Shown here: one piece after another, positions 1 through 64,000 of the stretch
How positions within the stretch are numbered: position 1 is the first letter of the stretch
How the letters are laid out: each line of letters starts with the position of its first letter
IMG/VR virus record: IMGVR_UViG_3300017917_002441
Location: 32,001-96,000 of that record
Direction: 5' to 3' (one strand)
Length of the DNA stretch: 64,000 nt
Source: a virus
Position numbers and translations under genes: made by a program
Notes under the pieces: generated by a model
The model's database searches: none
Told to the model about the DNA's origin: nothing
Seen by the model: the letters and a program-made list of their open reading frames with translations, nothing else

Positions 1-2
1 AT

Positions 3-185
3 CTCAAAGAGTTTTTAGCAATCGAGCCACACTTGCAACCTGGCGCTGTGGTGGCAATTGACGACAACTCTAGATTGCTGTCTAGCAACAACAGAACTGG
101 CAAGGGCCGACGCATTGTAGATTATCTTGAAGCCAAAGGCGTACAGCCCATTTACGATGCTTATCAAATTATCTATCAATTCTAA
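3..185 (+). CDS. Partial (5'-truncated) class I SAM methyltransferase-like protein
   Basis: Manual translation LKEFLAIEPHLQPGAVVAIDDN...TGKG...YQF*; resembles the C-terminal half of ORF 7014..7586 (HLATDAVVMFDD...GK). Confidence 0.5.
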   Translation, partial: LKEFLAIEPHLQPGAVVAIDDNSRLLSSNNRTGKGRRIVDYLEAKGVQPIYDAYQIIYQF

Positions 186-187
186 AC

Positions 188-991
188 ATGATCATTGACA
201 CCACACTGTTTAACGACGAGTTCCACATGTTGGACATACGCATTGCGCTGACCAAGAGCTGGGTAGATCGCTGGGTAATATGTGAAGGCAACCGCACCAT
301 GAGTGGTAAACCCAAGCCCTATCATCTCAGCAACAACCTTGAACGCTACGCATATCTTGGCAATCGTTTGCGTGTGATCAAGTTGGATATTCCTGAGTCA
401 TGGAGTAACTGGGACATTGAAAACGGACAACGTGCAGCCTTGCTACCAGGGTATCAAGATGTCGATGACAACGACATTGTGATGCACAGTGATTTGGATG
501 AAATATTGAACCCCGAGTTAGTGCCAGAAATACTGGCCGAAGTTGAACAGCAAGATCGACCCATAAGTTGCGGCTTGGACATGTACATTTACCGCTTTGA
601 TCAAAAATTAGATCGTAGCTGGGCTGGCAATGTTGTAGCCAAAAAACGCCACTTTGATGATCCTTGTCATTTGTACAAAGGATTGCAAGCCGGTGTTGGT
701 CATGCACAAAAACGCAAAGATCGCAGTCATTGCGGTGCGTACAAGAAGTCAGCAGGCTGGCACTGGGGCTGGATGGGCAGTGATGATGTCATCAAAAACA
801 AAATAGTCAGTTGCATTGAAAGCCAAAACAAAGACACTGAACAGACACTGAGTTACTTCCGTAACATTGACTTTGGTAACGCTATCAACCACAAATGTGT
901 GACACATTATGTAGCAGACCCTGGCTACCCAGCCGAAGTCAACGCAGTGTTGCGTCAATACCCATTCTGGACCAATGGAAACCAAGGCTGA
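188..991 (+). CDS. Glycosyltransferase family 17-like protein
   Basis: FNDE..LDIR, VD.WVICE.N.T.SG.PKP, DD.DIVMHSDLDEI and GWHWGW match GT17-type motifs. Confidence 0.7.
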   Translation: MIIDTTLFNDEFHMLDIRIALTKSWVDRWVICEGNRTMSGKPKPYHLSNNLERYAYLGNRLRVIKLDIPESWSNWDIENGQRAALLPGYQDVDDNDIVMHSDLDEILNPELVPEILAEVEQQDRPISCGLDMYIYRFDQKLDRSWAGNVVAKKRHFDDPCHLYKGLQAGVGHAQKRKDRSHCGAYKKSAGWHWGWMGSDDVIKNKIVSCIESQNKDTEQTLSYFRNIDFGNAINHKCVTHYVADPGYPAEVNAVLRQYPFWTNGNQG

Positions 992-1763
992 AAAACGAGC
1001 ACGTAAAGAGCGTGAACGTCAAGCTCTGCAGCCTGTGTCAGACACGTATCATCCACCAGTAGACGTTGCCTGTGTAATACACAGCAAAGGTTACGACTGG
1101 CGCTATGTAGAGAATCTTTACAACATGTGCCGCAGACACTTGAGTGGCGAGTTACGTTTTCATGTTTACACCGAACACGATCGCAGTGTTCCTCCACACA
1201 TGATCAAACATTGCTTGACAGAGTGGGATGGCATTGCTGGTCCCAAACGCAGTTGGTGGTACAAACTACAGTTATTCAATCCCGAACATCACCGCGGAGA
1301 CTTGCTGTACTTTGACTTGGATGTAATGATCCTACACAACATTGACTGGATAGCACAGTGTCACAGTGATTACTTTTGGACCATACGAGACTTTCGTTAT
1401 TTGCAAAAGCCTTTTCACAATGGCATGAACAGCAGTGTTATGAAATTCAACGTGTCACGATTCAGCTATGTGTGGGACGAATTTTCACGACGTGATGCCA
1501 CGGAAGCAGTGCGTGGTTATCAAGGTGATCAAGACTTTTTGCAAGTCACTGTAAGACCGGAGCAACGAAGATTCCTAGAAGACCAGCGTTTCCAAAGTTG
1601 GCGTTGGCAAGTGGCCGATGGAGGCTACGACTTCTCACGACGTAGAGCACACAATCCAGGATCTGGCGCACAAGTCAGCCCTACTGCTGATGTAGTGATT
1701 TTTCACGGCCACCCAAAACCACACCAAGTAACAGATAAGTTAGTGACTGCCAACTGGTGCTGA
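975..1763 (+). CDS. GT-A fold glycosyltransferase (GT8-like)
   Basis: WWYKLQLF, LYFDLDV (DxD), NSSVM, GDQDF, IFHGHPKP. Confidence 0.75.
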   Translation: METKAEKRARKERERQALQPVSDTYHPPVDVACVIHSKGYDWRYVENLYNMCRRHLSGELRFHVYTEHDRSVPPHMIKHCLTEWDGIAGPKRSWWYKLQLFNPEHHRGDLLYFDLDVMILHNIDWIAQCHSDYFWTIRDFRYLQKPFHNGMNSSVMKFNVSRFSYVWDEFSRRDATEAVRGYQGDQDFLQVTVRPEQRRFLEDQRFQSWRWQVADGGYDFSRRRAHNPGSGAQVSPTADVVIFHGHPKPHQVTDKLVTANWC

Positions 1764-1770
1764 GCCACGG

Positions 1771-1799
1771 TTGACAACAAATTCAGCCGACGCTATAAT
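1771..1799 (+). promoter_or_regulatory. sigma70-type early promoter, leaderless geometry
   Basis: TTGACA-17-TATAAT; ATG (1806) 6 nt after -10, no SD. Confidence 0.75.
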
Positions 1800-1805
1800 C
1801 AGGCT

Positions 1806-2072
1806 ATGAAAATTGTTAAGTTAAACCGCAGATTTAAGATGTTCAGAGAGCACGGGCACACGGTGGCTCTGCGGTTCAACGGTTGGAGCAAACAGATATC
1901 ACCTTACGAAAAGGTATGCCGCGAACGGTTGGGCAGTGAATACAAAAACTTCAGCTGGTCTAGCCATTTTGGAACCAGGAACGGTCGCACTGATATTCGC
2001 CCATACTGGATCACATTCCGCAACGAAGCAGATCTTACTTTAGTACTACTTTCTGCTGGCTTGACCAAATAA
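1806..2072 (+). CDS. Hypothetical early protein
   Basis: ORF directly after consensus promoter. Confidence 0.7.
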   Translation: MKIVKLNRRFKMFREHGHTVALRFNGWSKQISPYEKVCRERLGSEYKNFSWSSHFGTRNGRTDIRPYWITFRNEADLTLVLLSAGLTK

Positions 2073-2089
2073 CCTAATTCTGGTATAAT
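2061..2089 (+). promoter_or_regulatory. sigma70-type early promoter
   Basis: TTGACC-17-TATAAT with TG extension. Confidence 0.75.
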
Positions 2090-2121
2090 AACAACATAGC
2101 GTAAACAAACAGGAGCCAACA

Positions 2122-2394
2122 ATGGGTTACATTCTCTACTTTAAGAAGGAACTGGGCACTCCCCACAAACTGAAATGGTACGCAAGTCTCAAGGGCGCGA
2201 AGATTGGTTTGAAAGCGGCGAACAGGAACGCCGGCCGCGAAAGCTACGCGATAATGGAAGAAAACGAGTTCGATACAACCTACAACGGTTGGACGACTAC
2301 GAAGAGTTTGATGACTGGGGAGACGATTGCAATACGGGCGCAAGACGTAGGAACATGCGTAGACCCCGGGACTGAACGTTACTGGAGCATGTAA
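2122..2394 (+). CDS. Hypothetical early protein
   Basis: SD AGGAG at 2111; promoter upstream. Confidence 0.75.
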   Translation: MGYILYFKKELGTPHKLKWYASLKGAKIGLKAANRNAGRESYAIMEENEFDTTYNGWTTTKSLMTGETIAIRAQDVGTCVDPGTERYWSM

Positions 2395-2396
2395 AG

Positions 2397-2453
2397 TGTT
2401 GTTTTTTGGCAACATTTTGGGCGGTTGACCAAAATATCAGGGTTTGCTATAAT
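2397..2453 (+). promoter_or_regulatory. TGTTG-N8-CAACA palindrome plus sigma70-type promoter
   Basis: Palindrome 2397-2414; TTGACC(2425)-17-TATAAT(2448). Confidence 0.7.
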
Positions 2454-2476
2454 AGAGCTATAGTAAAAAGGAGCAT

Positions 2477-2614
2477 ATGAAGTACACCCTGATTACCCGT
2501 AATGGAAAAGTTTACACTTTTTTCATTGAAGCAGTGGCCCAGCAGTTTCAGCAAGCTTATGGCGGTGTTGTTTTTACACAACAGGTGCTGGATGCTGTGG
2601 TGGTTGACCAATAA
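2477..2614 (+). CDS. Small hypothetical early protein (45 aa, not in ORF track)
   Basis: AAGGAG SD, MKYTLITRNGKVYTFF...VVVDQ*, lies between two promoters. Confidence 0.65.
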   Translation: MKYTLITRNGKVYTFFIEAVAQQFQQAYGGVVFTQQVLDAVVVDQ

Positions 2615-2632
2615 TCCCAGATTTGCTATAAT
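2604..2632 (+). promoter_or_regulatory. sigma70-type early promoter
   Basis: TTGACC-17-TATAAT with TG extension. Confidence 0.75.
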
Positions 2633-2676
2633 AGAACTATAAACAGTAAACAAACAACCTTTTGTAGGAGCCAACA

Positions 2677-3708
2677 ATGAGTACAATTCGTATTTGGAAT
2701 GGTGTGTATCGCAACAAGCCGGTACAAAATGTAGAGTTCAAGTTAGTCAAAGGTTACCAAACTGGTGCCAAGGGCGGCTTTGTAACTGTAGACAGCGAGG
2801 GCTACTTTGGCCCGGAGTTCACTGTTGTACGCATTCGCGTCAACGACATCAAGGATTTTGAATATACCGCAAGGGAGCCCATGCAAGACAACACTGTACA
2901 TTTTGAAAAGCCCGCAGCCAAGCCTGTGGAAACTGACGAAGAAGTCATTACTCGCATTCGCGAGCGTTTTGATATCCTGCACGAAATGACCAAGGCCTGT
3001 GTCAACGGTGACATCCGTGCTATGATTGTGTCTGGCCCTCCCGGGGTAGGCAAGAGTTTTGGTGTTGAGCAAGAGATTGAAAAAGTGCAGATGATGCAGA
3101 TGCTGGGTCAGAAGCGACTCCGCGCTGAGGTTGTCAAGGGCTCAGCTACCCCAATTGGCCTGTACCAAACTCTGTACAAATACTCAGATCCCAACTGTGT
3201 GATTGTGTTTGACGACTGTGACAGCATTCTGGTGGACGACGTTGCACTGAACTTGCTGAAAGGTGCATTGGACTCAGGTAAGAAGCGTAAGATTTCGTGG
3301 TTGTCAGAGTCCAGTACTCTGCGTCGTGAAGGCATTCCTGACAGCTTTGAGTTCAAGGGCTCGGTAATTTTTATTACCAACCTCAAGTTTGATCAAATGA
3401 AGTCGCAAAAGCTTCGCGATCACTTGGATGCACTGCAATCGCGCTGTCACTATCTTGACTTGACATTGGATACCATGCGTGACAAGATTTTGCGTATCAA
3501 GCAAATTGCCAAGGATGGTGTGTTGTTTGCAGACTACGACTTTGAGCCTTGTGTACAAGACGAGCTTATTGACTTCATGGCTGAGAACCAAACTCGCATG
3601 CGTGAGATGAGCTTGCGTATGGCAATCAAGATTGCTGACTTGCGCAAGAGCTTTCCCAACAACTGGAAACGCATGGCAGAAACAACTTGCATGAAGGCTC
3701 CGGCCTAA
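2677..3708 (+). CDS. AAA+/P-loop ATPase
   Basis: Walker A GPPGVGKS, Walker B VIVFDDCD, ITN sensor, ALQSR arginine finger. Confidence 0.85.
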   Translation: MSTIRIWNGVYRNKPVQNVEFKLVKGYQTGAKGGFVTVDSEGYFGPEFTVVRIRVNDIKDFEYTAREPMQDNTVHFEKPAAKPVETDEEVITRIRERFDILHEMTKACVNGDIRAMIVSGPPGVGKSFGVEQEIEKVQMMQMLGQKRLRAEVVKGSATPIGLYQTLYKYSDPNCVIVFDDCDSILVDDVALNLLKGALDSGKKRKISWLSESSTLRREGIPDSFEFKGSVIFITNLKFDQMKSQKLRDHLDALQSRCHYLDLTLDTMRDKILRIKQIAKDGVLFADYDFEPCVQDELIDFMAENQTRMREMSLRMAIKIADLRKSFPNNWKRMAETTCMKAPA

Positions 3709-3720
3709 CAAGGTTTTAAC

Positions 3721-3933
3721 ATGAACAAACGAATTAAAGAACTTGCTGAACAGGCTGGTTATTCAAAAGATTTTTTAGCAATTGGATTACCAAATAATAT
3801 GGAAAAGTTCGCCGAGTTGATTGTAGAGGAATGCGGAGAAGTAGCATATAAAGCGTATTGGGACAATCCCGAAACAGTTAGAGGTATACACATTAAAGAA
3901 AAGATTAAGAAACATTTTGGGGTTGAAGAATGA
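3721..3933 (+). CDS. Hypothetical phage protein (MNKRIKELAEQAG type)
   Basis: ORF; EKFAELIV..C and KKHFGVEE pattern common in phage small proteins. Confidence 0.65.
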   Translation: MNKRIKELAEQAGYSKDFLAIGLPNNMEKFAELIVEECGEVAYKAYWDNPETVRGIHIKEKIKKHFGVEE

Positions 3934-4184
3934 AGCAACGTGGGTTTACACTTATCGAAACGATGATTGCTTTTGTGTTCATCGGTATTATTTTTACTAT
4001 TTTAGTTAATGCCGTGGGCTTTGCTTCTGGTAATAGTTCAGTTAGCTTTGGCATCAACGGAATGACCGAAAGCCGTTGCATTGAAGGTTACAAGTTTGTT
4101 ATCAATCAAGATGGGCACACTCGTCAAATCCTTGATGAGTTTGGCAAAGGTGTTCGTTGTGAAACAGTGGCAGTGCCTCGCTAA
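3930..4184 (+). CDS. Prepilin-type N-terminal cleavage/methylation domain protein
   Basis: QRG^FTLIE followed by a hydrophobic helix; two Cys in the short C-terminal domain. Confidence 0.75.
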   Translation: MKQRGFTLIETMIAFVFIGIIFTILVNAVGFASGNSSVSFGINGMTESRCIEGYKFVINQDGHTRQILDEFGKGVRCETVAVPR

Positions 4185-4194
4185 GGAGATATAG

Positions 4195-4713
4195 ATGATT
4201 ACCCTTAAAGAATTTCTTGAAGTTGTAGACTACCGAATCACCGAAGGCAGTGACTTTGGCTGGCAATGTTTTGGTCCCAAGGTACATACACTGAGTGCTT
4301 GGAACGGTGGTCATGACGGGTGGAGTTTCAATGTAACTTTCAGCACTGAAGACCAAACTGTGTTTGTAGCCGAATCCTGTGACTACAAAAATGGTCGTGC
4401 ATATAGATTGCTCAATCCTGATCACAAAGACGCATACTTGGCCGAAGCAGAAGAACACAAGCCCTATGGTAATCAAGCATGGGATGGCGTGGACTACATC
4501 GATCTTGAAGTTGACGATGACTGGATTCAAAAAGCGTTGGACATCAAATTGGGTGTGACATATGATACTCGGGTGCAAGTGCCGCTGATTCTGCCAGATG
4601 ATGAAGTGTTTGAGTTGATGAAAATTGCACACCAGCGTGATATTACTTTAAATAGGTTGGTAGAAGAAATGCTTGAGCAGTACATTGCCCAACACACCAG
4701 CAAGTTGGATTAA
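4195..4713 (+). CDS. Hypothetical protein, possible C-terminal ribbon-helix-helix
   Basis: AAGGAG SD; C-terminal AHQRDITLNRLVEEML. Confidence 0.65.
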   Translation: MITLKEFLEVVDYRITEGSDFGWQCFGPKVHTLSAWNGGHDGWSFNVTFSTEDQTVFVAESCDYKNGRAYRLLNPDHKDAYLAEAEEHKPYGNQAWDGVDYIDLEVDDDWIQKALDIKLGVTYDTRVQVPLILPDDEVFELMKIAHQRDITLNRLVEEMLEQYIAQHTSKLD

Positions 4714-4755
4714 GTTTACCCCCTAGGCTTGGTTGGCTCCGGCCCAGGGTTTTAC

Positions 4756-4787
4756 ACAGGTGCTAAGAAATTGGCACCTGTTTTTTT
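4756..4787 (+). terminator. Rho-independent terminator
   Basis: ACAGGTGCTAA-GAAA-TTGGCACCTGT then T-run. Confidence 0.75.
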
Positions 4788-4814
4788 GACTTTGCAGAAC
4801 GCAGGTGTTATTAT
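4786..4814 (+). promoter_or_regulatory. sigma70-type promoter for helicase gene
   Basis: TTGACT-17-TATTAT with TG extension. Confidence 0.55.
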
Positions 4815-4828
4815 AGAATACATACACT

Positions 4829-6289
4829 ATGAAAACTGCAACCATTATTATTCGTGACGAAGTCAATATCAAGATCGAAGGCCTGGATCTTGATGCACGG
4901 CGAGCCCTTGTCAACAAATTCAAATACGATGTGCCTTATGCACGTTACCTACCAGCAGTGAGACTGGGACGGTGGGACGGCAAGGTCAGCTACTTCCAAT
5001 TGGGCGGAAGCACTTACACAAGTCTACTGCCAGAGATTGTGCCCATACTTGAGGGCTTGAACTATGATCTTGAGCTAGATGACCAACGTGACTACAGCAC
5101 ATACTTTGAGTTCAAACAAGTAAACGAGGACAGCTACAGTCACATCATGTGGCCCAAAGGTCACCCCATGGCTGGTCAGCCCATGAGCTTGCGTGACTAT
5201 CAAGTTGAGATCGTCAACAACTTTCTAGACAACCCACAGTGCATTCAAGAAGTGGCCACAGGTGCAGGTAAGACTGTTATGACTGCGGCTTTAAGTGATG
5301 CTGTTACACCTTATGGTCGTAGCATTGTGATTGTGCCCAACAAGAGTCTTGTTACACAAACAGAAAAAGACTATGTGAACATGCAGTTGGATGTGGGTGT
5401 GTACTTTGGTGATCGCAAAGAGTGGGGTCGCCAACACACAATTTGCACATGGCAAAGCTTGAACGTACTGCTAAAGAATACCAAAGCCGGAGTAGGGGAC
5501 TGCACCATTGGCGAGTTCCTAGAGGGAGTAGTATGTGTCATTGTTGACGAAGTACACATGGCCAAAGCTGATGCATTAAAAACATTGCTCACTGGCGTAA
5601 TGGCTAGAGTGCCTATTCGCTGGGGGTTGACTGGAACCATACCCAAGGAAGCATTTGAAAGTGTAGCACTCAAAGTCAGTCTTGGCCCTGTGGTGTCTAA
5701 GTTAGCAGCCAGTGACTTGCAAGAAAAGGGTGTGTTGGCACAGTGCCATGTGAACATTGTGCAGTTGGTTGACCATGCAGAGTTTACCAACTATCAAAGT
5801 GAATTGAAGTACTTATTAGAAGAACCTGACAGACTGCAAGCCATTGCAGGACTGATACAGCAAGTAAAAGAAACTGGCAACACCTTAGTGTTGGTAGATA
5901 GGATCGCAGCCGGCACAGAGCTAGTTCGTTTGCTAGGTGATCGTGCAGTGTTTGTAAGTGGAGCCACCAAAGCAGGAGACAGACAAGATGAATACGACGA
6001 AGTTGCAAACGTGGATGATAAGATTATTGTGGCGACTTATGGTGTGGCCGCTGTGGGTATTAATATCCCTAGGATTTTTAATTTGGTTCTTGTGGAGCCC
6101 GGAAAAAGCTTTGTCCGCGTTATACAATCAATTGGGCGGGGCATTAGAAAAGCCGAAGACAAAGACCACGTTGAAATCTGGGATATCACATCCACGTGTA
6201 GATTTGCCAAACGCCACCTCACTAAGCGCAAAACGTTTTATAAGGAAGCCAATTATCCGTTTACGCAAGAAAAACTAGAGTGGAAGTAA
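4829..6289 (+). CDS. uvsW: Superfamily II DNA helicase (UvsW-like)
   Basis: LRDYQ, ATGAGKT, DEVH, GLTGT, QSIGRGIR; N-terminal WDGK typical of UvsW. Confidence 0.85.
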   Translation: MKTATIIIRDEVNIKIEGLDLDARRALVNKFKYDVPYARYLPAVRLGRWDGKVSYFQLGGSTYTSLLPEIVPILEGLNYDLELDDQRDYSTYFEFKQVNEDSYSHIMWPKGHPMAGQPMSLRDYQVEIVNNFLDNPQCIQEVATGAGKTVMTAALSDAVTPYGRSIVIVPNKSLVTQTEKDYVNMQLDVGVYFGDRKEWGRQHTICTWQSLNVLLKNTKAGVGDCTIGEFLEGVVCVIVDEVHMAKADALKTLLTGVMARVPIRWGLTGTIPKEAFESVALKVSLGPVVSKLAASDLQEKGVLAQCHVNIVQLVDHAEFTNYQSELKYLLEEPDRLQAIAGLIQQVKETGNTLVLVDRIAAGTELVRLLGDRAVFVSGATKAGDRQDEYDEVANVDDKIIVATYGVAAVGINIPRIFNLVLVEPGKSFVRVIQSIGRGIRKAEDKDHVEIWDITSTCRFAKRHLTKRKTFYKEANYPFTQEKLEWK

Positions 6290-7021
6290 ATGAAGCGGCT
6301 GTATAGTATTGGCGATAGCTTTATGTCCACAGATGATCCTGACGATGGGATCATTGGTTTCTGTGAGTTGTATTGCCGTGAACGTGGGTTTGAGCATATT
6401 AGTCTAGCTCGTCCTGGTGCAACAGTGTTTGCTACTCGCTTGCAGATTGAACGTGCAATTGAGCAACAGGCTGACTTTGTTGTAGTAGGAATAACTTGCT
6501 CAGATCGCTTTGACTTGCCGTTGAATTTAGATGAACGTATTCCGCTGTATTCTCTGGACAATATTTTTTACAAAGGATACAGAGCACAAAGCGAACGTCA
6601 CGTGGATCAAACTGCAATTAAAATCATTAGTGACACGTTTAACAACTTATTAGAACGTAGATACGATCAAGATCGGCGCATCACTGATCAACAGTTACAA
6701 GCAATCAAGGCATACATTGCATACTTACACAATCCCAGCATCACAGTACAGCGGGACTATTATGTGATCAGTGACGGATTAAGAAAACTACAATCAGCTG
6801 GTATTGACTTTGTGTTGATACCTGGGTACATGGGTCAACATGATTGGAGTTGGGTCAAGCGTGTTTGGCCAGAAGATCAGCACGGGCCGTATCACATGAA
6901 GTATGGTCCTGATAATTGGGAAAATCCAATACGCTACACTGGTACACACAATCCTGCTTGGGCACATCAAGAGTTTTGCCAAACTCTATTAGACATAACA
7001 CCGGAGTGGATTAATGGGTAA
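6290..7021 (+). CDS. SGNH/GDSL-like hypothetical protein
   Basis: N-terminal IGDSF, LARPG, C-terminal THN...H. Confidence 0.5.
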   Translation: MKRLYSIGDSFMSTDDPDDGIIGFCELYCRERGFEHISLARPGATVFATRLQIERAIEQQADFVVVGITCSDRFDLPLNLDERIPLYSLDNIFYKGYRAQSERHVDQTAIKIISDTFNNLLERRYDQDRRITDQQLQAIKAYIAYLHNPSITVQRDYYVISDGLRKLQSAGIDFVLIPGYMGQHDWSWVKRVWPEDQHGPYHMKYGPDNWENPIRYTGTHNPAWAHQEFCQTLLDITPEWING

Positions 7022-7586
7022 AATTTATCAACGACTTGAACAATACGTACTGCCGCAAGTGCAAGGCGTGTTTGTGGAAATAGGCAGTGATCGCGGAGAA
7101 GGTAGCACACATGCTCTAGATCAGTTGGCTGGATCTCGTGGCACACGACTGGTCACAGTGGATATATTGACCAACGCACAAAGAAATTTAGCCGCAGAAT
7201 TAAGCAATACAGATTTTGTTATAGCATCTGGCAGTGAGTGGGCTCGGCAGTACAATGGCCCGCCAATCTCTTGCTTGTACTTAGATAACTTTGATTACAT
7301 CTGGGACATCAACGAAAACCACAAGCCCACACAGATTCAAATGGCTGAATATGCTGACCGTGGCGAAACAATGACAAACCAAAACTGTCAAATTGAACAC
7401 ATGGCTCAAATGATAGCACTGTATCCTCACTTGGCAACGGATGCTGTGGTAATGTTTGACGACACTTATCAAATCAACGATTGTTGGATTGGTAAGTGTG
7501 GCCCTGCTGTGGTGTTTTTGCAAGCACAAGGCTGGAGCATAGTTGAGCGCACCTTGGATTGCGGTGTTATCTTGAAAAAGATTTGA
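7014..7586 (+). CDS. Class I SAM methyltransferase-like protein
   Basis: FVEIGS.RG.GST, LYLD, MFDD motifs. Confidence 0.6.
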   Translation: MGKIYQRLEQYVLPQVQGVFVEIGSDRGEGSTHALDQLAGSRGTRLVTVDILTNAQRNLAAELSNTDFVIASGSEWARQYNGPPISCLYLDNFDYIWDINENHKPTQIQMAEYADRGETMTNQNCQIEHMAQMIALYPHLATDAVVMFDDTYQINDCWIGKCGPAVVFLQAQGWSIVERTLDCGVILKKI

Positions 7587-7611
7587 CAGTAGCCAATAAA
7601 TTGTGTATAGT
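7583..7611 (+). promoter_or_regulatory. sigma70-type promoter, leaderless geometry
   Basis: TTGACA-17-TATAGT; ATG 7618 is 6 nt after -10. Confidence 0.65.
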
Positions 7612-7617
7612 ATAGAT

Positions 7618-8118
7618 ATGAGAATATTAACATTAGATAACCGTGCTTTTGATTTAGACCACCTGCCAGAAGAAGTAGATGACATGCGGTTTGCTATATT
7701 GGATAATTCAAATCCAACAGACCCTGACTATCATTTTATCCCACTGATCTTTTTGGAAAGTTTTAACGCACCAGCCTTGGTGTTGCGCATAGGCAAACAC
7801 ACATTGCGCATGCCCATGGACTGGCAAATTTTGATTGGCGAACCTGACATTGGTGACCTAGAAGTGTTGCCCTTGACATCAATCAATGATCGAGGATTCA
7901 ACGTATTCAAGTTCAACCCACTTACAAGTTTTAATCCCAGCTTTGCTGACATTGAAATTCTAGATGTGTATCATGAAGTCACGTGGTATAGTCCAAAGCT
8001 AAAGAATGGGCAAATGCTAGCAGTGCCGCTAAACGATGATCCTGAACCCGAATGTGTTTACTTTGTCAAAGACATTAGCCGCAACTGCGAGGTTGTGGAT
8101 TATAGCAAGGCTTGGTGA
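7618..8118 (+). CDS. Hypothetical phage protein
   Basis: ORF; start moved to ATG 7618 (MRILTLDN) from promoter geometry. Confidence 0.75.
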   Translation: MRILTLDNRAFDLDHLPEEVDDMRFAILDNSNPTDPDYHFIPLIFLESFNAPALVLRIGKHTLRMPMDWQILIGEPDIGDLEVLPLTSINDRGFNVFKFNPLTSFNPSFADIEILDVYHEVTWYSPKLKNGQMLAVPLNDDPEPECVYFVKDISRNCEVVDYSKAW

Positions 8119-8119
8119 T

Positions 8120-8464
8120 ATGCAAATCAAATACAACGTACACGACATTGGTGGCGAAGTTGTTAAAGACAACGAAACCTATTTGCTCAAAGACAATACT
8201 ACTCTAAAAAATCTTGTACTGAGTTCAACAAAACTGTACCGTGGGCAACAAACTCGTGGGCACAGGCATGCTGGCCAAGAGGAAGTTTATATATTTGTTC
8301 AGGGCTATGGCAAAATGATTGTAGGCAACGAAACCGATGAGCCATTTGCTGTTAGCCCAGGTGACATTGTGCTAATCCCCGACGGAGCATTTCATCGTGT
8401 AATCAATGATGGCGAAATGAATCTTGTGTTTGACTGTGTGTTTCAAGGAAAAAGGAATCACTAA
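8120..8464 (+). CDS. Cupin domain protein
   Basis: GHRH..QEEVY.F..G.G and PGDIVLIP.G.FH.V.N cupin motifs; start at ATG 8120. Confidence 0.85.
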   Translation: MQIKYNVHDIGGEVVKDNETYLLKDNTTLKNLVLSSTKLYRGQQTRGHRHAGQEEVYIFVQGYGKMIVGNETDEPFAVSPGDIVLIPDGAFHRVINDGEMNLVFDCVFQGKRNH

Positions 8465-8745
8465 TGGGACAATTAAAGCCTGGCGCAACATATATCTATG
8501 AAAGAAACAACGGTGTTGTGTATGCACGTGAACACGGTGCTCGCCCAGAAGATAGGTTTGTTGTAGGATACGAATACAAAACTGATACTGATCCTATTCA
8601 AAAAGAAAAAAGCATTATGATGCACGAGGCACAATTGTGGAGTGACATTCGCGAAGCAGCCAAGTATAATGCTACACTACAAGATGCACTGGATCAAATG
8701 ATAGAAATTTACGAATTAGCCAAAGACTATGAGCGACAAACTTAA
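8464..8745 (+). CDS. Hypothetical protein
   Basis: Translationally coupled ORF. Confidence 0.7.
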   Translation: MGQLKPGATYIYERNNGVVYAREHGARPEDRFVVGYEYKTDTDPIQKEKSIMMHEAQLWSDIREAAKYNATLQDALDQMIEIYELAKDYERQT

Positions 8746-9175
8746 CATCAAAAATGAAATGCGGCAGCTGGACCGCAAAAACAGAAACTTCTATAACGAG
8801 CTTACAGATGAGGAGCGCAAGAAGTTCAGTTTGTTTTTGATGATTCGTTGGGGGTCGGCTGTGGATAGCTCACGCGAGTTGCAAGAGTATTATGTACAGA
8901 GTTGCAATCACTATCTCAACAAACACTTTTTCAATATTAGTAAACATCCTAAACTGCAATGGCTGTGTGCCACAGCAGTGAGTCCTGGATTGGGCACACC
9001 CAACCATCCTTGGATTGCGCCAAAAAAGAAAGAGGCCGGTGCGTCAGCTCGTCGTAAACAACTACAAACAATATTTCCCACATACAAGGATGACGAAATT
9101 GATGTCATGATGAAAATTGTGTCAGACAAAGAGATCAAAGAATATCAACGTCAAGCAGGCCAAGATGACAAATGA
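8729..9175 (+). CDS. Probable clamp-loader small subunit (gp62-like)
   Basis: Size, F..FLM.RW, N...N, HPKLQW pattern and replication context; family call tentative. Confidence 0.45.
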   Translation: MSDKLNIKNEMRQLDRKNRNFYNELTDEERKKFSLFLMIRWGSAVDSSRELQEYYVQSCNHYLNKHFFNISKHPKLQWLCATAVSPGLGTPNHPWIAPKKKEAGASARRKQLQTIFPTYKDDEIDVMMKIVSDKEIKEYQRQAGQDDK

Positions 9176-9846
9176 CTTACCAGTGTCAATATTGTAAACG
9201 AGACTTTCAAAAAGAAAGCACACTCAGTGTGCATGTGTGCGAGCAAAAACGTCGCAGACAAGAGAAAGACGACCGCGGAGTACAGTTGGGATTCCAAGCC
9301 TATGTGCGTTTCTTTGAAATGACTCAGGGTTCGGCCAAGTTCAAAACATACGATGACTTTTGCGAAAGTCCTTACTACCGTGCGTTTGTGAAGTTTGGGC
9401 ACTATTGTTACAGCGTCAAAGTAATCAACCCCAAGCAGTTTCTAGAATGGTTGTTGCGGAACAACAAAAAGATTGATCGGTGGGCGTCGGATCAACTGTA
9501 CACAGAATATTTGTTGCACTATCTCAAGTTGGAAAATGTCGCAGATGCTATTGCACGTGCAATTGAGTTTGGTATTGACTGGGCAGAAAAGAACGAAGCC
9601 CAGCCCAATGATTGCTTACGTTACGGCAACGCCAATGCTATGTGTTACGCTATTACCACAGGGCGCATCAGTCCCTGGGTAGTATACAACTGCGAATCAG
9701 GACAGCGTTTTTTAAATGATCTTGACCAAGGTCAAATTGCAATGATATGGCCTTACATTGACAGTGACAGTTGGATGAAAAAGTTTTCAGACTACCCAGC
9801 AGATCAAGAGTGGGCCAAAGAAATGTTAAACAAAGCAGGATGGTAA
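9172..9846 (+). CDS. Protein with N-terminal C2H2-like zinc finger
   Basis: YQCQYCKRDF...L..HVC. Confidence 0.65.
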   Translation: MTYQCQYCKRDFQKESTLSVHVCEQKRRRQEKDDRGVQLGFQAYVRFFEMTQGSAKFKTYDDFCESPYYRAFVKFGHYCYSVKVINPKQFLEWLLRNNKKIDRWASDQLYTEYLLHYLKLENVADAIARAIEFGIDWAEKNEAQPNDCLRYGNANAMCYAITTGRISPWVVYNCESGQRFLNDLDQGQIAMIWPYIDSDSWMKKFSDYPADQEWAKEMLNKAGW

Positions 9847-9847
9847 T

Positions 9848-10210
9848 ATGATTAAAGGAATCGGACCCAGTGGCAAGTACATCACTACATCTGGTGGTGG
9901 TGGTGCTACTTCTACATACGTAAACAATTATGGCAGTGCCATGGGCACAGGCAACATGCGCTACAACACTTCTAGTCAAAACATCGAAGTATGGGATGGT
10001 AGTAACTGGATTATGTTAAACATGGGTTATGCCAGTGTGGGACTTACTGATGAAGCAGAGTCTTTGCTAGACTGGGCAAAACAAAAACGGGCCGAAGAAT
10101 TTGAAATCAATGAATTGGCCAAGAGCAATGCCACCTTGGCAGATGCAGTGGCAGTGTTAAAGCAAGCACAAGAACAAGTTAAAATTTTAGCAGCCTTGGT
10201 AAAAGAATGA
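9848..10210 (+). CDS. Hypothetical protein
   Basis: ORF in operon; C-terminal coiled coil. Confidence 0.65.
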   Translation: MIKGIGPSGKYITTSGGGGATSTYVNNYGSAMGTGNMRYNTSSQNIEVWDGSNWIMLNMGYASVGLTDEAESLLDWAKQKRAEEFEINELAKSNATLADAVAVLKQAQEQVKILAALVKE

Positions 10211-11256
10211 CGCTGAAAATCAATGCATCTGGTTTGCTAGAAAATTTTATCAATAGATATTTGATCTGGCGCGACTTTCAAAATTTCTATAACACTGCCA
10301 GCGAACCAGTTGCGAAGATAGCCAAGGACGGTATTCCTTGTTTTGGGTATTGGGAAATTAACAAGATAAATGCTAGCACTGCTCCGTTGGTTGCAATAGA
10401 CTGCATGACCGAAGGAATACATTCTAGAAAAACATTTGATCACTATCGTGCAGACAAAAAATATATAATTTTTTGCAACGGTGACTGGGACCCAACGTAC
10501 TATGATTTAAAGATTGATTATGTTGTGGTACCTCATTTGTTTTTTCTGTTTGAGATGGCTGACACTTACAACAGTCCAAATCGTTTTTGTTATTTTACAG
10601 ACAAAGTTTATGACTTTGATTGCCACAAAGAGTATGAGTTTGTGACCACAATTGGCAACGTTCGTCCCGAGAGAACTAAGTTAGTAGATAAACTAGTAGA
10701 AATTGCCAAGCACAAAAAATGTATTGTTCGATACAGTGGCCAGGATTATGCAGAGCCCAGCGACCATCTTGATGTAATAAAATTCACCCCTGGAGAGTTT
10801 GACCCTTACATTGATGTTCAGCCAACACACTATCATAATGTAAGTCAAACCTTGCCCATGAAAATGTATAACTTGGCTCGATTTAACCTGGCAGTTGAGA
10901 CTGACATTGATTTCCAGCACTCGTTTTTTCTGACAGAAAAAACAATCAAAGTGTTGTTGACTGGTATGCCGTTTGTATCAATGAATCATCCAAATTTTTT
11001 ACCAAGGCTACACAAACTTGGGTTTACTACATACGGAGAGTTGTGGGACGAAAGTTATGACCAGGAAGTTGATTTTGACAAGCGCCTAGAAAAAGTTGTA
11101 CAATTGTGCAACAAGCTATGTAACTTTGATTGGGAAGGCAATCGTGATAAGTTAGAGTTGATTAAATTAAAGAATCAATCAAATTTTTTAAACTTAAATC
11201 ATGTATGCAATAAAGAATTTTTACGGTTTGAACAAATAATAAAAGATATAACATGA
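10207..11256 (+). CDS. Putative glycosyltransferase-like protein (ET...TEK family)
   Basis: VETD...FLTEKT.K....MPF...L.KLGF.TY...DESYD; paralogue of 47242..48414. Confidence 0.5.
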   Translation: MTLKINASGLLENFINRYLIWRDFQNFYNTASEPVAKIAKDGIPCFGYWEINKINASTAPLVAIDCMTEGIHSRKTFDHYRADKKYIIFCNGDWDPTYYDLKIDYVVVPHLFFLFEMADTYNSPNRFCYFTDKVYDFDCHKEYEFVTTIGNVRPERTKLVDKLVEIAKHKKCIVRYSGQDYAEPSDHLDVIKFTPGEFDPYIDVQPTHYHNVSQTLPMKMYNLARFNLAVETDIDFQHSFFLTEKTIKVLLTGMPFVSMNHPNFLPRLHKLGFTTYGELWDESYDQEVDFDKRLEKVVQLCNKLCNFDWEGNRDKLELIKLKNQSNFLNLNHVCNKEFLRFEQIIKDIT

Positions 11257-11831
11257 GTGCAGACATTGACATTGATGTGCCCAATCGTGATGCTGTATTA
11301 AAACTGATACAGCATGTACCAGCACGTCAAACACATGACGGGAAAGTTCGTCGTCACAACTCAGGAATCTATGTCACAGCTATCCCGCAAGATCCCATGC
11401 ATGAGTGTGCGGCGTTGGATTATCAAGAAGCTGAACAGCGTGGGTATTTCAAAATTGACTTGTTGAACATGAGTGTGTATCAGCTGGTCAAGGATCCTGC
11501 ACACTATGAAAAGATGTTGACTGCAACACCCCCGTGGTCAAGACTATGGACTGACACAGCGTGGACACAGCAATTGGTGCATGTGGGAAACTATACAGAT
11601 TTATTAAAAAAGATGCAGCCAGATTCTATTCCAAGAATGGCAGCATTTATCAGTATTATTAGACCAGGCAAGGCCCACTTGCAAAATCAACCCTGGGATC
11701 AAGTTTTTAAATCAGTGTGGGATGGTGACGACAGTAAGGGTTACACGTTTAAAAAGAGCCATGCTGTGAGTTATGCGGCTCTTGTTGCTTTGCACATGAA
11801 TCTACTCAATCAAAATTCAGCGCCGGAATAA
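11253..11831 (+). CDS. Miniature DnaE (Pol III alpha)-like protein
   Basis: ADIDID, RHNSGIY, GYFKIDLL, SIIRPG, GYTFKKSHAVSYA are family-C polymerase motifs in only 192 aa. Confidence 0.75.
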   Translation: MSADIDIDVPNRDAVLKLIQHVPARQTHDGKVRRHNSGIYVTAIPQDPMHECAALDYQEAEQRGYFKIDLLNMSVYQLVKDPAHYEKMLTATPPWSRLWTDTAWTQQLVHVGNYTDLLKKMQPDSIPRMAAFISIIRPGKAHLQNQPWDQVFKSVWDGDDSKGYTFKKSHAVSYAALVALHMNLLNQNSAPE

Positions 11832-12540
11832 CAAACTGCTCTGCAAATAGTTTGTGAGCTTTGCTGGTTGGATGAGAAGTGCAGTCCATTTCGCCAAGTT
11901 GATTAGCAAATTCTCCCAAACAGTTGCGTTGACGGTCAATAAAAACCCACTGGTCAAAGCTATAATTTTTATACGCAGGCACATCTTGTAAAAAGTAGTC
12001 CATACAGTAGTCTCCTGTAATAGGCGAAGATTCTACTGCATGATTCCACTGATTAACATAGCCAGCAAATCTGTACTGATATTGATTTGCTTTTAGATAA
12101 CTTTCCAAGTTAACGATATATGACAGTGAGTCTTTACACAGTGATACTGGGTCTGCTAGTTTGTAAGCCCACTCAAAGATTTGTTTTGTGGAAGAGTTAG
12201 TTATCCAACTGTTTGTTAATCCGCCACTAAAAAGATAATACTCGTCGGGACTGTTGGATATGCAACATCTATATCCTTGTTTGAGGTGATAATACCATTC
12301 CCCAGACAGCCTAATGTCTTTTCTCCCGGTGCCAGACCACATGATAACAACAATGGTTTCTGCTGGGTTTAGTTGAGCTGATGCAAGATAGTCAATGGTG
12401 CTGTTAGCAATGTAAAAATTTCCAGCGCCACCTTGTGCTAGATTTTTATAAGTGCTGGGAGTTAGGGAAGAGTTAACGTAGTGCGCCCAAGATTTGCCCT
12501 GTGTAAATGAACAACCGTTTACAACAAGGTTTTTTATCAT
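11806..12540 (-). CDS. SGNH/GDSL-like hypothetical protein
   Basis: VNGCSFT, NLAQGGAGN, MWSG..R.D, C-terminal SHPT..AH. Confidence 0.55.
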   Translation of the reverse strand: MIKNLVVNGCSFTQGKSWAHYVNSSLTPSTYKNLAQGGAGNFYIANSTIDYLASAQLNPAETIVVIMWSGTGRKDIRLSGEWYYHLKQGYRCCISNSPDEYYLFSGGLTNSWITNSSTKQIFEWAYKLADPVSLCKDSLSYIVNLESYLKANQYQYRFAGYVNQWNHAVESSPITGDYCMDYFLQDVPAYKNYSFDQWVFIDRQRNCLGEFANQLGEMDCTSHPTSKAHKLFAEQFVIPALNFD

Positions 12541-12917
12541 TAATCAATTCTCCGTACCAGGGTAATTGATTTACGTTTGGTTTTCTTACGGGAGATATCC
12601 ATTAAGCTACATACTGGACCATGAATGATTTCTAAATCTTTATTGCTGAATGTACGTAGTGTAAAGCGGAATTGGTCCCACTCACTGCGTAAGAAGATGT
12701 TTATGGGTATGCTACGATTGCTCTCCCACCACCAAACACTGGCCAGCTCTAAGAACTGTACTTTGCTGGCTTGATCTACCACAGCACCAAAGTCGTAGAT
12801 GGTGGTAACAGCATCGTCCCTGTTCTGTATTACCCCTACGTATTCTTGATTAGCGTATAAACAAAGCGTTATAAAGGGGTACTTTTCAGCTAGTTTGTCA
12901 AACAGTGTATTGCCCAT
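12540..12917 (-). CDS. Hypothetical protein
   Basis: ORF; WWWESNRSIPINIFL. Confidence 0.7.
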   Translation of the reverse strand: MGNTLFDKLAEKYPFITLCLYANQEYVGVIQNRDDAVTTIYDFGAVVDQASKVQFLELASVWWWESNRSIPINIFLRSEWDQFRFTLRTFSNKDLEIIHGPVCSLMDISRKKTKRKSITLVRRID

Positions 12918-12938
12918 AAATATTATTCGAGGATTCCT

Positions 12939-14006
12939 ATGTATTCAACCACTGCGTACTTATACCAACAAATAACCCGGGTACTTTTGATAGATACCAG
13001 TGGAGCCTACTTTATTGCGAGGTACGACCCTGTGTATGCTAAAACCCTAACTGTTAACAAAGGCGTGGATAACGTTCTACTCTTTGAATTTATCAATCAA
13101 GACCAAAAGCCTGTTAATATCACAGGTTCAAGTTTTGTGTTCCGCTTGCTGAGCCAAGACGGTACTGAACTGTTGCTGGAAAAAGCCATGGAGACTTTGG
13201 CACCCAGCGTAGGTCGTGTAAAAGTTGTGCTGAACACCACAGACACAATTAACATCACAGCACAACCTGCCAGCTACAGCATACAACGCACATCTGGAAA
13301 CTATGTGCAAGCAGTGTATGTTGATGCCAATGCTGGTGCTAGAGCAGACTGCAATATTGTAGACAGCATCATGCCTGATTTTGTGCCCAGCGCAGAACTA
13401 ACTGTACCTGACATTTATGGCAAAGCACAGCAACTACAGCCTGGACCCACAAACTGGCCGGACTGGGCACTGCAACCACAACCTCAAAATACTACGCAAC
13501 TAACTGAGTTCTACTCTAGCTATATTGATTCAAGTCAACAAAATATCACAACTATCAAAATGGACATGGATCACTACACTGGTACTGTGAAGTTCCAAGC
13601 CGCAGATGACTATCAAAGCGTGTGGTACGATGTCACTGCCAGCTATGAGTTTTTGGATGAAACCAACACACAGTATTTCAATATTGTTGGGTATTATCCG
13701 CTGATGAGAGCCGCGTTTAACAATCAATTTGGTTGGGGTGCGCAAGGCACACTCAACGTCACTGATGGGGTAGTCACAAGTATCACTGTCACCAACGGTG
13801 GCCAAGGTTATTTGGCGCCACCCCGTGTGCAAATTTTGGGCAACGGTGCAGGCTGCGTAGCCGAAGCTGTGATACAAAACGGTGTTGTTGTGGGCATCAC
13901 AGTGCTGGAAGGTGGTTCTGGTTATACGCCAATCCAGTACCAAAGTACCAATTATGGTACTGCACTGATTACACCTGGTACAATTACCAACCTCCAATAT
14001 CGTTGA
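12939..14006 (+). CDS. Probable virion structural (baseplate/tail-associated) protein
   Basis: TAAATA at 12917; beta-rich; C-terminal VT.I.V...G.GY repeats. Confidence 0.55.
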   Translation: MYSTTAYLYQQITRVLLIDTSGAYFIARYDPVYAKTLTVNKGVDNVLLFEFINQDQKPVNITGSSFVFRLLSQDGTELLLEKAMETLAPSVGRVKVVLNTTDTINITAQPASYSIQRTSGNYVQAVYVDANAGARADCNIVDSIMPDFVPSAELTVPDIYGKAQQLQPGPTNWPDWALQPQPQNTTQLTEFYSSYIDSSQQNITTIKMDMDHYTGTVKFQAADDYQSVWYDVTASYEFLDETNTQYFNIVGYYPLMRAAFNNQFGWGAQGTLNVTDGVVTSITVTNGGQGYLAPPRVQILGNGAGCVAEAVIQNGVVVGITVLEGGSGYTPIQYQSTNYGTALITPGTITNLQYR

Positions 14007-14031
14007 CTGTTGTCAAGCAATCTGTTAACAT
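14003..14031 (+). promoter_or_regulatory. sigma70-type promoter, leaderless geometry
   Basis: TTGACT-17-TAACAT with TG extension; ATG 14038 is 6 nt after -10. Confidence 0.55.
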
Positions 14032-14037
14032 AAGCAG

Positions 14038-15024
14038 ATGCTTGACATCTTGACGTATCTTCCTGCGAAACGAAAACAGACCCCCAGCGGCTGGATCAGT
14101 TTCAATGCACCGTGTTGTCAACACAACGGCAACACCCAGGATCGTCGTCAGCGTGGTGGTCTAAAGCCCAATGATCAAGGTTGGAGTTATCACTGTTTCA
14201 ATTGTGGATACACTGCCAGCTTTCAACTTGGGCGCAATGTTTCATTCAAGGCACGTAGACTGCTGGGTTGGATGGGAGTGCCCGACAATGAAATTGAGCA
14301 TTTGAATTTAGAAAGTATGAAGCACAGAAATGTGCATGGCATATTAAACGAACGTCAGCGGCTGAGCAATGCGCTGAGTGCCATTGAATTTGAAGAAAAG
14401 GACTTGCCGCCTTTTGCTGAATTGCTAACACCTGAGCACAAGTATTACTGGGATTATGTTCAAAGTCGATGTGTGCCTGCAGACTTTCCCATGATGGTTC
14501 AAATTGAAAACGACGGCATACATTGGACAAGATCACATGTAGTTGTGCCATTTACATACGACAATAAAGTAGTTGGTTGGACTTGTAGATTTTTAGACAA
14601 CAAACAACCCAAATACATTTCAGACAGTCAACCTGGTTATGTGTTTGGAGTAGATTTGCAACATAGTGACTGGCAACATGTGATTGTGACCGAAGGTATA
14701 TTTGATGCACTCAGCATCAACGGTGTGGCAGTGATGCACAACACCATAAGCGACGCACAGGCCAGACTGATACGCAGCCTGGACCGTGCCATTACAGTGG
14801 TTCCTGACATGGACAGTGCGGGGGTAGAGTTGATTGACCGTGCAGTGGAATTGGGGTGGGCCGTGAGCATACCTGACTGGCCCGAAGGCGTCAAGGATGT
14901 CAACGATGCTGTGATTCGTTTGGGCAAACTGCCTACACTGCTAACTATACTGCAAGCTAGAGAAACCAGTAAAATTAAGATAGAATTAAAGAGGAAGCAA
15001 CTTGTTAAAAGAATACGGAACTGA
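14038..15024 (+). CDS. DNA primase (gp61/DnaG-like)
   Basis: Zn ribbon (CC...HCFNC), TOPRIM VTEGIFDA, PDMD..G, KDVND. Confidence 0.9.
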   Translation: MLDILTYLPAKRKQTPSGWISFNAPCCQHNGNTQDRRQRGGLKPNDQGWSYHCFNCGYTASFQLGRNVSFKARRLLGWMGVPDNEIEHLNLESMKHRNVHGILNERQRLSNALSAIEFEEKDLPPFAELLTPEHKYYWDYVQSRCVPADFPMMVQIENDGIHWTRSHVVVPFTYDNKVVGWTCRFLDNKQPKYISDSQPGYVFGVDLQHSDWQHVIVTEGIFDALSINGVAVMHNTISDAQARLIRSLDRAITVVPDMDSAGVELIDRAVELGWAVSIPDWPEGVKDVNDAVIRLGKLPTLLTILQARETSKIKIELKRKQLVKRIRN

Positions 15025-16402
15025 TGTACAGCGATTGTTTCTAGAAATGATGCTGGAGGACGCACAGAGTTTTGTGCGAGTATCCAACATCTACAATGCC
15101 AGCAATTTTGATAAAAATCTGCGCCCGGCCGCAGAGTTTATTCGCGAACACAGCGACAAATTTAAAACCATGCCTGACAGACTGCAGATTGAAGCAGCCA
15201 CAGGTATAAAGTTACAGGCAGTGCCAGACTTGAACGAAGGCCACTATGAGTGGTTCATGCAAGAGTTTGAAGCATTTACCAAGCGCCAAGAACTGGAACG
15301 TGCTATTCTCAAAGCCGCTGACTTGCTGGAAAAGGGCGAGTTTGATCCCGTGGAAAAACTCATAAAGGATGCTGTACAAATTTCATTGACCAAGGACATG
15401 GGCACAGACTTTTGGATGGATCCCGAAGGCATGTTTGCCAAGTACTTTGATGCAGGTGGACAAGTTTCAACTGGTTGGCCACAACTGGACAAACTGTTGT
15501 ATGGTGGGTTCAGTCGCGGCGAACTCAACATCTTTGCAGGTGGATCAGGATCAGGTAAATCCTTGGTGATGATGAACATTGCGCTAAACTGGGTGCAACA
15601 AGGATTGAATGGTGTGTACATCACACTAGAACTTAGTGAAGAGCTCACAGGCTTGCGTACAGCGGCCATGCTGACCAACATGAGCACAAAAGATATCCGC
15701 AAAGACAAAGAAACAGCGGCGTTAAAAGTCAAGTTAGTGGGCAAGAAAGCCGGTAGCTATCAAGTCAAAGCACTGCCAGCACAGAGTAACATCAATGACA
15801 TTCGTGCATACTTGAAAGAATATCAAATCAAGAGTGGCAAGAAGGTAGACTTCATGATGATTGACTACTTAGACTTGTTGATGCCTGTCAGCGCAAAAGT
15901 CAGCCCCAATGACTTATTTGTCAAAGACAAGTATGTGTCAGAAGAACTTCGTAACCTAGCCAAGGAGCTGGGTATATTGATGGTAACTGCATCGCAGTTG
16001 AACCGTAGTGCAGTTGAGGAGATTGAGTTTGATCACTCGCATATTTCAGGTGGTATTTCAAAGATTAATACTGCGGACAACGTATTTGGTATTTTTACTA
16101 GCCGTGCTATGCGTGAGCGTGGCAAGTATCAAATTCAGTGTATGAAAAGTCGTAGTTCCACAGGTGTGGGACAAAAGATTGACTTGGAGTACAACATTGA
16201 AACCATGCGTATCACAGACGAGGGTGGCGATGAGGGAGGCTCGGGTGGATTTACCAAGAAGCCCAGTATTCTTGAGTCAATTAAAACACAGAGTCGTGTC
16301 GTGGAATCGGCGCCCGATGAAGACGCCGATGTTGGTAAAGTCACTGCCGATGTTCAAAGTGCCAAGCTCAAACAGCTACTTGGCAAAATCAAAACCAATT
16401 AA
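15002..16402 (+). CDS. Replicative DNA helicase (gp41/DnaB-like)
   Basis: GGSGSGKS, ITLEL, IDYLDL, TASQLNR, MKSR. Confidence 0.9.
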   Translation: MLKEYGTDVQRLFLEMMLEDAQSFVRVSNIYNASNFDKNLRPAAEFIREHSDKFKTMPDRLQIEAATGIKLQAVPDLNEGHYEWFMQEFEAFTKRQELERAILKAADLLEKGEFDPVEKLIKDAVQISLTKDMGTDFWMDPEGMFAKYFDAGGQVSTGWPQLDKLLYGGFSRGELNIFAGGSGSGKSLVMMNIALNWVQQGLNGVYITLELSEELTGLRTAAMLTNMSTKDIRKDKETAALKVKLVGKKAGSYQVKALPAQSNINDIRAYLKEYQIKSGKKVDFMMIDYLDLLMPVSAKVSPNDLFVKDKYVSEELRNLAKELGILMVTASQLNRSAVEEIEFDHSHISGGISKINTADNVFGIFTSRAMRERGKYQIQCMKSRSSTGVGQKIDLEYNIETMRITDEGGDEGGSGGFTKKPSILESIKTQSRVVESAPDEDADVGKVTADVQSAKLKQLLGKIKTN

Positions 16403-18021
16403 GTAGTTGAACCCTTGATCACAGCAAAGCGAAGCACAAGAGCTTCGCTGAGTGAACCAGCTGTGGCATTGCGCACATAAATTGTAGCAGATCCAGCACC
16501 ACAGCTGGCAGTAAATGTATAAGCACCAACTGTGCCACCGCTTACATGGTTAATAACCAAGACGTCAGTGGCTGCAATGGTACTGTTGGTCAGTGTAAAA
16601 TTCACAATACCACCGCCGCCCAGGGCAGTGTTTTGCATGGTAATCTGACCCGAAGGCTTGTTAATAACCACTGTGTCAGTTTTGTTACCAGATTGTGATC
16701 CAGTGCCACCTGCACCTGCACCATAACCCATGGTACCGCCATCAGTTAGTATCACACCACTGCCGCCGCTGACCAAGATATTGCCGGCAGCTACATTGCC
16801 TGGGAATGTAGCTACAGTAGATGACACAGTCATGCTCAAGGTCTTGGCATTGGAGCCTGTGGCTGACGTAAACAGTTTGATGTTTGTACCCTGCGCCGAG
16901 TCAGTAAAGTTTTCAGTAGCTACTGCTTCAATTGCACAGCCAGCGCCGCCAGGAGCACCAAAGTCTGTGCCATCCCAGCCCACAAATCCAAATCTTGCCA
17001 GCACATCGCCACTTTGGATTGCTGTGGGCGCGGCCGCTGTTCCACGTGCGGCACGAGCAGTAAAAGTAGGAATAGCACCAGTACCAAATGCATCATTGAC
17101 AATACGGCTTGAAGCACCATCATTGCCGGTGATGTGAATCATGCAACCTGTGTTGGTAAGAGGTTGGTACGTAGTTGACCCTTGGATACTGAATGCACCG
17201 GCTGTATTGGCTGCCACAGTGGGAGTTTTAATTTGTAAAAATCCAGTATCTAACACCTGGAAACTAACGTTACCTGTGCTAGTGTAAGTAGAAAGATTAC
17301 CACCCACGTTGAGGTTACCACTGATACCGGTACCGCCAGCCACTGTCAGCGCACCAGTTGTTTTGCTGGTACTGGCTGTGGTGTTTAAGATGTTTACTGG
17401 GCTGTCAAAAACGTCTCGTGGACGAGTAAGTTCTTGCACTGAAATTTGTGTGCCGCCATCCGCAGTAGTAAATTCATAGATGTAAACGTTGACATAAGGA
17501 GCTGTTTGGCTAAAAGTAATGGTGTTAGATACACCAGCTGTGCCCGGACTTACTCCTTGCAATCCTTCTACGCCCACACGCACACTGGCAGGCAGTGTCA
17601 ATGTATGCGCTGTATTGGTACACACAAACGCAAAACGCAAAACGCCAACTTGCCCATCTGAAGGCCAATTGCTAAAGCTCAAGCTAACTGATCCAGAACT
17701 GGCTGGAATAGCTTGGAACATGCCTGCACTGAAATCAAGGTTGATTGATCCTGAAGTTTGTGCTAAAGTTACTTCTGTAAAGCTGTTGTTCTTGATCTGT
17801 AGATTGCTCAATATGTTGTAGTTCATATTGTTGTCGAGCACAGTACCGTCTAGTGCGGCTTTGAACACACCTTTGCTCTGTAGCTCGTTGATTTCATCAG
17901 CGGCGTACTGGAAATTGGTTTTAGTATTGGTAAAATTGTCGCGGAATCCCTGGGTATTGTTGGGCACTCCGGCAACTGGATAATTACCATCTATGTTGTT
18001 TGGGTTTATCTGACTGGTCAT
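16399..18021 (-). CDS. Tail fibre-like virion protein
   Basis: Gly/Thr/Ser-rich; STSKTTGALTVAGG.GI.GNL.VGG fibre motif; RAARGTAAAPTA; TAAATA upstream on - strand (18045-18050). Confidence 0.7.
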   Translation of the reverse strand: MTSQINPNNIDGNYPVAGVPNNTQGFRDNFTNTKTNFQYAADEINELQSKGVFKAALDGTVLDNNMNYNILSNLQIKNNSFTEVTLAQTSGSINLDFSAGMFQAIPASSGSVSLSFSNWPSDGQVGVLRFAFVCTNTAHTLTLPASVRVGVEGLQGVSPGTAGVSNTITFSQTAPYVNVYIYEFTTADGGTQISVQELTRPRDVFDSPVNILNTTASTSKTTGALTVAGGTGISGNLNVGGNLSTYTSTGNVSFQVLDTGFLQIKTPTVAANTAGAFSIQGSTTYQPLTNTGCMIHITGNDGASSRIVNDAFGTGAIPTFTARAARGTAAAPTAIQSGDVLARFGFVGWDGTDFGAPGGAGCAIEAVATENFTDSAQGTNIKLFTSATGSNAKTLSMTVSSTVATFPGNVAAGNILVSGGSGVILTDGGTMGYGAGAGGTGSQSGNKTDTVVINKPSGQITMQNTALGGGGIVNFTLTNSTIAATDVLVINHVSGGTVGAYTFTASCGAGSATIYVRNATAGSLSEALVLRFAVIKGSTT

Positions 18022-18094
18022 TTCACGTCCTTGTGTCGTTTAGATATTTATTGCCAGTCCGAACCTGCTAAATAATACAAAGGCCCCTAAGAGC

Positions 18095-18343
18095 ATGCAA
18101 AAGAAAACTCGTAGCTTACTAGAAGAATTGGACTCGATGTATGTCGAGCGTGATCGCCGTTTGTTGATTGAAAATCGTGCAAATACGCTGATACAAAACG
18201 CTATTCGACTGCTGGAAGAGATTGATCAAGAATACACTCCTGAGCAAGCTGAAAATCTAACTCGCAAATTGTTGAATGCAATACGCAATAGGGAACCTGA
18301 AAAATTCGTTAGATCCGTCAGGAGAACTCATGCAGATTCGTGA
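18095..18343 (+). CDS. Hypothetical late protein
   Basis: TAAATA at 18069. Confidence 0.7.
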   Translation: MQKKTRSLLEELDSMYVERDRRLLIENRANTLIQNAIRLLEEIDQEYTPEQAENLTRKLLNAIRNREPEKFVRSVRRTHADS

Positions 18344-19016
18344 AATAGTTACTGAAGCCGCTCCAGGCTCGGCTGGTGCTCAAGCTGGTGTTTTTGGCAA
18401 GGCTTTTGCCGGCGCATTGGGACAAAAGATTGCCCCGGGTGCTAACCTTGGTGGACCACAAGCTGGTGCAGTGGCTCCTGGACAACGTGCTCAAGCCGCA
18501 CAGCAAATCAACCAAGCCGCTGTTGCTACACTAGCCAACAAAGGACAGCAAGCTTGGGTGCAGACTCTAAAGAAAATGATAGCTCAGAGTGATAATCCTG
18601 CACTGAGCCCAGACAAATTAGATATCAATGACACCAAAGAAAGTCTTGATGACATGGTACAAACTATGCTGGGCTTTGACCCAGCTGAGATCACCAGAAT
18701 GACTTCACCTGAAGCCAAAGCAGCCGGTGAAAAACTCAACAACGGCATTGCCATGGTGCTCAAAGCTAGTTCTACCCCACAAACCAATGACACAGCAATG
18801 AAGGCAGCCTGGGCTACGTTAGCTCTGGGTATTGCTGAAGCGCAAAATGCCAAATCATTCTTTGGTGGGGGAGCCACCAAAGGACCGGGTAAATTACCCG
18901 AAGTAACAGTGGGAGCGGATGGTAAACTATTGTATGATGGCAAACCTTTCAATGCCAGCGATCCACAACATGTGACTATGTCGCAAATTTTAGCTAAACA
19001 ATCGGCAGCAAAATGA
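18330..19016 (+). CDS. Hypothetical, probable head-packaged protein
   Basis: AGGAG SD; MQIREIVTEA N-terminus; Ala-rich. Confidence 0.6.
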   Translation: MQIREIVTEAAPGSAGAQAGVFGKAFAGALGQKIAPGANLGGPQAGAVAPGQRAQAAQQINQAAVATLANKGQQAWVQTLKKMIAQSDNPALSPDKLDINDTKESLDDMVQTMLGFDPAEITRMTSPEAKAAGEKLNNGIAMVLKASSTPQTNDTAMKAAWATLALGIAEAQNAKSFFGGGATKGPGKLPEVTVGADGKLLYDGKPFNASDPQHVTMSQILAKQSAAK

Positions 19017-20887
19017 TAACAAAACTACTTGAAGGCGGAAACGTTTTTAAAGACGCCAACGGCAACCCGTTGACCGGCCGTATTAACCAAAGCGATGTTG
19101 CACAAACAGTGCAATGGATTGAAACACTCACAGGTTTGCAATTTCCCAAAGAGCGTTGGTTAGGATCAACTGGGCGCAAGCCTACATCAGGCGACTTAGA
19201 TCTAGCAGTGGATCTTAGTGAAATATCAAAAGATCAGTTGGCAGCCAAACTAACTCAGTGGGTTCAAAGTCACGGTGAAGATCCACGTGCTTGGGTTAAA
19301 AAGGGCGGCGAAGTACACTTACGCACTCCCATCAATGGTAAACCAGAAAACGGATTTGTACAAACAGACTTTATGTTTTTTCCTAATTTGGATTGGGGTA
19401 CATTTTTCTATGCTGGTGGTGAAGATTCTGCATACAAGGGCATGGTACGCAACGTATTAATGTCTAGTTTGGCCAAACATCAAGGCCTAAAGATTGGTGC
19501 CAACGGTGTTATCAGCCGAGCCACAAATCAAGTTGTAAGCATGGACCCAGACTGGGCCGCCCAAGCAGTATTGGGCAAAGGCCATGACCGTAACAGTTTA
19601 AAAAATGTTGAAAGCATTTATCAAGCCTTGACCAAGGATCGCGAACGTGATGCCAAATTGGCAGACTTTAGAGACTACCTGCAACGTGAAGGCTTGCAAG
19701 AGCCCGGTGCTGTGACAGAAAGTGATGTGGGATTCTTGGCTCGACTGCGTGACAGAATTGTCAATCAAGGCATGAGCCCGCTGATCGAACACGAAGTTGT
19801 TACCGAAGCTGAAGTAGCTGGTGTAGGCGGCAGAGCCAAGGGCATTGAACACTTGGAAGATCTTGTGTTTAGACACGGTAGCCGCGGTGTTGAACAAGCT
19901 CTGGGCATTGTGGCGCACCTTGCTGAGCAACCCAGCAGTGCTACAGTAAAGTGGGACGGAAAACCTGCTGTGGTGTTTGGTCGCAAGCCTGCCACAGGTG
20001 AGTTTGTGCTCACAGACGGTTCGGGCTTTGAAGCCAAGGGCTACGACGGACTTGCAACGTCACCAGAAATGATGGCGCAGATACAAAACATGCGTGGTGC
20101 CAACAGACAAGAACTCATTAACATTTACGCTACACTGTTCCCGCTGTTGGAAGCGGCTGTACCACAAAACTTCCGTGGATATGTCAAGGGCGATTTGCTG
20201 TATATGAGCAAACCTGAGTTGGTAGCTGGTAACTATGTATTCCAACCCAACACAGTGGAATATCGTATTCCAGCCAAATCTAGCCTAGGCAAACGCATTG
20301 GCAACAGCGACATCGGCCTAGCTATGCACTCAATGTACGGTGATGTTGGCGAACCACGCCAGCCCCTGAGCCGTGTGACATTTAACGAAGTTCCAGGGCT
20401 ATTGTTGCTAGAACCTATTGCTGGAAAAGAAATACAACTCAATCAACAGTTGATTAAAGAAATTCGTAGTTTGATGCGTAGCAAAGGCAAAGCCATTGAT
20501 ATCTTGTTTAACCCAGCAGAGCTACGAGCACAGCAGATCACAGACTTGGCCAAGCTCTGTGTTGATTATATCAATGCTAGAATTCCCACTGGTAACTTTG
20601 ATAACTTGTTGGGCGGGTTTGGTGAGTGGCTACAGCAACGAGTTACTCCAAGAAAGTTTGCTAATATTGTTGAGTACCTAAAGAGTCCCAGTTCAAATAC
20701 CGAAGGCATGGCTGCGGCGTTTACACTGTTCTTGTTGTTGCACGATCTCAAGATGGACTTGCTACAACAGCTGGATCAGCAAAGCCCTGGTAATGAAGGC
20801 TGGGTCATGGCTACTCCTGCAGGTTACGCCAAAGCAGTGAATCGCTTTGATTTCACTGCTAGAAACCGAGCCAGAAACAACTCCTAA
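19013..20887 (+). CDS. Fusion: pol-beta-type nucleotidyltransferase plus ligase-like (KWDG) domain
   Basis: GSTG...SGDLDL and QTDFM in N-half; HLEDL, KWDG, GDLL, EGWV, KAV in C-half. Confidence 0.6.
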   Translation: MITKLLEGGNVFKDANGNPLTGRINQSDVAQTVQWIETLTGLQFPKERWLGSTGRKPTSGDLDLAVDLSEISKDQLAAKLTQWVQSHGEDPRAWVKKGGEVHLRTPINGKPENGFVQTDFMFFPNLDWGTFFYAGGEDSAYKGMVRNVLMSSLAKHQGLKIGANGVISRATNQVVSMDPDWAAQAVLGKGHDRNSLKNVESIYQALTKDRERDAKLADFRDYLQREGLQEPGAVTESDVGFLARLRDRIVNQGMSPLIEHEVVTEAEVAGVGGRAKGIEHLEDLVFRHGSRGVEQALGIVAHLAEQPSSATVKWDGKPAVVFGRKPATGEFVLTDGSGFEAKGYDGLATSPEMMAQIQNMRGANRQELINIYATLFPLLEAAVPQNFRGYVKGDLLYMSKPELVAGNYVFQPNTVEYRIPAKSSLGKRIGNSDIGLAMHSMYGDVGEPRQPLSRVTFNEVPGLLLLEPIAGKEIQLNQQLIKEIRSLMRSKGKAIDILFNPAELRAQQITDLAKLCVDYINARIPTGNFDNLLGGFGEWLQQRVTPRKFANIVEYLKSPSSNTEGMAAAFTLFLLLHDLKMDLLQQLDQQSPGNEGWVMATPAGYAKAVNRFDFTARNRARNNS

Positions 20888-20956
20888 CCGCAGGTTTTTT
20901 ACCAAAAGACTAAATAAGTGTAGGGCTTTGGAGCCCATATATTAAGGAGAAACAAA

Positions 20957-21367
20957 ATGGCCGTATTTACACGTACAAGTGGTGACTTTCAACCAGTAGT
21001 GGTTGTTGACCAAGGCGTTGCCGCATCTTCACCAGGTGCTGGTTACAACACAGGTATTAATACTGTAGTTAGTGGTGCAACTGTTAACGCCGCAGGTCCT
21101 AAGCTAGACTTCGGTACAGTTACTTTCACAGGTACTGCAACTGTTAGTGGCGCTGACCTAGCTAAAGCAATCCAAGTGATTCAGCAAAAAGCTACTATCG
21201 CTATCTATGAGTTCACAACTGTTGGTTCTAACCAAGCTACTTTGGCTTTGGCTACATACCCAACCGCTGCCTGGAACTATGCTAACGGTGAAGATCTAGA
21301 CGTTGCTTTGACAGCCGCCCTAGGTTATGCTGTTACAACAGCCGCTAGCGCAACATTCACAAACTAA
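20957..21367 (+). CDS. Probable virion structural/decoration protein
   Basis: TAAATA at 20911, strong AAGGAG SD, Ala/Thr/Val-rich, followed by terminator. Confidence 0.6.
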   Translation: MAVFTRTSGDFQPVVVVDQGVAASSPGAGYNTGINTVVSGATVNAAGPKLDFGTVTFTGTATVSGADLAKAIQVIQQKATIAIYEFTTVGSNQATLALATYPTAAWNYANGEDLDVALTAALGYAVTTAASATFTN

Positions 21368-21386
21368 TTTAAACAGTTTGTAACCC

Positions 21387-21420
21387 AACCCTGGACGTAA
21401 AAAATCCAGGGTTTTTCTTT
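21387..21420 (+). terminator. Rho-independent terminator
   Basis: AACCCTGGA...TCCAGGGTT then T-run. Confidence 0.75.
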
Positions 21421-21437
21421 GCCGTTAAATATCAACA

Positions 21438-21860
21438 ATGAAGATAGCATGTCGCACCATTTTTGATTGCATGGCAACCGGTGTCACTGGACACTACAGG
21501 CCCAGTCAAGTACCGTTTACAGATCATACCGGTCAGTCAATAAAAAATCAAACAGACTGGAATCAGTCACGGAATCAACAGCGCAACTGGGAAACACTGT
21601 TGCAAGTCATTGGACTGCGCACACAGCCTACCATTACTATAATGCCCTATTTTTCCAACGGCTACTGGCAGTTTGAATTTGAACCAGCCAGTGACGGGGT
21701 GTATAGCATAACTGGTGCCACAGACGATCTAGGAGCATTGTATCAAGACTGTCGCAATGTGCCCATGATTGTACACGTTGACGAACAAACACAGAAAACG
21801 CCAGTGCTGTGTGTGGAAGGTGCTGAACAAAACATTTGGTTTGAGGCGGTAAATAAGTGA
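21438..21860 (+). CDS. Hypothetical late protein
   Basis: TAAATA at 21426, 6 nt before ATG. Confidence 0.7.
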   Translation: MKIACRTIFDCMATGVTGHYRPSQVPFTDHTGQSIKNQTDWNQSRNQQRNWETLLQVIGLRTQPTITIMPYFSNGYWQFEFEPASDGVYSITGATDDLGALYQDCRNVPMIVHVDEQTQKTPVLCVEGAEQNIWFEAVNK

Positions 21861-21872
21861 TGGAGAATAATT

Positions 21873-22136
21873 ATGGCCGAGCCAAGTGAAATTGAAAAGA
21901 AAAGCTTAGAAGCACACGTAGAATTGTGTGCCGAACGTTATCGCAGTTTAGATGAACGTCTTGATGGGTTGGCAAATAATATTGTCAAGGTTGAAGAGTG
22001 TACCGAAGAAATCAAGAACATAATGACTAAACATGTGGAAAAACACAACGATCGACTGATAGGTTGGGGTGTTAGTATTATTGCAGTTTTAGTAGGCACC
22101 ATTGGATGGTTGCTGTCACACTACGTTTTTAAATGA
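21873..22136 (+). CDS. Coiled-coil protein with C-terminal transmembrane helix
   Basis: LEAHVELCAERY coiled coil; LIGWGVSIIAVLVGTIGWLL. Confidence 0.7.
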   Translation: MAEPSEIEKKSLEAHVELCAERYRSLDERLDGLANNIVKVEECTEEIKNIMTKHVEKHNDRLIGWGVSIIAVLVGTIGWLLSHYVFK

Positions 22137-22609
22137 ACAAAGAAGCCAAAATAGAACAGTGGGCCGAACGTGAATTACGCAAGGCCATGGACAAAGTTAT
22201 TTTGTCTGATGAAGAAGGCGGGTATGTGGTATTTGGAAAATACTACATTATGCCCAGCGAGAACGGTACTGTGGTCAGCACCTGGGATCGTGAAATTCAC
22301 TGTTTTATGAACAAACGTCATGCCATGAGTTGGTGCATTTTAGATCACAAAAACAATTATGCCTTGGCTAACCAGTTGATTTCATTAGACAGTAGAAAAC
22401 AAAAACTAGGCAGTGACGTACACATTAGACGCACAATTGGAGAACGTGGGCGTGACCCCAACTTCCGTGAAATTATCAATTTAAAAGTATCAATGAAATT
22501 ACAAGCACTCAGCGTGTTAAACCAAGAGCTTGATAAATGCGTTGGTTATGCTAAATATCTACAGACAAAAGGATTCGCAAATGAAACTGCAAGAACTAGC
22601 CGCGCCTAA
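22133..22609 (+). CDS. Hypothetical protein
   Basis: Coupled ORF. Confidence 0.7.
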   Translation: MNKEAKIEQWAERELRKAMDKVILSDEEGGYVVFGKYYIMPSENGTVVSTWDREIHCFMNKRHAMSWCILDHKNNYALANQLISLDSRKQKLGSDVHIRRTIGERGRDPNFREIINLKVSMKLQALSVLNQELDKCVGYAKYLQTKGFANETARTSRA

Positions 22610-23504
22610 CCCAGCGCAACAAATTGCCCAAGTATTTGAAAGCTACTTTGGGTCACGTATCACTGTTGAGCAACTCAACGAAACTCAAACCGTTGCAATG
22701 TTGCGTCGTGTTCGTGCTACTCTTAAAGAGCATCAGAATTCTCCAGCTCGCCATCACAGCGAGCAGAACCCAGCTTATTTGAAGTTGGTTGTAATGGAAA
22801 AAGCTCTGGTTGCTAAACTTAAAGAGTTTGAGCAGCCACAACCAACTGGTACAGGCCAACAACCGGGCAATACTCAACAACAGACTCAGCAAGCCGTGGC
22901 CACTGTCAAAGATCCCAAGCTAAAGGCAGCTCTAGATAAGAGCGCCAAAGGTCAACAGTTGAATCCAGAAGAACAAAAGCTTGTGGCTGGTGCTGCCTTG
23001 ATGAAAACTGAAAACAAATTGCGCAGTGCTCTGCGTATTGTTAAAGAAAGCGAAGTTCAACAAGCTCAGGTGGTTCTTGCCGCTCAAGACTTGGTAGACA
23101 AGATGCAAGGCATGTTGGAAGATACCACAGAATTACAATTTAAGGAATTGCCTGCTCTAGTTGACTCAATCAAGAATCAAGTAGGTGTTGAGCAAGCACA
23201 ACAGTTTAATACTGATGCATCTGCCGCCCTGGCTGGCTTGGTGCAAAACCTACAAGGTGCTAAACAACAACTAGAAACTGCACTTGGGGTTGTGACTGGA
23301 CAATCTGCTCCTGCTCCTGCACTAGACGCAGCCATGACTGGTGCAGAACCTGGTGCCGAAGCCGGCGCTGAGTTAGGTGCTGAGTTAGGTGCTGAAGCTG
23401 GTGCCGAAGCCGGCGCTGAGTTAGGTGCTGAAGAACTTCCAGCTGAAGAGCCTGAATCTCCTGCAGTGGGTGGCAAAGGCGCACTAGGTCGCGCTCGTAG
23501 ATAA
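22581..23504 (+). CDS. Hypothetical, probable head/scaffold-associated protein
   Basis: TAAATA at 22552; MKLQEL start; coiled coil; acidic low-complexity tail. Confidence 0.6.
   Translation: MKLQELAAPNPAQQIAQVFESYFGSRITVEQLNETQTVAMLRRVRATLKEHQNSPARHHSEQNPAYLKLVVMEKALVAKLKEFEQPQPTGTGQQPGNTQQQTQQAVATVKDPKLKAALDKSAKGQQLNPEEQKLVAGAALMKTENKLRSALRIVKESEVQQAQVVLAAQDLVDKMQGMLEDTTELQFKELPALVDSIKNQVGVEQAQQFNTDASAALAGLVQNLQGAKQQLETALGVVTGQSAPAPALDAAMTGAEPGAEAGAELGAELGAEAGAEAGAELGAEELPAEEPESPAVGGKGALGRARR
23340..23435 (+). repeat. In-frame 12-bp tandem repeat (GAE[A/L/P])x8
   Basis: GGTGCCGAAGCCGGCGCTGAGTTAGGTGCTGA duplicated at 23352 and 23400. Confidence 0.85.
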
Positions 23505-23860
23505 TGCGCATATTTGAAGTAGATTCAGGCGACACAAACACACCAGATCCCAAACAACTTTTGGGTCTGGTGAAGTTTTTAAACGGCCGTGCAGAAGATA
23601 CCAACGCACAAAAGCAAATATCACAAGATGCTTTCATTGGCATCGCACAGGATTTGGGTATCAATGTCAACAAAAACAATTTGGCTGACATGATAGCACA
23701 AGAGCCACTTAGTAACGTACTAGAACCCCTAGATCCAAATTCAGGGCAAGTTACATTCAAAGGTGCCAACATTGGCCCAACTGCTATGCCAGTTAACAAA
23801 GCACAAGACATAGTAGCATCCGCAGCCAAATCGGCAATGAAAAAAGACCGCGGCGTCTAA
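23504..23860 (+). CDS. Hypothetical, probable head-packaged protein
   Basis: MRIFEV start; coupled ORF. Confidence 0.65.
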   Translation: MRIFEVDSGDTNTPDPKQLLGLVKFLNGRAEDTNAQKQISQDAFIGIAQDLGINVNKNNLADMIAQEPLSNVLEPLDPNSGQVTFKGANIGPTAMPVNKAQDIVASAAKSAMKKDRGV

Positions 23861-23870
23861 ACCAAAATCG

Positions 23871-23899
23871 TTGACAATCTGTTGTAAATACCTTACACT
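23871..23899 (+). promoter_or_regulatory. sigma70-type promoter with embedded TAAATA
   Basis: TTGACA-17-TACACT; TAAATA at 23885. Confidence 0.55.
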
Positions 23900-23917
23900 A
23901 ACATAAGGAGTTTATCT

Positions 23918-24310
23918 ATGGCATATTCTGACAAAGTAGTGGACCACTATGAAAACCCCCGCAATGTGGGTTCGTTTGACAAAGGCGACAACAGTGTGGG
24001 CACTGGTATGGTTGGTGCGCCGGCATGTGGTGATGTTATGAAACTACAAATAAAGGTGGACGATGCTACAGGTATTATTACAGACGCGAAATTTAAAACG
24101 TATGGCTGCGGCTCGGCAATCGCAAGCTCAAGCCTTGTTACGGAATGGGTCAAAGGAAAAACCCTTGACGAAGCCGCAACCATCCGAAACAGTGAAATCG
24201 CAGAAGAGCTTGCCCTTCCACCAGTTAAGATCCACTGTTCAATCTTGGCTGAAGACGCTATAAAAGCCGCAGTAGAGGACTATCGTAAAAAACATGATAT
24301 CAATAACTGA
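23918..24310 (+). CDS. iscU: Fe-S cluster scaffold IscU
   Basis: YSDKVVDHYENPRNVG, APACGDVM, GCGSAIAS, LPPVKIHCS. Confidence 0.95.
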   Translation: MAYSDKVVDHYENPRNVGSFDKGDNSVGTGMVGAPACGDVMKLQIKVDDATGIITDAKFKTYGCGSAIASSSLVTEWVKGKTLDEAATIRNSEIAEELALPPVKIHCSILAEDAIKAAVEDYRKKHDINN

Positions 24311-24623
24311 TGCGGCTGTTTGCAAGATTAAAGAAAACATCAAACGTCGTGGACGCGGCCTAGGTATCAAAGTTGGCATACGCACCACTGGCTGTTCTGG
24401 TCTTGCATATACATTGGAATATGTTGATGTTGAGCAGGGCAAAGAAATTTGCATGATGCACCATGACATCAACGGTGTACGAGTTTACATAGACCCCAAA
24501 CATTCTCCTTACTTAACAGGCATGACCATGGATTGGGTCCGCAATGGACTCAACGAAGGTTTTGATTTTATTAACCCCAATGAACGTGACCGTTGCGGTT
24601 GCGGAGAAAGCTTTAGAGTTTAA
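24294..24623 (+). CDS. iscA: A-type Fe-S carrier IscA
   Basis: TTGCSGLAY, F.F.NPN, CGCGESF. Confidence 0.92.
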   Translation: MISITDAAVCKIKENIKRRGRGLGIKVGIRTTGCSGLAYTLEYVDVEQGKEICMMHHDINGVRVYIDPKHSPYLTGMTMDWVRNGLNEGFDFINPNERDRCGCGESFRV

Positions 24624-25342
24624 TGTACAATCCACGTTTTGACTACAAACCAGTGCCACGGGTAACAATTGATGGGCGTAGATACTATGCTACCCCTGAT
24701 GGCAACAAGTTACCCAGTGTAACTACAATTTTAGATCGTACCAAAAGCGAAGAAAGCAAACAGGCATTAGAAAACTGGCGCCGCCGTGTGGGACATGCCC
24801 AGGCGCAGGCCATTACCACAGAAGCTGCCAACCGTGGCACACGCATGCACACGTATCTTGAGCACTATATCAAACACGGTGAACTAAAGGATCGCGGCAC
24901 TAATCCATTTAGCTGGGCTAGCCATGCCATGGCTCAGGTAGTAATTGACCAAGGTATCACTAGCCGTGTAAATGAATTCTGGGGGTACGAAGTTCCTCTT
25001 TATTTCCCCAACATCTATGCTGGCACCACAGATGCATGTGGCTTGCATATCGGTGATGAATCTATTCTAGACTACAAACAAACCAACAAGCCCAAAAAGC
25101 GCGAGTGGATCGAAGACTATTTCCTACAGCTCTGCGCTTATGCAGAAGCACACAATGAACTGCATGGTACAAATATCAAAAAAGGCGTAGTTTTGATGTG
25201 CGTCAAACCCGAAGTTGACGATCAAATGAACATTATTAAACCGCCTGAATATCAGGAATTTGTGCTGGAAGGCGCAGAATTTGAACGTCATCGTCAGTTG
25301 TGGTGGAAACGAGTTGAACAGTATTACATGCTAAATATGTGA
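24623..25342 (+). CDS. PD-(D/E)xK exonuclease
   Basis: PSVTTIL, RGT.MH, E..L, AGTTD, LDYKQ, Q..AY. Confidence 0.85.
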   Translation: MYNPRFDYKPVPRVTIDGRRYYATPDGNKLPSVTTILDRTKSEESKQALENWRRRVGHAQAQAITTEAANRGTRMHTYLEHYIKHGELKDRGTNPFSWASHAMAQVVIDQGITSRVNEFWGYEVPLYFPNIYAGTTDACGLHIGDESILDYKQTNKPKKREWIEDYFLQLCAYAEAHNELHGTNIKKGVVLMCVKPEVDDQMNIIKPPEYQEFVLEGAEFERHRQLWWKRVEQYYMLNM

Positions 25343-25361
25343 TATCGCAAGGAACATCACT

Positions 25362-27176
25362 GTGGCAATTGTACAAGTATCGAGAATAACACAACGTAAA
25401 GGTCTAGAAGTAGACTTACCACAACCGCTAGCGGGTGCAGAACTGGGCTGGGCAGTTGACCAACGCAGACTGTTTATTGGTAACGGCTCACTAGAAGAAG
25501 GAGCCCCAGCAGTGGGCAACACCGAAATTCTAACAGAATTCAGTGACCTTCTTGCTTACTCCACTGCTTACACTTACAAAGGCGAAGCCGCTGGTTATAC
25601 AGTGCAAACTGGCCCCACAGCCGGTGACCCCATTAGTCAAAGCATTCAAGCACGACTAGACAGCTATGCCATTGTATCAGAGTTTGGAGCACAGGGCGAC
25701 GGTGTGACAGACGACACTGAAGCCATTAACCGTGCATTCAACCAGCTGTATTGTGTACAAACCAACATTCAGGTTCGCCGTAGTTTGTTCTTCCCAGCCG
25801 GGGTGTATGTTATCAGTAACACACTGTTGATCCCATCTTATGCCAAACTGTATGGCGAAGGTGCTGATCACACTATCATACTTTTCCAAGTACAGAATTG
25901 GGCCGCTAATACTGCGTATGCCGAAGGTGTGTTGGTTAAAAACACAGACCCAGCAACATCAATTGTAACATATTATCGTGCAGTGGCACCTGTGCCAGCA
26001 ACTGGCATTGCACTCACTGACGTGGCATATTGGGATCCAACTAGCTTGCCCAACTATGTGTTTCAAACTGCTGACAGTCAACAACAAACCGGCGCCAACA
26101 TTGGCGTCAACGGTGCTATTGCACCACGCAACATTGAAGTGTCTGGAATCACATTCCAGACCATGGAATATGGTGATGGTGCATTGGTGGCACACAACAT
26201 AGCATTGATTGAAAAGTCTCGTCAGTGCTACTTTGACAGTGTAAACTTTATTGGCCCACTAACAACCACAGATCTTGACACCACAGTTGAAGATTTAACT
26301 GGTGTGAATTTCATAAGTTCGCCCGCTAGTATCTGTACACAGATTACATTTGACAAATGCCGCTTTGCTGGCATGACTTATGCGTTTAACACTGACAACT
26401 TAGTCAAAGGCATCACAGTCAGCAATGGTTGGTTTGATACATTGTACCAAGGTGTAGTTCTAGGCGACGCCACACCAGTAGACGGTGGCCCCACAGGCTT
26501 CCGTATTGTTCACAATGTGTTTGATAATATCTATGCCGAAGGTATTGTGTTTGACAATTGCAGACTCAATGCATCTGGTTACAACACATTCTACGACGTG
26601 GGCAATCACTTCAACGGTGTTGCTACTCCGGCAGCCCCAATTATTTCTATCAATGCTGATGAGAACGCCAGCATTGGTGACATGTTTGCTAGAACCACAG
26701 CACAGACTCAGCTGGGCACCGGATGGCCAAGAATTAGAATTTTTAATTCTACTACATCTACTATCCCAACCAGTATAGGAATTGACAGTGCAGATAAGCT
26801 ACAATTAGGTTCATATGTAAGAACCAGTGGCAAGCAACAAGAAATCCTTGATGGCTTTACCCAGGAACCTATTTTTACAGTCAACACTAACCTAAGTTTA
26901 CAAAACGGTGGATTCCAAGCATTTAAAATGGATTATACTATTTCAAGACTCACTGCTGGCAGTCGTGCATATCGAACAGGTACACTGACAGTTGTTGCCG
27001 GGGGCGATGACAGTGCTGGCGACGGCATTGTCTACACCGACGATTATACTGAAAACGAACAAACAGATGTTGTATTGCAAGCAACTGAAAGTGGTAATGT
27101 GGTAACCGTCAGCTACTCAGCGGCTACTACCACCTATGACGGATCAATCTACTACAGCGTAACACACTTGGCTTGA
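25362..27176 (+). CDS. Tail spike/fibre with pectate-lyase-3-like beta-helix
   Basis: L..AELGWAVD..RLFIG.G head; FGAQGDGVTDDTEAI..A, FFPAG.Y; TAAATA at 25332. Confidence 0.75.
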   Translation: MAIVQVSRITQRKGLEVDLPQPLAGAELGWAVDQRRLFIGNGSLEEGAPAVGNTEILTEFSDLLAYSTAYTYKGEAAGYTVQTGPTAGDPISQSIQARLDSYAIVSEFGAQGDGVTDDTEAINRAFNQLYCVQTNIQVRRSLFFPAGVYVISNTLLIPSYAKLYGEGADHTIILFQVQNWAANTAYAEGVLVKNTDPATSIVTYYRAVAPVPATGIALTDVAYWDPTSLPNYVFQTADSQQQTGANIGVNGAIAPRNIEVSGITFQTMEYGDGALVAHNIALIEKSRQCYFDSVNFIGPLTTTDLDTTVEDLTGVNFISSPASICTQITFDKCRFAGMTYAFNTDNLVKGITVSNGWFDTLYQGVVLGDATPVDGGPTGFRIVHNVFDNIYAEGIVFDNCRLNASGYNTFYDVGNHFNGVATPAAPIISINADENASIGDMFARTTAQTQLGTGWPRIRIFNSTTSTIPTSIGIDSADKLQLGSYVRTSGKQQEILDGFTQEPIFTVNTNLSLQNGGFQAFKMDYTISRLTAGSRAYRTGTLTVVAGGDDSAGDGIVYTDDYTENEQTDVVLQATESGNVVTVSYSAATTTYDGSIYYSVTHLA

Positions 27177-27598
27177 TGTGGCCCAAATCATTTAATCAAC
27201 GACTAGCGTCTTGGGCCGACCTCAAAGAGTTCGCATCAACTGCGGATCTTGAAACAGCTCTAAACACCATTGATGCATGGTGGAAAAAATCTCCGTGGCA
27301 GCCATATTATCTGCATTGGGATGACCAAAAAGATTGGCCAGACCCTTGGCAGTTATTGAGCGATAATGTGTTCTGCGGTCTTGCTCGCGGACTAGGAATC
27401 CTTTATACTATAGCTATTATAGATCGTCCTGATCTGCAGGATGCCTGCTTGGTTGAGGTCGAAGGAGACAATTTAGTCCTTGTGCATGGGGGGAAATATA
27501 TATTGAATTGGGACGGCCAAGCCGAGTTAAATACCAGCCCAAGCACAAGAACTCAAAGACGACTAGCACAGTCGCAAATAAAACAGCATTACAATTAA
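27176..27598 (+). CDS. Hypothetical protein
   Basis: Coupled ORF; WPDPWQLL. Confidence 0.7.
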   Translation: MWPKSFNQRLASWADLKEFASTADLETALNTIDAWWKKSPWQPYYLHWDDQKDWPDPWQLLSDNVFCGLARGLGILYTIAIIDRPDLQDACLVEVEGDNLVLVHGGKYILNWDGQAELNTSPSTRTQRRLAQSQIKQHYN

Positions 27599-27613
27599 GA
27601 AAACGAGTAAAGA

Positions 27614-29941
27614 ATGACGCAAATTACAGTTGTTAAACGGAGCGGTCAAAAAGAGCCGCTGGTGATCGAGAAGTGGCAAGCTCAAGTGGCCAAGGTCTGC
27701 AAAGGTATAGCAGATGTTAGTCAAAGCATGATTGAAATCAAGGCACAGCTACATTTCTATGATGGTATTACTACACAAGAGATTGACGGCATTACATTAC
27801 GTGCCATTGTTGACCTTATTGACGTAGAGCAAAATCCTGATGTTGGCCACACCAACTATCAATACGTGGCTGGTAAGCAACGTCTATCAATGTTGAGGAA
27901 GGATGTTTACGGCGACTATACGCCTCCTCACCTCTATGAGATTGTCAAGAAAAACGTCAGCGTGGGTCTTTATACTCCTGAGCTATTAGAGTGGTACAGC
28001 GAGGAAGACTGGAACCGCATGAATGACATGATTGATCATGAAAAAGATGAGCACTATTCATATGCGGCTATTGAACAGCTGATTGAAAAATATCTTGTGC
28101 GCAATCGTGCCACAAAAGAAATTTATGAAACACCTCAGGTGCGATACATGGTTGCGGCTGCAACAGTGATGCACAAAGAGGAACCCAACAGCGCACGTAT
28201 GCGTTTGATCAAGGAGTATTACAATGCGGCTTCTGATGGCCTATTTACTCTTGCTACTCCTGTCCTCGCTGGTCTTGGTACACCTACCAAACAATTTAGT
28301 TCTTGCGTTCTTATTCGCAGTGATGATGATTTGGATAGCATATTTGCTAGCGGAGAAATGATGGCAAAATATGCCAGCAAACGTGCTGGCATTGGCTTAG
28401 AGATTGGTCGACTACGTCCATTGGGCTCGCCTATTAGAGGCGGCGAAATTATGCACACTGGCATGATTCCTTTCTTGAAGAAGTGGTTTGGTGACTTACG
28501 TAGCTGTTCACAAGGTGGCATTAGAAATGCAAGTGCAACAGTGTTTTATCCCATATGGCATCATCAATTTGATGACCTAATTGTATTAAAGAACAATCAG
28601 GGCACAGAAGAAACTCGTGTGCGCCACATGGACTATGGTGTTGTTCTATCTGCGTTCTTTTGGCGTCGTTTTAAGAATCAAGAAAACATTACTTTCTTTG
28701 ATCCTAATCAAGTACCTGACTTGTACGAAGCATTTTATCAAGACACCAAGAAGTTTGAAGAGCTGTATGTAAAATATGAAAAGCGCAATGACTTACGCAA
28801 AAAGGTCATGAGTGCTGAAGAAGTATTCAAAGGTGGTATTCTCAAGGAGAGGACTGATACCGGTCGCATCTATCTAGTGTTTATTGACAACGTCATGAAT
28901 CAAGGACCGTTTGACCCAGAATACCACACAATCTATCAGTCTAACCTATGCTGTGAGATCTTACTACCTACGAAACCATTCAAGCGACTTAACGATCCGG
29001 AAGGCCGAATTGCTCTTTGCACCCTTGGGTCCATTAACTGGGGTGCCTTCCGCAATCCTGAGGACATGCGTCGTGCTTGCCGCATACTCCAGCGTAGCCT
29101 TTGCAATATTCTGGACTATCAAGACTTCTTGAGCATTCAAAGCGAACTCAGCAACAAGGAAATACAGCCCTTGGGTATTGGTATTACAAACCTTGCTTAC
29201 TGGCACGCCAAGCGTGGATTCAAGTATGGAGAACACGATGCACTGGGCGAAGTTAAATCTTGGATGGAACATCAAGCATACTACTTGACTGAAGCCACTG
29301 TTGAATTGGCCAAGGAACGTGGAGCCTGTTTGCATAGTGATCGTACATGGTACGGTAAAGGCGTGTTTCCCTGGGAGCGTAGAGCGCAGGGTGTCAATGC
29401 ATTGGCCGACTTTACACCCGAACTTGACTGGGAACCTTTGCGTGAGCAAATGAAACAGTACGGTGTTCGCAACGCCACACTGATGGCAGTGGCTCCTGTA
29501 GAATCTAGTTCTGTTGTGATCAACTCAACCAATGGTATTGAAATGCCCATGAGTTTGATTACTGTTAAAGAAAGCAAAGCCGGATCACTTACTCAAGTGG
29601 TTCCCGAATATCATAAGCTAAAGAACAAGTACCAGCTAATGTGGGAACAAAAAGACTGCGACGGGTATTTAAAAACAGCCGCAGTGATTGCGGCCTATGT
29701 TGACCAAAGCATTAGTACCAATACATTCTACAATCCCGCACACTTTGCAGACCGTAAGGTCCCTACTACATTGATTGCCAAGAACTTGATGCAAGCACAT
29801 CAGTGGGGATTAAAGACGTTCTACTATAGCTTGATCAACAAGGCTGGAAGTAAGTCTACAAACACACAGCCCAACAACGTGCAGGCCATGGAGCCTGTAA
29901 ATTACGACGATGTTGAAGATTGCGAATCGTGCAAACTATGA
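27614..29941 (+). CDS. nrdA: Ribonucleotide reductase class Ia alpha subunit
   Basis: ATP-cone start VVKRSG, QFSSC, SNLCCEI, APVESSS, KTFYY, C-terminal CESC. Confidence 0.95.
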   Translation: MTQITVVKRSGQKEPLVIEKWQAQVAKVCKGIADVSQSMIEIKAQLHFYDGITTQEIDGITLRAIVDLIDVEQNPDVGHTNYQYVAGKQRLSMLRKDVYGDYTPPHLYEIVKKNVSVGLYTPELLEWYSEEDWNRMNDMIDHEKDEHYSYAAIEQLIEKYLVRNRATKEIYETPQVRYMVAAATVMHKEEPNSARMRLIKEYYNAASDGLFTLATPVLAGLGTPTKQFSSCVLIRSDDDLDSIFASGEMMAKYASKRAGIGLEIGRLRPLGSPIRGGEIMHTGMIPFLKKWFGDLRSCSQGGIRNASATVFYPIWHHQFDDLIVLKNNQGTEETRVRHMDYGVVLSAFFWRRFKNQENITFFDPNQVPDLYEAFYQDTKKFEELYVKYEKRNDLRKKVMSAEEVFKGGILKERTDTGRIYLVFIDNVMNQGPFDPEYHTIYQSNLCCEILLPTKPFKRLNDPEGRIALCTLGSINWGAFRNPEDMRRACRILQRSLCNILDYQDFLSIQSELSNKEIQPLGIGITNLAYWHAKRGFKYGEHDALGEVKSWMEHQAYYLTEATVELAKERGACLHSDRTWYGKGVFPWERRAQGVNALADFTPELDWEPLREQMKQYGVRNATLMAVAPVESSSVVINSTNGIEMPMSLITVKESKAGSLTQVVPEYHKLKNKYQLMWEQKDCDGYLKTAAVIAAYVDQSISTNTFYNPAHFADRKVPTTLIAKNLMQAHQWGLKTFYYSLINKAGSKSTNTQPNNVQAMEPVNYDDVEDCESCKL

Positions 29942-30630
29942 GGATAGGATTTTTTGGTGATAGCTTTTGTTCTGCCAAAGATACAAGGCAATCATTCAAC
30001 ACCTATATCTACAACATAGAAAAACACTACGGTGCAGACATAGTTAATCTAGGATACGGTGGTAGTTCTATATACGATTTGATAGCAATACAACTCAAGC
30101 CGTATATCAGTGACTTGTTGGATGTATATGTATTTGTGTGGACAGATTCTATGCGAGTGTTTCATAGAAGCATACGCAATTTAAAAAGTAATTTTGTAGG
30201 CAGTAAATCTGATCCAATTGCCAATGCAGTAAGAGATTACTACAAATACATTCACGACGACGAAGTGGCCCATCTTCAGTACGTGGCAACATTGCAATAT
30301 ATTGACAATCATATATTACCCCAGTTGCACAAGGCAAAAATTATACACATGTGGTCGTTTGGAAGGTTACCGCGGCATGCATGGGATAACAAAGAATTTG
30401 ACACAAACGAAATTGAGTATAACCATACATGGAAGAACGGAATAGAAGTACGTCCTCCGCTGATAACATTGGGCATGGTTGACAACAAGATTTCTAAAAC
30501 GTATAATGATCGTGTGCCAAATCACATACATGGTGATGTGTTAAATCAAACTTTGTCAGACATTATTATTGACATTGTTGATAACTATACAACTGCATCG
30601 TCGCCAGTAACTATTAGGAAAAATGCATGA
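29938..30630 (+). CDS. SGNH/GDSL-like hypothetical protein inserted between nrdA and nrdB
   Basis: FFGDSF, NLGYGGSS, WTD..R, C-terminal PNH. Confidence 0.55.
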   Translation: MRIGFFGDSFCSAKDTRQSFNTYIYNIEKHYGADIVNLGYGGSSIYDLIAIQLKPYISDLLDVYVFVWTDSMRVFHRSIRNLKSNFVGSKSDPIANAVRDYYKYIHDDEVAHLQYVATLQYIDNHILPQLHKAKIIHMWSFGRLPRHAWDNKEFDTNEIEYNHTWKNGIEVRPPLITLGMVDNKISKTYNDRVPNHIHGDVLNQTLSDIIIDIVDNYTTASSPVTIRKNA

Positions 30631-31727
30631 GCAAACAACAATATAATTTAAAAACCAAAACTGACTATCTACATCGCAAGATGTTCCTGGACCCAGCAGG
30701 CCCTGTGACCATTCAACGATTTGAAGAAGTTAAGTACAACAAGATTGCTAAATTTGAGCAAGAAGCTCGTGGCTTCTTCTGGGTACCAGAAGAAATCTCT
30801 CTAACCAAGGATGCCGCAGACTTTAAAGATGCGTCAGACACAGTGCGGCACATCTTTACGTCAAACCTACTGCGTCAAACCGCGCTGGATAGCTTGCAAG
30901 GTCGCGGCCCAAGTCAAATCTTTACCCCTGTGGTAAGTCTGCCAGAACTAGAAGCACTGGTGTACAACTGGACATTCTTTGAAACTAATATTCACAGTCG
31001 TAGTTACAGTCACATCATTCGTAACATTTACAATGTACCTAAAGAAGTGTTTAACACCATTCACGACACTGAAGAGATCGTTGGCATGGCAAGTAGTATT
31101 GGCCGGTATTACGACAAGTTACATGTGTTAAATTGTAACAAAGAGGCAGGATTTCATGTTGACGAACGTGAACACATTCATGCCATTTGGCTGGCACTCA
31201 ACGCCAGCTACGGCTTAGAGGCATTCCGCTTCATGGTGAGTTTTGCTACAAGTCTAGCCATGGTCGAGAATCGTATCTTTATTGGCAACGGCAATATCAT
31301 TAGTTTGATCTTGCAAGACGAAATCTTGCACAAAGAGTGGACTGCTTTCTTGATCAATCAAGTGGTCAAAGAAGATCCTAGATTCAAGGCCGCGCAAGTT
31401 GAATGCGAAGCTGAAGTGTACCAAATGTACCAGGATGTGATCCGTGAAGAAAAGGACTGGGCAGACTACTTGTTCAAAAAAGGTCCAGTGATTGGTCTTA
31501 ACGCCAATATTCTTAAAGACTTTGTGGACTACACAGCCGCAGGTGCGCTAAAGGAAATTGGTATCAAATATCAACATCCAGCACCCAAGACTACACCAAT
31601 CCCTTGGTTCAACAAACACGTTAATACATCAAACAAACAAACTGCACTTCAAGAAAACGAATCAACTAATTATGTTATTGGGGTGTTAAGTGACAATCTC
31701 AACTACGACGAGTTGCCGCAAATTTAA
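30627..31727 (+). CDS. nrdB: Ribonucleotide reductase class Ia beta subunit
   Basis: FWVPEE, LDSLQGR, ETNIHSRSY, LEAFRF, DEILH, QENE..NY. Confidence 0.95.
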   Translation: MSKQQYNLKTKTDYLHRKMFLDPAGPVTIQRFEEVKYNKIAKFEQEARGFFWVPEEISLTKDAADFKDASDTVRHIFTSNLLRQTALDSLQGRGPSQIFTPVVSLPELEALVYNWTFFETNIHSRSYSHIIRNIYNVPKEVFNTIHDTEEIVGMASSIGRYYDKLHVLNCNKEAGFHVDEREHIHAIWLALNASYGLEAFRFMVSFATSLAMVENRIFIGNGNIISLILQDEILHKEWTAFLINQVVKEDPRFKAAQVECEAEVYQMYQDVIREEKDWADYLFKKGPVIGLNANILKDFVDYTAAGALKEIGIKYQHPAPKTTPIPWFNKHVNTSNKQTALQENESTNYVIGVLSDNLNYDELPQI

Positions 31728-31743
31728 TTCAAGGAAGAAAGAA

Positions 31744-31971
31744 ATGACCAAAGCCATAGTATGGAGTAAGTATCACTGCCCTTATTGCGATCAAGCCAAA
31801 GCACTGCTAAAGCAAAAAGGAATCGCATTTGAAGAAAAGAAAATTGGTGACGGCTATACCAAAGAAGAACTGTTAGAAGCAGTGCCCACAGCACGTACAG
31901 TGCCACAGATTTTCCTTGATGGAAAATTAATTGGCGGATTTACCGAACTCAAACAACATTTACAAGGATAA
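31744..31971 (+). CDS. Glutaredoxin
   Basis: CPYC, TVPQIF, IGGF. Confidence 0.92.
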   Translation: MTKAIVWSKYHCPYCDQAKALLKQKGIAFEEKKIGDGYTKEELLEAVPTARTVPQIFLDGKLIGGFTELKQHLQG

Positions 31972-31972
31972 C

Positions 31973-32272
31973 ATGAATATCAACACCGGAGAAGTTTACA
32001 CACTCAAGCTCAATTCAGGCGAAGAGCTAATTGCCAAAGTTGTAGCACGTACAGACCAATATCTAACTGTAGAAAGTCCTGTAAGCGTGGCCCCTGGGCC
32101 GCAAGGCATGGGCTTGGTGCCAAGCTTGTTTACAGCTGATCCCCGTGAAAATGTCACAATAAATATTAACAGTGTAGCAGTTGTTGCCGTCACTGAAGAT
32201 GCTGTCAAAATGAAATTCATTGAAGCAACCACTGGTATCAAGGTGCCAGATAAAAAGATCATTATGGGATAA
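31973..32272 (+). CDS. Hypothetical protein (possible Sm-like fold)
   Basis: KLNSGEELIAK pattern common in T4-like phages. Confidence 0.65.
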   Translation: MNINTGEVYTLKLNSGEELIAKVVARTDQYLTVESPVSVAPGPQGMGLVPSLFTADPRENVTININSVAVVAVTEDAVKMKFIEATTGIKVPDKKIIMG

Positions 32273-32273
32273 T

Positions 32274-32561
32274 ATGCCAGGAGTACAACGCAAGGGGGAT
32301 CCAAATTCAGCAGGTGGTGTTGCCACAGGCGGAGTTTCATCAGTCAAAGTCAATGGTCGCCCCATAGTTGTCAATGGTATATCTGTGTCTCCGCACCCTT
32401 GTTGCGGACAGCGTGGTTGTCCTCCCATACATTGCAGTGCAAAAACCACAGGTGGTGTCAGCAGTGTCAAGGCTGGCGGAATACCAATAATAGTAAACGG
32501 TAACGCAGACACTTGCGGTCACCCAAGAACAGCCGGCAGCGGCGATGTGAGAGTAGGCTAA
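32274..32561 (+). CDS. PAAR spike-tip protein
   Basis: V.VNG.P, H, DTCGH, GS.DV.VG; Cys/His metal site. Confidence 0.85.
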   Translation: MPGVQRKGDPNSAGGVATGGVSSVKVNGRPIVVNGISVSPHPCCGQRGCPPIHCSAKTTGGVSSVKAGGIPIIVNGNADTCGHPRTAGSGDVRVG

Positions 32562-32562
32562 C

Positions 32563-33747
32563 GTGGCAAACAATAACAACACCCCTATCAGTCCACTGAG
32601 CTTAGAAGCTGGCGCTGGTTTATTAAACAATACCGGCGTCAAGCTTGGCGCCAATCTCACTGCCAACATCACTGCATATGAAACCACTAGCTTGGTTGCC
32701 AAACTTTTGCAAATACAAACCTTGGCAGCCACAGCAAACATTTCATCTGGCACACGTACCAGTCTGCAAACCATGGGCGCCAGCAGTGTTCCGGCACTGG
32801 GCGACTCAGTCCCAACTGCCAATCAAAACACACCGTATCCAGTGCCGCCACCTGGTGGTACTCCTTATTTGATTCCAGCCAGCAGTGCCAGTTTGTTCAG
32901 CGGCATCATTAGAGGTATTGGTAACACGTATCTTGGCAATGGTGATCTTGGCAAATTTGCACAAGCATACTTTTCCAGTTCGGGATATATCAGTCTTATC
33001 AACCCTGTTATCTTATCAGCGGCCAATGCCAACAACTATCTTGGCCCTACGTTTACTGACATGGACAACTTAATCACAGGCGATCTTGCACAAGCAAACT
33101 TGGCGTTCCCTGCGTTTGGTGAAGACTTGTCCAATTTGGGGTTTGCATTGAATTTAAAAAATCTTGATGCCCTGGGGTCACCGGCAGCATTGTTGCAGGC
33201 CTTGAGCCAGGCTGGAAACATGCCCACAGGAACCACGCCAGCAGTCAAAGCCGCGCTGAACGCCGTGGGCGTAACTGATGCAGAAATAACTGACTTAGTT
33301 ACAAACAATGTGTACAGTTTGTTCAATCCTGACGGACTGACAGAACCCGAATTCAACGCACTGCAAAAACGTGCATATTCTGGCTTGTGTAATGTTACTG
33401 GTGCTGACCTGCAAGATGTGCTGAACATACTTGACTGTACCACTGCCAACATTACACAGATGTGCGAGTTGTTGAATCCAGTTAAACTATTCCCCAACAG
33501 CTTCTTGAGCATAACACTGCCCACACCCAATGGTTCAATACTGGTGTATGGACCTGATGGCAGTGTCAATAGCGACATTGAACCCATTGTAAATTCAGGC
33601 CAGTTGGCACCAGTGGGCTGTGACGAATTGGCCAAGATTGTACCGCCGGCCAATGCTGTGGGTAGCAAAGCATTGCAAATTGCGTTACAACAGGTCAAGA
33701 ACATTGGTAGCTTGACAGCACCTCAACTAGCGGCGGTATTGATATGA
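32563..33747 (+). CDS. Probable baseplate/tail structural protein
   Basis: Follows PAAR gene; Ala/Asn/Leu-rich. Confidence 0.55.
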   Translation: MANNNNTPISPLSLEAGAGLLNNTGVKLGANLTANITAYETTSLVAKLLQIQTLAATANISSGTRTSLQTMGASSVPALGDSVPTANQNTPYPVPPPGGTPYLIPASSASLFSGIIRGIGNTYLGNGDLGKFAQAYFSSSGYISLINPVILSAANANNYLGPTFTDMDNLITGDLAQANLAFPAFGEDLSNLGFALNLKNLDALGSPAALLQALSQAGNMPTGTTPAVKAALNAVGVTDAEITDLVTNNVYSLFNPDGLTEPEFNALQKRAYSGLCNVTGADLQDVLNILDCTTANITQMCELLNPVKLFPNSFLSITLPTPNGSILVYGPDGSVNSDIEPIVNSGQLAPVGCDELAKIVPPANAVGSKALQIALQQVKNIGSLTAPQLAAVLI

Positions 33748-34580
33748 TCGAAAGTTTAAAGAATCTTCCGCTGTTACAGGCACAAACTCAGCCCTTGAGC
33801 TCGGCGTCGCAGAGTTTCTATGCCAATACTTTTGCCAGTGGCACTGGACCACAAGGTACTTTTACCATCACAGACTTTTTAGGCACTGCAATTGGTGTCA
33901 CTGTGGGTCCAATTTTTAAATCCACTGCTGATTTAATCTCATCACTGACTACAGCTGGTAGTCTAGCTGACTTGATTGAAATTTATGATGTCATGATTGG
34001 TTGCTTTCAAGGGCTTTATCCTGACCCACTCAATCCCCCCGACGGTATTGACATACCAGCGCCACTGCCTGGCGCAGGAATCTATGCTGACCTGGACAGT
34101 GCCATTACAGCTCTAGTGGCTTTGGCCAATGCAGAAATTACCAGTTTGGGAACCAGTCTTGGTGCCAATGCAACCGCACTCAACAGTAATTGGAATTCTA
34201 TTGTGAATCGAGTTGTGTACGAAGCCACAAACCAAAGCAAGGCCAGCTTGCAAATGTATGCTTTGATTCCCGGAGACAAAATGAGTGTCATGGCCCTGGT
34301 CACAGGATTAAACGGCATAGGCAATGAAACTGATTTGAATGGCCCAGCACAGTTTTTTGAAGAAATTGCTGACACAGCTGGACTGCCAGGACAAGCCATC
34401 ATTGGCGCATTACGTGAAGGAAGAAATGACACAGCTCTCAACAGTCAAGGACTTGGGCATGACAATGCAGTGTTGCCTACCCCCAGTGTAATACCACCGC
34501 CTGCGCCATTGCTGAATTCAGAATACACTGTAGCAGAAGCACGAGCATTTAATAGATTTAGGATCTTTAATAGACCTTGA
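33744..34580 (+). CDS. Probable structural protein
   Basis: Coupled; GQAIIGALREGRN. Confidence 0.55.
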   Translation: MIESLKNLPLLQAQTQPLSSASQSFYANTFASGTGPQGTFTITDFLGTAIGVTVGPIFKSTADLISSLTTAGSLADLIEIYDVMIGCFQGLYPDPLNPPDGIDIPAPLPGAGIYADLDSAITALVALANAEITSLGTSLGANATALNSNWNSIVNRVVYEATNQSKASLQMYALIPGDKMSVMALVTGLNGIGNETDLNGPAQFFEEIADTAGLPGQAIIGALREGRNDTALNSQGLGHDNAVLPTPSVIPPPAPLLNSEYTVAEARAFNRFRIFNRP

Positions 34581-34582
34581 TT

Positions 34583-34664
34583 TGTTGCATTTTTACAACA
34601 CCAAAAACCCTACTTTTTGTAGGGTTTTTCTTTGGTTGACCAATATTTCCCAATTTGCTATAAT
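34583..34664 (+). promoter_or_regulatory. TGTTG-N8-CAACA palindrome, terminator hairpin and sigma70-type promoter
   Basis: Palindrome 34583-34600; hairpin 34603-34629; TTGACC(34636)-17-TATAAT(34659). Confidence 0.75.
34603..34633. terminator. Probably bidirectional terminator
   Basis: AAAAACCCTAC-TTTTT-GTAGGGTTTTT. Confidence 0.75.
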
Positions 34665-34696
34665 AATGACATAGCGTAACAAAACAGGAGTTCAAA

Positions 34697-34891
34697 ATGG
34701 CATTTGAAAAAACCATGCTTGCAGTGGCAGAAGATTGCGGACTGGAAGGCGCCTACTTTGCATACGGTACTATGTTTGTTCCAGTAGAAGGTGTAACAGA
34801 CGAAACTTTGGCCCGCTTCAAAGGCGAACTGGCTTACAACAAGATCCAAGTCTGCACAGCTGGCGACGAAGTAGCAATTGACTTCGTTTGA
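34697..34891 (+). CDS. Hypothetical early protein
   Basis: AGGAG SD after promoter. Confidence 0.7.
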   Translation: MAFEKTMLAVAEDCGLEGAYFAYGTMFVPVEGVTDETLARFKGELAYNKIQVCTAGDEVAIDFV

Positions 34892-34916
34892 CCAATTAAT
34901 CCCATTTTGCTATAAT
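34888..34916 (+). promoter_or_regulatory. sigma70-type early promoter
   Basis: TTGACC-17-TATAAT with TG extension. Confidence 0.75.
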
Positions 34917-34945
34917 ATAGGTATAGTGAACAACAAGGAGCCGCA

Positions 34946-35227
34946 ATGACTTACGCAACTATTCAAGAAATCAACAGCTCAATCATGTTTGGCGAGCTTA
35001 CTAATGATCAACTGGATTCTGTAATCTCAGCAGTGAAGTACGCTCGTGCTCAAATCACTAAACAAAACGCCCGCACCTTGCGCATTGGTGCCAATGTAAA
35101 ATTTACTAGCCACCGGACTGGTCAGACCATTACCGGCACAGTAGAATCAATCAAAATTAAAAACGTTATTGTCAGCACTTCCCTGGGCCGCTATCGTGTG
35201 CCAGCTAACATGCTGGAGGCAATATGA
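34946..35227 (+). CDS. Hypothetical early protein (SH3-like C-terminus)
   Basis: AAGGAG SD; IG.NVKF...G.V..I..K. Confidence 0.7.
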   Translation: MTYATIQEINSSIMFGELTNDQLDSVISAVKYARAQITKQNARTLRIGANVKFTSHRTGQTITGTVESIKIKNVIVSTSLGRYRVPANMLEAI

Positions 35228-35388
35228 AGACTTTTCGTGCATGGGTGCATGAGTTGTGGTTGCAAAACTGCGACGAACTGTTTGAGTTTCATCAAATGCC
35301 CTATGATCAAAAAGAATATTTCAACAAATACAAGTATTGGCTAAAACGAGAGTATCGTTTTCAAAGGAGTAAACAACATGGGTCTTGA
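35224..35388 (+). CDS. Small hypothetical protein (54 aa, not in ORF track)
   Basis: GGAGG SD; MKTFRAWVHELW...YWLKREYRF; fills gap. Confidence 0.65.
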   Translation: MKTFRAWVHELWLQNCDELFEFHQMPYDQKEYFNKYKYWLKREYRFQRSKQHGS

Positions 35389-35794
35389 TATGTACGCATA
35401 CGTGGCACACCGTGCCGGTCAGCGAAACGATTTCTATGAGGGCGGAGATTTTGATCCCGATACTCACGATTTTAAAAACCCTGCTGTACCAAAGCCACGT
35501 GAAATTGCTTATTGGCGCAAGCATCCTAATCTGCATGGTTGGATGCGTCAACTGTGGGAAAGCAAAGGCAACGAAGGCGAGTTCAACGGTGACGAGCTGG
35601 AACTTACCCGCGAAGACATTGACCAGCTGGAGCAAGATATTCTTGATGGCACCGTGGCTGGCATCAGCGAAATAGGTTTTTTCTTTGGTAACCCTTCAGA
35701 CGACTACTACCGTGAACAAGATCTTGAGTTTGTCAAGAATGCACGAGCTGAGTTGTTCATGGGCTTCAAAGTGTTTTACAATAGCTCTTGGTAA
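35378..35794 (+). CDS. Hypothetical phage protein (MGLDMY...YWRK family)
   Basis: MGLDMY, YWRKHPNLHGW, GFFFG, YNSSW. Confidence 0.75.
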   Translation: MGLDMYAYVAHRAGQRNDFYEGGDFDPDTHDFKNPAVPKPREIAYWRKHPNLHGWMRQLWESKGNEGEFNGDELELTREDIDQLEQDILDGTVAGISEIGFFFGNPSDDYYREQDLEFVKNARAELFMGFKVFYNSSW

Positions 35795-35803
35795 GGAACA
35801 GCA

Positions 35804-36025
35804 ATGCCTACAGTAGAAACTTATGTTGAAGTTGACGTTGAACTCGACGACTTTGACGATGATGACCTTATTGAAGAACTGGAACGGCGAGGACTTGGGC
35901 TTGAAATTGCAAACCAAAGCGGTACTGAATTGATTACCGCAATATTTGAAAAGCGCCGCATGGGTCGTGACTATCAGCGCGAGCTTGATGAACTAATTTA
36001 CATGGGCATTGGGAGATTTGTTTGA
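35804..36025 (+). CDS. Hypothetical acidic protein
   Basis: DDDLIEELERRG. Confidence 0.7.
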   Translation: MPTVETYVEVDVELDDFDDDDLIEELERRGLGLEIANQSGTELITAIFEKRRMGRDYQRELDELIYMGIGRFV

Positions 36026-36480
36026 AAGAAATATTCTACAAAAAGGTAGGCCGCAGGTACGTTCCTGTTAGCGAGTATGACAGTGACTTGATGAGTGCGT
36101 TTCCCAAAGGCGCACACTTGGTGATGACATACCCTGGCGGCCGTAGCACACGATACAATGTTGACATTGCTTATGCTCCCATGCTTGCGGCTGCACGTTC
36201 GGCAGAAGATCGCATTGCCAATGCCATTGTCAAGGCATCTGAAATGCGTCCAAGTAAAACGCCAGTGACTGAATCTCAAGCACGTGCCTGGCGCAAGCTA
36301 CAAAAAGAATTTGGCGACGAACGTTATGCAGTACAGATTCCTGCCGCACGTGACATTGCCGAAGCTGGCGTGCAGGCCATGATGGAAGAAGCACATGAGC
36401 TTATGGCAAATCCTGTAGTACGCAAGGCCTACGATGAGTTTATGTTAGTATGTAAATTGGCCTCAACGGAGAGTAAATAA
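36022..36480 (+). CDS. Hypothetical protein
   Basis: YKKVGRRYVPV; coupled. Confidence 0.7.
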   Translation: MKEIFYKKVGRRYVPVSEYDSDLMSAFPKGAHLVMTYPGGRSTRYNVDIAYAPMLAAARSAEDRIANAIVKASEMRPSKTPVTESQARAWRKLQKEFGDERYAVQIPAARDIAEAGVQAMMEEAHELMANPVVRKAYDEFMLVCKLASTESK

Positions 36481-37853
36481 TGATAGATGTACAAGACGCA
36501 CGTTTTGAGGGACTGAAGTTGGCCGCAGACTGGATCCGAGATCTCGAAAGCTCTGATAGCCGTATTCACAAAGAGAAAGTCATTGAAAAAGCTTTGATGG
36601 CTGCAAAATTGGGCAGTGCCAATGCCCAATGTTTTTTGTTCAACTGCTACCAGGCATACAATCCTTTCTACACGTTCAACATTCGGCAAGTGCCAGATAC
36701 TGAAGGTCTAGAAGGGCGTGCCAATCCGTGGCCACGTTTCTGGGCACTGCTGGAAAGTCTGCGCACTCGTTCAGTGACTGGCAACAATGCTCGCCAAGCC
36801 ATTGATGACCTTAGCCAAGACTTTGATAGCGAAGAGTGGAATCTAATCTGCGCACGTGTTATTCGCAAAGATCTTCGATGTGGCATCAGTGAAAAGACTT
36901 TGAACAAAATCCTTGGCAAGACTGAGTGGAAGATTCCTGTGTTCAGTTGCCAACTGGCGCAAGACAGCACAGATCAGCCTAAGAAAATGCGTGGCACCAA
37001 ACGACTAGAAGTCAAGCTGGACGGTGTGCGTGTGCTGGCCGTGGTGCAAGGCATGAGTGTAAGCTTGTTCAGTCGCAACGGCAAAGAGTTTGCTAACTTC
37101 CCACAAATTGCCAAGGCAATTCAAGTGCATCGTTCAGCGTTTCAAAGTCACTTGGGTTCAGGTGGTCGCTTTGTGTTGGACGGTGAGATTGTGGGCGAAA
37201 GCTTTCAAAAGCTCATGAAGCAAGCACATCGCAAAAGCGATGCCGAAACAGATGGCATGGTGTATCACATCTTTGACATTCTGCCCTTGGATGACTTTCA
37301 ACGTGGCTTCTGGAATGCGCAACAGCAAAAACGATTGGACATTCTAGATCGTGCTCGTGGCAAATTGGAAGAAGATTCTGACTGTTTGCGCATCATGCCT
37401 GGCCTAGACGTAAACTTGGACACCAGCGAAGGGCATGACATCATGCGCCGCTTTGCAGAAGATGCAGTGGACCAAGGCTTTGAAGGTATCATGATCAAAG
37501 ACATTGGCGCACCGTATGAGTGTAAGCGTAGTAGTTTTTGGATGAAGTGGAAGCCCACAATCAGCGTTGATTTGGAAATCGTGGGATTTGAAGAAGGCAC
37601 TGGGCGCAATGCTGGTCGCTTGGGTGCAATTATTTGCGAAGGAGTTGACAATGGACGTAACATTCGTGTTAATGTTGGTAGCGGTTTGTCTGATAGCGAT
37701 CGTGATGAGTATTGGGACGCCCGCGATAACTTACTTGGTCACTTGGTTGAAGTCCAAGCTGATGCGGTAACACAAAACCAAGACGGCAGCTACAGTCTGC
37801 GGTTCCCAAGGTTCCTGCGGTTCCGTGATATTGAAGCAGGAGACAAAATCTAA
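36480..37853 (+). CDS. ATP-dependent DNA ligase
   Basis: EVKLDGVR, SRNGK, LDGEI, EGIMIK, WMKWK, SLRFPRF. Confidence 0.95.
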   Translation: MIDVQDARFEGLKLAADWIRDLESSDSRIHKEKVIEKALMAAKLGSANAQCFLFNCYQAYNPFYTFNIRQVPDTEGLEGRANPWPRFWALLESLRTRSVTGNNARQAIDDLSQDFDSEEWNLICARVIRKDLRCGISEKTLNKILGKTEWKIPVFSCQLAQDSTDQPKKMRGTKRLEVKLDGVRVLAVVQGMSVSLFSRNGKEFANFPQIAKAIQVHRSAFQSHLGSGGRFVLDGEIVGESFQKLMKQAHRKSDAETDGMVYHIFDILPLDDFQRGFWNAQQQKRLDILDRARGKLEEDSDCLRIMPGLDVNLDTSEGHDIMRRFAEDAVDQGFEGIMIKDIGAPYECKRSSFWMKWKPTISVDLEIVGFEEGTGRNAGRLGAIICEGVDNGRNIRVNVGSGLSDSDRDEYWDARDNLLGHLVEVQADAVTQNQDGSYSLRFPRFLRFRDIEAGDKI

Positions 37854-38092
37854 TGGGCAATTTAGCTGACTATTTTTTCAACAATCGCTACAAGCCCCGT
37901 TGGCACATTGGCGATCGGGTGCAAGGCAAATGGAACAAAATTCCGTTTAGAGGTACAGTGGGTAATGACACCTTGATTAACGAAACTCAAGGCCCCAGAG
38001 TCACTGTGCATTTGGATTTGCCTATTTTGCTCAAAAGCGAATTGCACAGAATCATATTTGTCAAGCCGGACGAACTGAAAGAATTTAAATGA
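37853..38092 (+). CDS. Hypothetical protein
   Basis: Coupled ORF. Confidence 0.65.
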   Translation: MGNLADYFFNNRYKPRWHIGDRVQGKWNKIPFRGTVGNDTLINETQGPRVTVHLDLPILLKSELHRIIFVKPDELKEFK

Positions 38093-38385
38093 TTCAAGCA
38101 ACACTGCAAGTTGGTACACCTTGGCATCTAGAGTTTTTTAAAAACCTAGGATGCCTACACGGTAGTATCACCAAACACAAATACTGGGAATTGGAACACA
38201 CTTACTACAGCGATGTTTTGCTGGACGTCAATGTGCAATTTAACAATCGCACAGACCATAGTGGATTATCAATCACAGTTGGTGTACTGGGGTATGGCAT
38301 TAGTTTTAAAATCTATGACCATCGTCACTGGGACTATGAAAACAACTGCTGGGAAGATCATGAGCAACACCCCCGAGCATCGTGA
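38089..38385 (+). CDS. Hypothetical protein
   Basis: Coupled ORF. Confidence 0.6.
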   Translation: MIQATLQVGTPWHLEFFKNLGCLHGSITKHKYWELEHTYYSDVLLDVNVQFNNRTDHSGLSITVGVLGYGISFKIYDHRHWDYENNCWEDHEQHPRAS

Positions 38386-38602
38386 CATTTTGGGACAGCC
38401 CTTGGCCATAGGCGACTGTGTGGTATATCCGTCTAGCAATGCCATGTACGTGGGCACTATTGTTAAATTGAATCCAAAAATGATCAAGGTTCGCCGTGTG
38501 GGCACCAGATCAAACTGGGAACAAAATAAATATCCCGATGACCTTGCCAAGGTCAGTGGTGCCGAAGTCACTATGTATTTGTTGAAAAACAACGCTGGTT
38601 GA
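38360..38602 (+). CDS. Hypothetical SH3-like protein
   Basis: DILGQPLAIGDCVV; start at ATG 38360. Confidence 0.65.
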   Translation: MSNTPEHRDILGQPLAIGDCVVYPSSNAMYVGTIVKLNPKMIKVRRVGTRSNWEQNKYPDDLAKVSGAEVTMYLLKNNAG

Positions 38603-38627
38603 CACAGTTATTCGATATTGTTATAAT
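38599..38627 (+). promoter_or_regulatory. sigma70-type promoter, leaderless geometry
   Basis: TTGACA-17-TATAAT with TG extension; ATG 38634 is 6 nt after -10. Confidence 0.75.
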
Positions 38628-38633
38628 ATTGAC

Positions 38634-38858
38634 ATGGCATACAATACTCCCCAAACTCCTGACGACACTGAGTACTCGTTTATTCAACCCCCTAGCAGTA
38701 TTTCTTGCATGGCCGGCAGTGAAGAAATGTTCAGGGTTGGGCCTGATGGGTTTTGGGTACGTGGGACAAAGGTGCCGCAAGATGAGCACGAAGCTCAAGC
38801 CGTGTACCAGGCATTCAAAGAGTTTTTGACTTGGGCACAGCTAACTAGACCGTATTAA
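38634..38858 (+). CDS. Hypothetical protein
   Basis: ORF after promoter. Confidence 0.65.
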   Translation: MAYNTPQTPDDTEYSFIQPPSSISCMAGSEEMFRVGPDGFWVRGTKVPQDEHEAQAVYQAFKEFLTWAQLTRPY

Positions 38859-38875
38859 TTAAACAAGGAGCAATT

Positions 38876-39550
38876 ATGTACGCAACTTCAACATATCGTT
38901 CTGCTGGGCAGATCAACTCAGCAATGAGCCGTGTGTATGGACACATGGGACTGGCAGTGATTACATCAATGATTGTGAGTTTCTTAGTGGGCAACAGTGC
39001 CGCACTAATGGCATTCTTTTTCACTGGTGTAATGAAATGGATTGTAATTTTCGCACCTCTCATTGCCATTCTTGGCGTTACCTTTGCCGCAGACAAGATG
39101 AGCAAAAGTGCGTTGACTATTTTCTTACATGGCTTTGCCGCATTAATGGGCCTGAGCTTTGCAACAATTTTTGTGGTGTATAACCTAGGATCAATTGTGT
39201 CAGCGTTCATGGCCGCGGCTGTGTTGTTTGGTACCATGAGTTTTTACGGATACTTTACTAAAAAGAACTTGGACTCCATTGGACAGTTCTTGTTTGTGGG
39301 ATTGATTGCAATCATCATTGCCAGCATCATTAATATCTTTATTGGATCAACAGTGATGCAAATGGTTATCTCAGCTATTGCTGTGATTGTGTTCCTGGGC
39401 CTAACTGCTTACGACACACAAAAAATCCGCAAACTTGTGAGCGTGGACAACGACGGCAAAGCTGAAATCTTTGGCGCACTTACACTGTATCTAGACTTTA
39501 TCAACTTGTTCTTGAGCTTGTTGCAACTGTTTGGTGGTCGCAAGGATTAA
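38876..39550 (+). CDS. Bax inhibitor-1/YccA family membrane protein
   Basis: Seven hydrophobic segments; AYDTQKI, ALTLYLDFINLF. Confidence 0.92.
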   Translation: MYATSTYRSAGQINSAMSRVYGHMGLAVITSMIVSFLVGNSAALMAFFFTGVMKWIVIFAPLIAILGVTFAADKMSKSALTIFLHGFAALMGLSFATIFVVYNLGSIVSAFMAAAVLFGTMSFYGYFTKKNLDSIGQFLFVGLIAIIIASIINIFIGSTVMQMVISAIAVIVFLGLTAYDTQKIRKLVSVDNDGKAEIFGALTLYLDFINLFLSLLQLFGGRKD

Positions 39551-39553
39551 CAC

Positions 39554-39946
39554 ATGGGTGCCGAACATACAGAACTAATTGAACATCTCAAGGGTGTCCG
39601 GCACATTGTAATCAACGCATGCCATGGCGGGTTTGGGCTCAGTCCCGACGCCATGCGCATGTATCTAACCAAGGCTGGACTTGAATACACCGAAGAAGAC
39701 CGTGGAGATCGATTCAGTACCACAACGTTTGGCCCACTCTTTTTTGTCAACGGGGAGTTTTTTAGCGATCGAGAAATTGCTAGAGACGATCCTATATTGA
39801 TTTCTGTTGTACGTGAACTAGGAGAAGAAGCTCCTGGTCGACACGCCGAACTCAAAATTCTAACAATACCTGCTGACGTGGATTGGCAAATCGACGAATA
39901 TGATGGTTGGGAATGGATAGCCGAAAAGCACCGCACTTGGTCATAA
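39554..39946 (+). CDS. Hypothetical phage protein
   Basis: IN.CHGGFGLS, RDDP.L..VV, IDEYDG.E. Confidence 0.75.
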   Translation: MGAEHTELIEHLKGVRHIVINACHGGFGLSPDAMRMYLTKAGLEYTEEDRGDRFSTTTFGPLFFVNGEFFSDREIARDDPILISVVRELGEEAPGRHAELKILTIPADVDWQIDEYDGWEWIAEKHRTWS

Positions 39947-39949
39947 TAG

Positions 39950-39978
39950 TTGACACCTCCAACAGTTTATCATATAAT
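39950..39978 (+). promoter_or_regulatory. sigma70-type promoter
   Basis: TTGACA-17-TATAAT. Confidence 0.75.
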
Positions 39979-39983
39979 ATTAA

Positions 39984-40140
39984 GGCATGCTCAAGGAGAT
40001 TGTGCTTTCTAATGGGCCAGAGGGAGAAGCTAGCTTTGACCGGACCCAATGGTTGCCGTGACATGTAGATGTAAGTCACATAGGCTGAGACACTGTCCTT
40101 GAGAAATCAAAACCTGGGCTGGTACCCCGGGGGTATGTCC
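39984..40140 (+). ncRNA. Candidate structured RNA (unknown class)
   Basis: Nested helices starting at predicted TSS; see finding. Confidence 0.5.
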
Positions 40141-40169
40141 ATAAGGAAATAACAGTGAAAGGATGTAGT

Positions 40170-40478
40170 ATGTCTGTTGATATCGAGGCCCCTGCGCAGA
40201 GCATGCCGAAGTCACTCGACTCTCTTAAAATAACGCCCGAGAGCATGCACCGAATTTACTTTGAGTTGAGTAACGAAAAATCTTGGTACTCGCTCATGGC
40301 TGAAGCCCGAACTTGGTTTGGCAAAAACTGGCGCACTCAACCCCGCGTCAAACGCAAATTCCAAAAATATGCCATAGTTCCATCAGTTAAAATATGGTTT
40401 GACGTTCCAGACCCCAAGTTTGGGACATGGGTAGCCGTTAAACTAGCCGTAAGACAGGTGGAAGGCCCCAATAAATAA
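40170..40478 (+). CDS. Hypothetical protein
   Basis: AAGGA SD; WRTQPRVKRK, WFDVPD. Confidence 0.7.
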   Translation: MSVDIEAPAQSMPKSLDSLKITPESMHRIYFELSNEKSWYSLMAEARTWFGKNWRTQPRVKRKFQKYAIVPSVKIWFDVPDPKFGTWVAVKLAVRQVEGPNK

Positions 40479-40482
40479 ATCT

Positions 40483-41847
40483 ATGATCTTGAGTTATTGG
40501 ACCCTTGCTGTAGCACTGTCCTTGAGCCTGGTGGCTGCTTGGTATAGTATCGCTGGCCTTGCGGCCATTTTTGCCGCGGCAGTAATGCCCATTGTAATCA
40601 TGGGCGGTATCATGGAAGTGGCCAAGATCACTGTTACAATATGGTTGCACGAATACTGGCAATACGCCAAACGTGCCATGAAGATACAGCTCACTATTTC
40701 AGTGGTGTTGTTGATGTTTATTACCAGCATGGGCATTTTTGGTTTCCTAAGCAAGGCACACACAGATCAAAGTTTAATAAGTGGCGATGTACAAAGTAAG
40801 ATTGCAATATATGATGAAAAAATCAAAACTGCTCGAGAGAATATTGAAGCCAACCGCAGACAACTCAAACAAATGGATGAGGCTGTGGACCAAGTCATGG
40901 CACGAAGCACAACAGAAGAAGGTGCGTCAAAAGCGAATGCTATACGCAAATCTCAGCAAAGGGATCGTACTAGTCTTGCCAAAGACATTGAAGCCAACCA
41001 GAAGCTCATTGCTACTCTTAATGACGAAGCCGCACCTATTCGAGCAGAAGTACGTAAAGTAGAAGCCGAGGTTGGGCCAATCAAATACATTGCCGCCTTG
41101 GTTTATGGTGATAATCCCGACGCAAACTTACTAGAAAAAGCTGTACGCTGGGTAATAATTTTATTGGTTATAGTGTTTGATCCTTTGGCCATTGCCATGG
41201 TGTTGGCAGCCACGGAGAGTTTGAAATGGGAACGACAGCGAGTATTTGACGCCCTAAACGTTGTGCCTGAAGAAGCCAAAGATGACCCAACACCTGAACC
41301 TGCCCCAGTTGATGACCCGCCGACCGACAGTTGGCAAGAACGCACTGATGAATTACTGGAAATATTCAAAGACCAACCAACTCATTTGGATCCAGAACCA
41401 ACAACTGAGATCGACGATGAGCAAGAAACTCCAGAAATAAAAGAAGCCATGCGCCGTTGGAAAGAAGCTAACCCTGGGGACACACTCAAGCATCAACGTG
41501 CATTGTTAGAACAAGGCAAGATCAAAGAGTTGCCTTGGATGCAGTTGATTGCTGACAATGCTTTACCAAGAGAACCCAAGTCTAGATTTGGTACACGTTT
41601 CCCGGATGATCCCATCAAAGGCGATAGCTTTGTTAGAGTTGACCAGCTTCCCACTGTGTTGTATAAATTCAACGGAAAAGACTGGATTCAAGTTGACAAA
41701 AGTTTAACAGACAACTATACTTACGATACAGCCTACATTGATCACTTGATAGAAAAAATCAGCTCAGGTGAGCTTGATATTGAACTATTGAGCGACAGTG
41801 AACGTGAGCAAATTACTCAACAACTTCAAACTCGTACAAATCAATGA
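40483..41847 (+). CDS. Membrane protein with long coiled coil
   Basis: N-terminal TMs, ITSMGIFGFLSKAH, coiled coil, EVGPIKYIA, VFDPLA. Confidence 0.75.
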   Translation: MILSYWTLAVALSLSLVAAWYSIAGLAAIFAAAVMPIVIMGGIMEVAKITVTIWLHEYWQYAKRAMKIQLTISVVLLMFITSMGIFGFLSKAHTDQSLISGDVQSKIAIYDEKIKTARENIEANRRQLKQMDEAVDQVMARSTTEEGASKANAIRKSQQRDRTSLAKDIEANQKLIATLNDEAAPIRAEVRKVEAEVGPIKYIAALVYGDNPDANLLEKAVRWVIILLVIVFDPLAIAMVLAATESLKWERQRVFDALNVVPEEAKDDPTPEPAPVDDPPTDSWQERTDELLEIFKDQPTHLDPEPTTEIDDEQETPEIKEAMRRWKEANPGDTLKHQRALLEQGKIKELPWMQLIADNALPREPKSRFGTRFPDDPIKGDSFVRVDQLPTVLYKFNGKDWIQVDKSLTDNYTYDTAYIDHLIEKISSGELDIELLSDSEREQITQQLQTRTNQ

Positions 41848-43049
41848 CAAACCGAACAGATTTAGATTCATGCAGTTTTTGTGGCAAACACAAAGATGCA
41901 GTGGCCAAACTCATTGTTGGCGATAATGTCAGCATTTGTAATGAATGTGTAGACCTTTGCGAAAACCTTCTGAAAGAAGACCTTGGGCACGCCAAGAAGG
42001 CCGATCGTGCAGTCAGTATAGATCCAGTTGCTATCAAAGAGCACTTGGATCAGTACGTTATTGGGCAGGATGGTGCCAAGATTGTGCTCAGTGTGGCCAT
42101 TGCCAATCACTACAAACGCATCAATAACCCAGACAAAAACACCGAGATTGAAAAGGTCAATATTTTAATGTTTGGGCCCACAGGGTCTGGCAAAACACTG
42201 TTGGCACGTAGCGTAGCACGTTATCTTGATGTGCCGTTTGTTATCGCAGATGCCACAAGTTTAACCGAAGCTGGTTATGTAGGCGACGACGTAGAAAGCC
42301 TGATCAGCAGACTGTATGCGGCCGCAGACTATGACGTCAAACGTTGCGAACGCGGAATTGTGTTCTTGGACGAAGTTGACAAAATTAGTCGTCGTAGCGA
42401 GAGTGCCAGCATCACACGTGATGTGTCAGGAGAAGGCGTACAACAAGCTTTGCTCAAGCTAGTAGAAGGCACCAAGTGCCGTGTGACACCACAAGGCGGA
42501 CGCAAACACCCCACAGGCGAAATTGTGGAAATTGATACCACAAATATCTTGTTTATTGCTGGTGGTGCATTTGTCGGCATGGATAACATTGTCAAAAGTC
42601 GCATTCAGGGCACCAGCATTGGATTTGGTGCAGAAGTCAAGCGCGAAACTGTTAACTTGGGTCAAGCCACACCAGATGACATTGTGAAGTTTGGTATGAT
42701 TCCCGAATTTGTAGGACGTTTTCCAACTTGGGTTGCATTGCAACAACTCAGCAAAGAAGACCTAGTGCGTATCTTGATTGATATCAAGCACAGCTATATC
42801 AGTCAATACAAGTGGCTGTTTGGGCAAGATGAGATTGAGCTTGAGTTTACCCCTGAGGCCCTGGAGCAGATTGCTGGCAATACTATTTCCAACAAAACTG
42901 GTGCCCGTGGCTTGCACAGCGAACTTGAACGTGTGTTGTTGCCACACATGTATCGACTGCCTGAATACCGCAGACAAAACATTAACCGCGTAGTAATTGA
43001 CGAAACCATGGTAAATACACCAAGGGAGTTAAAACAAGCGAATGAGTAA
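41844..43049 (+). CDS. clpX: ATP-dependent Clp protease ATPase ClpX
   Basis: CSFC...ICNEC zinc domain, GPTGSGKT, TEAGYVGDDVE, RDVSGEGVQQ, RKH, IGF loop. Confidence 0.95.
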   Translation: MTNRTDLDSCSFCGKHKDAVAKLIVGDNVSICNECVDLCENLLKEDLGHAKKADRAVSIDPVAIKEHLDQYVIGQDGAKIVLSVAIANHYKRINNPDKNTEIEKVNILMFGPTGSGKTLLARSVARYLDVPFVIADATSLTEAGYVGDDVESLISRLYAAADYDVKRCERGIVFLDEVDKISRRSESASITRDVSGEGVQQALLKLVEGTKCRVTPQGGRKHPTGEIVEIDTTNILFIAGGAFVGMDNIVKSRIQGTSIGFGAEVKRETVNLGQATPDDIVKFGMIPEFVGRFPTWVALQQLSKEDLVRILIDIKHSYISQYKWLFGQDEIELEFTPEALEQIAGNTISNKTGARGLHSELERVLLPHMYRLPEYRRQNINRVVIDETMVNTPRELKQANE

Positions 43050-43266
43050 TTTAAAAGGACGTAGCGTAACAGTAGTTGATGGCAATGTAGAAAAGGCATT
43101 GCGTAAATTCAAGAAAAAAGTTCAAGCCGCAGGTGTGCTGAACGATGTGAGAGATCGCGAACATTACGTCAAGCCTACTACAGAACGAAAACTCAAACGC
43201 AACGCCGCTCGCAAACGTTGGGAAAAACAATTAGTCAGTCAGCAATTGCCCAAAAAAATGTATTAA
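43042..43266 (+). CDS. rpsU: Ribosomal protein bS21
   Basis: VEKALRKFKKKV...REHYVKPTTERK; TAAATA at 43012. Confidence 0.9.
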   Translation: MSNLKGRSVTVVDGNVEKALRKFKKKVQAAGVLNDVRDREHYVKPTTERKLKRNAARKRWEKQLVSQQLPKKMY

Positions 43267-43268
43267 AT

Positions 43269-43355
43269 TTGACATAGTCAAATCATTGTTGTATAAATAT
43301 TATTGTAGTGCCGATGGTCGGGCTACAAACATAAATCTTGCTTAACAAAAGGAGA
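43269..43355 (+). promoter_or_regulatory. Overlapping sigma70/late promoter and ROSE-like leader of dnaK
   Basis: TTGACA-17-TATAAA(TA); hairpin 43305-43326; CTTGCTT opposite AAGGAG. Confidence 0.6.
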
Positions 43356-43360
43356 ATGAT

Positions 43361-45241
43361 ATGAGCAAAGTCATTGGTATTGACTTAGGTACCACTAATT
43401 CATGTGTAGCCGTTATTGAAAACGGAACCCCCCGAGTAATTGAAAACAGCGAAGGCGCACGTACAACGCCCAGTATCGTTGCCTATGCCGAAGACGAAAT
43501 CCTAGTGGGTGCGTCGGCCAAACGCCAAGCAGTTACCAATCCCAAAAATACAGTGTATGCGGCCAAGCGACTGATTGGTCGTAAGTTTGAAGAACAAGCT
43601 GTACAAAAAGACATTGACTTGATGCCGTATGAAATCATCCGAGCAACCAATGGCGATGCATGGGTACGTGCTCGAGACAAAGACCTAGCACCTCCGCAAA
43701 TCTCTGCAGAAGTTCTTCGCAAAATGAAGAGAACTGCCGAAGACTATCTTGGTCACGAAGTAACTCAAGCAGTTATCACAGTTCCAGCTTACTTTAACGA
43801 TAGCCAACGTCAGGCCACCAAGGACGCAGGTAAAATTGCTGGCTTGGAAGTATTACGTATCATTAACGAACCCACAGCGGCTGCTCTAGCATACGGAGTA
43901 GACAAGAACGACAAAGCCGATCGCAAAGTAGCTGTGTATGACTTGGGTGGTGGTACATTTGACGTAAGCATCATTGAAATCGCCAACGTAGACGGTGACA
44001 AACAAGTTGAGGTACTCAGCACCAACGGCGACACCTTCCTGGGCGGTGAAGACTTTGACCAGCGCATTATGGACTTCCTGTGCGACGAGTTCAAGAAAGA
44101 AAATGGTATTGATCTCAAGAAAGACATGCTGGCATTGCAACGTCTCAAAGACGCCGCAGAAAAGGCCAAGATTGAACTTTCAAACAGCGCACAAACAGAC
44201 ATCAATTTGCCGTATGTCACAGCAGATGCTACTGGTCCCAAACACTTAAACGTCAAACTCACACGTGCTAAGTTGGAAAGCCTAGTAGAAGATCTTATCA
44301 AGCGCAGTCTTGAACCATGCCGTGTTGCTATGAAGGATGCCGGGGTAAGTGCCAGCGACATTGACGAAGTTATCCTTGTTGGTGGACAAACACGTATGCC
44401 CAAGGTACAAGAAGCAGTTGAGCAACTGTTTGGCAAGGCACCGCGTCGAGACGTAAACCCTGACGAAGCTGTGGCAGTGGGTGCGGCGATTCAAGGTGCA
44501 GTGTTGTCAGGGGATCGCAAAGACGTATTGTTGTTGGACGTTACTCCACTAAGCCTTGGCATTGAAACCATGGGCGGCGTAATGGCCAAGTTGATTCAGA
44601 AGAACACAACTATTCCTACAAAGCAAAGCCAAGTATTCTCTACAGCAGAAGATAACCAGCCTGCTGTGACAATCAAAGTGTACCAAGGTGAGCGAGAATT
44701 TTGCCAACACAACAAGCTCTTGGGCGAGTTTAACTTGGAAGGTATCCCGCCAGCACGTCGTGGCACACCGCAGATTGAAGTTACATTGGATATTGACGCC
44801 AATGGTATTATGCACGTCAGCGCCAAGGACAAAGCCACTGGCAAGGAAAACAAGATCACTATCAAGGCCAACTCAGGCCTAACAGAAGCAGAAATCCAAG
44901 ACATGATCAAAGACGCAGAACTCAATGCCGAAGAAGATCGTCGTCAACGTGATCTTGTGCAAGCTCGTAACAATGCCGAAAGCACTGTACACAATATCCG
45001 CAAGGACATTGAAGAACTACGCACTGAACTCACTGCTGAACAAATTGACAAGATTGAAGCAGTGTGCAAGGAACTCGAAGAAGCTGCCAAGGGCACTGAT
45101 CGTGAAGCAATTACTAGCAAGATCAGTGAAGTCATGGTAGCTAGCGAACCCATCTTTAAGGCAAAAGCCAACAAAGACAGCAGTGAAGCCAAAACTGACG
45201 ACACTGTGGTTGATGCTGACTTTACCGAGAAGAAAGACTGA
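43361..45241 (+). CDS. dnaK: Chaperone DnaK (Hsp70)
   Basis: [39 protein letters not shown]. Confidence 0.97.
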
Positions 45242-45253
45242 GGGAACTCAGTA

Positions 45254-45305
45254 GGCGGTGCCCAATAAAGGGGCCGCCATAGTCAACTTGCTTAATTAAA
45301 GGAGA
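45254..45305 (+). promoter_or_regulatory. ROSE-like RNA thermometer candidate
   Basis: GGCGGTGCCC/GGGGCCGCC hairpin then CTTGCTT...AAGGAG before hsp20. Confidence 0.6.
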
Positions 45306-45311
45306 AACAAC

Positions 45312-45752
45312 ATGACTAAATTTACAGCTTTTGATCTAACCCCCATTTATCGCACCAGCATTGGTGTTGATCGATTGTTTGATCGTATCATGAACCAAGT
45401 GGAGCATGCGGCCACCAATAATTACCCACCCTATAACATTGTCAAAACTGGAGAGCATACATTTGAGCTACAGTTGGCAGTGGCTGGATTTACACAAGGT
45501 GAGCTAGAAATCACTGTCAAAGAAGGTACTTGCACTGTTGTTGGTGAAAAAATCAACAACGAATTGCCCGAAGGACACGAGTACTTCTACCATGGCATCA
45601 GCGCACGAAAATTTGTTCGTAGCTGGCCCTTGGGCGAGTATGTCGAAGTGCGTGATGCTGTTGTAAAAGATGGTATTTTGACAGTGCGTTTAGAGCAAGT
45701 GGTGCCCGAAAGCGCCAAGCCAAAGAGCATTGCAATCACTTACGCAAGTTAA
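45312..45752 (+). CDS. Small heat-shock protein (IbpA-like Hsp20)
   Basis: NYPPYNI, LAVAGF, HGIS.R.F, DGIL.V.L, PK.I.I. Confidence 0.93.
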   Translation: MTKFTAFDLTPIYRTSIGVDRLFDRIMNQVEHAATNNYPPYNIVKTGEHTFELQLAVAGFTQGELEITVKEGTCTVVGEKINNELPEGHEYFYHGISARKFVRSWPLGEYVEVRDAVVKDGILTVRLEQVVPESAKPKSIAITYAS

Positions 45753-45766
45753 TATAATAGTAAATA

Positions 45767-45791
45767 CAGTAGCGGGATAATCCCGCTACTG
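45767..45791. other. Perfect 11-bp hairpin directly after TAAATA
   Basis: CAGTAGCGGGA-TAA-TCCCGCTACTG; no U-tract. Confidence 0.6.
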
Positions 45792-45806
45792 ATCAAGGAA
45801 CAGAAC

Positions 45807-46118
45807 ATGGCACAAGCAGAACCAAGAACAAAAATCAAACCCGTAGAAAAAGTCAAAGAGCCACCTATGTTTCGTGTGATTTATCTAAATGATAATCAAA
45901 CCAGCATGGAGTTTGTAATTGATAGCCTCATGGAGTACTTTGATTACACCGAAGAAAGTGCTGAAAAACTCACCATTGACATCCACGAAACCGGCAGTGC
46001 TGTTGTTGCAGTGCTACCGTATGAAATTGCGGAACAAAAAGGTATTGAAGTTACAATCAGTGCCAGAAGTCAAAGCTACCCGCTACAGGTCAAGCTTGAG
46101 CCCGAAGACGTAGTTTAA
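45807..46118 (+). CDS. clpS: N-end rule adaptor ClpS
   Basis: P.MFRVIYLNDNQTSMEFV, IH..G.A, EIAEQK, YPL. Confidence 0.9.
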   Translation: MAQAEPRTKIKPVEKVKEPPMFRVIYLNDNQTSMEFVIDSLMEYFDYTEESAEKLTIDIHETGSAVVAVLPYEIAEQKGIEVTISARSQSYPLQVKLEPEDVV

Positions 46119-46918
46119 ACATTAATCTCAATGCGCATGGGATGATACACATGACGGCACCAATCGGTGCCGTGTCTACCACGGCAGTTGTTTAAAAATC
46201 TTATGTCATGGCGAGTTTGATCCACACTGCCATGATAGTGTCCAAAGCACCAAGTATGTAATTTGTTGCCGTGGTCTGCGCCCAGGGCTTGCATCATGTT
46301 GTTGTTGCCCAAGGTGTTGAAGCGCATGGTACCGTCAAGACTGATGTCGTGTTTGACTAATTCCCAATAAGGCACAGTGTGTGTAACCGCTACAATATGC
46401 TGTACGTCAAGGTGAGTTTGTAGTTTGTCTACACTGCTGATCATGTAAGTGGCATCAGTGTTGCTCATTCTAGCGATGCTTTTGGTTGTGCGTGAGTTAA
46501 TTGGGGCATGTGGTTGCATTTTTTCTTCCCACCACAAGGCACATTGTTCAGGGTTGATGCTAATGTCAAAATCCCAGCCCCACCACCCGTTGGTGCCTAA
46601 TATAGCCACACCATCGATCACAACTAGATTATTTTGCAAGTAAACAACATTGGGAATTTTAGCAATGCGTTTTTCTAAGTCACGATAACTGTTGGGGAGA
46701 TCGTCATAGTAGTCCACATGTTCTTCGTTGCCGTCTATATAAAACACAGCTTGATAGCATTGACCAAGATGTCTAAGTGTATTAATTAACAAGTCACGAT
46801 CTCTAGCAACATCTCCAGCTACTATACAAAAGGAACTGGTGGCACGACCCTCCCAGTCAAACGGTTTAGGCCACGTGTCTACGTGTAAATCAGAAATTAA
46901 ATCAAAAGCAAATTGCAT
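46115..46918 (-). CDS. Calcineurin-like metallophosphoesterase
   Basis: SDLH, AGD, GNEEH, THTVP, FGHYH; TAAATA 6 nt upstream on - strand. Confidence 0.85.
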   Translation of the reverse strand: MQFAFDLISDLHVDTWPKPFDWEGRATSSFCIVAGDVARDRDLLINTLRHLGQCYQAVFYIDGNEEHVDYYDDLPNSYRDLEKRIAKIPNVVYLQNNLVVIDGVAILGTNGWWGWDFDISINPEQCALWWEEKMQPHAPINSRTTKSIARMSNTDATYMISSVDKLQTHLDVQHIVAVTHTVPYWELVKHDISLDGTMRFNTLGNNNMMQALGADHGNKLHTWCFGHYHGSVDQTRHDIRFLNNCRGRHGTDWCRHVYHPMRIEINV

Positions 46919-46942
46919 GATACATATTTAAAAGGAATTGAC

Positions 46943-47299
46943 ATGAACATAATATTTGGCGAAGACATTAAACATTTACCTGACAACTACACCATCCTAG
47001 AATTAGATAGTTTTAGATTCACTAGATCGGGAGAAATTGCCAAGGCATACTGTGTGGTTGAGAAAATACCCTTGGGTGAATTCCCCACACTAGACGAATA
47101 CAGAAATGCACACAATGAACTGTTGGTGCAGTATCGTGCTAAGAATTGGGAGTATTGCCAGGAAGCTATCAAAGCACTAACGGGCCGCTGGGGTGGAGAG
47201 CTTGACACATTTTATCAAAGCCTGCTGGAACGTGTGCAAGCTTACGAACAAACACCACCTGGTGATGACTGGGACGGTGTGATACTTAAAATAGCTTGA
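46943..47299 (+). CDS. Stand-alone paralogue of adenylate-cyclase C-terminal tail
   Basis: Y..LELD...H...L..YR...L.GR..GE.D..Y....ER......P...DWDGV shared with 52858..54909; AAGGA SD before ATG 46943. Confidence 0.7.
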   Translation: MNIIFGEDIKHLPDNYTILELDSFRFTRSGEIAKAYCVVEKIPLGEFPTLDEYRNAHNELLVQYRAKNWEYCQEAIKALTGRWGGELDTFYQSLLERVQAYEQTPPGDDWDGVILKIA

Positions 47300-48414
47300 T
47301 CAAAGTTAGTTAAGAACTCATTGATGATTTGTTGTTGAAACGCATGCGAAAAGAAGTGCTTTTGATTTCTTTTCGCAATAGCTCTTAACTGTTGCAAAGT
47401 GTGTTCATTGGCCAAGGTCAATTGATCCATGGCATACACAATGGCACGTAATCGTTGCACTGGATCTTTTATTGTGTCATATGTTTCGTCAATAAGCCCG
47501 CTGAATGTTTCAAATCCGTAACTGCGCAAATATTCAAGTGCGCCAGGGGTAGATGCAAGAATAAACGGCTGTGCGCATGCGATTGGTCGTAAAGCTTTTT
47601 CTGTTAAGTGTAGACGTTCATCGTCAAACAATGTTTCTAACACAACTTCAACATGAGTTTCTTGATAGTCTGTTGAACAATAATCTGCACTGGCTGACGC
47701 TGGGGTTTGATTCAAAGTAAAATGTTGTTCAAGATCAGTGGCAACAATTTTAAATGCAGGATTGGCGAACTCATGAGCTCTATAGTGCTGTTCGTTATCA
47801 ATGGGGTTGAATCCCATTTTACACAGTGTAGCAACACTGCTCTTTGATACTAATTCGGCAAATTTTAGTCGATATTCTCTAGACCCGCCCCAGGCTCGAT
47901 TGTAAATTAAAAATAGCTTTTGAATATTTTTCTTGTGTAGCAATGGATCATGCTCGGCATATCTGTACCAGTCACGTGCAATTAGTCCATGGCTCCAAAA
48001 GTACACTGGCCAGTGATTTTTACTTGCAAGGTTGCTAACTTGTTTACTGTTGAGTTCGCTGTGCGTAAACAACACTGGTTTATCTGAGTCCCCGGTTGCT
48101 AGTATTTTTAATTCAAATTTTCTAAACAATTCAACCGCTTGTTCGTCAGAGATGTGCCGTGATGTTGGATCAATCTGAACCATGTAATTCTTCCATTGAA
48201 TAATGTCTTGATTAGAATATTGGGAGAAGTTAATTGGCTCTTGGTCATGAGACAACATAACTAGCGATGTTTCTAATTGTTGATTGGTATAGTTTTTCAA
48301 CGGAACCATGTGTTCAAGTTTTTTTGAGCCATGCGGGAACCAGCGATAAATTATGATATCGGTCTTGACAACGTCTTCTAAAAAATTGTATAATCTATCT
48401 AAAGGAACACTCAT
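47242..48414 (-). CDS. Putative glycosyltransferase-like protein (ET...TEK family)
   Basis: VLETL...LTEK.LRPI...PF...YLRSYGFETF...IDETYD; start likely ATG 48414 (MSVPLDRLY). Confidence 0.55.
   Translation of the reverse strand: MSVPLDRLYNFLEDVVKTDIIIYRWFPHGSKKLEHMVPLKNYTNQQLETSLVMLSHDQEPINFSQYSNQDIIQWKNYMVQIDPTSRHISDEQAVELFRKFELKILATGDSDKPVLFTHSELNSKQVSNLASKNHWPVYFWSHGLIARDWYRYAEHDPLLHKKNIQKLFLIYNRAWGGSREYRLKFAELVSKSSVATLCKMGFNPIDNEQHYRAHEFANPAFKIVATDLEQHFTLNQTPASASADYCSTDYQETHVEVVLETLFDDERLHLTEKALRPIACAQPFILASTPGALEYLRSYGFETFSGLIDETYDTIKDPVQRLRAIVYAMDQLTLANEHTLQQLRAIAKRNQKHFFSHAFQQQIINEFLTNFDQAILSITPSQSSPGGVCS
48365..48394 (+). promoter_or_regulatory. sigma70-type promoter inside the opposite-strand gene
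   Basis: TTGACA-18-TATAAT, then AAGGA SD and ATG 48416. Confidence 0.55.
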
Positions 48415-48415
48415 T

Positions 48416-49669
48416 ATGAAAAATATTGGTTTTATTGGTCTGGGCAAACTTGGCCTTGACTGTGCTGAAGTATTTGCTGAAAAGCACACAGTTCGCGGGT
48501 TTGATATTTACCAACGTACCAGCAACAGTGTAAAAGTTTGCGGCATTGAAGAATGTGTCAACGAAAGCGAGTGGATCTTTATTGCTGTGCCTACACCGCA
48601 TGCTGATGGATATGATGGCTCAGTGCCCAGCAGCCACATGTGTCCCATGGACTTTGGGCATGACGCTGTAATCGAAGCAATTGACAATGTCAATAAACAC
48701 GCTCGTGAATCAAAGAAAATTGTGTTGATTTCAACAGTGTTGCCTGGAACAACACGCCGTAAGTTTATCACACGCCTTGACAAAAAGCACCAGTTCTTGT
48801 ACAACCCTTATCTCATTGCCATGGGCAGTGTGAAGTGGGACATGGTCAATCCTGAAATGGTCATGATTGGCACAGAAGATGGCAACCCCAATGCACTAGC
48901 CGGCGAGCTAATTGACATTTACAAAACTATTATGCAAAACAACCCACGTTACGAAATTGGTACATGGGACGAATGCGAAGCCATCAAGATCTTCTATAAC
49001 ACATTTATTTCAGCCAAAGTTGGACTTGCAAACATGATTCAAGACTTTGCAATGAAAATTGGCAACATCAATGTTGATGTAGTTACAAACGCATTGGCAC
49101 GTAGTACCATGCGTATCATGGGGCCTAAATACATGACAGCAGGCATGGGCGATGCCGGTGCTTGCCATCCACGTGACAACATTGCCTTGCGCTGGCTAGC
49201 ACAAGAATACGACATTGGTTACGACTTGTTTGACACAATTATGCATGCTCGTGAAGTGCAAGCAAAAAACTTAGCAGAATTCTTAGTTAAAGAATCAGGT
49301 AATTACATTGTTGGTCAATACATGCCAATTGCTATTCATGGCAAAGCCTACAAGCCCGATGTTCCCTACTGCATTGGTAGTTACAGTACACTAGTGGGAC
49401 ACTATATCAAAGCCTTGGGCCGCGATGTTGTTTATCTTGATCCCTTGGCCGATGACCCCACAGATGTAGTAGCAAACCTTGGTGATACACCACATGTTGT
49501 GTTGTGGGCACACAACCGTAAAATCACATATGAGTACACTGGCGATCAAGCTGATACTCAACCCTATTGTGAAATTCCACAAGGATCTGTTATTGTTGAT
49601 CCGTGGCGTAAATTAGAACTCACAGGAAAGCATACTATTATCCATTATGGCAACACACGAAATAATTAA
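48416..49669 (+). CDS. UDP-glucose/GDP-mannose dehydrogenase family protein
   Basis: GFIGLGKLG, IAVPTP, STVLPGT, EAIK..YN, GACHPRD (catalytic Cys). Confidence 0.88.
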   Translation: MKNIGFIGLGKLGLDCAEVFAEKHTVRGFDIYQRTSNSVKVCGIEECVNESEWIFIAVPTPHADGYDGSVPSSHMCPMDFGHDAVIEAIDNVNKHARESKKIVLISTVLPGTTRRKFITRLDKKHQFLYNPYLIAMGSVKWDMVNPEMVMIGTEDGNPNALAGELIDIYKTIMQNNPRYEIGTWDECEAIKIFYNTFISAKVGLANMIQDFAMKIGNINVDVVTNALARSTMRIMGPKYMTAGMGDAGACHPRDNIALRWLAQEYDIGYDLFDTIMHAREVQAKNLAEFLVKESGNYIVGQYMPIAIHGKAYKPDVPYCIGSYSTLVGHYIKALGRDVVYLDPLADDPTDVVANLGDTPHVVLWAHNRKITYEYTGDQADTQPYCEIPQGSVIVDPWRKLELTGKHTIIHYGNTRNN

Positions 49670-50168
49670 GTACAATCTTGAAGTGTTTTGGGACGACGAG
49701 TATCAGCGTCTTGAGTATGTCAATGAACCCTTCAACGATGCACCCAACATGTTGCGTTGGGTAGAGTTAGGGTTTGCATTTAACAAGTGCACAGGTGACA
49801 TGTGTGATATGCGAGCCCAACAGCCTACTTGGAACAGCAAGTTTATCAAGCACTTTCAATCTCAAGGCTGGAAAGATATTGGTACTAGCTATTACAGAAT
49901 GATGCCCGGTACTATATTACCAACACACGGCGACCTTTACGTAAAATACGTTAATTTGTTTAACCTGCATGGCCAAGAGCATCGCATTAGACGTGCAATT
50001 GTGTTTCTTGAGGACTGGCAAAGCGGACATTACTTTGAGGGCATGGGTCGGCCACTTACTGAGTGGAAGGCCGGCACTGTTGTAGAGTGGCCATTTGACA
50101 CTCCCCACATGGCCGCCAACATGGGATTCACCCCAAGATATACTTTACAAATAACAGGACACGTATGA
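49647..50168 (+). CDS. Cupin/2OG-Fe(II) oxygenase-like protein
   Basis: PG..LPTHGD...H.AAN...R..LQITG. Confidence 0.6.
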   Translation: MATHEIIKYNLEVFWDDEYQRLEYVNEPFNDAPNMLRWVELGFAFNKCTGDMCDMRAQQPTWNSKFIKHFQSQGWKDIGTSYYRMMPGTILPTHGDLYVKYVNLFNLHGQEHRIRRAIVFLEDWQSGHYFEGMGRPLTEWKAGTVVEWPFDTPHMAANMGFTPRYTLQITGHV

Positions 50169-51076
50169 TAAGCTCCTACAACGAGTGGAGCCCGCTTAAA
50201 AAAATCATTGTGGGCGATGCTACTAATGCCAACTGGCCTTTGTATGATCCCGTTTTTAAGCTAGAAAGCGAAAAAACAACTTGGAAAGAAACACCAGTAC
50301 CATCAGGCCCTGTGCCACAATGGATTATCGACGAAGCCAATGAAGACCTTGAAATCCTTGCCACAACATTGACCAAGTTGGGTGTAGAAGTATTGCGTCC
50401 AGACCCGCTGAATTTTCAAGTTCACGATGGCATGTACAATTACTGTCCTAGAGATAGACTGCTGGTGTACGGCGACACAATAATTGATCCTGCCATGATG
50501 TATCCTTGTAGAGACATGGAATTACAGTGCTATCATGACATAGTTGATTCTGCATCAAATTACAAATTCATGCCACGCAATGAGGGTATGGTATTGGATG
50601 CGGCAAATGTGTGCAGACTCAATGACAAAATGTTATTCTTGGAATCAGCATCGGGTAATCGCAAGGCCTATGAGTGGCTGTGTGAACAATTTCCCAATGT
50701 TGAAATTGAACTTTGCAATTTTTATGCTGGTGTACACATTGATTCAACTATTGTGCCTTTGCGTGAAGGATTGGTTATGTTAAATGGCAGTAGAGTATCA
50801 TTTGACGATGTACCCCGTGTGTTTGATGGCTGGCAAAAAATTTGGGTTCGCGACGTAGTACCTCAAGGATTTCATGAATATCCATATGCATCAAAATGGA
50901 TTGCTATGAACATGTTGGTAGTAGATCCGCACACTGTGATATGCGATGCTGATCAACCCAACTTAATTAAAACTCTAGAAAGTTACAAGTTTACAGTGAT
51001 TCCCTTACGGTTAAGACAAAGCCGCACTCTAGGAGGCGGCTTTCATTGCGTCACACTTGATTTGGTTAGAGCTTAG
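50165..51076 (+). CDS. Amidinotransferase (AGAT/StrB1-like)
   Basis: NEW.PL..IIVG, CPRD, DAAN, HIDST, MN.L, GGGFHCVTLD. Confidence 0.88.
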   Translation: MISSYNEWSPLKKIIVGDATNANWPLYDPVFKLESEKTTWKETPVPSGPVPQWIIDEANEDLEILATTLTKLGVEVLRPDPLNFQVHDGMYNYCPRDRLLVYGDTIIDPAMMYPCRDMELQCYHDIVDSASNYKFMPRNEGMVLDAANVCRLNDKMLFLESASGNRKAYEWLCEQFPNVEIELCNFYAGVHIDSTIVPLREGLVMLNGSRVSFDDVPRVFDGWQKIWVRDVVPQGFHEYPYASKWIAMNMLVVDPHTVICDADQPNLIKTLESYKFTVIPLRLRQSRTLGGGFHCVTLDLVRA

Positions 51077-51431
51077 TCACGATCATATAAGGGTTAGTAA
51101 ATGTTAAAAAAAAGTTAACAGCCCGTTCAAAAATGTCATCAAACTCAACTTCAACTACATAACCATTGTCGGTCCATTCAACAGTTTTTTCAATTTGATT
51201 AGTCAGCACCAGCATCATATCTTCAAGGGTGTTTATGGATACATTGGTACTAGACATGATCAAATCACCAAGATCGTTTTCGGCATCAAGCGAAACTAAA
51301 ATAGTGTCTCCCGATGTCAATTCTATAGGTTCAGCTTTGAATTTAGCATAGTCAAAATTGGGGTCTTGATCAGCAAGCGATTTTGGGTAAAAAAAGTCTT
51401 TGCTGAACTCAAATTTAGTTCGTATAGTCAT
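51066..51431 (-). CDS. Hypothetical acidic protein
   Basis: TATAAATA on - strand at 51453-51460, GGAG SD. Confidence 0.65.
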   Translation of the reverse strand: MTIRTKFEFSKDFFYPKSLADQDPNFDYAKFKAEPIELTSGDTILVSLDAENDLGDLIMSSTNVSINTLEDMMLVLTNQIEKTVEWTDNGYVVEVEFDDIFERAVNFFLTFTNPYMIVTKL

Positions 51432-51470
51432 TTGGGAAGTCTCCAGTTAGAGTATTTATAACAACACTGC

Positions 51471-51499
51471 TTGACTTTTATTTTGTTTCGCTATATAAT
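51471..51499 (+). promoter_or_regulatory. sigma70-type promoter, leaderless geometry
   Basis: TTGACT-17-TATAAT; ATG 51506 is 6 nt after -10. Confidence 0.7.
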
Positions 51500-51505
51500 A
51501 AGCCT

Positions 51506-52534
51506 ATGACTAACAAATTTGGTTTCTGTTGCAAGTGGATCGATGACCCCAGCGAATGCGCTGGTCGTAAACCCACTACCGAAAGCCGTGATCTCAACGG
51601 CCGTTCAACTACTATGCGCTGGCTTCGCGAACACCCAAACGAAGCCGAACAGCGTCAGTGGGACATCATGAATCACAATGCTCGTGCGGCTCTGCTTATG
51701 GTTGAACGGGTTGCCGCATTACCACCCGAGCGTAGAATGGTGCGGCTGGGCAGTGAAATGCTACAAGGCTACACACACGAAGACTGGATTCCATTTTGGC
51801 AACAAGCAGATGTGCAAGCTCATTGTGCGCGGATCTTTGCGCCAGTTGGTGCTCGTGCTAGAGAACTAGGCGTGCGCTTGGGTTTTCATCCCGGTCAGTT
51901 TTGTGTACTGGCAAGTGAAAGCGACGAAATTGTAGAACGCAGTATTCTTGAATTTGAATACCACGCCGACATGGCTCGCTGGATGGGCTATGGTAGCACA
52001 TGGCATGATCATGGTTTTATGATCAATGTCCACTTGTCGGGCAAAGGTGGCCCAGACAAATTTTTGCGGACTCTTGGTAAACTTAGCCCCGAGGCTCGCA
52101 ACCTCATAACTATAGAAAACGACGAGGTATCAAATGGTTTGGACGTTACTCTCTCTGTGGCTGATCATGTGGCTCTTGTGCTGGACATTCATCACCACTG
52201 GGTCAAGACCGGTGAGTACATCGACGCAGGAGATGCTCGTGTACAGCGTGTGGCTGAGTCTTGGCGTGACGCTCGCCCTGGCATGCATTATAGTGTTAGC
52301 CGCGAAGATCTTCTTGTTGGTCATGATACCGGAAATCGCCCAGATCTTGCTGGACTTCTTGATCGAGGTTTTAAAAAGCAACAACTCAGGGCACACAGCG
52401 ATTTCATGTGGAATTCGGCTGTGAACAAGTGGGCACTGACCTTTTGTGATCAATTTGACATTGAAGTCGAAGCCAAAGGTAAAAATTTAGCAACCGATGG
52501 GTTGCATCAACAATGGCTGGCAACACGTGCTTGA
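51506..52534 (+). CDS. uvsE: UV-damage endonuclease UvsE/UVDE
   Basis: GF.C, RLGFHPGQF.VL.S, IENDE, LDIHHH, H.S, RAHSD, EAK.K. Confidence 0.88.
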   Translation: MTNKFGFCCKWIDDPSECAGRKPTTESRDLNGRSTTMRWLREHPNEAEQRQWDIMNHNARAALLMVERVAALPPERRMVRLGSEMLQGYTHEDWIPFWQQADVQAHCARIFAPVGARARELGVRLGFHPGQFCVLASESDEIVERSILEFEYHADMARWMGYGSTWHDHGFMINVHLSGKGGPDKFLRTLGKLSPEARNLITIENDEVSNGLDVTLSVADHVALVLDIHHHWVKTGEYIDAGDARVQRVAESWRDARPGMHYSVSREDLLVGHDTGNRPDLAGLLDRGFKKQQLRAHSDFMWNSAVNKWALTFCDQFDIEVEAKGKNLATDGLHQQWLATRA

Positions 52535-52811
52535 TATTTTTGAAAACACATTTGAATGGATAAAAGATGACTGGAACTCTCATCCTTTCCGCTTTGTTAT
52601 CGAATTGCTTGCTTGGGCTATTAGTATTGGGTGCTCAATCACAATGGCTCTTACGGTCCCAAATCCACCTTTGCTTGTTCTTTATCCTATTTGGATTGCA
52701 GGTTGTGCTATGTACGCTTGGTCTGCTTATACTAGGAAATCATTTGGCATGCTGGCTAACTACATCTTGTTAACTACTATAGACACAGTTGGACTGATAC
52801 GCATGTTATAA
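52527..52811 (+). CDS. Small membrane protein (three TMs)
   Basis: Hydrophobic segments; probable GTG start 52527. Confidence 0.65.
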   Translation: MLDIFENTFEWIKDDWNSHPFRFVIELLAWAISIGCSITMALTVPNPPLLVLYPIWIAGCAMYAWSAYTRKSFGMLANYILLTTIDTVGLIRML

Positions 52812-52818
52812 AATAAAC

Positions 52819-52842
52819 GGCCCCGTAAGGGGCTTTTTATTT
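52819..52842 (+). terminator. Rho-independent terminator
   Basis: GGCCCC-GTAA-GGGGCT then T-run. Confidence 0.7.
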
Positions 52843-52857
52843 GGCGTAAATAAAGTC

Positions 52858-54909
52858 ATGCTAAAAAAATTACTGCTTTCACCATGGACAGCAACGGTAA
52901 CTCTTGTATTAATCTTGGCAGTTAGAACCGCAGATCCTGTTTTTGTTGAAAGTATTAGATTACGTTATTTTGACACACTGATCACTGCCAAAGAATCTAC
53001 AGTCAACAACATTGTTACTGTAAATATTGACGAAGCCAGTTTGGATCGTTATGGTCAATGGCCGTTGCCGAGAGCTGAATATGCCAAAATTGTTCGAGAT
53101 CTATACCAGAAGGGAGCAGGCCTTGTGGTACTTAATGTACTCATGCCAGAGCCAGACCGCACAGGTGGCGACAGTGCGTTGGGTCAAACTCTAAAGGAAT
53201 TCCCAGTAGTGCTGGGCAGTGCGCCTGCAAACAACACCAAAAACACTCCACGAGTACCTGGCTCAGCAGTGCTGAATCCCGAGTACCTAGATCAAATCAT
53301 ACAATATCCGGGGTTAATAGCCAACGTTCCGCAATTGGAACGCAATGCCGCTGGTGTTGGCGTCACAGGCACACTGCCCGAAGTCGACGGTGTTAATCGT
53401 CGCATGCCTTTGATTGTTGCAGTAGATGGCAAACTATATCCAGCTCTAAGCTTAGAAACTTTGCGTGTGGCAGCCAACGATTCAACCTTTCAAGTCAAGC
53501 TGTTTGAAGGCGGTGTTGAAAAAATGCGCATTCCACAGTTTGGTGTCATTGCAACGGATAGCCTAGGGCGTGTGTGGATTGACTGGAGTCAACAAAGTCA
53601 AAGCTACAGTCTAACCAATATACCAAACAATTTAAACGGAGCTATTGTAATAGTAGGCCCTACGGCCGCTGGAATAGGTAACCCGTTGCCAACTGCTCGT
53701 GGTGCTGTGTGGCCGCACGAAGTGCAAGCCGCAGTGATAGGCACCATGGTCAACGGCGTTGTTATACAACGTCCTGACTACGCAGACGGTGTAGAAATCA
53801 TAGCCCTGGCAGTGGCTAGTATATTACTGCTGTTTTTAACAAGGTGGACTTATGCGGGATTGGCTAGTGTTATTGTGTTGGTTTGTGGCTCCGTGGCTGG
53901 TAGTTGGTGGGCTTTTACTAATCATTTATGGTTATATGACGCTACTGCCTTTGCAGTTGGCACAGTCCTGGTCGCTTTGCATGCCTACGGAGTCAAATTT
54001 GTTTCAGAGTTCTTACAGAAACAACAAATAAAGAAACAGTTTGGCACATATCTCTCGCCCGCCATGGTTGAGAAGTTGCAGAAGAATCCTGAGCTATTAA
54101 CTTTGGGTGGCGAGTCAAGAGAGTTAAGTATCATGTTCACTGATGTGCGCGGGTTTACTTCGATATCTGAACACTATGGTCGAGACGTACAAGGTCTTAC
54201 TAAAATTATGAACCGGTACATGACTGCAATGACTGCCAAGATCATAGAAAACAACGGAACGTTAGACAAATACATTGGCGATGCACAAATGGCATTTTGG
54301 AACGCACCGCTAGACGATGCAGATCACGCAAAAAACGCAGTTCGAACAGCATTAGAAATGATGAGGAGCCTTGATGACTTTAATGCAGAAATTACTCAAG
54401 AAGGTGTGCCAGCCTTTGGTATGGGTCTTGGAATCAACACCGACACTGTTGTGGTGGGTAATATGGGATCTAGTCAGCGTTTTGACTATACTTGCCTTGG
54501 TGATGGCGTCAATTTGGCTAGCCGATTGGAGGGCCAGAGTAAGCCGTACGGTGTCCGAATTGTACTTGGTCCAAGGACTGCAGAATTGGTGCAGGAAGAA
54601 TACTACGTACTAGAACTAGACTGTATTGCTGTTAAAGGCAAAACACAAGGTGTACACATCTATACAGTGCTAGGGCACAACAATGATGTTGTTGCCGAAT
54701 CCAATGATAGACAGATGCACGAAGCAATGTTGGCATTGTATCGTCAGAAAAAGTTTGATACAGCTATAAAATTCTGTCAGGACTTGCGCGGAAGATTCAA
54801 CGGTGAAATGGATTACTACTACACTGCTTGGATTGAACGTTGTGAAGAAATGAAAAACACCCCTTTGCCCACAGACTGGGACGGGGTGTATCGTGCTACC
54901 AGCAAATAA
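52858..54909 (+). CDS. CHASE2-domain class III adenylate cyclase
   Basis: N-terminal TM; IDE.SL..YGQWP.PR and DGV.RR.PL (CHASE2); three TMs; FTDVRGFT, DKYIGDA, FDYT.LGD.VNLASRLE; TAAATA 5 nt before ATG. Confidence 0.93.
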   Translation: MLKKLLLSPWTATVTLVLILAVRTADPVFVESIRLRYFDTLITAKESTVNNIVTVNIDEASLDRYGQWPLPRAEYAKIVRDLYQKGAGLVVLNVLMPEPDRTGGDSALGQTLKEFPVVLGSAPANNTKNTPRVPGSAVLNPEYLDQIIQYPGLIANVPQLERNAAGVGVTGTLPEVDGVNRRMPLIVAVDGKLYPALSLETLRVAANDSTFQVKLFEGGVEKMRIPQFGVIATDSLGRVWIDWSQQSQSYSLTNIPNNLNGAIVIVGPTAAGIGNPLPTARGAVWPHEVQAAVIGTMVNGVVIQRPDYADGVEIIALAVASILLLFLTRWTYAGLASVIVLVCGSVAGSWWAFTNHLWLYDATAFAVGTVLVALHAYGVKFVSEFLQKQQIKKQFGTYLSPAMVEKLQKNPELLTLGGESRELSIMFTDVRGFTSISEHYGRDVQGLTKIMNRYMTAMTAKIIENNGTLDKYIGDAQMAFWNAPLDDADHAKNAVRTALEMMRSLDDFNAEITQEGVPAFGMGLGINTDTVVVGNMGSSQRFDYTCLGDGVNLASRLEGQSKPYGVRIVLGPRTAELVQEEYYVLELDCIAVKGKTQGVHIYTVLGHNNDVVAESNDRQMHEAMLALYRQKKFDTAIKFCQDLRGRFNGEMDYYYTAWIERCEEMKNTPLPTDWDGVYRATSK

Positions 54910-54911
54910 AT

Positions 54912-55205
54912 TTACTGAGCCTTGTCAACAGATTTGTTGATTTTCTTGTCAGCTTCCATGCGTTCGCGTTCAATTTTATCGCCACGCAAATGCAAAGTCA
55001 CAGTGACCTTTTGATTGAGTCTGATCAAATCGTTATCCAACATACGAATACGATCGATCAAGGCAATTAATGTGGTGTTGGCTTCGCTCAACACTGGCTT
55101 GATTTCTGTTGTTGCCCACTTCCATACATAAAATATCAAGTAGCCCATGCCCCCGGCAGCTACTATAGGAAATCCATATTTGTTAACTAATTCTACAATG
55201 TCCAT
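54912..55205 (-). CDS. Small membrane/coiled-coil protein (GFPI motif)
   Basis: YGFPI TM then coiled coil; paralogue of 55694..55972. Confidence 0.7.
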   Translation of the reverse strand: MDIVELVNKYGFPIVAAGGMGYLIFYVWKWATTEIKPVLSEANTTLIALIDRIRMLDNDLIRLNQKVTVTLHLRGDKIERERMEADKKINKSVDKAQ

Positions 55206-55208
55206 ACT

Positions 55209-55358
55209 TTACCCCAATAAAATTCCAACAACAACACCGATTGCAAACGCAACACTGGCAACATAAAACAAATCTCGGTCATGCCATAGAGGTTGATTTT
55301 TTAAATATATTTTGGTATGTTCAGGTAGACTGTTGTACCATTGGCTCCATTTGTCCAT
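55209..55358 (-). CDS. Small membrane protein (49 aa, not in ORF track)
   Basis: MDKWSQWYNSLPEHTK...VASVAFAIGVVVGILLG*; AAGGA SD. Confidence 0.6.
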   Translation of the reverse strand: MDKWSQWYNSLPEHTKIYLKNQPLWHDRDLFYVASVAFAIGVVVGILLG

Positions 55359-55503
55359 GTTGTAATCCTTGTTGTACTAATGCATTTAATTGGTCGGCGC
55401 ATCGTCTAATATCTTGCGACAGTTCTCCGTTACCAATGTCCTTTTCAACATCTCTTGCTACGTCATGCAGTTTAATTACGTCATCTACTAGTCTAAGAAT
55501 CAT
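55321..55503 (-). CDS. Hypothetical protein
   Basis: GAGG SD before ATG 55503; LHDVAR...DIRRCAD. Confidence 0.55.
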   Translation of the reverse strand: MILRLVDDVIKLHDVARDVEKDIGNGELSQDIRRCADQLNALVQQGLQHGQMEPMVQQST

Positions 55504-55513
55504 GTGATGCCTC

Positions 55514-55693
55514 TCAATCAATTTTGTTAACAAACTTTTCAAACGCATCTAGCCGACGCAGCCAACGCTGGCCGTCAATCTCAACCAGCTGAAAAACGTC
55601 ACCGGGATTCCAAGTTAGTTTTGCAACATTGATCTCTTCGTCAAGTTTGATACCGTTGGGATACAAGTCCCAGTCATAATCAACGTACTTCAT
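55514..55693 (-). CDS. Small protein, AbrB/MazE-like (59 aa, not in ORF track)
   Basis: MKYVDYDWDL...LTWNPGDVFQLVEIDGQRWLRR... Confidence 0.55.
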   Translation of the reverse strand: MKYVDYDWDLYPNGIKLDEEINVAKLTWNPGDVFQLVEIDGQRWLRRLDAFEKFVNKID

Positions 55694-55972
55694 TTAGTCC
55701 CTTCTAGCATCACTTTGTTCTGCTCGAGCAATACGATCTAAGTCAGGTTCTAGCCCTAGAGCATGCGATACTTTGGTGTCAATACGTACAACGTCGTGAT
55801 TCATGGCAGCCACACGTTTGTCTAATGCGCCAATAATACCGGCCATGCCTTTAACGCTGGAGGTAACTCCAGCAAGAATAAATTTCAGTGTTAGAAATAC
55901 AAAATAGCCGGCTGCAATAGCGGCTGCGATTGGAAAACCTAGTTCTGCAACTAGCTTGAAAAACTCACCCAT
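55694..55972 (-). CDS. Small membrane/coiled-coil protein (GFPI motif)
   Basis: LGFPI TM; AAGGAG SD; TAAATA at 56009-56014 on - strand. Confidence 0.7.
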   Translation of the reverse strand: MGEFFKLVAELGFPIAAAIAAGYFVFLTLKFILAGVTSSVKGMAGIIGALDKRVAAMNHDVVRIDTKVSHALGLEPDLDRIARAEQSDARRD

Positions 55973-56017
55973 GTTGGCTCCTTGAAGGATATAATTTTAT
56001 TATGCAATTATTTATTA

Positions 56018-57109
56018 TTACCGCTGTATAATAGTGATCACTGTGGTTCCGCCGCGATTAATCTGCTGTGTTAATGGTGTACCGTCTTGCACAATGTTTA
56101 GCATAACATCAGCTTCAAGATCCACAGTTACTTGTGCAGTGTGTGTGGTTTGTTTGCGTAGCACTAGTTTGGTGTCGTCTTCGTTTTTTCCGTAAGTTAG
56201 CCCACTGGCAGCTGAGTACCCTGGCAACATTGTTTGTTCAGCTAATATAGCTTCTTGACTAGCAGACAACGTTTGGTTGGCCACGTCCAGCATGTTTGTT
56301 AAAAAATTAACGTCCAAGTAGTTGATATCTAGTTCAACAAATTTTCGAAGTTGGTCTTGGTCCAGTTCGTCATATTTTAAAAAATCTTGATTTAAAAAAT
56401 TTACATCTAATACAGTGCGTTGATCTGTGTTGTTGTCTTTTTCCGTGCTTTGCTTAATCTCAGGTGGCGGGCTAACAATCAATAAGTTGTTGATGTTAGC
56501 AGGGTCTACAGTTACTACCACAGGAGCGGTTGGCGGAGTTGACAAGCTGGCAACCAAAGTAGCTTGAAAAGGTTGGTCTAGTAATACAACCCCGGCATCA
56601 TTGCTGACCATAATAGCCCCAGTGACACAGGCTCGTGAATCACAGCTGGGCAATAGCATAACCAGGCTACGGCCCAGTTCGTCTACAGTCATTGAAAAAT
56701 CTGTACCACGCACTGCCACTGTAGCAGTGGGGGTCTGTACGTTGACATTTTGCGGTGAGTTTTTTGCTATCTGCCCTGATGCGTATCTAGCAGTGCCTTG
56801 TACCATTTTCATGGCCAATTTGCCAGATCCTTTTTTTGGATCATACACAAAGTCGTCTATCACCAACTTTGATTGTTCGGTAATTTTAACAGTGGTATTG
56901 TCGTCAAATGTGAGTTGAGCTTTTGCTCGAGCAGTTACCACAGTGTCGTTCATCTCCACGGCGGAATTTACATTACTCGATACAGACTTTTTGTTGCGTA
57001 TGATTTCAGTAGGGCCAGTTTGTTCTGTTACCCGGCCCACTGCCGCCCAATTAGTCTGACTGAATAATGCTAATATTATTGAGATTGCCAGTGCTGTTGA
57101 CCGTGACAC
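56018..57109 (-). CDS. FecR-domain secreted protein
   Basis: Signal peptide; D.V.T, L.F.D.T...I.E.S.L.ID, G.ARY.SG, V.TPTATVAVRGTDF. Confidence 0.85.
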   Translation of the reverse strand: MSRSTALAISIILALFSQTNWAAVGRVTEQTGPTEIIRNKKSVSSNVNSAVEMNDTVVTARAKAQLTFDDNTTVKITEQSKLVIDDFVYDPKKGSGKLAMKMVQGTARYASGQIAKNSPQNVNVQTPTATVAVRGTDFSMTVDELGRSLVMLLPSCDSRACVTGAIMVSNDAGVVLLDQPFQATLVASLSTPPTAPVVVTVDPANINNLLIVSPPPEIKQSTEKDNNTDQRTVLDVNFLNQDFLKYDELDQDQLRKFVELDINYLDVNFLTNMLDVANQTLSASQEAILAEQTMLPGYSAASGLTYGKNEDDTKLVLRKQTTHTAQVTVDLEADVMLNIVQDGTPLTQQINRGGTTVITIIQR

Positions 57110-57674
57110 TCTTGTTTAACATTCCACTTTGTGTTACTGCTACAGTGTTGGTATTGCCAGTCACTGTGATATCTGCTGAAGTTGTGCCAGTAGCAGTGCT
57201 GGTATGAGTCACAGTGTTAGTGTCCCCCGCAACAGTGATGTTACTGGTGTGATTTGCGCCAGCACCTAGAGTCTGTGTTATGGTGTTGTTGTCACCGTTC
57301 ACAGTTTGTGTGATAGTACTACCGCCGCAGGTTGATGACACTGTGCTACCACATGTGATTTCCTGAGTGTTGGTACTGCCAATGGTTGCAACAGCCACAG
57401 TTGTAGCCGCACCGTTTACCACCATGTTCAACACATTGTTGCTACCAATTTGATCTATAGTAACAGTGTTTGCACCTGACCCAATGTATGCTGGATTCAA
57501 ACTTGATCCAACTCGATTATCACTACCGTCTTGGGTAATGGTAATAGTACTGCCGCTGCCAATTTGTTCAACATAAACTTCGTTGGCATGCCCCGGCATT
57601 ATCATCGCAGACAATGCTAGAATTGCAAGTATTTTTTTCGACAACTTGCCAGCGCCTGTTCTTCCTTTTTTCAT
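57051..57674 (-). CDS. Curlin-like repeat secreted protein
   Basis: Signal peptide; repeated Q.G..N / G..N.V beta-arcade units (EQIGSG, TQDGSDN, DQIGSNN, NGDNN, GDTN, GNTN). Confidence 0.7.
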   Translation of the reverse strand: MKKGRTGAGKLSKKILAILALSAMIMPGHANEVYVEQIGSGSTITITQDGSDNRVGSSLNPAYIGSGANTVTIDQIGSNNVLNMVVNGAATTVAVATIGSTNTQEITCGSTVSSTCGGSTITQTVNGDNNTITQTLGAGANHTSNITVAGDTNTVTHTSTATGTTSADITVTGNTNTVAVTQSGMLNKSVTVNSTGNLNNISIIQSD

Positions 57675-57676
57675 TT

Positions 57677-58456
57677 TTATTGTTTTCCTCGGAATCTCCA
57701 GAGCCCTCTTTTCTCACCCTCAACAATCATTTCGTAAACACCTTGTTCAATGGCTACACGAACTGCATAGTTTGTGGGTTCATTCAATGCGGCACCGCTT
57801 TCTAACTCAACACTGTTGGTGCTTTGATCAACAAAGCGCAACACGCCGACATTGTGTGCAGTGCTATAGATAGTCTTGGAAACAGCGTTGGTCAGTAAAA
57901 CTTCGCCCGAGTTAACGCTGATTAATCTTAAACTGATTACAACTTCATCAACTCGATACTGTTGGCTCCCACCGATTCCCAAAAATCTAGCACCATTACC
58001 ACCGGATCGTATATTGCTATCGTATCCAATAATGCCTCCTTCTATCATGATACCAGCCACTGTGAGTGGCTTCAAGGGCTTGGCATCTTTGCCCTCGTAA
58101 ACTTCACGCTGGTTGCGTATAAGTTGACGTTCTTTGACCAAGTTGTCTAATCCCACACGTTCAACAACTCGAAACCAATTTTTACTATCTTGTAAACTCT
58201 TTATTAGATACACTTCGGCGCCCTGAGTAACTGCTTTACTAAACAGTGCCAGTTTATCATTGGGTTTCATTTGTCCGGTTTTGTCTGCAAACCCATACAC
58301 AGCTATGGTCATGGGAGGACCGTCTAGTGCAGGCAAATTGTTCAGCAAGTTCTCACGTGGTTGCAAGGCCACCGGTTCTTCTCGAGCCAATTCCATGTGT
58401 ATATTGGCACAGCCACTCAGCGTTAACAAAACAATAATAGCGATTAGGTACTTCAT
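57677..58456 (-). CDS. csgG: CsgG-family outer-membrane secretion lipoprotein
   Basis: LSGC lipobox; AVY.F.DKTGQ.K, S.AVTQG, WF.VVER.GL.NL.KERQ.IR, EGGIIGYD.N..SGG.GA. Confidence 0.92.
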   Translation of the reverse strand: MKYLIAIIVLLTLSGCANIHMELAREEPVALQPRENLLNNLPALDGPPMTIAVYGFADKTGQMKPNDKLALFSKAVTQGAEVYLIKSLQDSKNWFRVVERVGLDNLVKERQLIRNQREVYEGKDAKPLKPLTVAGIMIEGGIIGYDSNIRSGGNGARFLGIGGSQQYRVDEVVISLRLISVNSGEVLLTNAVSKTIYSTAHNVGVLRFVDQSTNSVELESGAALNEPTNYAVRVAIEQGVYEMIVEGEKRGLWRFRGKQ

Positions 58457-58902
58457 TAGAATGCAAAGCTCGCTATTGGAACAGTAATGTCAGTTCTATT
58501 ACCGTTGGACTCTATTATGGTTAGAGTAACATCTGCGCCAGTCTTGACCCAACTTATATTTGTTCCTTGAAAGTCTAAGTTGCCAGATGTGGCACCGCCA
58601 TCGGCAAACATTGCGTCTGCCAGTTGTTTGGATAATTGTGCGTAGATACGTGATTCAACGTTGACTAAGAACTTGGCCAAGTTAGTATTCTTGGCATCAC
58701 GTTCGGCCTTGTCGGCCAAGGCCTTGGCTTCGTCTCGGAGTTTTTGTTTGCGTTGGTTTTCCAACTGCTCGATTGTCAGGACGTGGCTACTATACCCTTG
58801 TCCTGAGAAGGCTGGCGAGTTGAACTGATGCACCAGTTCGGTGGCGTGGCTCCGGCCGATAATTACTACTGCCAGGGCGCCTGCGATTATAATTTTATTC
58901 AT
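58456..58902 (-). CDS. csgF: CsgF-family curli assembly protein
   Basis: Signal peptide; ELVHQFNSPAFSG N-terminus; F...ESRIYAQLS; adjacent to csgG. Confidence 0.8.
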   Translation of the reverse strand: MNKIIIAGALAVVIIGRSHATELVHQFNSPAFSGQGYSSHVLTIEQLENQRKQKLRDEAKALADKAERDAKNTNLAKFLVNVESRIYAQLSKQLADAMFADGGATSGNLDFQGTNISWVKTGADVTLTIIESNGNRTDITVPIASFAF

Positions 58903-58906
58903 GACA

Positions 58907-58935
58907 ATCCCCGTGCTTAGTATTTACACGGGGAT
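58907..58935 (-). promoter_or_regulatory. Late promoter in the loop of an SD-sequestering hairpin
   Basis: - strand ATCCCCGTG-TAAATA-CTAAG-CACGGGGAT-TGTC-ATG. Confidence 0.6.
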
Positions 58936-58983
58936 GGTCAATTTAAATGTAGCTAGATTTTCTTGTTCTAGAACAAAAAGTTT

Positions 58984-59238
58984 TTACTTTTTTGGTTTTG
59001 TGGTCTTGTTAGCTCCAGAGCTAACAGTCTTTTTTGGTTGTGGCTTTCGTGTTGGCTTGTTGCCTGTGGCCACAGGATCAACTGGCTTCTTGGCTGGTTG
59101 CTTGCGACTGTTCACAACAGGCTTTACAGGATTGACCACTGGCGTTTCTGCCACCGGCGGCACTGGTGCTTCGATCTTGTAAGGCGCCGCTGGTTCGGCC
59201 TGTTTGATACCAAAAAGGTTTGTGATGAATTTTAACAT
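58984..59238 (-). CDS. Basic Pro/Lys-rich hypothetical protein
   Basis: AAGGAG SD; TAAATA at 59259-59264 on - strand. Confidence 0.65.
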   Translation of the reverse strand: MLKFITNLFGIKQAEPAAPYKIEAPVPPVAETPVVNPVKPVVNSRKQPAKKPVDPVATGNKPTRKPQPKKTVSSGANKTTKPKK

Positions 59239-59383
59239 GAGTTATCTCCTTAGGAAATTATTTAACCATAATTTTGGTTTTGGCAGAATTTGTTTATGTG
59301 CGGCCGCAACATTTTTAGCTAAATATATCAGTAGAAACCATGAGTCGCTACACACATTATAAATTACTCACAAGGAAATCATC

Positions 59384-59512
59384 ATGAAATTTATCAATAA
59401 CATAACCTCAGCATTTGCATCTATGTTAGAAAGCTTACATACAGCTAGACAAGCAACAGCGTTGACCAGACTAGGCAAGTGGCAACAAGCCCAAGCACTG
59501 TACAAAAACTAA
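59384..59512 (+). CDS. Small hypothetical protein (42 aa, not in ORF track)
   Basis: AAGGA SD; MKFINNITSAFASMLESL...LYKN*. Confidence 0.55.
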   Translation: MKFINNITSAFASMLESLHTARQATALTRLGKWQQAQALYKN

Positions 59513-59515
59513 AAA

Positions 59516-60061
59516 ATGATAGCAACGACATTTCTCCACCAAGATGACTACCACTTGTACGGCTCGTGGTTAAAACAGCAAGATATAGAAACATTGCAAC
59601 TATATTTTGGAGTCACAGTTACCACAGGATACATTGATCGGTTAATGGAACGTATTACTCGAGATCCTGAAAAACACCGATTTTTAGTGGCATTTAATCA
59701 CGATAGATGGCTTGGAGTGGTACATATAGCTGATACACCTGATTTAGGGGCAGAGTTTGGATTCATTGTAAGCAAGAGCTTTCGTGGCCAAGGGATTGGG
59801 GATCGTCTAATGGACGAAGCTACTACTTGGTGCAGAAATCGCAGATATCAACGATTGTATTTGCACTGTTTGAGTTGGAATGAACCCATTAAAAAATTGT
59901 GTCGCAAGCACGGTTTAGAAATACATCGTAACAATGGAGATTCAGAAGTTGAAGTTGATTTACCGCCCCCTAGTTTTTTTAGTATTGGCAAAGAAATTTC
60001 TTCAGTTCAACGCAACTTGTTTACTATGATGTTAGATCGCACATTGAACCCAACGCAATAA
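59516..60061 (+). CDS. GNAT family acetyltransferase
   Basis: AEFGFIV...FRGQGIG..LM, N.PI.KL..K.G. Confidence 0.85.
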   Translation: MIATTFLHQDDYHLYGSWLKQQDIETLQLYFGVTVTTGYIDRLMERITRDPEKHRFLVAFNHDRWLGVVHIADTPDLGAEFGFIVSKSFRGQGIGDRLMDEATTWCRNRRYQRLYLHCLSWNEPIKKLCRKHGLEIHRNNGDSEVEVDLPPPSFFSIGKEISSVQRNLFTMMLDRTLNPTQ

Positions 60062-60062
60062 A

Positions 60063-60647
60063 ATGATAGTTTACATACACGGCGCCAGTGCTACTGCTGA
60101 AAGCTTTACGCATATCAGGCAATATGTCAGGGATACGTTTGAAGAACCTGACATCATGCTTGAATACAAAAGCGACGACGGCTTTGCCCATAATCTTGCT
60201 GAAATGAAAGGCAAGCTTGATGGCGAAGAAAGATTGTTTTTTATCAGTCACAGTCTAGGTGGTATCTATGCTTTGTATTTGGCCAATCATTATCAAGAAA
60301 CAACACACGGGGGAGTTAGTTTAAGTACTCCATACGGTGGAAGCAAGGAAGCAGATTTTGCTCGTTATTTCCTGCCGTTCAATAGACTCATGAAAGACAT
60401 TGGTTCAACGAGTCATCCAATGCGAGTAGCACGTGAATTACCTGCACCTCCAAATTGGACACAAATTATTTCAACTGTGGGACAAAGTCCTTGGATACGT
60501 GATGACAATGACGGTGTGGTTACACTGGACAGCATGCGATTCCGCAAAGACTTTGAGCAGATAGAAGTTCCTTTAAATCATTATGAAGTTGTTATTAGTG
60601 ATCGAGTGGTTGAGATAATCTTAGATAGGATTAAAAGATCATTATGA
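60063..60647 (+). CDS. Alpha/beta hydrolase (lipase/esterase-like)
   Basis: YIHG, SHSLGG nucleophile elbow, STPYGGS, NDGVV, NH. Confidence 0.85.
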   Translation: MIVYIHGASATAESFTHIRQYVRDTFEEPDIMLEYKSDDGFAHNLAEMKGKLDGEERLFFISHSLGGIYALYLANHYQETTHGGVSLSTPYGGSKEADFARYFLPFNRLMKDIGSTSHPMRVARELPAPPNWTQIISTVGQSPWIRDDNDGVVTLDSMRFRKDFEQIEVPLNHYEVVISDRVVEIILDRIKRSL

Positions 60648-61354
60648 TAGAACTAATATACACCTTGGTTATGGTACAAATTACCATTGCCTGCGTTACA
60701 CTGTATTTGCATCGCAGTCAGGCACATCGCGCTGTGCAGTTTCACCCGGCAGTAGCACACTTTATGCGAGCTTGGCTGTGGATGACCACAGGCATGGTTA
60801 CTCGACAGTGGGTCGCTATACATCGTCAGCATCATCAAGCGTCAGATACGCCACTGGACCCGCACAGTCCACAAGTTTATGGCATTTGGCGTGTGCTATT
60901 TGGCGGAGCATTTTTGTATCATCAAGCCAGTAAAAATAAAGCCATGATTGATCGTTTGGGCATGGGCACGCCGGATGACTGGGTAGAGCGCAATGTTTAC
61001 TCAACACACAGTAGACTGGGCATTGTGCTGATGTTGTTGATCAATGTGTTGTTGTTTGGCTGGTGGGGATTTGTAATTTGGGGCATACAAATGATCTGGA
61101 TTCCGTTTTGGGCCGCTGGTGTAGTCAATGGACTGTGTCACTGGTGGGGGTATAGAAATAACGAAACTCAAGACACCAGCAGAAATCTGTGGCCTTGGGC
61201 CGTATGGATCGGCGGCGAAGAATTGCACAATGGGCATCACGCCGATGGTGCCAATCCCAAATTTAGCCAAAAATGGTGGGAATTTGATATTGGGTGGGCG
61301 TACATACAAATACTACGCAGTTTGGGATTGGCAAAATTGAGAACCCCGCAATAA
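60644..61354 (+). CDS. Membrane fatty-acid (acyl-CoA delta-9-type) desaturase
   Basis: His boxes HRSQAH, HRQHH, HNGHH; DPHSP; WWEFDIGW. Confidence 0.9.
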   Translation: MIELIYTLVMVQITIACVTLYLHRSQAHRAVQFHPAVAHFMRAWLWMTTGMVTRQWVAIHRQHHQASDTPLDPHSPQVYGIWRVLFGGAFLYHQASKNKAMIDRLGMGTPDDWVERNVYSTHSRLGIVLMLLINVLLFGWWGFVIWGIQMIWIPFWAAGVVNGLCHWWGYRNNETQDTSRNLWPWAVWIGGEELHNGHHADGANPKFSQKWWEFDIGWAYIQILRSLGLAKLRTPQ

Positions 61355-61371
61355 TCAAACTGGCTAGGAAA

Positions 61372-61466
61372 ATGTTGCAGAGCAACATATAATCATAAAT
61401 AAGTTGGAGATGAGAAGTTGCTGGGTGGTCCGGGGCTTCAAATAACGCTCGCTTTATACAAGGAGA
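61372..61466 (+). promoter_or_regulatory. TGC-N3-GCA palindrome, TAAATA and ROSE-like leader
   Basis: ATGTTGC-AGA-GCAACAT; TAAATA 61396; hairpin ~61414-61439; CTCGCTT...AAGGAG. Confidence 0.5.
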
Positions 61467-61472
61467 AACAAA

Positions 61473-61739
61473 ATGGAATTTACAAAATTTGATCTAAACA
61501 AGATGTTTGACATCACTACAGCTATTGACAGCCTAGAAAAAGGTGCCGCTAGCGTGGTTGGCTACTTGCCCGAACAAGTTCGTGGCACAGTGGAAACAGT
61601 GAACAAAGCCAACTTTGATTTGGCACGTAACAGCGCCAAGGCAGTGACCAAGTACATTGAAGTTGTGCAAAAGGTTACCAAAGAATCCACTGAAGGATTC
61701 ACCAAAGCTGTAGAAAAAACAGTTAAGGCCGCTGCCTAA
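61473..61739 (+). CDS. Phasin-like amphipathic helical protein
   Basis: Ala/Lys/Thr-rich amphipathic helices; family call tentative. Confidence 0.45.
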   Translation: MEFTKFDLNKMFDITTAIDSLEKGAASVVGYLPEQVRGTVETVNKANFDLARNSAKAVTKYIEVVQKVTKESTEGFTKAVEKTVKAAA

Positions 61740-61741
61740 TC

Positions 61742-61824
61742 TGTTGTTTTTTTACAACACTCAAAGCCTCCCCTAGCGGGAGGTTTTCTTTTGGTTGACT
61801 AATTATTGACTTTTCTGCTATACT
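61742..61824 (+). promoter_or_regulatory. TGTTG-N8-CAACA palindrome, terminator hairpin and sigma70-type promoter
   Basis: Palindrome 61742-61759; hairpin 61763-61787; TTGACT-18-TATACT with TG extension. Confidence 0.7.
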
Positions 61825-61855
61825 AGCTATACGATTGTAACCTAGAGGAAAGTCA

Positions 61856-62548
61856 ATGAAACACACTGTTATGAGTATTGCTGTAGTAGCCGCCCTAGGC
61901 TTGTCAGCATGTAGTTCAACTAAAACTGCTGATGTCGGCGCCGGCGCCTTGGTGTCACCTGGGGCACAACAAGCCATCAGCGAGCAACGTCTTGAAAACA
62001 GTTTCAAGAGACAAGGTATCAAAGTCGTTTACTCAATGTCGGGCAAGCTTGAGGCAATTGAAACCACAGGCTATGCGCCAGTCTGGGGCAGTAGCCAAAA
62101 TGCCGCACGTGAAGCATTTCGTGTTGCAGAGCTAGAAGCCAAGAAGTCGCTTAATGACTTTATTAATCAAGAAACTATTCGTACTTCAACTTCTGTACGC
62201 ATGATTTCCAAGAACTTGGAAAAAGCCACAGACAACAAAACCAACAACTTTGCCACAAATCGCGGACGCGATTCAGTAGCAGCCATGACCGAGGATGGTG
62301 ACTTGACTGGCGAAACTCAAGCTGGCGATGTCAACCGCGAAGAGAATACCGCACTACGCAAGGATGCGCTGGCCATTGCTAGTCGTGTAAACACCACAAT
62401 TGTTACACAAAACCGTGGTATCCTTGGTGGCTTGTACCTTGTGGAGGGCAACGTCATCAATGATGGCAAAACTGTGCGTGTGGTATATCGTTGGGACGAA
62501 AAGCACACCGAAGTTCGCAAAATGGTTCGCAACGCAATGGCGCAATAA
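61856..62548 (+). CDS. Lipoprotein (possibly LPP20-like)
   Basis: LSAC lipobox; A.R.AEL.AK..L. Confidence 0.7.
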   Translation: MKHTVMSIAVVAALGLSACSSTKTADVGAGALVSPGAQQAISEQRLENSFKRQGIKVVYSMSGKLEAIETTGYAPVWGSSQNAAREAFRVAELEAKKSLNDFINQETIRTSTSVRMISKNLEKATDNKTNNFATNRGRDSVAAMTEDGDLTGETQAGDVNREENTALRKDALAIASRVNTTIVTQNRGILGGLYLVEGNVINDGKTVRVVYRWDEKHTEVRKMVRNAMAQ

Positions 62549-62550
62549 TC

Positions 62551-63627
62551 ATGCGTTGGCTAGCAACTGTTCTGGCTGTGGTGTTGCTGTCACAGCCAGT
62601 TCAAGCACAAACTGTTGGGGCGGCATTGCTGATACCCAGCCCTGTTAGTGTTGCACTCACACTTGGCCACTGGGTCATGACACGTGACAACCGCAAGGTG
62701 TTTTACGTAGAGGTACAAAGCCAGGCCGAAACTTTCACCGCGGCTCGCAGTGAAGGTTATAGGTTAGCAGTGGAACATGCTGTGGGCAGTTTGATCTTGA
62801 GCGAAACAGAAGTGCGTAACAGTCGCATGACACGTGAAGAAATCACTACCTATGCATCGGGTTACGTAGATCGGTTTGAAGTTGTTAGCGAGAAAAAAGT
62901 ACCCGGCGGTGTGCAACTGCACATGAAGGTATGGGTTGCGCACTCAGCGTTGGCAAACCGCTTGCTAAACCAAAGTGCCACAGCTGGCCGAGTAGAGGGC
63001 GAACGTATAAATGCGCAGATTGAAACATTTCGCACTGAACGCCAAGCTGGAGACCGTGTGTTGAATGCAGTGCTACGTGACTTTCCGCATAGAGCATTTG
63101 ATTTCCGTATGGAACCTACTCAAGTCATAGTTGACAATCAACGCAGGCCGCATTTGAGAATTGTATTTTCTATGAGTTGGAACACTGCATATCTCACAGC
63201 ACTGGGCGAAGCAGTGACCAAGGTAAATCAACGTCAAAACTGTAACAGTTGGCTCAAGCACTGCCAAACCACAAACACCGTGCAAGTGGTAATGAACAAC
63301 TACAGCTCAAACCCACAGGGTTGGTTTGACGACAATGTAGCCTGGAACATTTTTCATGAACACTTGATCCTAAGCAAGCCTCAAATACTAGTAACCATTC
63401 GTGATGCCGGTGGAACCAAACGATTTGAACAGTGCTGGAGCGCAGCCGAGCTGGATCACAGCAGTTATGCGCCCTGGCATTATGCCGAAGTTGGGCCCGG
63501 AGCGGTCACGGTACACGGACTCAAACAACGCAAATTTGATGGATTTTTGGATATATCCAATCAGCGTGTAGAAACGTTTGATCGGGTAGAATTGCGAGCT
63601 GTAAGGGCAACTCAGTGTCCGGCTTAG
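62551..63627 (+). CDS. Secreted protein (FlgT-N/LPP20-like N-terminal domain)
   Basis: Signal peptide; AR..G.R.AVE.AVG..I.SET.V...I.TY..GYV. Confidence 0.6.
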   Translation: MRWLATVLAVVLLSQPVQAQTVGAALLIPSPVSVALTLGHWVMTRDNRKVFYVEVQSQAETFTAARSEGYRLAVEHAVGSLILSETEVRNSRMTREEITTYASGYVDRFEVVSEKKVPGGVQLHMKVWVAHSALANRLLNQSATAGRVEGERINAQIETFRTERQAGDRVLNAVLRDFPHRAFDFRMEPTQVIVDNQRRPHLRIVFSMSWNTAYLTALGEAVTKVNQRQNCNSWLKHCQTTNTVQVVMNNYSSNPQGWFDDNVAWNIFHEHLILSKPQILVTIRDAGGTKRFEQCWSAAELDHSSYAPWHYAEVGPGAVTVHGLKQRKFDGFLDISNQRVETFDRVELRAVRATQCPA

Positions 63628-63696
63628 GTTGGATAAGTACTAGCGATGTCCAAGATCTGTGTTACACTTAATATACATAGATAAAGGTCTAATAGA

Positions 63697-64000
63697 ATGT
63701 CTGATAAAATGTCCCAAGATATTGATCTAGAAAAATCACCCGGTCAGCTGTTGCAAGACAATGGCATGTACGTTTTCATGGATGACGTTGACAACGACAC
63801 CATTAGGCCCATTGTTGAGTGGATCTTGGTAGAAAACCATGTTACTAAACGCAAGAAAAAAGAATTGCTGTTGATGATTTGCAGTTCTGGCGGGGAAATG
63901 GAGCCAGCATTTGCACTGATTGATGTTATGAAGAGCAGTTCTATTCCCATTAAAACAGTGGGCTTGGGACAAATATCCAGCTGTGGACTGCTGATCTTTT
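63697..64000 (+). CDS. clpP: ClpP-like protease (3'-truncated; not in ORF track)
   Basis: Manual translation ...LMICSSGGE...AFALIDVM...IPIKTVGLGQISSCGLLIF matches ClpP INSPGG and catalytic-Ser region. Confidence 0.8.
   Translation, partial: MSDKMSQDIDLEKSPGQLLQDNGMYVFMDDVDNDTIRPIVEWILVENHVTKRKKKELLLMICSSGGEMEPAFALIDVMKSSSIPIKTVGLGQISSCGLLIF

Follow-up and report, generated by a model that had tools for sequence, protein, structure and literature searches.

MicroProteins are single-domain proteins that derive from the interaction domain of a larger protein and act as decoys or in a dominant-negative manner. The small phage protein described here is likewise short and corresponds to just one non-catalytic part of a multidomain enzyme, and a comparable inhibitory action may apply to it. 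The C-terminal extension of bacterial class III cyclases (CHASE2-, response-regulator- or GAF/PAS-linked) is the same module as the small protein over its full length; however, the small protein stands alone, begins directly behind the catalytic Asn/Arg helix, no longer has the KGK motif and is almost exclusively viral, and its family is set off by a long, fully supported branch from all sampled tails. In addition, a viral type VIII (curli) secretion module with FecR and an adenylate cyclase has been published for pelagiphages and Melnitz (PMC9599517). The cyclase at 52858-54909 in the window analysed here belongs to the same published cassette, whereas the small protein lies outside the cassette, is absent from Melnitz and HTVC008M, and is kept in relatives that lack the cassette.

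The window is a stretch of 64,000 nucleotides (positions 32,001 to 96,000) of the IMG/VR record IMGVR_UViG_3300017917_002441; the record is 149 kb long and estimated to be 44% complete, and its relatives reach 320-364 kb, one of them with terminal repeats. The following features, in window coordinates, are needed for the comparison.

45807-46118, plus strand: clpS (Pfam ClpS, 1.7e-24), found upstream of the small gene in all 80 loci.
46115-46918, minus strand: divergent calcineurin-like metallophosphoesterase (MPE), 267 aa, of a phage-wide family (phrog_1649, five motifs, AF2, Foldseek).
46919-46942, no strand: divergent spacer GATACATATTTAAAAGGAATTGAC, 24 nt, between the starts of the MPE and the small gene, with the AAGGA Shine-Dalgarno sequence of the small gene.
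46943-47299, plus strand: small gene, a 118-aa stand-alone cyclase C-terminal module (start from the invariant MNIIFG, homology to the cyclase tail, AF2 model).
52858-54909, plus strand: CHASE2 class III adenylate cyclase, 683 aa (Pfam), accessory cargo with a curli-type (T8SS) cassette at 56018-58902.
54553-54909, plus strand: paralogous module within the CHASE2 adenylate cyclase, residues 566-683 (BLASTP alignment).

The small ORF was listed with a TTG start at 46913 and a length of 128 aa. An alignment of 29 small-protein relatives revealed an invariant MNIIFG N-terminus, and the true start is therefore ATG 46943, with a product of 118 aa; the gene has its own Shine-Dalgarno sequence. A word-indexed search found 442 relatives with lengths of 64-207 aa; the stand-alone relatives, more than 440 and almost all of them viral, have a typical length of 114-123 aa. 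An exhaustive search gave 382 clusters at 50% identity, of which the best 150 consist entirely of short proteins. In the structure search, the Atlas clusters of the small protein were 88-98% viral. Relatives down to ~31% identity keep the length, the start M-x-I-[IV]-[FLM] and the conserved residues, and the identity range of the small gene across loci resembles that of the adjoining genes. Fused forms were not found in a word-indexed search for longer proteins, which is weak as evidence; the phage collection contained no match to the region (megablast) or to the small protein (tblastn), and two single-protein locus scans gave no match. In a clade of uncultured aquatic jumbo phages of ~320-365 kb, the ORF at 46943-47299 is a functional core gene, an addition to what is known of this widespread clade.

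The initial annotation had aligned the 118-aa ORF by eye with the C-terminus of the CHASE2 cyclase, and pairwise BLASTP against the 683-aa cyclase upheld this alignment: residues 1-113 of the small protein correspond to cyclase residues 566-677, with 28% identity over 114 aa and an E value of 3e-12. Among all window ORFs, the C-terminus of this cyclase (52858-54909) is the sole significant match of the small protein. As the cytoplasmic part of the cyclase aligns to solved cyclases (Cya2 2w01, 6fht) as far as approximately residue 606, residues 1-40 of the small protein (cyclase 566-606) are equivalent to the three beta strands that close the catalytic domain. The aligned stretch is composed of three cyclase-domain beta strands followed by a helical tail of ~75 aa that ends in PPxxDWDGV, and is not the tail alone. 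Cyclase residues 607-683 have no counterpart in Pfam or among the solved structures of the PDB, and the strands-plus-tail module is not annotated in Pfam or NCBIfam.

An AF2 model of the small protein, built from the family alignment, is confident and compact (pLDDT 83.5, pTM 0.75), with the elements E2-5, H6-11, E17-26, E32-39, H44-65, H69-79, H85-103 and E114-116. The predicted fold comprises three beta strands, a TPR-like tail of three helices and a last strand at PPGDDWDGV. It superposes on Atlas models of CHASE2-, REC- and GAF/PAS-cyclases over 113-117 residues with a TM of 0.78-0.83, both sides of the comparison being predicted. At the level of profiles, the small family matches 14 cellular tails with an hhalign probability of 99% and an E value of 2e-18, and the cyclase tail of Melnitz with an E value of 6.9e-12. 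Foldseek of the small protein against the PDB gave no match at E<=0.001, a profile search of the PDB with the small protein or the tail gave none, and VIA-align wide returned only generic TPR-like or three-helix matches over approximately residues 45-107, with Z of 5-6.4, which is the noise range for helical units. A mostly viral Atlas cluster of 182-aa proteins with Guanylate_cyc also superposes on the small protein (TM 0.83); these proteins may represent an intermediate form, half-cyclase plus tail, or fragments at contig ends.

Nine positions have the same majority residue in the small family, the phage tails and the cellular tails, namely G6, L21, D22, Y36, H57, Y64, R97, W110 and G112, at frequencies of at least 72% in the small family and the phage tails and of 57-100% in the 14 cellular tails. 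D22, H57, Y64, R97, W110 and G112, common to the three groups, probably hold the strands and helices together as one folding unit, which would explain why the three strands have been retained.

The module is not restricted to phages. In a scan across prokaryotes, with one genome for each species, cellular cyclases were found that match to the last residue of the query and end in ...PPxxDWDGVxxxTSK, and such tail-bearing cyclases were observed in Pseudolabrys, SAR116, Rickettsiales, Legionellales, Magnetococcales, Planctomycetota and Spirochaetia. In broader groups, cellular cyclases with the tail come from Alpha- and Gammaproteobacteria, Planctomycetota and Spirochaetota. A search with the cyclase-tail region reached only phage-like cyclases. 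Among phage enzymes, the Melnitz cyclase (L184, 54825-56876; 683 aa) has the tail, and the 611-aa HTVC008M cyclase (L185, 11972-13807) ends straight after the catalytic domain and has none, indicating that the tail is dispensable in at least one phage cyclase and is not essential for catalysis. These comparisons define a conserved and previously unannotated C-terminal module of class III cyclases that can exist as an autonomous protein. The autonomous form offers a handle on the role of the tail in bacterial receptor cyclases, and, as the stand-alone protein is small and predicted to fold alone, it could serve directly as a probe or competitor.

An unrooted maximum-likelihood tree, built on 122 columns, covered 35 small proteins together with 10 cyclase tails from phages and 18 from genome records. 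In this tree, the small family forms one side of a single branch with 100/99 support, and the phage cyclases group elsewhere. As judged from this tree, the family is old and is set apart from every sampled cyclase tail by a long, fully supported branch. Because of the 100/99 split from all cyclase tails sampled, the small gene is not a recent copy of the tail of the phage's own cyclase, and a recent duplication of that tail is ruled out. An exact correspondence to a C-terminal cyclase fragment would also fit a decaying, functionless remnant of a former cyclase gene, but the hundreds of relatives that retain the same length, start and conserved residues down to ~31% identity, together with the Shine-Dalgarno sequence of the gene itself, the confident compact model and the single deep clade, speak against decay; a pseudogene remnant is ruled out by this conservation pattern, and we give that explanation next to no weight.

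The absence of the catalytic motifs, also claimed at the outset, was confirmed at three levels. The small protein has no PF00211 profile match, and no Pfam family is matched even at an E value of 10. D429, K471, D475 and the helix GDGVNLASRLE (548-558) of the cyclase all lie upstream of the segment that matches the small protein (566-677); as the small protein starts just past this helix, the metal-binding Asp residues, the residues for specificity and the Asn/Arg pair are all absent from it. Of the catalytic elements, KGK in the beta7-beta8 turn alone falls within its span. KGK is invariant in cyclases (K593-G594-K595), whereas the corresponding positions 27-29 vary across the small family, so that the phosphate-binding motif has been lost. 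With every catalytic residue missing, the small protein is catalytically inert.

In view of the missing active-site residues, the small protein presumably acts by binding. We tentatively favour the reading, at a probability of roughly 0.45, that it is an inert binding module of cyclase origin, most likely a mimic or decoy of the cyclase tail that alters cAMP output. The small protein would occupy the usual contacts of the tail, and its target would be either a receptor cyclase with the tail, encoded by the host or, where there is one, by the phage, or else the partner of the tail; the outcome would be an altered cAMP output during infection. The MPE would be a separate, general phage enzyme that was inserted between clpS and the small gene in most lineages. 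It counts against a decoy that the constant linkage of the small gene is to clpS and a chaperone/protease block, and to no cyclic-nucleotide gene, and that five relatives encode no cNMP-binding protein. A more specific proposal, which we consider unlikely, is that the strands-plus-tail module serves class III cyclases as a regulatory domain not described before, and that the phage copy, acting in trans, docks on tail-bearing receptor cyclases of the host or on a tail partner and thereby silences or hijacks host cAMP signalling during infection. If true, this would amount to a novel form of viral interference with the production of second messengers, exerted at the enzyme and not by degrading or sequestering the messenger.

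The order clpS (plus), MPE (minus) and small gene (plus) was observed in all 80 loci of the first scan. In a second scan, which reached distant members, five contigs (L106, L107, L116, L130 and L181) lack the MPE and carry the small gene straight after clpS, and in two of them (L106 and L107) the start of the small gene overlaps the stop of clpS (ATGA). clpS is the sole constant neighbour of the small gene. This linkage raises the possibility that the module has been recruited to a role that has nothing to do with cyclic nucleotides, as a small protein-binding domain that works with the proteostasis block (clpX, S21, dnaK, hsp20 and clpS), for example as a ClpS/Clp adaptor, anti-adaptor or substrate-selector. 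Universal adjacency to clpS, the direct succession in the MPE-less contigs, and the ATGA overlap, which suggests a single clpS-small operon with translational coupling, are all consistent with such a role, as are the retention of the small gene in genomes without a cyclase and the resemblance of the helical part to generic TPR-like binding units (Z 5-6.4). However, the whole block is syntenic across the clade, so that adjacency carries little functional weight; the small protein has no homology to any known Clp adaptor, and the fold matches are within the range expected of common helical arrangements. Co-option is a substantial alternative, somewhat less probable than our preferred reading, the decoy or mimic of the cyclase tail.

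Several further observations concern the block and its surroundings. dnaK (window 43361-45241) lies between the S21 gene and hsp20, a position that it occupies in only 4 of 80 related loci, and it is accessory within an otherwise conserved clpX-S21-hsp20-clpS block. The ORF at 40483-41847 (454 aa), upstream of clpX, was considered as ClpP and dropped, as it matches no Pfam family. In many relatives this ORF has a two-piece match (residues 1-252 and ~300-450), which suggests a variable middle, and the N-termini of the relatives look membrane-spanning. At the other end, the small gene has a 58-nt 3' overlap (window 47242-47299) with a convergent gene for a 415-aa protein; L001 shows the same overlap, and the 415-aa homologue of most relatives stops short of the small gene. 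The listed starts of the 415-aa gene (minus strand) and of a UDP-glucose dehydrogenase-like gene (plus strand) overlap at window 48353-48489. As the matches of relatives begin at approximately residue 18-26 of the 415-aa protein and at residue 22 of the UDP-glucose dehydrogenase-like protein, the real starts are probably near 48414 (minus) and 48416 (plus), forming a tight divergent pair.

The 24-nt start-to-start gap between the small gene and its divergent minus-strand neighbour, as originally noted, agrees with the coordinates. This spacer measures 24 nt in 69 of the 80 loci and 25 nt in 9, and its sequence, GATACATATTTAAAAGGA, is nearly invariant, especially in the first 18 nt (57 distinct sequences; L001-L080), although the MPE and small proteins that flank it are merely ~50-60% identical. 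The motif is present a single time in the window. Read on the minus strand, the spacer is TTTTAAATATGTATC-ATG and contains a TAAATA box 6 nt upstream of the start codon of the MPE. This box may be a late-promoter-like element, in which case its position only 6 nt before the start would imply a leaderless or very short-leader MPE mRNA.

The neighbour across the spacer proved to be a calcineurin-like phosphoesterase, as the initial annotation had proposed. It matches the phrog_1649 profile at 3e-26, with no Pfam match over threshold (Metallophos_2 at 13.9 bits vs 27). In an alignment of 20 sequences, five metal-site motifs are invariant or nearly so (DLH, GD, GN(D/E)EH, TH and GHYH), corresponding to D10-L-H12, G35-D36, G63-N64-x-E66-H67, T179-H180 and G226-H227-Y-H229, with GN(D/E)EH as a variant of motif III; given that all five are kept, the enzyme is predicted to be probably active. 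Its AF2 model (pLDDT 92) matches 98 MPE chains of the PDB at E<=1e-3 in Foldseek, whereas searches of the PDB by sequence and by profile gave no meaningful match. The nearest solved fold is that of the phosphopantetheinyl hydrolase PptH from M. tuberculosis (PDB 6unc; TM 0.65-0.69, Foldseek E ~1e-9 to 1e-10), followed by Dbr1 and MPPED2, and Rv0805 falls below all three with a TM of 0.40-0.46. The phage MPE shares this fold with PptH; however, it is just 16-18% identical to it and belongs to a virus-dominated family, and at such identity no function is inferred from PptH. A comparison with NCBIfam found no CpdA-type match; the only model returned, TIGR03729, scored 30 bits where the cut-off is 148. 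Together, the NCBIfam and fold comparisons lend no support to a cyclic-nucleotide substrate and do not argue decisively against one. The Atlas clusters of the MPE are 79-100% viral, and relatives at ~25% identity occur in many jumbo phages that have no small-protein homologue, among them phage G, 121Q-like phages, Rhizobium phages and Atu_ph07. By these sequence comparisons, the MPE is a member of a general phage enzyme family, separate from the small protein.

The cyclase of the window has a CHASE2 domain at residues 14-323 and a Guanylate_cyc domain at 421-602 (Pfam), and its catalytic motifs are intact. It is adjoined by CsgF, CsgG, a curlin-repeat protein and FecR, and in relatives its presence or absence tracks that of CsgG. 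A full-length cyclase was found in 3 of the 10 relatives searched (G001, G004 and G006), and also within the flanks of a few further loci of the first scan, e.g., L047, L051 and L076. The small gene and the MPE are kept in G007 (343 kb, 99% complete) and G008 (320 kb, 92% complete), in which there is no PF00211 match and no CsgG. Conversely, Melnitz and HTVC008M have the cyclase and no stand-alone small protein. A search of five relatives for a cNMP-binding protein or domain found none.

These distributions bear on the broader interpretation offered in the initial annotation, in which the cyclase as writer, the MPE as eraser and the small protein as dominant-negative or adaptor form one phage cyclic-nucleotide circuit. 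Such a circuit has some attraction, as the three genes lie within 9 kb in the window, the catalytic motifs of the cyclase are intact, the divergent pair of MPE and small gene is joined by a near-invariant 24-nt spacer in most relatives, and MPPED2 and Rv0805, both active as cNMP phosphodiesterases, are among the weaker fold matches of the MPE. However, the three genes are not co-inherited, and all three pairwise dissociations were observed across genomes: the small protein and the MPE occur without the cyclase in the two nearly complete genomes, the cyclase occurs without the small protein in Melnitz and HTVC008M, and the small protein occurs without the MPE in five contigs. Moreover, the MPE family is present in many phages that have neither partner, its best fold match is PptH and no cNMP phosphodiesterase, CpdA-type matches are absent from the NCBIfam comparison, and the cyclase belongs instead to the curli/FecR cassette. 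The small gene is passed on independently of both the MPE and the cyclase/curli cassette. What stands of the original interpretation is the homology to the cyclase C-terminus, the lack of catalytic motifs in the small protein and the identity of the neighbouring MPE; the union of the three genes in one system fails on co-occurrence across phages. We consider a three-part circuit quite improbable, and the attractive cAMP reading is corrected as unsupported; a decoy or dominant-negative action of the small protein on host cyclases may hold apart from such a circuit.

The region downstream of the small gene differs between loci in its content. In L026 (10408-17580), the whole curli/FecR/cyclase cassette lies just downstream of the small gene, and in L003 (10327-16804) the same place is taken by genes for a class III aminotransferase, a GT4 glycosyltransferase, a second Metallophos protein, a Gram-negative porin and a PstS-like phosphate-binding protein. 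Directly behind the small gene there is accordingly a hotspot for cargo, as seen in L003 and L026.

Follow-up and report, generated by a model that had tools for sequence, protein, structure and literature searches.

A rearranged viral curli block with an inverted CHASE2 adenylate cyclase in a jumbo-phage lineage

The closest described relatives of the locus analyzed here are found in marine pelagiphages, in which a block with the order CsgF-CsgG-CsgA/B-FecR-(CsgA/B)-adenylate cyclase has been reported (Wittmers et al. 2022, PMC9599517). The pelagiphage region (HTVC008M gp011-019; Melnitz gp97-104, PMC9004378; PMC9599517; Zaragoza-Solas et al. 2020, PMC7029224) has in common with our window, a stretch of 64,000 nt taken from a 149-kb IMG/VR record, two small genes and the CsgF, CsgG, curlin, FecR and CHASE2 cyclase families, and in both cases the carrier is a lytic phage. 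The initial annotation of the window had presented this cassette as an undescribed system, a claim that does not stand given the publication in 2022 of the pelagiphage cluster with FecR and adenylate cyclase (PMC9599517); its mention of csgF and csgG in HTVC008M and Melnitz was correct, the gene set being colinear there at 37-50% identity. The block in the window is an intact, rearranged copy of the published viral curli block.

What is new here begins with the carrier, an uncultured phage that unlike the pelagiphages belongs to a jumbo-phage lineage of ~340 kb; among cultured phages, the nearest helicases are those of Sinorhizobium phage Phosso and of PA5oct-like phages. In contrast to the pelagiphage order, the cyclase arm has been inverted and converges on the rest of the block, the group of small genes running from s92 to s97 lies between fecR and the cyclase, and the second curlin gene is missing, none having been found in the 149-kb record. 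New as well are the core genes s92 and s97, the three TAAATA units, the likeness of the FecR-domain protein to PupR and to the LapA/MpIBP module, the presence of cassettes in Caulobacteraceae and a replacement of CsgG/F by type I secretion. The small upstream genes are labeled histidine kinases in PMC9599517, whereas the proteins recovered here for that position are single-pass, 92-97 aa long, and present neither a kinase domain in Pfam nor an invariant His in the alignments; the published labels may well refer to the same genes. The CHASE2 domain is not named in PMC9599517.

Table 1. Features of the cassette and its flanking signals, in window coordinates.
Feature	Coordinates	Strand	Basis or remark
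Terminator-like hairpin	52811..52842	+	closes upstream gene 52497-52811, just ahead of cyclase promoter motif
TAAATA, late-promoter-like, at cyclase	52847..52852	+	5 nt ahead of ATG
CHASE2 class III adenylate cyclase, 683 aa	52858..54909	+	Pfam
s97, small single-pass membrane protein, phrog_18771, core gene	54912..55205	-	PHROG
Three overlapping small ORFs, 49/75/59 aa, accessory	55209..55693	-	conserved in closer relatives only
s92, small single-pass membrane protein, phrog_18771, core gene	55694..55972	-	PHROG
TAAATA (56009-56014) and AAGGAG Shine-Dalgarno (55978-55983) ahead of s92	55978..56014	-	sequence
Exported FecR-fold protein, 363 aa	56018..57109	-	Pfam, AF2 model
Secreted curlin-repeat beta-solenoid protein, 207 aa	57051..57674	-	Pfam Curlin_rpt, AF2 model
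CsgG outer-membrane lipoprotein pore, lipobox LSGC	57677..58456	-	Pfam
CsgF with signal peptide	58456..58902	-	Pfam PF10614
csgF leader hairpin with TAAATA (58921-58926) and GGGGA Shine-Dalgarno (58908-58912)	58902..58940	-	sequence, fold

All the products of the cassette are envelope proteins. The csgF, csgG, curlin-repeat and FecR-domain genes of the minus strand and the CHASE2 cyclase on the plus strand were all recovered by Pfam at the annotated coordinates (Table 1), and the two arms converge with a gap of 2 nt between the end of the last minus-strand ORF (54912) and that of the cyclase (54909). The hairpin preceding the cyclase folds at -18.6 kcal/mol as a GC stem followed by a U-run. 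With respect to E. coli curli, the window shares a CsgG that aligns over its full length with the E. coli CsgG structures (E 2e-50; Pfam 176.8 bits), a member of the CsgF family (PF10614, 58 bits, residues 9-142 covered) and a curlin-repeat protein (Curlin_rpt 29.8 bits, with a Pfam cut-off of 20.7 bits), and it differs in the addition of FecR, the cyclase, s92 and s97. The curlin-repeat protein consists of about eight Q-x-G-x-x-N units with invariant Q, G and N columns and a conserved Cys pair, and its AF2 model (pLDDT 87, pTM 0.79) is a beta-solenoid that matches beta-helix structures and the CsgA fibril 8enq (Z 14.2). No matches to the CsgB, CsgC or CsgD Pfam models were obtained among the cassette proteins, and a Pfam search found no CsgE, the absence of which in viral curli regions is also stated in PMC9599517.

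The lack of a recognizable CsgE gate lends some weight to the proposal, made in PMC9004378 and PMC7029224, that CsgG/F act as a gated outer-membrane channel, which would either import large solutes or cofactors or time lysis in a pinholin- or secretin-like manner, with the remaining genes as gate and timer. The CsgG constriction, in which E. coli KPYPASNF becomes KPNDKLALF with substitutions at two of the three constriction residues, points the same way, as does a faint resemblance of s92/s97 to small membrane proteins of the YvrJ or holin-like kind. This resemblance, however, falls short of significance (E 0.0018 over 19 residues; atlas score 0.89), and a channel would leave unexplained the invariably linked curlin, the CsgF nucleator-type protein and a cyclase that appears catalytically intact, so that we regard this interpretation as improbable.

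The FecR-domain protein (Pfam 48.9 bits; 6838 relatives in public data) comprises a signal peptide, a beta domain (~21-210), a low-confidence acidic linker (~205-300) and a small six-strand beta domain (304-362) in an AF2 model with pLDDT 82.5; this last domain bears only a weak likeness to a curlin repeat (hhalign probability 6%). The FecR domain is predicted to adopt the fold of the cell-surface-signaling domain of PupR (6ovk, Z 15.4), a periplasmic FecR-type beta domain that it has in common with the FecA-FecR-FecI and PupB-PupR systems, together with the same logic of signaling from outer to inner membrane. Unlike true FecR, the phage protein is exported in soluble form, lacking both the transmembrane helix and the anti-sigma domain, and the cassette encodes neither a TonB-dependent transducer nor an ECF sigma factor. 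A second match links residues 21-116 to the LapA/MpIBP retention module (5ix9, Z 10.5, 73/76 residues). In that system a folded periplasmic plug, with a flexible stretch after it, tethers the surface protein via the outer-membrane pore LapE (10.1101/198937; PMC5550230). By analogy, the phage FecR-fold protein might conceivably thread through CsgG. A marine contig (L172) keeps FecR, as a 1317-aa FecR-domain protein, together with the cyclase, s92 and s97, and has TolC/HlyD genes for type I secretion in place of CsgG/F. LapA/LapE is, nonetheless, a type I system controlled by c-di-GMP, LapD and LapG, whereas that of the window is of type VIII and associated with cAMP.

CHASE2 is an extracytoplasmic sensor domain. 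In the phage cyclase (CHASE2 137.7 bits, Guanylate_cyc 69 bits), a first transmembrane helix is followed by periplasmic CHASE2 (~28-312), three further helices, the catalytic domain (420-602) and a conserved C-terminal tail (603-683), the CHASE2 region and the catalytic domain being about equally conserved (mean column identity 0.69 vs 0.76). The closest solved structures are Cya2 (2w01) and CyaB (3r5g), and the reported integrity of the catalytic and ATP-specifying positions extends to all six canonical adenylate-cyclase residues: D429 and D475 for metal, K471 and D543 for adenine, N552 and R556 for the transition state. As for the five small, mostly membrane proteins initially described, a hydrophobic segment is present in three of them and core conservation is limited to two, s92 and s97; the three accessory ORFs have no Pfam or PHROG match, and the 75-aa one is doubtful. 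These two core module genes encode paralogs (E 5e-12) matching phrog_18771 (E 7.5e-35 and 2.7e-33, respectively). The s92 family comprises 816 representatives, with lengths of 69-209 aa among the 150 listed, and its C-terminal motif ...DGKxDARRD is conserved (alignments A5 and A6).

Taken as a whole, the block looks like an envelope-spanning cAMP sensor. With a probability of roughly one half, we favor a late-made phage envelope module in which the state of a pore or fiber is relayed via FecR to the CHASE2 cyclase, with cAMP as output. Expressed late in infection, CsgG and CsgF would assemble in the outer membrane of the host into a type VIII secretion pore, through which the curlin-repeat protein would be exported to yield a beta-solenoid fiber or coat. 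The exported FecR-fold protein would sit under or in the pore and, through contact with periplasmic CHASE2, convey an external cue inward; s92 and s97 would be partners of the cyclase, and the cAMP produced may exert its downstream effect via a receptor of the host or a phage factor that has escaped recognition. As the initial annotation proposed, the cue might be superinfection or cell contact, and the effect a shift in lysis timing or aggregation. Experimental precedent for an outer-membrane protein acting on CHASE2 cyclases comes from Sinorhizobium meliloti, where NsrA of the outer membrane signals to CyaK, CyaD1 and CyaD2 and is required for these inner-membrane CHASE2 cyclases to respond to an external protein signal, with cAMP as output (PMC7529298, PMC5498481, PMC13001267). 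In that system the outer-membrane partner is a beta-barrel receptor instead of a secretion pore with a fiber, the cAMP reader is Clr, and a FecR-domain gene appears only as a Clr target.

Gene linkage was assessed in those IMG/VR loci that have flanks of at least 9 kb in either direction. The csgF, curlin, fecR and cyclase genes accompany csgG in 33/33 loci, csgF, csgG, fecR, s92 and s97 accompany the cyclase in 37/37, and s97 and the cyclase accompany s92 in 36/36, through at least 10 gene orders or strand arrangements. The neighborhood check suggested with the initial annotation thus supports a single conserved module, and the independent assortment of cyclase and csg/fecR genes that would speak against it was not seen in the 33/33 and 37/37 loci. 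One could still argue that the cyclase with s92/s97 is a host-takeover device raising cAMP on its own and csg-fecR a separate surface module, the proximity of the two reflecting no more than a common island and history. Pairwise-identity comparisons reveal that FecR co-varies with CsgF, CsgG and curlin (0.77-0.79) and weakly with the cyclase (0.10-0.43), and cyclases of two catalytic subtypes occur in closely related csg-fecR blocks; such decoupling is congruent with separate modules, as are the tendency of s92 and s97 to follow the cyclase position in many arrangements and the lower frequency of the cyclase in podophage versions (PMC9599517). Linkage persists, however, through those rearrangements, in phages less than 45% identical and on bacterial chromosomes, the end of fecR and the start of the cyclase gene share 4 nt in ~19 loci, and FecR is again paired with CHASE2 in bacterial systems that are unrelated (PMC5192318), making full independence quite unlikely. 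For the relay that we favor, weak FecR-cyclase co-variation and subtype swaps are more in keeping with cyclases that can be exchanged than with fine co-evolution at a FecR-CHASE2 interface, and argue against a tightly co-evolved relay.

The adjacency of FecR-domain genes and CHASE2 sensors noted for bacteria was borne out. FecR adjoins a CHASE2 cyclase in Thalassospira, a SAR11 genome groups CHASE2-SpoIIE, an outer-membrane barrel and FecR, and in Burkholderia/Pseudomonas an exported FecR(LysM) gene adjoins a CHASE2 histidine kinase gene (PMC5192318), in an operon devoid of secretion and curlin genes whose output is the kinase and a response regulator. Caulobacteraceae chromosomes carry the full cassette, with one copy beside a CpdA/SpdA-like phosphodiesterase.

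The annotated TAAATA motifs upstream of both arms were confirmed (Table 1). Of the 60 TAAATA copies in the 149-kb record, 26 precede a gene start by at most 45 nt, with ~1.6 expected, and in related loci the motif precedes s92 in 71%, csgF in 67% and the cyclase in 34% of cases, over a background of 4%. The minus-strand genes had been taken as a single operon, but a third TAAATA and a strong Shine-Dalgarno precede the small-gene block, which probably has its own start ahead of s92; TAAATA would thereby mark three transcription units.

This shared motif bears on the interpretation given by Wittmers et al. 2022, among the hypotheses stated in PMC9599517 and PMC7029224, which works from the inside out: curlin fibers would coat or aggregate infected cells, as a superinfection shield or for 'sibling capture', while FecR, the cyclase and the small proteins regulate fiber production or monitor export stress in a quality-control loop. 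The export set of pore, CsgF and curlin is complete, FecR co-varies with the csg genes, and in relatives fecR is followed by further curlin-like proteins, which vary strongly and reach 1164 aa, as expected of a surface product under diversifying pressure. Nevertheless, with a late-type motif common to all units, transcriptional feedback would have little scope during a single lytic cycle; the cyclase would need a cAMP reader to affect secretion, and neither this record nor four complete relatives of 337-344 kb yielded a cNMP-binding domain; and CHASE2 is a sensor of the extracytoplasmic side. We thus consider this reading possible but rather doubtful. No clumping was seen in Melnitz-infected cells (Buchholz et al., PMC9004378), which counts against it and also against the sensor module that we prefer. 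The same module is likewise weakened by the missing cNMP-binding domain, by the lack of transmembrane and anti-sigma parts in the FecR-fold protein and by the faintness of the curlin likeness in its C-terminal domain.

The cyclase start has no Shine-Dalgarno site in the sequence upstream of its ATG, and a transcript initiated at the TAAATA motif would be nearly leaderless. The csgF leader folds into a hairpin of -22.5 kcal/mol (z -6.96; 0/200 shuffles equally stable) that holds TAAATA in its loop and GGGGA in its 3' arm, and a transcript begun past the loop motif would free the ribosome site.

The Pfam calls on the proteins of the cassette, all of which lie above curated cut-offs, agree with the initial annotation in the placement of CsgF, CsgG, a curlin-repeat protein, a FecR-domain protein and a convergent CHASE2 cyclase, and the coordinates also bear out that the block of small ORFs ends 2 nt from the stop of the cyclase gene (window 54907-54914). 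The junction between the cyclase gene and s97, the last of the small ORFs, is devoid of a terminator, and late transcripts of the two arms should therefore overlap across the 2-nt gap. Given a spacer of about 137 nt in L019, the closest related locus with the same gene order, the tight junction is not conserved.

Features of the cassette in window coordinates
Feature	Position	Strand	Basis or remark
CHASE2 + class III cyclase	52858-54909	+	Pfam
Five small ORFs	54912-55972	-	Fill the fecR-cyclase interval
FecR-domain protein	56018-57109	-	Pfam
Curlin-repeat protein	57051-57674	-	Pfam
CsgG	57677-58456	-	Pfam
CsgF	58456-58902	-	Pfam

The window spans bases 32001-96000 of a 149-kb IMG/VR record. 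This record is 44% complete (CheckV) and classed as viral, and within it the cassette is flanked by phage replication and nucleotide-metabolism genes. Contigs related to the record reach 337-352 kb and carry terminal repeats, and its helicase is closest to those of Sinorhizobium phage Phosso (469 kb) and PA5oct-like jumbo phages. Contig sizes, terminal repeats and helicase kinship thus place the record in a jumbo-phage lineage, and not among the pelagimyophages. For the latter and for the pelagiphage Melnitz, a csgF/csgG 'curli operon' has been described (Zaragoza-Solas 2020, PMC7029224; Buchholz 2022, PMC9004378) in reports that never mention the cyclase or FecR. The order 'HK(s)'-CsgF-CsgG-CsgA/B-FecR-(CsgA/B)-adenylate cyclase, together with the presence of viral curli cluster transcripts in metatranscriptomes, has been reported for marine podo- and myo-pelagiphages by Wittmers et al. 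2022 (PMC9599517). Homologous CsgF, CsgG, curlin, FecR and cyclase are co-located in our record, and the proposal of an undescribed system has hence to be withdrawn: the system is of a published kind, here in a new phage lineage and in a rearranged form. We found no paper joining CHASE2 with these phages.

IMG/VR was scanned with CsgG, the cyclase and s92 (the last with an s92-only alignment), genes were tabulated by tblastn, and linkage was counted only in loci flanked by at least 9 kb on either side. The gene-neighbourhood comparison proposed in the initial annotation found the cyclase and the csg and fecR genes linked throughout these samples, each of which comprises the best 80 of several hundred hits and is biased towards relatives of the window: csgF, curlin, fecR and cyclase genes are present in 33/33 csgG-anchored loci, all 37 cyclase-anchored loci contain csgF, csgG, fecR, s92 and s97, and s97 and the cyclase gene accompany s92 in every s92-anchored locus (36/36). 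In the few loci that seemingly lack csg genes, these run off the fetched flank. Gene order is far from fixed, with at least 10 orders or orientations among related loci; the arrangement of the window, in which the cyclase gene is inverted and s92 to s97 lie between it and fecR, is a minority form, and about 19 loci have a fecR stop codon that overlaps the start of the cyclase gene. The cultured pelagiphages HTVC008M (gp011-019) and Melnitz (gp97-104) carry the same gene set on a single strand, and tblastn places their proteins at 37-50% identity to those of the window, over at least 87% of each protein and in the same neighbourhoods. The block ranks with the most widespread accessory modules that phages carry in aquatic metagenomes: IMG/VR holds at least 588 matches to the cyclase and at least 553 to s92, and public protein data contain 6838 relatives of FecR. 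It has also entered jumbo phages of about 340 kb.

The TAAATA motif, which resembles a late promoter, was confirmed upstream of both arms. One copy lies 5 nt ahead of the cyclase ATG, directly 3' of a terminator-like hairpin, and a transcript started there would consequently be leaderless or nearly so; the cyclase gene has no Shine-Dalgarno site (window 52847-52860). The csgF leader folds into a strong hairpin (-22.5 kcal/mol, z -7) that has the motif in its loop and the csgF ribosome site within its 3' arm, and a third copy, accompanied by an AAGGAG site, lies ahead of the small-gene block. Across the whole record, a gene start follows within 45 nt for 26 of the 60 TAAATA copies, where about 1.6 would be expected. 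Among relatives the motif is found upstream of s92 (71%), csgF (67%) and the cyclase gene (34%), relative to a background of 4%, but upstream of s97, csgG, curlin and fecR in only 0-9%, and its distribution thus defines the transcription units. Taken together, the parts, their location, the common promoter motif and the unbroken linkage make it very likely that the cassette genes constitute one functional module.

The cyclase combines PF05226 (137.7 bits, residues 14-323) with PF00211 (69 bits, residues 421-602) and has hydrophobic segments at 4-30 and 307-382, a layout of N-terminal transmembrane segment, periplasmic CHASE2 domain, further transmembrane helices and C-terminal cyclase domain. 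The intact catalytic residues and ATP-specifying Lys/Asp pair of the initial annotation could all be located: metal-binding D429 and D475, substrate-binding K471 and D543, and transition-state N552 and R556. These six residues are canonical for adenylate cyclases, and cAMP synthesis is predicted. The closest solved structures are Cya2 and CyaB. The CHASE2 part is as well conserved as the catalytic part, and among 42 relatives no substitution of D429, K471, D475 or R556 is seen. In 13 of these 42 related phage cyclases (L004, L020, L023, L029, L057, L061, L069 and others), the stretch ...RFDYT...VNLASRLE is replaced by ...R(H/F)(S/G)YD...VS.AARLE; the substrate Asp is gone, an Asp appears two residues further on and Asn becomes Ser; metal Asp, Lys and Arg are retained. 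Such variants may differ in nucleotide specificity.

On the secretion side, CsgG (PF03783, 176.8 bits against a cut-off of 20.8) has an LSGC lipobox and aligns full-length with E. coli CsgG structures (E 2e-50). The channel constriction of E. coli CsgG is formed by Tyr, Asn and Phe; the phage loop reads KPNDKLALF versus KPYPASNF in E. coli, so that in the alignment Phe is retained, Tyr and Asn are replaced by Asn and Leu, respectively, and one residue is inserted. For CsgF (PF10614, 58 bits against 25.8, residues 9-142), comparison with the sequences of solved CsgF chains gave nothing at E up to 1. A pore or lysis-timing function for the block is a rival reading that seems quite improbable. 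CsgE (PF10627) has no match in the 149-kb, 44% complete record, with a positive E. coli control, and published viral curli clusters also lack it (PMC9599517).

The curlin protein (PF07012, 29.8 bits against 20.7) bears a signal peptide and about eight Q-x-G-x-x-N units with invariant Q, G and N columns. Its AF2 model (pLDDT 87, 14 strands) is a confident beta-solenoid that has no significant Foldseek match; VIA-align returns only generic beta-helices (Z 15-17), plus the CsgA fibril at high rmsd (Z 14.2, rmsd 8.5). A system built primarily around a curlin fibre, with the other genes as regulatory accessories, is a doubtful though credible explanation. A second curlin-like gene (155-1164 aa) lies directly 3' of fecR in 65 loci and is absent from the 149 kb of this record. 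The position after fecR and before the cyclase gene is hypervariable (L004, L006, L008, L010, L017, L026 and others): some loci have there a short curlin-like protein ending in C-x-x-x-G-C-x-x-x-V-x-Q, and others a protein of 660-1164 aa with an aromatic C-terminal residue, as in outer-membrane barrels or autotransporters.

PF04773 (48.9 bits) is the only domain that Pfam finds in the FecR protein. A cleavable-type signal peptide and a sole hydrophobic segment at residues 6-24 identify it, on sequence criteria, as an exported protein. In its model, an acidic linker of low confidence joins a beta domain (residues ~21-210) to a second, small beta domain at the C-terminus. Residues 52-210 match the cell-surface-signalling domain of PupR (6ovk; Z 15.4, rmsd 2.5 over 130 residues), and residues 21-116 the MpIBP/LapA anchoring, or retention, domain (5ix9; Z 10.5). 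The C-terminal domain, modelled as part of the full protein, has no fold match, and a likeness to a curlin repeat is too weak to be accepted (hhalign probability 6%, E 0.006). The phage protein shares its periplasmic FecR domain with the FecR-type anti-sigma regulators, but lacks their cytoplasmic anti-sigma domain and membrane anchor, and no gene for an ECF sigma factor or a TonB-dependent transducer is found in the cassette; it thus has the domain of these regulators without being a member of the family. In 137/401 alphaproteobacterial genomes, its first ~180 residues match the N-termini of open frames of 500-6900 aa. Such heads on giant proteins fit a plug or anchor role and, together with the 5ix9 match, suggest that many 'FecR domains' serve giant surface proteins as modules for retention or anchoring.

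The s92 and s97 proteins are paralogs (phrog_18771) that match neither Pfam nor NCBIfam; both have a membrane helix at the N-terminus and a helical region towards the C-terminus, and in their alignment P14, L50 and R53 are the only invariant residues. The family consists of small stand-alone proteins (69-209 aa in the best 150 of 816 representatives). One or two genes before csgF had been labelled histidine kinases (PMC9599517); for s92 and s97 this label can be rejected, as they have no HisKA/HATPase domain and no conserved phospho-accepting His.

Counterparts of the whole cassette, none of which were found in the 2022 paper (PMC9599517), exist in bacterial chromosomes. On two Caulobacteraceae MAG contigs, the series csgF-csgG-curlin-curlin-fecR-CHASE2 cyclase is embedded in ordinary chromosomal surroundings, with genes for methylmalonyl-CoA mutase, acyl-CoA dehydrogenase and a TonB-dependent receptor. 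One cassette lies directly 3' of a CpdA/SpdA-like cyclic-nucleotide phosphodiesterase gene (L165:5776-6636) and the other is followed by a membrane protein of the Pycsar effector family PycTM (L163:13527-14120), neither neighbour being common to both. As PycTM occurs beside L163 only, and not in L165 or any phage locus, its presence was judged coincidental. In cultured Thalassospira strains, genes for a TPR protein, a FecR protein and a CHASE2 cyclase stand in series, the cyclase being 36% identical over its full length. These examples uphold the view that CHASE2 cyclases often neighbour FecR-domain genes in bacteria, but three SAR11 genomes have their best FecR-like gene away from the CHASE2 gene, and the pairing is therefore frequent rather than universal. 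In a SAR11 single-cell genome (L183:6542-11500), a CHASE2-SpoIIE (PP2C phosphatase) protein, a DUF2860/SlipAM-like outer-membrane barrel and a 511-aa FecR-domain protein adjoin, the same three-layer layout as in the phage but with a different output. In a similar vein, a marine contig binned as Rickettsiales (L172:5210-15365) encodes a 1317-aa FecR-domain protein and TolC-like OEP and HlyD/ABC pieces of type I secretion, followed by the CHASE2 cyclase, s92 and s97, with no CsgG or CsgF within 16 kb: the secretion machine has been swapped and the sensor side kept. This contig, which may be phage or cell, also has glycosyltransferase and sugar genes and one PHROG of unknown function. Known analogues are a FecR/LysM-CHASE2 kinase operon (PMC5192318) and the S. 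meliloti cascade from NsrA through a CHASE2 cyclase to cAMP (PMC7529298), a route responsive to free ribosomal protein uL2 from cell extracts (PMC7529298, PMC5498481, PMC13001267).

From these elements we infer, as the best-supported mechanism, an outside-in relay in which a pore or fibre would act on FecR, FecR on CHASE2 and CHASE2 on cAMP. The proposal of one surface-to-cytoplasm circuit stands in so far as parts, envelope location, promoter motif and linkage point to a single module; a finely tuned FecR-cyclase interface is disfavoured, since FecR divergence tracks that of CsgF, CsgG and curlin (0.77-0.79, within-set matrices) but that of the cyclase only weakly, and related csg-fecR blocks carry cyclases of two catalytic subtypes. 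A negative correlation between cyclase and csg identities to the window was discarded as partly a sampling artefact of locus choice. That the genes form linked but independent modules has a small probability.

A more specific and rather unlikely form of the relay would make FecR a physical tether connecting CHASE2 to the curlin fibre through CsgG/CsgF, with the amyloid as an 'antenna' feeding cAMP. Its folded N-terminal plug would be held in the periplasm against the CHASE2 domain, the flexible linker of ~90 residues would thread the CsgG/CsgF channel, and the small C-terminal beta domain would cap or nucleate the fibre outside. Contact with other cells, particles, superinfecting phages or debris from lysis might then, by analogy with S. 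meliloti NsrA, change cAMP, and s92/s97 or a host receptor could use this change to tune how the infection cycle ends. Should the sensor reading be true, the cassette would be one of the rare instances in which a lytic phage equips the host surface with an environmental sensor of its own. The block is predicted to supply curli-less hosts with a complete system for export across the outer membrane, coupled to an enzyme of second-messenger synthesis, and it provides experiments with a list of components, in which the s92/s97 pair would be obligatory partners of the cyclase and FecR a plug or relay.

Neither the 149-kb record nor four complete relatives contain a cNMP-binding domain (PF00027), and PycTM is absent from the record. 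A metallophosphoesterase gene (window 46115-46918, -) has no specific likeness to cAMP phosphodiesterases, and its homology to the CpdA/SpdA-like bacterial neighbour was rejected, only an N-terminal metal motif being common to both (E 0.004). Divergently paired with it is a stand-alone gene of 118 aa (window 46943-47299, +) that copies cyclase residues 566-677, including the ...DWDGV tail, at 28% identity (E 3e-12). Its product could serve as a decoy for, or regulate, any factor that binds to the tail of the cyclase.
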